From the NCBI RefSeq assembly GCF_003334255.1, contig NZ_QOWU01000004.1: a stretch of 64,000 nucleotides of DNA. One strand, given 5' to 3'. The DNA is from Escherichia coli (GTDB lineage: Bacteria > Pseudomonadota > Gammaproteobacteria > Enterobacterales > Enterobacteriaceae). Position numbers and translations under genes: made by a program. Of the stretch, positions 1 through 64,000 are shown piece by piece. Every line of letters begins with the position of its first letter. Positions within the stretch are counted from its first letter, which is position 1. The notes under the pieces are model-generated. The model was not told the origin of the DNA and did not search any database. It saw only the letters and a program-made list of their open reading frames with translations.

Positions 1-12868: not shown

Positions 12869-14953
12869 CTACTTCTTCTTCGCTGCAGCTCTGCGCCGTC
12901 TGTCCAAATCCTTCAGCAACTTGTTCACGCCATCATCGGCAAACATCGACTCAAGCGTTGCGGAAAGCTTGCGTCGCCAGTTTTTATACTGGTAACTGGT
13001 GCCAGGAATATTCACCGGTTCGGCCATATCCAGCCAGTCTTCCGGCTGTAGTCCTAACAGAGCACTGTTACTGTCGGCAATGTAGCGCTGCAAACCACGG
13101 TTCAGCGTCGGCGTCATCGACATCAACGATGCCTTATGCCCGGCACGTTTCGGCAGACAACCATATTTATGCAGTGCATCCAGCAGCCCTTGCTTCGCCA
13201 GTTCGCGATCCTGATACAGACCGCGCAGTACCACTTCATCCGGATACAGCCCCAGGGTTTTGCCCAGCGTTAGATCCCCGCTCTCCCAGTAACCGCGCAG
13301 CGTTGGCAGGTCATGTGTCGCCGCAACCGCCATCGACTGCTCCGGATACGCTTTCGGTGCACGGAACGTCTTCTCGTGGTCGTTTTCGAAATAGAGCACT
13401 TTGTAAGAGTACACACCGCTGCTGCGCAGCTTACCGACAATCTCTACCGGTACGGTACCGAGATCTTCACCAATCACCATACAGCGATGACGTTTACTTT
13501 CGAGTGCCAGAATCGAGAGCAGATCATCCACCGGATAGTGAACATACGCGCCCTGATCTGCCGTCTCGCCATACGGTATCCACCACAAACGCAGCATCGA
13601 CATCACATGGTCAATTCGTAATGCGCCGCAGTTTTGCATATTGGCACGCAACAGCTCGATAAACGGTTCATAGGCACGCGCGGTGATGATATGCGGGTCC
13701 ATTGGCGGTAATCCCCAGTTCTGCCCCAACGGGCCGAGGATATCCGGCGGCGCGCCAACCGATGCTTTCAGGCAATATAGTTCACGGTCACACCAGGTTT
13801 CCGCCCCACCTTCCGCTACGCCAACCGCCAGATCACGATACAAGCCAATCGGCATTTCATAGCCCTGGCTTATCTCCCAGCAGGCGGCAAACTGGCTGTA
13901 AGCCAGCCACTGCAACCAGAGATAAAAATCGACGTCATCACGATGTTCTTCGCAGAACTGACGCACTTCTGGTGAATCCACGTTCTGATACATCTCTGGC
14001 CATGCAGGCCAGCCCCAGCGCATTTCGTCCTCTTTCACTTGCTGGGCATGTAGCGCATCAAAGGCTGCCTGCCAGAACAGGCTGTCGCCCTGCTCTGCAA
14101 CAAACTGGCGAAACGCGGCCATCTGCTCATCATCACGTTGCGCGAAACCTTTCCACGCCATTCGTAATGCTGTCATTTTTAGGGCGGTAACCGTGGAGTA
14201 ATCGACCCAGTCGGCATCGCGCGCCTGTTGCAGCGTCTGTTGCGTGGTCGGCAACTGCCACCAGGCCTGAGCCTCTTCGCTAAGATGGAAATCTTCAACG
14301 GCGTTAACGTCGATATAAATCACATTCAGCCAACGGCGAGAAGACGGGCTGTATGGGCTGGCGCTCTCCGGATTTGCCGGATAGAGCGCATGAATCGGGT
14401 TCAGGCCAATGAACGACCCGCCACGTTTTGCCACATCCACCAGCATCGCTTTGAGATCGCCAAAATCCCCAATACCCCAGTTTTTTTCCGATCGCAGCGT
14501 ATAAAGCTGAACGCAGGCACCCCACAGCTTTTGTTTATTCAGCAACGCCTGCGGTTCGTAACAGCGTTTCGGGGCGACAATCACCCGGCAATGCGCGCGC
14601 TGGTCGTCCTGGGTGAGTGTCAGCGTGTGATAACCTTCCGGCAGCTTCGTCGGTAGATTGAACGCTTTGCCCCCCGTTACATGGCCTTTGTACTGCGTTC
14701 CTTCTTCGGTGGTCAGCAGCCAGCTATATTCGCCGCTGCCCTCCACCACCATCGGCATTTTTTTGCCGCTGGTATAAACCATGACATTCGGGACTGGCGT
14801 TACCGCCACTTTCGTGGCGGTACGTTGATGCATCGCGTCAAGCAAACGCCGTTTGGTTTCGGCGCTAATCGACTGCGGTTTACCGTGGGCATTGATGTAA
14901 TTGGGGCTAATCCCCGCCGCCAGCGCGGCATTATCCAGACGTTTGCTTTCCAT
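12869..14953 (-). CDS. malQ: 4-alpha-glucanotransferase (amylomaltase) MalQ (694 aa)
   Basis: ORF MESKRLDNAALAAGISPNYINAHGKPQ...; recognised. Confidence 0.96.
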   Translation of the reverse strand: MESKRLDNAALAAGISPNYINAHGKPQSISAETKRRLLDAMHQRTATKVAVTPVPNVMVYTSGKKMPMVVEGSGEYSWLLTTEEGTQYKGHVTGGKAFNLPTKLPEGYHTLTLTQDDQRAHCRVIVAPKRCYEPQALLNKQKLWGACVQLYTLRSEKNWGIGDFGDLKAMLVDVAKRGGSFIGLNPIHALYPANPESASPYSPSSRRWLNVIYIDVNAVEDFHLSEEAQAWWQLPTTQQTLQQARDADWVDYSTVTALKMTALRMAWKGFAQRDDEQMAAFRQFVAEQGDSLFWQAAFDALHAQQVKEDEMRWGWPAWPEMYQNVDSPEVRQFCEEHRDDVDFYLWLQWLAYSQFAACWEISQGYEMPIGLYRDLAVGVAEGGAETWCDRELYCLKASVGAPPDILGPLGQNWGLPPMDPHIITARAYEPFIELLRANMQNCGALRIDHVMSMLRLWWIPYGETADQGAYVHYPVDDLLSILALESKRHRCMVIGEDLGTVPVEIVGKLRSSGVYSYKVLYFENDHEKTFRAPKAYPEQSMAVAATHDLPTLRGYWESGDLTLGKTLGLYPDEVVLRGLYQDRELAKQGLLDALHKYGCLPKRAGHKASLMSMTPTLNRGLQRYIADSNSALLGLQPEDWLDMAEPVNIPGTSYQYKNWRRKLSATLESMFADDGVNKLLKDLDRRRRAAAKKK

Positions 14954-14962
14954 CGAGCTTCC

Positions 14963-17380
<2,418 letters not shown>

Positions 17381-17419
17381 TCAACACAACGTTATCGCTA
17401 GTTTGCCAGGCTCGATGTT

Positions 17420-17475
17420 GACCTTCCTCATCCTGCGGGGGATTAGGCAGGGAGGAGTTGCGGGGATGAGCAAGG
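17420..17475 (-). promoter_or_regulatory. malPQ promoter region with MalT-box-like GGA(T/G)GA motifs
   Basis: ggatgagg, gggaggag and ggggatgag hexamers within about 110 bp upstream of malP; malPQ is known to be MalT-activated. Confidence 0.45.
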
Positions 17476-17961
17476 AAATGTGATCTCAACCACTTAAAGC
17501 TAGTGCAAACCACAGGATTAGCATCAAATCAATGCAATACAGCGCAGAAAATCTGTATCTAAGTGCAAAAAATGGCCGTTGCGTATTTTCAAAAAGCGGA
17601 AGGTAACTCTATAAATTAAGTAAAGGAGTGAAACAGTTTCATAAGTAAAATATCCAGTGTGCTCCATCTCATTCTTAATAGATTTATTAAGATCATCTTT
17701 TTAGATGGCACTTTCATCAGGAATGAAGAAGAAACCCTTGCTTAAATGAATCTGATGAACATAAGGGAAACCAGTATTCACGCTGGATCAGCGTCGTTTT
17801 AGGTGAGTTGTTAATAAAGATTTGGAATTGTGACACAGTGCAAATTCAGACACATAAAAAAACGTCATCGCTTGCATTAGAAAGGTTTCTGGCCGACCTT
17901 ATAACCATTAATTACGAAGCGCAAAAAAAATAATATTTCCTCATTTTCCACAGTGAAGTGA

Positions 17962-20673
<2,712 letters not shown>

Positions 20674-20677
20674 GTTT

Positions 20678-20702
20678 AGCCGGATAACGCGCCAGATCCG
20701 GC
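20678..20702. terminator. Hairpin between convergent malT and rtcA (possible bidirectional terminator)
   Basis: gccggat-N9-atccggc inverted repeat. Confidence 0.45.
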
Positions 20703-20715
20703 TTACATCTCTGCA

Positions 20716-21735
<1,020 letters not shown>

Positions 21736-22962
21736 TTATCCTTTTACGCACACCACCTGACGCAGGGTATAGATAACTTCCACCAGATCGCTTTGTGCCG
21801 CCATCACCGCATCAATATCTTTATACGCCATCGGGATTTCGTCGATCACTTCGGCATCTTTACGGCATTCCACATGCGCGGTGGCACGAATTTGATCTTC
21901 CACGCTGAACAGTTTTTTCGCTTTAGTTCGGCTCATTACCCGCCCGGCACCGTGGCTGCACGAACAGAACGACTCTTCATTTCCCAGCCCACGGACGATA
22001 AAGCTTTTTGCTCCCATCGAACCGGGAATAATTCCATATTGACCAGCACGCGCAGACACCGCGCCTTTACGCGTCACGTAGATCTCTTCACCAAAGTGCT
22101 GTTCTTTTTGCACATAGTTGTGGTGACAGTTGATCTCTTCCATCGCCAGCGTTTGTGGCTGTCTGACCGTTTTCTGCGTAATGCTCTGCAATGCCGTTAC
22201 CACGTTTTCCATCATCGCATCGCGGTTAAGGCTGGCAAAAAGCTGCGCCCAGGCCACGGCTTTCAGGTAATCATCAAAGTATTCCGTACCTTCCATAAAG
22301 TACGCCAGATCACGCGACGGCAACGTCTCAAGCGTTTCCTGCATCTCTTTTTGTGCCAGATCGATAAAGTAAGTCCCGATGGCGTTACCAATTCCGCGTG
22401 AACCGGAGTGCAGCATAATCCACACCTGGTCCGACTCATCAAGGCAGATTTCAATAAAGTGGTTACCGGTTCCCAGCGTTCCCAGGTGTTTATAGTTATT
22501 GGTATTCAGGAAACGGGGATATTTTTGCGTTAACCACTGATAACCGGCTTCAAGCTCAGCCCATTTAGCATCGACGTTAACAGGTGGATTTTCCCAGGCA
22601 CCTTTATCACGTTTACAACGGCCAGTGGTACGCCCGTGCGGCACGGCCGTTTCAATCGCCTGACGCAGCTCTGCCAGGTTTTCAGGCAGGTCTTCCGCCG
22701 TTAACGCGGTACGCAGCGCGTTCATTCCACAGCCAATATCCACGCCCACCGCCGCCGGAATAATCGCCCCTTTGGTCGGGATCACGCTACCAATGGTGGA
22801 ACCTTTACCCAGGTGTACATCAGGCATTACCGCAATATGTTTGAAAATAAACGGCATCTTCGCCGTATTAATAAGTTGCTGACGCGCATCGGCCTCTACC
22901 GGCACGCCTTTGGTCCACATTTTTACCGGGGCATTTTCAGTGGTCAGTAATTCGTAATTCAT
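21736..22962 (-). CDS. rtcB: RNA-splicing ligase RtcB (408 aa)
   Basis: ORF MNYELLTTENAPVKMWTKGVPVEADARQQL...; recognised. Confidence 0.95.
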   Translation of the reverse strand: MNYELLTTENAPVKMWTKGVPVEADARQQLINTAKMPFIFKHIAVMPDVHLGKGSTIGSVIPTKGAIIPAAVGVDIGCGMNALRTALTAEDLPENLAELRQAIETAVPHGRTTGRCKRDKGAWENPPVNVDAKWAELEAGYQWLTQKYPRFLNTNNYKHLGTLGTGNHFIEICLDESDQVWIMLHSGSRGIGNAIGTYFIDLAQKEMQETLETLPSRDLAYFMEGTEYFDDYLKAVAWAQLFASLNRDAMMENVVTALQSITQKTVRQPQTLAMEEINCHHNYVQKEQHFGEEIYVTRKGAVSARAGQYGIIPGSMGAKSFIVRGLGNEESFCSCSHGAGRVMSRTKAKKLFSVEDQIRATAHVECRKDAEVIDEIPMAYKDIDAVMAAQSDLVEVIYTLRQVVCVKG

Positions 22963-22999
22963 TTTGTTTTTCTCTTTTCGTTGTTTGCTGTCCTGATAA

Positions 23000-23017
23000 T
23001 TGCAACCGTCGTGCCAG
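23000..23017 (-). promoter_or_regulatory. Sigma-54 (-24/-12) promoter of rtcBA
   Basis: Minus strand reads CTGGCAC-GACGG-TTGCAA (TGGCAC-N5-TTGCA consensus) about 40 bp upstream of the rtcB ATG, facing the rtcR activator gene. Confidence 0.8.
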
Positions 23018-23150
23018 AAAATTAAATAAGCAGCTTAATTTTTTAATTCATTGTTTTAAAAAAGATTATATCTTTACGTCCGTAACCGGAGATTTCCCGC
23101 AAAGCCAATTTACCGATAATGAAATATCGTCTTTTATAAGGATATCTAAG

Positions 23151-24749
23151 ATGCGTAAAACAGTGGCTTTTGGCTTTGTCGGTACCGTACTGGATTATGC
23201 CGGGCGCGGCAGTCAGCGCTGGTCAAAATGGCGTCCGACACTCTGTTTATGCCAGCAAGAATCGTTGGTCATCGATCGACTGGAATTGTTGCACGACGCC
23301 CGCTCGCGCTCGCTATTTGAAACGCTTAAACGCGATATCGCCAGCGTTTCGCCAGAAACAGAAGTGGTGAGCGTTGAGATTGAACTGCATAACCCGTGGG
23401 ATTTCGAAGAGGTCTACGCCTGCCTGCATGATTTCGCCCGTGGTTACGAGTTTCAGCCAGAAAAAGAAGACTATTTAATTCACATCACCACCGGTACCCA
23501 CGTCGCGCAGATTTGCTGGTTTCTGCTGGCAGAAGCGCGTTACCTGCCCGCCCGGCTGATACAATCTTCACCTCCGCGCAAAAAAGAACAGCCGCGCGGC
23601 CCAGGTGAAGTAACGATTATCGATCTCGATTTAAGCCGTTATAACGCCATCGCCAGCCGCTTTGCCGAGGAACGCCAGCAAACGCTTGATTTTCTTAAGT
23701 CCGGCATTGCCACGCGTAACCCCCACTTCAACCGCATGATTGAGCAGATCGAAAAAGTGGCGATCAAATCCCGCGCGCCGATTCTGCTTAACGGTCCAAC
23801 CGGCGCGGGCAAGTCATTTCTGGCGCGACGCATCTTCGAGTTAAAACAGGCGCGGCATCAGTTTAGCGGCGCGTTTGTGGAAGTGAACTGCGCCACCCTG
23901 CGCGGCGATACCGCCATGTCGACGCTGTTTGGTCATGTAAAAGGCGCGTTTACCGGGGCGCGGGAATCTCGTGAAGGTTTATTACGCAGCGCCAACGGCG
24001 GAATGTTGTTTCTTGATGAGATTGGCGAACTGGGCGCAGACGAACAGGCAATGCTGCTGAAAGCCATTGAAGAGAAAACCTTTTACCCGTTTGGCAGCGA
24101 TCGCCAGGTGAGCAGTGATTTTCAGCTTATCGCCGGAACGGTGCGCGATTTGCGCCAGCTGGTTGCCGAAGGCAAATTTCGCGAAGATCTGTACGCGCGG
24201 ATCAATCTCTGGACCTTCACCCTGCCGGGTCTACGCCAGCGCCAGGAAGATATTGAACCGAACCTGGATTATGAAGTGGAGCGCCACGCCTCACTCACTG
24301 GCGACAGCGTGCGTTTTAACACCGAAGCGCGGCGCGCCTGGTTGGCTTTTGCGACCTCTCCCCAGGCAACATGGCGCGGTAACTTTCGCGAACTTTCTGC
24401 CAGCGTCACGCGGATGGCCACCTTTGCCACTAGCGGACGCATCACTCTGGACGTGGTTGAAGATGAGATAAACCGTCTGCGCTATAACTGGCAGGAGAGC
24501 CGCCCCTCCGCGCTTACGGCGTTGCTGGGCGCAGAGGCAGAAAACATCGATCTCTTCGACCGTATGCAACTGGAACACGTTATCGCTATCTGCCGCCAGG
24601 CAAAGTCGCTTTCCGCAGCCGGACGCCAGCTTTTTGACGTTTCGCGCCAGGGCAAAGCCAGCGTCAATGACGCGGATCGGCTACGCAAATACCTGGCGCG
24701 TTTTGGTCTGACGTGGGAAGCCGTGCAGGATCAGCACAGCTCCAGTTGA
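23151..24749 (+). CDS. rtcR: Sigma-54-dependent activator RtcR (532 aa), N-terminal CARF-like sensor and AAA+ domain
   Basis: [23 protein letters not shown]...; Walker A GPTGAGKS and GAFTGA motif present. Confidence 0.95.
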
Positions 24750-25489
24750 ATATGGTGGTCCGTCAGCACCTGCATCACGCTTACTGGCGGCGGGGCGTCG
24801 GTGTAGACGGCATCTACCATGCTGATGCTGCCCATATTGACCATCGCGTTACGGCCAAATTTCGAGTGATCGACAACCAGCATAACGTGGCGCGAGTTCT
24901 CAATAATGGCGCGTTTGGTGCGAACTTCGTGGTAATCGAACTCCAGCAGCGAGCCGTCGCTATCGATGCCGCTTATCCCCAGAATGCCGAAATCAAGGCG
25001 GAACTGGGAGATAAAATCGAGCGTCGCTTCGCCAATGATCCCGCCATCGCGGCTGCGTAATTCGCCACCGGCGAGAATGATGCGAAAATCTTCTTTTACC
25101 ATCAACGTGTTAGCAACGTTGAGATTGTTGGTGACAATGCGCAAATTGCTGTGATTGAGCAGTGCGTGCGCTACCGCTTCCGGCGTGGTGCCGATATCGC
25201 TAAACAGCGTCGAGCCATTGGGGATTTGCTCCGCCACTTTGCGGGCGATGCGCTCTTTTTCTTCGGTCTGGGTGGCCTTGCGATCGTGCCACGGCGTGTT
25301 AACCGAACTGGAAGGCAGCGCCGCACCGCCATGATGGCGCAGGATCAGGTTTTGCTCCGCCAGCTCATTGAGGTCGCGGCGAATAGTCTGCGGGCTGACG
25401 GAGAAATGCTCTACCAGCTCTTCGGTACTGACATAACCCTGCTGTTTAACCAGTTCGATAATACCGTTGTGACGTTGTGTTTGTTTCAT
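24731..25489 (-). CDS. glpR: DeoR-family glycerol-3-phosphate regulon repressor GlpR (252 aa)
   Basis: ORF MKQTQRHNGIIELVKQQGYVSTEELVEHFSVSPQTIRRDL...; 3' end overlaps rtcR 3' end by 19 bp. Confidence 0.95.
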   Translation of the reverse strand: MKQTQRHNGIIELVKQQGYVSTEELVEHFSVSPQTIRRDLNELAEQNLILRHHGGAALPSSSVNTPWHDRKATQTEEKERIARKVAEQIPNGSTLFSDIGTTPEAVAHALLNHSNLRIVTNNLNVANTLMVKEDFRIILAGGELRSRDGGIIGEATLDFISQFRLDFGILGISGIDSDGSLLEFDYHEVRTKRAIIENSRHVMLVVDHSKFGRNAMVNMGSISMVDAVYTDAPPPVSVMQVLTDHHIQLELC

Positions 25490-25505
25490 TTATAAATCCC
25501 TGGAA

Positions 25506-26348
<843 letters not shown>

Positions 26349-26380
26349 TTATTCCACACAAAAGGGGACAGTATAAAGCG

Positions 26381-26785
<405 letters not shown>

Positions 26786-26896
26786 TTATACATATCACTC
26801 TAAAATGTTTTTTCAATGTTACCTAAAGCGCGATTCTTTGCTAATATGTTCGATAACGAACATTTATGAGCTTTAACGAAAGTGAATGAGGGCAGC

Positions 26897-28402
26897 ATGG
26901 AAACCAAAGATCTGATTGTGATAGGGGGCGGCATCAATGGTGCTGGTATCGCGGCAGACGCCGCTGGACGCGGTTTATCCGTGCTGATGCTGGAGGCGCA
27001 GGATCTCGCTTGCGCGACCTCTTCCGCCAGTTCAAAACTCATTCACGGTGGCCTGCGCTACCTTGAGCACTATGAATTCCGCCTGGTCAGCGAGGCGCTG
27101 GCTGAACGTGAAGTGCTGCTGAAAATGGCCCCGCATATCGCCTTCCCGATGCGTTTTCGCCTGCCACATCGTCCGCATCTGCGCCCGGCGTGGATGATTC
27201 GCATTGGTCTGTTTATGTACGATCATCTGGGTAAACGCACCAGCTTGCCGGGATCAACTGGTTTGCGTTTTGGCGCAAATTCAGTGTTAAAACCGGAAAT
27301 TAAGCGCGGATTCGAATATTCTGACTGTTGGGTAGACGACGCCCGTCTGGTACTCGCCAACGCCCAGATGGTGGTGCGTAAAGGCGGCGAAGTGCTTACT
27401 CGGACTCGCGCCACCTCTGCTCGCCGCGAAAACGGCCTGTGGATTGTGGAAGCGGAAGATATCGATACCGGCAAAAAATATAGCTGGCAAGCGCGCGGCT
27501 TGGTTAACGCCACCGGCCCGTGGGTGAAACAGTTCTTCGACGACGGGATGCATCTGCCTTCGCCTTATGGCATTCGCCTGATCAAAGGCAGCCATATTGT
27601 GGTGCCGCGCGTGCATACCCAGAAGCAAGCCTACATTCTGCAAAACGAAGATAAACGTATTGTGTTCGTGATCCCGTGGATGGACGAGTTTTCCATCATC
27701 GGCACTACCGATGTCGAGTACAAAGGCGATCCGAAAGCGGTGAAGATTGAAGAGAGTGAAATCAATTACCTGCTGAATGTGTATAACACGCACTTTAAAA
27801 AGCAGTTAAGCCGTGACGATATCGTCTGGACCTACTCCGGTGTGCGTCCGCTGTGTGATGATGAGTCCGACTCGCCGCAGGCTATTACCCGTGATTACAC
27901 CCTTGATATTCATGATGAAAATGGCAAAGCACCGCTGCTGTCGGTATTCGGCGGTAAGCTGACCACCTACCGAAAACTGGCGGAACATGCGCTGGAAAAA
28001 CTAACGCCGTATTATCAGGGTATTGGCCCGGCATGGACGAAAGAGAGTGTGCTACCGGGTGGCGCCATTGAAGGCGACCGCGACGATTATGCCGCTCGCC
28101 TGCGCCGCCGCTATCCGTTCCTGACTGAATCGCTGGCGCGTCATTACGCTCGCACTTACGGCAGCAACAGCGAGCTGCTGCTCGGCAATGCGGGAACGGT
28201 AAGCGATCTCGGGGAAGATTTCGGTCATGAGTTCTACGAAGCGGAGCTGAAATACCTGGTGGATCACGAATGGGTCCGCCGCGCCGACGACGCCCTGTGG
28301 CGTCGCACAAAACAAGGCATGTGGCTAAATGCGGATCAACAATCTCGTGTGAGTCAGTGGCTGGTGGAGTATACGCAGCAGAGGTTATCGCTGGCGTCGT
28401 AA
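26897..28402 (+). CDS. glpD: Aerobic glycerol-3-phosphate dehydrogenase GlpD (501 aa)
   Basis: ORF 26882..28402 trimmed to METKDLIVIGGGINGAGIAADAAGRGL... (FAD-binding GGGINGAG). Confidence 0.96.
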   Translation: METKDLIVIGGGINGAGIAADAAGRGLSVLMLEAQDLACATSSASSKLIHGGLRYLEHYEFRLVSEALAEREVLLKMAPHIAFPMRFRLPHRPHLRPAWMIRIGLFMYDHLGKRTSLPGSTGLRFGANSVLKPEIKRGFEYSDCWVDDARLVLANAQMVVRKGGEVLTRTRATSARRENGLWIVEAEDIDTGKKYSWQARGLVNATGPWVKQFFDDGMHLPSPYGIRLIKGSHIVVPRVHTQKQAYILQNEDKRIVFVIPWMDEFSIIGTTDVEYKGDPKAVKIEESEINYLLNVYNTHFKKQLSRDDIVWTYSGVRPLCDDESDSPQAITRDYTLDIHDENGKAPLLSVFGGKLTTYRKLAEHALEKLTPYYQGIGPAWTKESVLPGGAIEGDRDDYAARLRRRYPFLTESLARHYARTYGSNSELLLGNAGTVSDLGEDFGHEFYEAELKYLVDHEWVRRADDALWRRTKQGMWLNADQQSRVSQWLVEYTQQRLSLAS

Positions 28403-28444
28403 ATTAACGTAAGGTGATCAGGTCAGATTTCAATCTGGCCTGAG

Positions 28445-28575
28445 ACTGATGACAAACACAAAACTGCCTGATGCGCTACGCTTATCAGGCCTACGTGGTT
28501 TATGCAATATATTGAATTTGCATGGTCTTGTAGGCCAGATAAGACGTTCACGTCGCATCCGGCATGAACAAAGCG
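28445..28575. repeat. REP/BIME cluster downstream of glpD
   Basis: gcctgatgcgctacgcttatcaggcctacg ... gtaggccagataagacgttcacgtcgcatccggcatg. Confidence 0.8.
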
Positions 28576-28607
28576 CACTTTGTCAAAAATCTAACCTACT
28601 TTTTAAT

Positions 28608-28889
28608 TCAGGGAATTACCGCAAAGCCCACGCCATCATACCCAACGTAACAAAACTCAGGCACGTTCCCCACTCGCCCCGAGAAAAATAGCATTAATGC
28701 GCCCAGCGCCAGCATAAAAATTTTGAGCAGAAGGTAAATTGTTGGCGTGATAAGGATATTACAAACTTCAATAATACCGGCAAGTCCGACACCCAGCATG
28801 GCAATAACCACCGCCAAAAATTGCGCCAGTATGGGGATGCCGAAAAAAGTCATTACCAGCGAGGTCAAAATCCATTTTCTGTTTTGCAT
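28608..28889 (-). CDS. yzgL: Small hydrophobic protein YzgL (93 aa)
   Basis: ORF 28608..28901 trimmed to MQNRKWILTSLVMTFFGIPILAQFLAVVIAMLGVGL...; two predicted TM helices. Confidence 0.6.
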   Translation of the reverse strand: MQNRKWILTSLVMTFFGIPILAQFLAVVIAMLGVGLAGIIEVCNILITPTIYLLLKIFMLALGALMLFFSGRVGNVPEFCYVGYDGVGFAVIP

Positions 28890-29017
28890 TATTCTTTCCA
28901 TTCTTTTTGAATGGTGAAATTATACTCCCCGAGTCCCCTTGCCCCTTCTGGACACTTTTCCGAAATGATGGCGGAAAAAAACGGGACCCTTTGGCCCCGT
29001 TCTATTTATTGGTGAAC

Positions 29018-31483
<2,466 letters not shown>

Positions 31484-32917
31484 CTATTTCAAGCGATAGT
31501 AAAGCTCACGGTACGACTTCGCCGCGACCTGCCAGCTAAAATCCATTGCCATAGCCTGACGTTGCACAAACCGCCACAGTGAAGGACGGGACCACAGTAC
31601 AAAAGCACGTCGAATAGCCCGTAACAGCGACCAGGCATTACTATCTTCAAAGACAAACCCACTGGCGACGCCATCTGCAAGGTTCTCAAGAGAACAGTCA
31701 GAAACCGTATCAGCAAGCCCACCGGTGCGCCGCACTAACGGCAGCGTACCGTACTTCAATCCATAAAGTTGCGTTAAGCCGCACGGTTCAAAACGGCTGG
31801 GCACCAGAATGACGTCCGCGCCGCCCATAATGCGATGCGAAAATGCTTCGTGATAGCCAATCTGAACGCCCACCTGACCGGGGTATTCCGCTGCCGCCGC
31901 AAGGAAACCTTCCTGCAGCACCGGATCGCCCGCGCCGAGTAGCGCCAGCTGCCCGCCCTGCTCCAGAAGACCCGGTAAGGCTTCCAGCACCAGGTCGAGA
32001 CCTTTCTGGCTGGTCAGACGGCTCACCACTGCAAAAAGCGGCACTTTATCGTCAACCTTAAGCCCCATTGCGATTTGTAACTGGCGCTTATTTTCCGCTT
32101 TATCTTCCAACGTATCGCGGGTGTAACGCGAGGCCAACAGTAAGTCCGTCTCTGGACTCCAGATTTTCTCGTCCACGCCGTTCAGTACGCCGGAAAGACG
32201 CCCTTCACGGTGACGCTGTTGCAACAGACCTTCCATACCGTAGGCAAACTGCGGTTCGGTGATCTCGCGAGCGTAGGTTGGACTGACCGCCGTAATGTGA
32301 TCGGCATAGTACAGACCGGCCTTCAGGAAAGAGATTTGTCCGTTGAATTCCAGCCCATGAATATTAAAGAATGACCATGGCAATTGGATGTCATTCATGT
32401 GATGTGCATAAAACATGCCTTGATAGGCCAGGTTGTGCACAGTAAACACCGACTTCGCCGGACGCCCGCGCGCCGCCAGATACGCAGGCGCAAGGCCTGC
32501 ATGCCAGTCGTGCGCATGCACCACATCAGGACGCCAGAATGGGTCAAGCCCGCTGGCCATTTCTGCCCCAACCCACCCCAGCAGCGCAAAACGCAATACG
32601 TTGTCGGTATAGGCAAATAAGTTGGTATCGTGATACGGGCTTCCCGGACGATCATAGAGATGCGGCGCGTCAATCAGGTAAATGCCAACCCCGTTGTAAT
32701 GACCGAACAACAGCGTGATATGTCCGGCGAAGGTATCACGACGGGATACTACCTGCGCATCGGTCACGCCACGGCGAATATCGGGAAATGCAGGCAACAG
32801 TACGCGAGCGTCAACGCCGTCTGCGATTTGTGCTGCGGGTAATGCCCCAATAACATCAGCCAGACCGCCGGTTTTAAGCAGCGGGAACATCTCTGAACAT
32901 ACATGTAAAACCTGCAT
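31484..32917 (-). CDS. glgA: Glycogen synthase GlgA (477 aa)
   Basis: [33 protein letters not shown]... Confidence 0.97.

Positions 32918-64000: not shown

Follow-up and report, generated by a model that had tools for sequence, protein, structure and literature searches.

The rtcB-rtcR intergenic region of Escherichia coli: a sigma-54 promoter, its CARF-domain activator and a candidate upstream enhancer

The spacer that separates rtcB from rtcR in the stretch of DNA analysed here, a 64-kb window of an Escherichia coli chromosome, is almost certainly the canonical control region of the rtcBA RNA repair operon, in which transcription starts from a sigma-54 promoter upon activation by RtcR. This is how the initial annotation had read the region, as a sigma-54 promoter of rtcBA facing an activator with a CARF domain, and each element of that observation was borne out, including the divergent arrangement of the two genes around a spacer of 188 bp. 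The dependence of rtcBA on sigma-54 and RtcR was reportedly described by Genschik et al. in 1998, as cited by later papers. Two of these papers, both citing that work, state that rtcBA requires sigma-54 and RtcR in E. coli (PMC9650030, PMC5175333). With the promoter and RtcR described since 1998 and the CARF domain since 2014, the feature is an ordinary one and the finding as stated is not a discovery. The cross-species anatomy of the spacer is an incremental refinement of this known system, and only the architecture of enhancer and IHF site, defined at the sequence level and across phyla, is possibly new, depending on what Genschik et al. (1998) contains.

The genes in the window follow the order malT-rtcA-rtcB<>rtcR-glpR, then glpG, glpE, and glpD (Table 1). 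When 5,426 complete E. coli genomes were searched with a 701-bp query spanning the spacer, a region annotated as rtcB and rtcR on either side, 4,858 gave a match, often with 100% identity, while the remaining 568 genomes (~10%) gave no match to the rtcB-rtcR region. The spacer is unusually polymorphic within the species, with 1,392 genomes only 90-95% identical to the window, and one strain retains just its rtcB side. In several human isolates (e.g., NZ_CP189474.1, 391199-392675) an IS1B element divides the match in two, and the annotation gives rtcR as a pair of fragments; rtcR is disrupted by IS1 in these strains. Within the operon, the first ATG of rtcA (21735) directly adjoins the rtcB stop codon (21736-21738), which suggests tight translational coupling, although RefSeq starts rtcA one codon later, giving a protein of 338 aa against 339 aa for the ORF. 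An Rfam scan of the whole window detected no RNA gene in the rtc locus, its sole match being RyhB (83 bits).

Table 1. Features of the rtc locus, in coordinates of the window
Feature	Coordinates	Strand	Basis or remarks
rtcA, RNA 3'-terminal phosphate cyclase, second gene of the operon	20716..21735	-	ORF; NCBIfam equivalog NF003247, 780 bits (cut-off 333); RefSeq rtcA
rtcB, RNA ligase, first gene from the sigma-54 promoter	21736..22962	-	ORF; RtcB-family NCBIfam matches; 99% identity to annotated rtcB
rtcB/rtcR intergenic spacer, 188 bp	22963..23150		from ORF boundaries
Predicted rtcB 5' UTR, 28 nt	22963..22990	-	geometry from the -12 element; predicted +1 = C22990
Sigma-54 core (-24/-12), CTGGCAC-GACGG-TTGCAA	23000..23017	-	consensus match; conservation; published ChIP-seq site
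Putative IHF-type site AAACAATGAATTA, 1 mismatch to WATCAANNNNTTR	23044..23056	-	centred near -60 in a stretch of 86% A+T; starts 40 nt upstream of TGGCAC
Distal dyad of the candidate enhancer, perfect palindrome CGATA-N6-TATCG = CGATAATGAAATATCG	23114..23129		centred near -131; conservation
Proximal dyad of the candidate enhancer, TTATAAGGATATCTAA, 3 mismatches to TTATC-N6-GATAA	23134..23149		degenerate in Escherichia; overlaps the rtcR ribosome-binding region; centre ~-151
rtcR, sigma-54 enhancer-binding protein	23151..24749	+	ORF; NCBIfam RtcR equivalog; Pfam domains; motifs
RtcR, CARF domain, residues 2-185	23154-23705	+	Pfam RtcR PF06956, E = 1.4e-85
RtcR, AAA+ domain, residues 187-354	23709-24212	+	Pfam Sigma54_activat PF00158, E = 9e-51
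RtcR, predicted helical HTH-like C-terminal domain, roughly residues 433-532	24447-24746	+	model and HTH neighbours

The sigma-54 promoter of rtcBA

The promoter is a -24/-12 element, CTGGCAC-N5-TTGCAA, found at 23017-23000 on the minus strand of the spacer as the initial annotation had it, with CTGGCAC at 23017..23011, GACGG at 23010..23006, and TTGCAA at 23005..23000. From the end of TTGCAA to the rtcB ATG (22962..22960) there are 37 nt, in agreement with the earlier estimate of about 40 bp. The GG and GC doublets are exactly 10 bp apart in TGGCACGACGGTTGCA (23016..23001, minus strand), which has zero mismatches to TGGCAC-N5-TTGCW, and a consensus scan of the window returned one exact match to this pattern, the rtcB promoter itself. 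On its own this count is only mildly significant, as shuffled sequence held a mean of 0.14 exact matches, with at least one in 14 of 100 shuffles. A chance origin of the match is excluded instead by its position in the spacer on the correct strand, a target that amounts to ~0.15% of the searched strand-bases, and by its conservation in orthologous loci. Matches with one mismatch were also present in the window, at about chance frequency (8 against 3.8 expected); two similar ones, TGGCACGTTCGGTGCA (61123-61138, minus strand) and TGGCACGAGCGGTGCA (63232-63247, minus strand), lie ~2.1 kb apart on the same strand.

Conservation was examined in 80 RtcR loci taken from a one-genome-per-species collection that covers Gamma-, Beta-, and Alphaproteobacteria, Verrucomicrobia, Planctomycetes, Acidobacteria, and one deltaproteobacterial MAG, searching the 400 bp upstream of rtcR with up to one mismatch. 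On the strand divergent from rtcR, the -24/-12 element was found in 60 of 78 loci from several phyla; on the rtcR strand it was found in one of the 78, and flanking DNA, amounting to 1.2 Mb of strand-bases, gave a background of 17 matches. Between the element and the rtcR ATG the distance varies little: it is 135-157 nt in most loci and 135 nt in the window. Wherever tblastn detects rtcB in these loci, the gene lies upstream of rtcR on the opposite strand. At closer range, the promoter core is unchanged in seven of eight aligned Escherichia sequences, the exception being GTEN_97, where TGGTAC replaces TGGCAC in the -24 element, a change that could weaken induction.

The exact promoter sequence is already contained in published ChIP-seq tables: the sigma-54 data from E. 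coli MG1655 list the identical 17-mer CTGGCACGACGGTTGCA for rtcB (b3421) (PMC4591121). Its Salmonella ortholog, TGGCACGCTGGTTGCAAT, is ChIP-positive as well, and a reporter carrying it is rpoN-dependent (PMC3844500). The possibility that the match is an inert sigma-54 site or a chance consensus, with rtcBA driven by a sigma-70 promoter, draws on the shuffles mentioned above, on the E. coli ChIP-seq study, which describes many sigma-54 sites as intragenic or inactive (PMC4591121), and on the behaviour of the promoter itself. The native rtcBA promoter is very weak in vitro, although its consensus is perfect, and under some inducing conditions rtcBA expression is raised independently of RtcR (PMC9650030), so that other promoters may contribute at rtcBA. 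Such a reading is nevertheless highly improbable, since the element keeps its position and strand in orthologous loci across phyla, the Salmonella reporter depends on rpoN, and in E. coli a reporter depends on rtcR and is switched on by RtcR from which the N-terminal domain has been removed (PMC5175333). Loss of induction through point mutation of GG or GC, or through rpoN deletion, is already on record in this literature. Neither did a consensus scan of 22900-23250 find a sigma-70-like promoter. Two hexamers picked by eye as possible -10 elements of rtcR, GATAAT (23115-20) and GATTAT (23064-69), were discarded, as neither has a convincing -35 element or conservation. No evidence contradicts the assignment of the sigma-54 promoter and its activator.

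The geometry of the element, with GC at -13/-12 and GG at -25/-24, predicts that rtcB transcription starts near C22990 and yields a leader of 28 nt. The predicted -1/+1 positions, A22991 and C22990, form an ApC dinucleotide, and published work on the native PrtcBA used ApC as its primer for -1/+1 (PMC9650030). The rtcB row of the ChIP-seq table also holds a value of 28, in a column whose meaning is not established (PMC4591121).

The activator RtcR and its CARF domain

RtcR is identified over its full length by the NCBIfam equivalog NF038308 (852.4 bits against a cut-off of 650, residues 1-527), and in the window its gene is divergent from the operon containing rtcB, which is the arrangement of the RtcR family. 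Both motifs that the initial annotation had reported in the AAA+ domain are present, the Walker A sequence GPTGAGKS at residues 215-222 and the sigma-54 contact motif GAFTGA at residues 265-270, together with a Walker B sequence, LFLDEIG, at residues 286-292. The PDB sequence matches of the protein are the sigma-54 activators NtrC1, FleQ, ZraR, and PspF. The C-terminal domain models as an HTH domain and is predicted to bind DNA; the putative recognition segment within it, NDADRL.KYL, does not vary among 38 orthologs.

A search of PDB sequences found no solved structure for residues 1-185 of RtcR. A model of residues 1-191, built from an alignment of 51 diverse homologues with 55-84% identity, reached a mean pLDDT of 85.4, with a core above 90 and an alternating beta/alpha topology. 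In structure it comes closest to CARF domains and not to generic Rossmann folds, which upholds the CARF-like assignment made at the outset and agrees with the one based on HHpred (PMC4012209). Sequence identity to solved CARF proteins is only 7-16%. Two near-invariant motifs stand out, G11 and D15 after strand 1 and T113-T114-G115-T116-H117 after strand 4, and the usual CARF K/R after strand 4 is absent behind TTGTH. The missing K/R in the RtcR family was noted by Makarova in 2014 and led to the designation 'divergent CARF' (PMC4012209). The modelled N-terminal domain of RtcR is, in these terms, a divergent CARF domain.

The RtcR-like CARF family has been described as having no linkage to CRISPR (PMC4012209), and the neighbours of the present locus are malT, glpR, glpG, glpE, and glpD, with no cas genes around. 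The CARF domain acts as a repressor: its deletion makes RtcR constitutive, and the domain supplied in trans represses (PMC9650030). An unusual combination was found in a metagenomic protein of 266 aa (P0099), for which a DEAD-box helicase domain (PF00270) and the RtcR CARF domain (PF06956) are listed together; this protein may be a fragment or a fusion.

The signal perceived by the CARF domain is a matter of debate, and the earlier remark that the physiological ligand is incompletely defined is a fair one, given that the studies in E. coli and Salmonella disagree on whether tRNA fragments are sufficient (PMC9650030 versus PMC7790460 and PMC10159003). In Salmonella, 5' tRNA halves with a 2',3'-cyclic phosphate bind RtcR and drive its oligomerisation, and nicked tRNAs do so better (PMC7790460, PMC10159003). 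In E. coli, the isolated CARF domain bound tRNA fragments whereas full-length RtcR did not, and these fragments gave no activation of transcription in vitro (PMC9650030). Cyclic oligoadenylates do not activate RtcR, while activation requires RtcA and RtcB, two proteins that bind the CARF domain (PMC9650030).

A candidate enhancer and an IHF-type site upstream of the promoter

The rtc promoter has been stated to possess an upstream activating sequence (UAS) and an IHF site (PMC9650030). No published sequence was found for either of them; the supplement of the same paper names a UAS-nifH hybrid plasmid and gives no sequence. Comparative analysis places the IHF site near -60, where it would be used at the putative site AAACAATGAATTA. 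Among 70 loci, 21 carry an exact WATCAANNNNTTR on the rtcB-sense strand no more than 100 nt upstream of the -24 element, and in 20 of the 70 it starts 41-43 nt upstream of TGGCAC, against 0.05 expected. Matches with one mismatch, like that of the window, are common (73 in the window); AAACAATGAATTA is in register with the exact sites of the orthologous loci, at 40 nt compared with 41-43.

Further upstream, next to rtcR, an alignment anchored on the rtcR ATG brings out two adjacent 16-bp dyads with the consensus sGATA-N6-kATCG followed by TTATC-N6-GATAA, which together make up four (G/T)AT(A/C) half-sites at a spacing of 10 bp. Allowing one mismatch, TTATC-N6-GATAA occurs in 56 of 79 loci, against 0.07 expected, and 35 of these copies stop 2-3 nt short of the ATG; GATA-N6-KATCG occurs in 37 of 79, against 0.9 expected, mostly 22-23 nt before the rtcR ATG. 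The proximal half-site cores, TAT and ATA, are invariant in 64 of 64 aligned sites, which had been selected by pattern. In the window, CGATA-N6-TATCG has a single exact occurrence, that of the distal dyad, and the half-sites GATA (23115-18), TATC (23125-28), and TATA (23135-38) are in register, the fourth being degenerate. A repeat search of the spacer had missed this 5+6+5 palindrome, returning only A+T-rich repeats of low information, and it was the cross-species anchoring that exposed it.

The distal dyad is kept among E. coli alleles and in Superficieibacter. Substitutions in divergent E. coli alleles, E. albertii, and Superficieibacter cluster at ~23058-23108 and in the rtcB leader, sparing the promoter, the IHF core, and the dyad block. 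A separate change is seen in strain GPEC606, where TCTCG replaces TATCG in the distal enhancer half-site and could weaken induction. The 175-nt fragment of a published RtcR-responsive reporter (22963-23137) (PMC5175333) includes the distal dyad and the third half-site. The invariant NDADRL.KYL segment in the predicted DNA-binding domain of RtcR fits the invariant half-site cores. From this comparative evidence, the dyads are probably the enhancer at which RtcR binds. It is a more tentative claim that they are true RtcR sites and also had not been described at the sequence level before: no sequence-level definition of the RtcR enhancer was found in the literature covered, in which later papers name 'the UAS' without a sequence and which does not extend to Genschik et al. 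(1998). If the dyads are the enhancer, its architecture would span from Proteobacteria to Verrucomicrobia, Planctomycetes, and Acidobacteria, helically phased to the sigma-54 promoter.

This phasing is reflected in the distance from promoter to dyad, which falls into classes differing by about a helical turn, namely 97, 107-113, 118-121, 129-132 (35 of 51 loci), and 141-143 nt; in the window, the proximal dyad starts 118 nt from TGGCAC. Two loci in which the annotated ATG is 44-62 nt away, with start-codon calls that are uncertain, keep a promoter-to-dyad distance of 130-131 nt. The helical-turn steps and these two discordant loci favour a dyad position tied to the promoter and not to the ATG, in a way that is only suggestive, since the distances from dyad to ATG (sd 12.5) and from dyad to promoter (sd 13.4) show a similar spread.

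That similarity of spread would also be compatible with the dyads being an RNA element, such as leader hairpins, or a translation signal of rtcR. They are 2-45 nt from the rtcR start codon and probably transcribed into its leader, and GGATAA or GAGATAA, the right-hand part of the proximal dyad, coincides in part with the Shine-Dalgarno position, an overlap that may add constraint. The stems, however, would be A/U-rich and only 5 bp long, it is the sequence of the half-sites that is conserved and not their pairing through compensatory change, and the distal pair of Pseudomonas is a direct repeat, TATC...TATC, unable to pair. The steps of ~10-11 bp and the two loci keeping 130-131 nt despite their distant ATG likewise speak against an RNA-level role. 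When the rtcR leader (23080-23165) was folded, it gave -10.2 kcal/mol, no better than the -11.1 averaged over shuffles (z = +0.35), and the hairpin reading was rejected. An RNA or translation signal in place of an enhancer is thus unlikely.

Binding of the dyads by another widespread regulator instead of RtcR, such as Fur with its GATAAT-type boxes, is hardly credible. GATAATGA at 23115-22 does match the first eight positions of the 19-bp Fur consensus, and the distal dyad of Superficieibacter reads CGATAAT-AA-ATTATCG, but the N6 spacing and the sequences of Pseudomonas and Burkholderia are not Fur-like, and the dyad element tracks rtcR and the sigma-54 promoter across phyla. As a Fur box, the region was discarded on its best score, 11 of 19 positions, which is equalled or beaten by 480 other 19-mers of the window, compared with 16 of 19 for the Fur box of ryhB. 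The latter served as positive control and is known biology: the RyhB sRNA is encoded at 45807-45871 (minus strand), with its upstream Fur box, GACAATAATAATCATTCTC, at 45903-45921, matching 16 of 19 consensus positions.

Related systems and proposed mechanism

The closest known system is that of E. coli K-12 (Genschik et al. 1998; Engl 2016; Kotta-Loizou 2022), which is the same locus: the spacer of the window is 100% identical to that of many E. coli chromosomes, the promoter 17-mer and the gene order are identical, and there is no difference to report. The rsr-yrlBA-rtcBA operon of Salmonella Typhimurium (Hughes 2020; Kurasz 2018; Samuels 2013) shares the activator family, the divergent arrangement, the sigma-54 promoter, and a CARF-mediated response to tRNA damage. 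The two promoters, TGGCACGCTGGTTGCAAT in Salmonella and TGGCACGACGGTTGCAAT in E. coli, are identical at 16 of 18 positions. In Salmonella, however, the promoter drives rsr (a Ro60 homologue) and two Y-RNA-like genes before reaching rtcBA, whereas rtcB is the first gene in E. coli, for which it is also disputed whether tRNA fragments are a sufficient ligand (PMC9650030). In most RtcR loci of the set, rtcB starts ~2 kb from rtcR and not ~190 bp, and the operon content behind the conserved promoter varies widely. Thus, in Pseudomonas nitroreducens (locus L025), the first gene after the sigma-54 promoter (2149-3603, minus strand) is neither rtcB nor rsr, but encodes a 484-aa protein with weak similarity to HflK/HflC (SPFH/band-7).

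RtcR differs more strongly from the CARF proteins of type III CRISPR systems (Csm6, Csx1, Can2, Card1, Cad1, Csa3), to which its identity is just 7-16%. It has no K/R after strand 4, no linkage to cas genes, and no activation by cyclic oligoadenylates, and its output is that of an AAA+ sigma-54 activator and not of a nuclease as in the type III CRISPR CARF effectors.

Another instructive case is PspF of E. coli, likewise an enhancer-binding protein encoded divergently from its target, pspA, with a UAS, an IHF site, and a -24/-12 promoter. PspF lacks a sensor domain at its N-terminus, its control being exerted in trans by PspA, whereas RtcR carries its CARF sensor in cis. PspF autoregulates, its UAS overlapping its own promoter. 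By analogy, the dyads abutting the rtcR ATG suggest a PspF-like autoregulation of rtcR: overlapping the rtcR leader and ribosome-binding site, the enhancer would double as an autoregulatory operator, and its occupancy may limit rtcR expression. A comparison between PspF and RtcR has also been drawn for the feedback of operon products on the activator (PMC9650030).

In the mechanism that best accounts for these data, the sigma-54 holoenzyme binds the -24/-12 element as a closed complex, unable to initiate by itself. RtcR, probably as dimers held through the C-terminal HTH domain, would occupy the two dyads upstream, and IHF would bend the A+T-rich segment in between, at or close to the putative site, so that enhancer-bound RtcR meets the polymerase. 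The CARF domain holds the AAA+ ATPase inactive until a signal of RNA damage arrives, for which the published candidates are tRNA halves or nicked tRNAs with a 2',3'-cyclic phosphate; RtcA and RtcB are further partners of the domain. RtcR would then oligomerise, touch sigma-54 through its GAFTGA loop, hydrolyse ATP, and open the promoter, and transcription would run from near C22990 through rtcB and then rtcA. Oligomerisation and the remodelling of the polymerase through GAFTGA and ATP hydrolysis are established for the enhancer-binding protein family.

The interest of the system is that no other CRISPR-type CARF sensor driving transcription outside CRISPR has been studied as well as RtcR, whose physiological ligand is still debated. 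The cross-species anatomy of the spacer, with its IHF site, phased half-sites, and helical-turn steps, offers concrete bases for mutation in the study of RtcR DNA binding, looping, and possible autoregulation. If the proposed role of the dyads is true, the enhancer would also be the operator by which RtcR limits its own synthesis.

Follow-up and report, generated by a model that had tools for sequence, protein, structure and literature searches.

The genes rtcR and glpR of Escherichia coli converge with no intergenic DNA left between them, and the question raised by this locus is whether their shared 3' ends form a dedicated regulatory device or merely reflect the way in which two reading frames happen to meet on opposite strands. 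The junction was analyzed within a stretch of 64,000 nucleotides of E. coli DNA (contig NZ_QOWU01000004.1), referred to here as the window. The rtcR coding sequence, whose product is the sigma-54-dependent activator of the rtcBA RNA-repair operon, occupies positions 23151-24749 of the plus strand (532-aa ORF; NCBIfam NF038308 equivalog and RefSeq annotation). The glpR coding sequence, which encodes the glycerol-3-phosphate repressor, lies at 24731-25489 on the minus strand (252-aa ORF; NCBIfam NF008154) and is preceded in the glpEGR operon by glpG and glpE, which were placed at 25506-26707 of the same strand by ORFs and annotation and whose transcripts continue through glpR. Several promoters serve glpEGR, two of them within glpG (Yang & Larson 1998, as cited in PMC5442614). 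The original prediction held that the two genes overlap by 19 bp at their 3' ends, that this leaves no room for terminators and that convergent transcription could cause mutual interference.

The ends of the two ORFs place the overlap at 24731-24749 on both strands. The 3' end of rtcR reads ...CAG GAT CAG CAC AGC TCC AGT TGA with its stop codon at 24747-24749 (plus strand), while glpR reads ...CAA CTG GAG CTG TGC TGA with its stop codon at 24733-24731 (minus strand), and the third codon positions of both frames coincide throughout the overlap (24731, 24734 and so on to 24749). RtcR scored 852 bits against NF038308 (cut-off 650), a profile that spans only residues 1-527, and GlpR scored 549 bits against NF008154 (cut-off 331) with a match covering residues 1-252 of 252. 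Both are bona fide protein-coding genes, and the predicted gene identities, strands, coordinates and 19-bp overlap were borne out alike by the NCBIfam matches, the ORF ends and RefSeq. The overlap is not new in itself, as it is present in the reference annotation: identical relative coordinates are found in the RefSeq annotation of MG1655, JM83, APEC E19019 and strain 300709. The window aligns one to one with MG1655 from position 3535118 onwards (coordinate offset 3535117), and RefSeq places the MG1655 genes at 3558268-3559866 (rtcR) and 3559848-3560605 (glpR). Over the first 48 kb the window differs from MG1655 by eight substitutions and one 1-bp indel, and this E. coli is thus close to K-12. 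In MG1655 glpR is a pseudogene owing to a 1-bp deletion at window position 25339, and its frameshifted ORF ends at 3560288, 440 nt ahead of the normal stop.

Overlaps of this kind are common enough to provide a frame of reference. Lillo & Krakauer (2007, PMC2174442) counted 58 convergent overlaps in E. coli and found that the phase frequencies of such overlaps fit a model of stop-codon mutation, in which 4-bp tetramers of the type TTAA or CTAA are the modal state. Among the seven convergent junctions in the first 50 kb of the window only the one described here overlaps, the remaining gaps ranging from 28 to 205 bp. A gene that loses its stop codon is expected to run on for about 20 codons at a stop frequency of 3/64 per codon, and the run-on at this junction amounts to five. 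By these measures the 19-bp overlap is statistically unremarkable.

The origin of the overlap was approached by aligning junctions from related genomes with the glpR stop codon as anchor. A protein search with the C-terminal 132 aa of RtcR returned mostly fragments and led to Salmonella and two other loci. A comparison of starts and stops in homologous genomes had been suggested along with the original prediction, and it showed an overlap of 4-38 bp and a spacer of zero in all 10 Enterobacteriaceae junctions examined. The same 19-bp overlap was found at eight loci from Escherichia spp. and Klebsiella oxytoca, and overlaps of 4, 35 or 38 bp at five other enterobacterial loci. The shortest form is seen in Salmonella, where rtcR ends in ...CAG AAT TAA and the palindromic TTAA supplies both stops, the glpR stop being the reverse complement of TTA; Superficieibacter and a metagenome locus (L028) carry CTAA instead, likewise with a 4-bp overlap. 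Five species or lineages of Escherichia and K. oxytoca have TCAG...TGA and an overlap of 19 bp, and Intestinirhabdus and a further locus (L030) combine TCAG with the loss of 7 nt upstream, which changes the reading frame of rtcR and gives overlaps of 35 and 38 bp. The presence of a zero spacer at every Enterobacteriaceae locus examined could reflect selection rather than history.

In this alignment the E. coli codon 528 (CAG, 24732-24734) falls on TAA, the codon at which rtcR stops in Salmonella, Superficieibacter and L028. Exchange of T and C at the second base of the tetramer retains a glpR stop (TAA or TGA) while interconverting the rtcR stop TAA and a glutamine codon. The 19-bp overlap probably arose by such a one-base stop-codon change. 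In the scheme suggested by the alignment, rtcR and glpR of the Enterobacteriaceae adjoin tail to tail without a spacer, with the 4-bp stop/stop tetramer as the minimal state. Conversion of the rtcR stop to glutamine would add five codons (QHSSS) up to the next in-frame TGA, which lies inside the antisense of the glpR Ile-Gln codons, and stop loss followed by run-on would yield the overlap of Escherichia and K. oxytoca. A single transition could toggle the 4-bp and 19-bp states either way. The analysis adds to the annotation this one-base toggle, which accounts for the 19 bp, together with the published evidence, discussed below, that the glpR mRNA ends inside rtcR by Rho-dependent termination.

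The protein tails indicate which of the two genes constrains the shared sequence. The RtcR extension, Gln528-His-Ser-Ser-Ser followed by the TGA stop (24732-24749, plus strand; glpR-anchored junction alignment), falls beyond the end of the NCBIfam profile at residue 527. RtcR was compared in 19 homologues (Enterobacteriaceae, Pseudomonas, Desulfovibrio and others). They remain conserved as far as the motif ...RFGLxWxx[VIL]; the tails that follow the conserved Trp521 comprise 2-10 residues and agree in neither length nor sequence. The GlpR C-terminus, QLELC followed by the stop, is invariant in 10 of the 10 aligned junctions. Only two sites of the overlap, 24740 and 24746, vary among the eight loci with the 19-bp form (Escherichia spp. 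and K. oxytoca), and the variation is synonymous in both genes. The last RtcR residues read as the antisense of the GlpR C-terminal codons, and since the RtcR profile stops at 527 and the homologue tails vary, the overlap appears to cost RtcR nothing. It would be the conserved GlpR C-terminus that holds the overlap sequence in place, with the added RtcR tail lying outside the conserved RtcR fold.

How the two transcripts end is the second part of the question. No intrinsic terminator was found at or near 24731-24749, and the scan of positions 22900-27000 returned seven sites against 5.9 expected; a promoter scan of the same region gave nothing above the shuffled expectation. Folds of the junction were unremarkable (z = -0.9 and -1.6). 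A bidirectional intrinsic terminator at the junction was considered and rejected, there being no GC-rich hairpin flanked by an A-tract and a U-tract. A hairpin that spans the stop codon of glpR (24715-24742, minus strand) was taken as a chance structure, given the z score of -1.6 for the surrounding fold and the disruption, judged by eye, of pairs in APEC and Escherichia sp. E1V33. An Rfam E-value scan of positions 20000-29000 gave no match at the junction. Sub-threshold REP-like Rfam matches were seen at 28487-28569.

Published MG1655 data sets supply the 3'-end mapping that had been proposed as a check of the overlap. The 'Primary' 3' terminus of glpR lies at MG1655 position 3559751 (range 3559746-3559759; PMC10687069), which is window position 24634 and 98 nt past the stop, so that the transcript crosses the overlap. 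The glpR 3' UTR (24634-24730, minus strand; PMC10687069, Supplementary Data 3 and 4) is in its entirety antisense within the rtcR coding sequence, and its coverage of 0.23-0.31 is about equal to that of the coding sequence (0.29-0.37) in the same MG1655 study (PMC10687069). According to these MG1655 data, RNA from glpR extends through the overlap and is antisense to at least 116 nt of rtcR coding sequence. Further downstream, a region of Rho-dependent termination is centered on window position 24397 of the minus strand (MG1655 3559514), classed as 'antisense rtcR' in Supplementary file 2 of PMC7815308, approximately 334 nt beyond the glpR stop; this position is approximate as windows of 800 nt were used. 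Upstream and downstream reads in MG1655 numbered 154 and 29 without bicyclomycin and 153 and 256 with it, corresponding to a Rho score of 8.9 (p = 2.7e-27; PMC7815308). Such a location is common, as 51.5% of the 1078 Rho regions reported in that study are antisense to genes, and Rho-terminated RNAs are trimmed by 3' exonucleases (Adams et al. 2021, PMC7815308). The Term-seq list of Adams et al. contains no discrete 3' end at rtcR/glpR, and the published data sets searched report none for rtcR.

The sequence past the glpR stop shows a modest excess of C over G. The C/G ratio is 1.25-1.39 over 24760-24643 and 1.0-1.28 over 24550-24423, as against 1.52 for the 90th percentile of the window. All of these values fall short of that mark, so the sequence gives no clear sign of a rut site. 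MG1655 is atypical at this locus: since its glpR is frameshifted and translation stops 440 nt early, loading of Rho may occur sooner there than in the glpR+ strain of the window. Taken together, these data are compatible with a simple course of events. With no intergenic DNA available, termination would have to take place inside the partner gene. Transcripts of glpEGR would run untranslated past the glpR stop and antisense into rtcR, to be ended by Rho a few hundred nucleotides further on, and their ends would probably be trimmed back to a strong stem-loop, leaving the 98-nt 3' UTR. Read-through of rtcR into antisense glpR is presumably handled likewise. Of the claim that there is no room for terminators, the absence of intergenic space stands; termination nevertheless occurs, but inside the coding sequence of the partner, as in many convergent E. 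coli genes.

The stem-loop in question is an extended structure in the glpR 3' UTR (24643-24700, minus strand) that emerged from folding 24733-24634 of that strand. Its predicted stability is -39.7 kcal/mol (z = -3.3), and none of 200 shuffled sequences was as stable. The stem ends 9 nt before the mapped glpR 3' end and is followed by AAACGUCAAAAAG, which contains no U-tract. Covariation was unsupported in 12 enterobacterial sequences, with a single double-change pair and 62 of 500 shuffles reaching the observed score. As there is no covariation and the site lies in a strongly conserved RtcR motif, the stability of the stem-loop may be a by-product of coding sequence.

These observations are best summarized by regarding the rtcR/glpR overlap as a neutral, annotation-level convergent overlap rather than a dedicated regulatory device, a reading to which we assign a probability of roughly 0.75 and in which the lack of a regulatory role is inferred. 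Three other explanations have to be weighed against it. The overlap would be spurious if one C-terminus were mis-assigned and the proteins did not truly overlap, as might be suspected from the last five RtcR residues, which are unconserved and outside the family profile. Such an artefact is scarcely credible, as the rtcR ORF is uninterrupted to 24749, the GlpR C-terminus is identical in every aligned junction and matches its profile end to end, and a frameshift or sequencing error would be needed to avoid the overlap, yet 5423 of 5426 E. coli genomes contain a match to at least 80% of a 901-base query that spans it (24300-25200). A different reading-frame assignment at either C-terminus had been named as an outcome that would undo the prediction; neither ORF contains an earlier in-frame stop, so that the C-termini of RtcR and GlpR have no alternative, and mis-annotation was rejected on these grounds. 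A more tangible alternative is non-canonical intrinsic termination, in which the stem-loop itself would stop or pause the polymerase and set the glpR end at 24634 while Rho further downstream mops up read-through. The great stability of the hairpin relative to shuffled controls and its position just ahead of the terminus speak for this, as does the report that, for about 20% of the E. coli genes that overlap convergently, intrinsic terminators are predicted within the partner (PMC2174442). It is nonetheless unlikely: the stem lacks the U-tract and drew no call in the terminator scan, the Term-seq set of Adams et al. contains no 3' end at the hairpin, downstream read-through is strongly sensitive to bicyclomycin, and changes in Salmonella and Klebsiella erode the hairpin without compensating for lost pairs.

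The remaining alternative grants the overlap a function in cis. The glpR 3' UTR, antisense to at least the last 116 nt of the rtcR coding sequence, and any rtcR read-through antisense to glpR would tune glpEGR and rtcR reciprocally in the manner of an excludon or of mscL-arfA, possible routes being cleavage of the duplex by RNase III and collision of RNA polymerases. The published MG1655 tables do place glpR transcripts over the rtcR 3' coding region, the tail-to-tail layout without a spacer is kept in all of the Enterobacteriaceae junctions, and E. coli offers a precedent in the mscL 3' UTR, which is complementary to the arfA 3' coding sequence and participates in RNase III-dependent regulation (PMC10070815). 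Transcriptional interference by collision has also been argued to be frequent in bacteria (PMC10349824). However, the supplementary tables of that collision study contain neither rtcR nor glpR, nor do entries for either gene appear in the supplements of the SMRT-Cappable-seq and TERMITe studies. Coverage of the glpR coding sequence is low (approximately 0.3 against 4.5 for glpD in the same table, PMC10687069), encounters between polymerases would be rare if rtcR is, as we assume, also weakly transcribed, and the control of RtcR acts chiefly on its activity, by way of the ligand-sensing CARF domain (PMC7790460). The length of the overlap varies between 4 and 38 bp, the hairpin of the 3' UTR lacks covariation and MG1655 carries a glpR pseudogene. 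Moreover, approximately 10% of complete E. coli genomes (566 of 5426) have no match to 22900-24300, which covers the start of rtcB, the promoter region and RtcR residues 1-383; they lack the first two thirds of rtcR, yet glpR and its flank are kept. Examples of rtcR loss include a deletion that fuses rtcA to rtcR (L003) and a locus in which 33 rtcR codons remain (L025). A search within 3 kb of rtcR in the non-enteric loci turned up no GlpR homologue, and the partnership of the two genes is accordingly not retained wherever they occur. In the literature searched, no paper was found on the rtcR-glpR overlap and none on a cis effect between the two genes. Functional coupling of this kind is therefore considered improbable. 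More specific versions of it are fainter prospects. It is very unlikely that glpEGR read-through antisense to the last 100-350 nt of rtcR would lower the amount of full-length rtcR mRNA through a cis-antisense link at the zero-spacer junction, and just as doubtful that this would involve events such as RNase III cleavage giving rise to non-stop messages. Read-through of glpEGR is described as partly responsive to cAMP-CRP. If such a link were real, carbon-source status would be tied to the inducibility of RtcBA RNA repair, in a manner resembling mscL-arfA.

As a neutral convergent overlap, the junction matters little alone; it is annotated in the reference, belongs to a well-described class of about 58 E. 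coli pairs and has a simple neutral origin. Its value is that of an example. A synonymous swap of stop codons in glpR (TAA to TGA) can remove the stop of the convergent neighbor and lengthen its protein. Convergent genes that lack a spacer depend on their transcripts being terminated within the coding sequence of the partner, at this locus by Rho. Deletions or cassettes in rtcR or glpR, such as knockouts of the Keio type, can impair the partner at its C-terminus or in its 3' UTR. Transcript data from MG1655 are atypical at the rtcR-glpR locus because its glpR is a pseudogene.

Comparison with known systems places the locus among three groups. It shares with mscL-arfA the tail-to-tail arrangement, complementarity between the 3' UTR of one gene (glpR at this locus) and the 3' coding sequence of its neighbor (rtcR), and a partner that takes part in a response to RNA or translation stress. 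The two differ in that experiments on mscL-arfA demonstrated reciprocal control, altered stability of transcripts and processing by RNase III, while rtcR-glpR is known from its sequence and from the mapped end of the glpR transcript. A likeness also exists to the Rho-terminated read-through and antisense RNAs (Peters et al. 2012, as cited in PMC7815308; Adams et al. 2021), which likewise comprise untranslated RNA that extends past a stop codon, antisense into a neighbor, with bicyclomycin-sensitive read-through; the rtcR/glpR locus is itself one of the 1078 listed regions. In this comparison the strain of the window differs, as Rho action was measured in MG1655, whose glpR pseudogene creates a longer untranslated stretch, and the C over G bias is modest. 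The best match is to the convergent pairs of Lillo & Krakauer. As in those pairs, two real genes on opposite strands have common 3' ends, the modal state among relatives is a 4-bp tetramer, TTAA or CTAA, both listed in PMC2174442, the longer overlap corresponds to a lost stop with extension to the next in-frame stop, and there is no intrinsic terminator, as in about 80% of the E. coli genes in such pairs. The rtcR/glpR overlap belongs to phase 123:213, as does a 4-bp overlap of the ancestor type, because 19 and 4 leave equal remainders when divided by three. This phase is the rarest of the three in E. coli (22% observed); otherwise nothing essential sets rtcR and glpR apart from the other members of this class.

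The glpR gene is intact in the window and encodes a protein of 252 amino acids, whereas in MG1655 a 1-bp deletion at window position 25339 (glpR codon 50-51) turns the gene into a pseudogene whose ORF ends at 3560288. Because the window carries an intact glpR where MG1655 has lost a base, the window genome is K-12-like but distinct from MG1655. The yrhA gene also differs between the two genomes. In MG1655 it is split by IS1E (3583428-3584195), an insertion that is absent from the window (about 48311), and the alignment jumps from window position 48311 to position 49079 of the MG1655 locus. In the first 48 kb of the window, substitutions relative to MG1655 were found at positions 2706, 4497, 13282, 19047, 23837, 25200, 26619 and 37411. 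All but one of these eight (7/8) are non-synonymous, affecting yhgF (twice), malQ, rtcR (L229F), glpR, glpE and glgB, a share that would be unusual for naturally arising variants. At 23837, strains 300709 and C3728 likewise have C, in agreement with APEC; the minority allele at this position is therefore that of MG1655 and JM83.

The changes in glpR and glpE were not shared with the comparison genomes. The substitution at window position 25200 results in GlpR Ile97Ser, which lies inside the conserved TLFIDIGTT motif, and that at 26619 results in GlpE Gln30Leu; neither is present in MG1655, JM83, strain 300709 or APEC. A perfect match to the 71 nt around position 25200 was found in none of 5426 complete E. 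coli genomes, and GlpR residue 97 is isoleucine in all 11 other enterobacterial sequences compared. The glpR change could have been introduced deliberately, have arisen as a mutation in the laboratory or be an error of sequencing. Further along the window, Rfam matches to ES036 (31 bits) and naRNA4 (29.5 bits), both below their gathering scores, were obtained in the glpD-yzgL spacer (28487-28569) and appear REP-like.

In approximately 10% of complete E. coli genomes a deletion removes rtcB, the 5' part of rtcA and most of rtcR, and what these genomes still keep of rtcR is a short 3'-terminal remnant adjoining glpR. One example is NZ_CP124337.1 (region 2098-2884 of the locus), where the remnant beside glpR is about 400 bp long; only 33 rtcR codons are left in the E. 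coli locus L025 (3001-3099), in which an ORF of malT size ends about 250 bp away from glpR. The deletion in NCTC11023 is larger and truncates glpR itself. In the enterobacterial loci L028 (a metagenome locus; 1526-3118), L030 (1281-2848) and L031, the gene calls divide rtcR into two ORFs (318 and 205 amino acids in one case), which suggests frameshifted or pseudogenised alleles beside an intact glpR.

A published Rho termination region antisense to gntT is located at MG1655 position 3547196 (minus strand; window about 12079) (Adams et al., PMC7815308). This region probably represents malPQ read-through into the convergent gntT, and malPQ/gntT is thus probably another example in the window, besides glpR/rtcR, of termination within a convergent neighbour.

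Follow-up and report, generated by a model that had tools for sequence, protein, structure and literature searches.

BIME-1 elements join a z1 and a y REP unit, occur in single copy and have a conserved long L linker, often with an IHF site (PMC3333891; also PMC1187871). BIME-2 elements join z2 and y, have short S linkers and occur in tandem copies (Ton-Hoang et al., PMC3333891), and it is for this Y+Z2 kind that gyrase binding has been documented (PMC2817692). The roles described for REPs in general are mRNA stabilisation, Rho-dependent attenuation, binding of IHF, Pol I and gyrase, and service as IS targets and RayT substrates (PMC3333891, PMC2817692). In K-12 rayT (yafM), the gene for TnpA-REP, is itself flanked by 34-nt Y and 36-nt Z units, identified as Y and Z2 by Nunvar et al. 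(PMC2817692). In PMC1187871 (citing Bachellier et al. 1997), BIME-1s are reported to be present or absent depending on the isolate, with 71% of BIME-1 length lying in strain-specific loops.

We analysed the element that follows glpD in a stretch of 64,000 nt (64 kb) of Escherichia coli DNA, here called the window. This element is a canonical BIME-1, in which inverted Z1 and Y units stand tail-to-tail around an L linker; it is catalogued as REP256, with two REPs, REPv256a and REP256b (PMC10100675). Taken as a whole, the evidence is best explained, with a probability of about 0.88, by REP256 being a BIME-1 in the glpD 3′ untranslated region that would form an exonuclease barrier in RNA and carry an IHF site, would be maintained by RayT, and is not a Rho-independent terminator. 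The class is well studied (mRNA 3′-end protection, IHF and gyrase binding, RayT-linked repeats) and the glpD copy is ordinary, well-described biology that is already known, so that its significance is mostly one of annotation hygiene.

The window is nearly identical to K-12 MG1655 NC_000913.3:3535117-3599116, yet distinct from MG1655. It has no IS1E in yrhA (~48311), and its coordinates past ~48.3 kb therefore equal those of MG1655 minus 777. It carries an extra G at 25339, in the region of glpR, which is annotated as a pseudogene in MG1655; a diverged, recombinant-looking patch at 60.7-63.2 kb spans livK-panZ-livJ; and a 12-nt indel relative to MG1655 occupies 62500-62511, on the left flank of the BIME-1 between panZ and livJ.

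REP units at seven extragenic sites

A preliminary description of the window had listed REP units at seven intergenic sites, and a scan with a covariance model recovers them at E<=4e-7. The 13-mer GCCGGATGCGGCG, with up to two mismatches, has 19 matches in the window against 3.99 +/- 1.93 in shuffled sequence, and a two-arm regular expression for the full REP has 13, where 100 shuffles that preserve dinucleotides average 0.45 (maximum 3). A covariance model of the REP stem-loop, R1, was trained on 28 REPs from elsewhere in MG1655 (four 50-kb stretches, which puts REP density outside the window at ~28 in 200 kb), and we searched the window with it, filters off. R1 finds 11 strong units (38-58 bits, E 4.6e-12 to 3.8e-7), all inside the seven sites, and each is a 29-37-nt imperfect palindrome, GCC(G/T)GATGCG...CTTATC(C/A)GGCCTAC, with an asymmetric CTAC tail. 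Weaker matches score 16.7 bits (20679-20706), 13.2 bits (55079-55105) and 9.9 bits (4592-4607). Because every strong match falls at a listed site and the next one reaches only 16.7 bits, the list of seven is correct and complete, and identification as REP/BIME is supported for each of them.

The repeats are also abundant well beyond this locus. All 5,426 complete E. coli genomes have matches to a 601-nt query containing the glpD element, at 6-42 places each (median 21), and the median for the element queries is 20-40 places per genome. Together with the 19 matches for 4 expected, the 13 full REPs for 0.45 expected and E-values of 1e-7 to 1e-12 from an independently trained model, these copy numbers already refute the idea that G+C-rich intergenic DNA has produced the matches as palindromes by chance, an idea to which only the short length of each unit lends anything and which we regard as next to impossible. 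The MG1655 RefSeq feature table holds no repeat features across the counterpart region, and searching the entire window against Rfam at gathering thresholds returned RyhB sRNA alone (RF00057, 83 bits, 45807-45871 on the minus strand) and no curated RNA family at the glpD element.

Table 1. Features of the window. Scores are from R1 unless stated otherwise; the last column gives the number of complete E. coli genomes (of 5,426) in which the site is present.
Feature	Position	Strand	Score or remark	Genomes with site
yhgF/tex	end 4589	+		
tex (yhgF) 3′ site	4592-4662	.	42.2 bits (Y) + 9.9 bits (3′-tail stub)	5,425 (~100%)
Y REP of tex site	4629-4662	-	42.2 bits	
nfuA	end 11082	+		
lone divergent REP after nfuA, 36 nt, Z2-length	11105-11140	+	39.0 bits, E 2.3e-7	4,366 (80%)
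gntT	end 12758	+		
gntT/malQ BIME-2-like single unit	12770-12856	.	52.6 + 49.6 bits	2,360 (43%)
Y REP of gntT/malQ site	12770-12803	+		
Z2-length REP of gntT/malQ site, 37 nt	12820-12856	-		
malQ	from 12869	-		
glpD	26897-28402	+		
11-bp hairpin after glpD stop, no U-tract	28418-28443	+	-16.5 kcal/mol, z -4.8; not REP by R1	
whole BIME-1 unit REP256 with conserved flanks	28442-28595	.	alignment of other genomic copies, ~88-89% identity	2,322 (43%)
Z1-type REP of REP256, 29 nt, GCCTGATGCGCTACGCTTATCAGGCCTAC	28466-28494	+	38.1 bits, E 3.8e-7	
L linker of REP256, 35 nt	28495-28529	.	conserved in other BIME-1 copies	
IHF-consensus-like site ATTCAATATATTG in that linker	28505-28517	-	12/13 match to WATCAANNNNTTR	
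Y-type REP of REP256, 34 nt, GCCGGATGCGACGTGAACGTCTTATCTGGCCTAC	28530-28563	-	51.2 bits, E 2.6e-10	
yzgL	28608-28889	-		
glgP	from 29018	-		
ugpA	54131-55018	-		
ugpB/ugpA intra-operon pair	55040-55105	.	38.3 + 13.2 bits	5,105 (94%)
REP of ugpB/ugpA pair, 29 nt	55040-55068	+	38.3 bits	
degenerate partner of ugpB/ugpA pair	55079-55105	-	13.2 bits	
ugpB	55116-56432	-		
BIME-1 after livF, upstream of ugpB promoter region	56671-56769	.	48.5 + 40.9 bits	4,630 (85%)
Y REP of livF BIME-1	56671-56704	+		
IHF-like site of livF BIME-1	56717-56729		in 36-nt L linker	
Z1 REP of livF BIME-1	56741-56769	-		
livF	from 56831	-		
panZ (panM)	62091-62474	+		
BIME-1 between convergent panZ (panM) and livJ	62515-62613	.	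38.1 + 58.5 bits	3,748 (69%)
Z1 REP of panZ/livJ BIME-1	62515-62543	+		
IHF-like site of panZ/livJ BIME-1	62555-62567	-	in 36-nt L linker	
Y REP of panZ/livJ BIME-1	62580-62613	-		
livJ	from 62673	-		

The intergenic location holds throughout. By the MG1655 annotation, with coordinates adjusted for the missing IS1E, all 11 strong units are extragenic and each of the seven sites lies 3′ of at least one gene (Table 1). Three sites fall between convergent genes (gntT/malQ, glpD/yzgL, panZ/livJ) and four between co-directional ones (tex/feoA, nfuA/gntT, ugpB/ugpA, livF/ugpB); the divergent intergenic regions of the window, about nine in number, contain none. The genes to which the preliminary description had assigned the sites agree with this apart from two: since ugp and liv are both minus-strand operons, 55035-55110 lies after ugpB and 56665-56775 after livF, each one gene away from the assignment first made. 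The first of these sites also lies inside the ugp operon, so that the placement at operon boundaries proposed for the sites does not extend to it.

The sites had further been described as carrying paired inverted units, and this applies fully to four of them (gntT/malQ, glpD, livF and panZ/livJ). At tex a Y REP is accompanied by a stub, the REP 3′-tail CTGGCCTAC ending near 4608; at ugpB/ugpA the partner is degenerate; and the site after nfuA holds a single REP. That last site, first listed as weak at about 11100-11145, proves to be divergent yet significant: it has C-G at the variable stem pair, a compensatory difference, and its hairpin folds at -19.3 kcal/mol. The gntT/malQ site resembles BIME-2 in its Y unit, its short linker of 16 nt and its Z2-length partner, and differs in being a single unit and not a tandem array; it is the only site in the window that resembles the gyrase-type BIME-2. 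Its "Z2" has G/C and not T/A at the variable stem pair, so that filing it as atypical would also be possible.

The intra-operon REPs of malE-malF and hisJ-hisQ are the classic cases of mRNA stabilisers, and REPs were found at malE/malF in the MG1655 training region (L006 25133-25217). Like those of malEFG and hisJQMP, the ugpB/ugpA pair belongs to an ABC-transporter operon, where it separates the periplasmic binding protein gene from the first permease gene; it differs from them in the degeneracy of one unit. The stop codons of gntT, malQ and ugpB lie ~10-12 nt from the first paired REP base (12756-12770, 12856-12871 and 55106-55118). In work attributed to Liang, Rudd and Deutscher, from 2015, REPs no more than about 15 nt from a stop codon are said to stall terminating ribosomes and to lower expression via tmRNA.

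Three elements (28466-28563, 56671-56769 and 62515-62613) match the published definition of BIME-1 and are classed as such for that reason (PMC3333891). Their 29-nt Z units are Z1 by exclusion, because the 36-nt Z that flanks rayT is the published Z2. The linkers and outer flanks of the three align with one another and with the K-12 ubiA/plsB BIME-1. Among the REP sites IHF-like motifs are confined to these three L linkers, each of which has one 12/13 match to the IHF consensus in a constant orientation relative to Y and Z1. Matches of this quality occur at ~1.1 per kb of the window, and the recurrence of the motif therefore reflects shared descent and is not independent evidence of binding.

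Anatomy and readings of the element after glpD

REP256 is like other BIME-1s (also called RIP/RIB, or REP-IHF-REP) in its inverted, tail-to-tail Y and Z1, its ~35-nt L linker with an IHF-like site, its size of ~150 nt, its single copy, its position at the 3′ end of a transcription unit and its presence or absence among isolates; nothing of substance sets the glpD copy apart, the IHF site there being putative. It is set apart from BIME-2 by its Z1 and its long linker. When other genomic copies are aligned, they cover positions 103-256 of the query 28340-28600, and the outer flanks beyond the two REPs are conserved among BIME-1 copies. The interval 28445-28575, given for this site at the outset, is thus a real repeat unit with its right flank slightly clipped, since the other copies extend over 28442-28595. 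The ends of the unit carry a weak, imperfect inverted repeat of 14 nt (79%; 28443-28456 and 28579-28592).

The site lies 63 nt past the glpD stop codon. The Z1 hairpin folds at -13.2 kcal/mol (z -3.6) and that of Y at -12.6 kcal/mol, within the -9.5 to -21.2 kcal/mol of single REP units; in Y the variable stem position is a G.U pair, and in the inner stem A-T takes the place of G-C. Folded as a whole, the 205-nt glpD 3′ region reaches -71.2 kcal/mol (z -6.7; z -4.8 for the opposite strand), with the two inverted REPs pairing mutually into one long hairpin. Just upstream, 16 nt past the glpD stop, is the further hairpin at 28418-28443, whose arms CAGGTCAGAT and ATCTGGCCTG resemble REP arm sequence; it is kept in strains with the BIME-1 allele and missing from the allele that has no BIME.

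The REP stem-loop is maintained by compensatory changes. In a set of 40 distinct REPs, standard pairs fill 96% of pair cells, compared with 26-48% when the partners are slid, and double-sided stem changes number 39 against 12.4 in shuffles, much of this covariation lying between subfamilies. Pairs 4/34 and 12/27 switch among G-C, U-A, A-U and C-G, the tally for 4/34 being GC:20, UA:15, AU:2 and CG:1. As the covariation is largely between subfamilies, part of it could perhaps be descent. One orthologous case was seen, in the glpD Z1 of AST205, where T-A has become A-T.

Stable G+C-rich hairpins past a stop codon and between convergent genes, in an interval that has no other terminator-like site on the plus strand from the glpD stop to 29000, might be read as a Rho-independent terminator of glpD, or as a bidirectional one serving glpD and glgP/yzgL. 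We consider this very improbable. The sequence past 28494 and past 28563 has no T-run, neither do the REP hairpins nor the hairpin at 28418-28443 draw a call from the terminator scan, and glgP has its own hairpin and T-run at 29000-28981. The sequence is moreover a dispersed repeat, and the published effect of REPs on termination is Rho-dependent attenuation (listed in PMC2817692). Throughout the window no REP hairpin is followed by a T-run or called by the scan, and none therefore looks like an intrinsic terminator; at tex a separate terminator-like hairpin with a T-run stands at 4689-4709. With T-runs absent at the REP hairpins we rejected an intrinsic-terminator identity, and the terminator role suggested in the preliminary description fails in its intrinsic form.

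It is less credible still, to the point of being barely tenable, that a small protein is encoded in the interval, or that a dedicated small RNA is. On both strands the three BIME-1 sites are indeed crossed by mechanical ORFs of 38-82 aa, those over the glpD element being 28449-28691 (+, 80 aa), 28423-28578 (-, 51 aa) and 28430-28558 (-, 42 aa), and some RefSeq records annotate a protein, YahH, over a copy of this repeat. The REP model, however, fully accounts for these ORFs, which consist of dispersed repeat sequence; MG1655 has no gene annotated there, equivalent ORFs occur on both strands at every BIME-1 of the window, and no Rfam family is found there at gathering thresholds. We rejected a coding identity for the overlapping ORFs, which are best taken as repeat artefacts. 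Repeats of ~150 nt account for the spurious ORFs at 28.4, 56.7 and 62.5 kb and for strong RNA-structure signals in 3′ UTRs, and REP/BIME masking is needed before searches for novel genes, sRNAs or terminators.

Proposed function and origin of REP256

The identity, structure, copy number, extragenic placement, hairpin-preserving covariation and presence/absence polymorphism of REP256 are direct observations, and to these we add functional steps that we infer from published work on the REP family. The element would be transcribed at the end of the glpD mRNA, in its 3′ untranslated region and convergent with yzgL/glgP. The RNA would fold either as two hairpins of ~-13 kcal/mol or as one long composite hairpin, and this structure would hinder 3′->5′ exonucleases (PNPase, RNase II), buffering the stability of the mRNA upstream. 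At the DNA level, the L linker is predicted to bind IHF. Published data place glpD ("REP256, 2 REPs") among the transcripts with REPs whose levels go up when fluoride impairs ATP-dependent decay, and identify the REP-bearing osmC and yghA mRNAs as degradosome-dependent (PMC10100675).

RayT, the REP-associated tyrosine transposase, whose gene lies elsewhere in the chromosome, most likely seeded the element and would maintain it, acting in trans. The REPs of the window belong to the Y and Z classes that flank rayT in K-12; in contrast to a REPtron, the window has no adjacent tnpA-REP/rayT gene and its MG1655 counterpart no annotated rayT, so that mobilisation would occur in trans. In this lineage rayT lies outside the window (MG1655 247637-248134). 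Compared with a MITE-like transposon, the glpD unit has the weak 14-nt end repeat, and no clean empty sites were seen.

The element occurs beside glpD in only 2,322 of the 5,426 genomes, presence being scored as one place covering >=80% of a query made of the element and short unique flanks. Because the glpD 3′ junction is free of any BIME in 56% of complete E. coli genomes, the element is dispensable for glpD function, and a largely neutral, selfish status stays the main rival: REP256 might be a non-autonomous RayT passenger or a by-product of intergenic recombination, not selected for any role in glpD, with any effect on mRNA or IHF incidental. The alternative junction in 3,014 genomes, decayed copies in strains such as EC974, which has a 20-nt deletion in Z1, and the published presence/absence among isolates and enrichment in strain-specific loops (PMC1187871) are all in keeping with such a history. 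Against it speak the compensatory change between orthologous copies (T-A to A-T in the AST205 Z1), the confinement of REP sites to the 3′ sides of genes, and the REP-dependent mRNA stabilisation published for other transcripts (PMC10100675). We regard an essentially neutral repeat as possible, if rather doubtful, and it and the preferred account of REP256 as a RayT-maintained 3′-end barrier are not mutually exclusive.

Alternative alleles at the REP sites

The seven sites are polymorphic among strains, with presence ranging from 43% to ~100% of the 5,426 genomes (Table 1). The near-universal figure for tex includes 4,021 records at only 80-90% identity, and those sampled are ~19 nt shorter, with a truncated REP tail. 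In the uropathogenic strain EC974, the only sites with REPs by R1 are tex (partial), nfuA, glpD (Y only) and ugpB/ugpA; the 20-nt internal deletion at its glpD site has removed half of Z1. That BIME-1s vary among strains agrees with published work and is already known.

At each of the three BIME-1 loci the BIME-1 and gene-bearing alleles together make up 97.5-98.8% of genomes. The alternative glpD allele (3,014 genomes, 56%) has a junction to hypothetical genes directly 3′ of glpD and no REP, and in the one strain examined the segment runs on into a fimbrial operon. Between panM and livJ the alternative is the ataR-ataT toxin-antitoxin pair (1,613 genomes; segments compared, 62478-62672 and L012 19769-20711), and between livF and ugpB it is a gene for a TPR protein (659 genomes; 56616-56830 and L012 13081-14121). 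No clean empty site was seen at these loci among the alternative alleles in the 5,426 genomes, because those alleles replace the whole intergenic segment.

The interval between glpD and glgP is a three-state variable locus; other strains have the fimbrial-operon island here. Relative to EC974 and AST205, the K-12-like lineage is missing, through loss, ~2.85 kb, a segment that carried a hypothetical gene and two PstS-family genes; the junction, at ~28672-28675, has ~4 nt of microhomology. yzgL (28608-28889) is a deletion remnant, flagged by PGAP as a partial pseudogene.

Synteny between the window and EC974 is broken at seven places, each of them intergenic; four fall at REP/BIME sites and one at the hairpin 20679-20706. 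Elsewhere, EC974 has a dprA-like gene and a RecQ-family helicase gene inserted as a pair between yhgN and gntU (40549-40604), with no REP involved, and has other genes in place of the yhhZ-yrhA-yrhB block (46511-49151; yhhZ-yrhB), again with no REP involvement.

The gntT/malQ site has a short allele in 57% of genomes, 66 nt shorter, which reads TGCCGGAT|GCATCGCATCCGGCA (12770-12856 compared with L011 13011-13056). In it the outer arms of the two REPs are fused and leave only the base of the composite hairpin; its junction has a 2-nt GC microhomology. For this allele a deletion associated with the hairpin is more parsimonious than an insertion, and the remaining hairpin base suggests hairpin-directed excision that leaves mini-hairpins of REP stem. 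BIME-1s might not be simple insertions; they may mark, or arise at, places between genes that see the exchange or loss of small gene cassettes, and might for instance be IHF-bent joints prone to recombination, or "filler" after the loss of a cassette. This is a speculative reading of the alleles, and we hold it to be unlikely.

Between the convergent malT and rtcA, the hairpin at 20679-20706 has a REP outer stem, AGCCGGAT...ATCCGGCT. We rejected it as an eighth REP: at 16.7 bits and an E of ~0.05 under R1, it amounts to no more than a hairpin whose outer stem is REP-like. Like the short gntT/malQ allele, it could be the scar of a REP or BIME, possibly left by the same kind of excision. In EC974 the 49-nt segment that contains this site is replaced by a toxin-antitoxin pair of DUF1778 and GNAT type.
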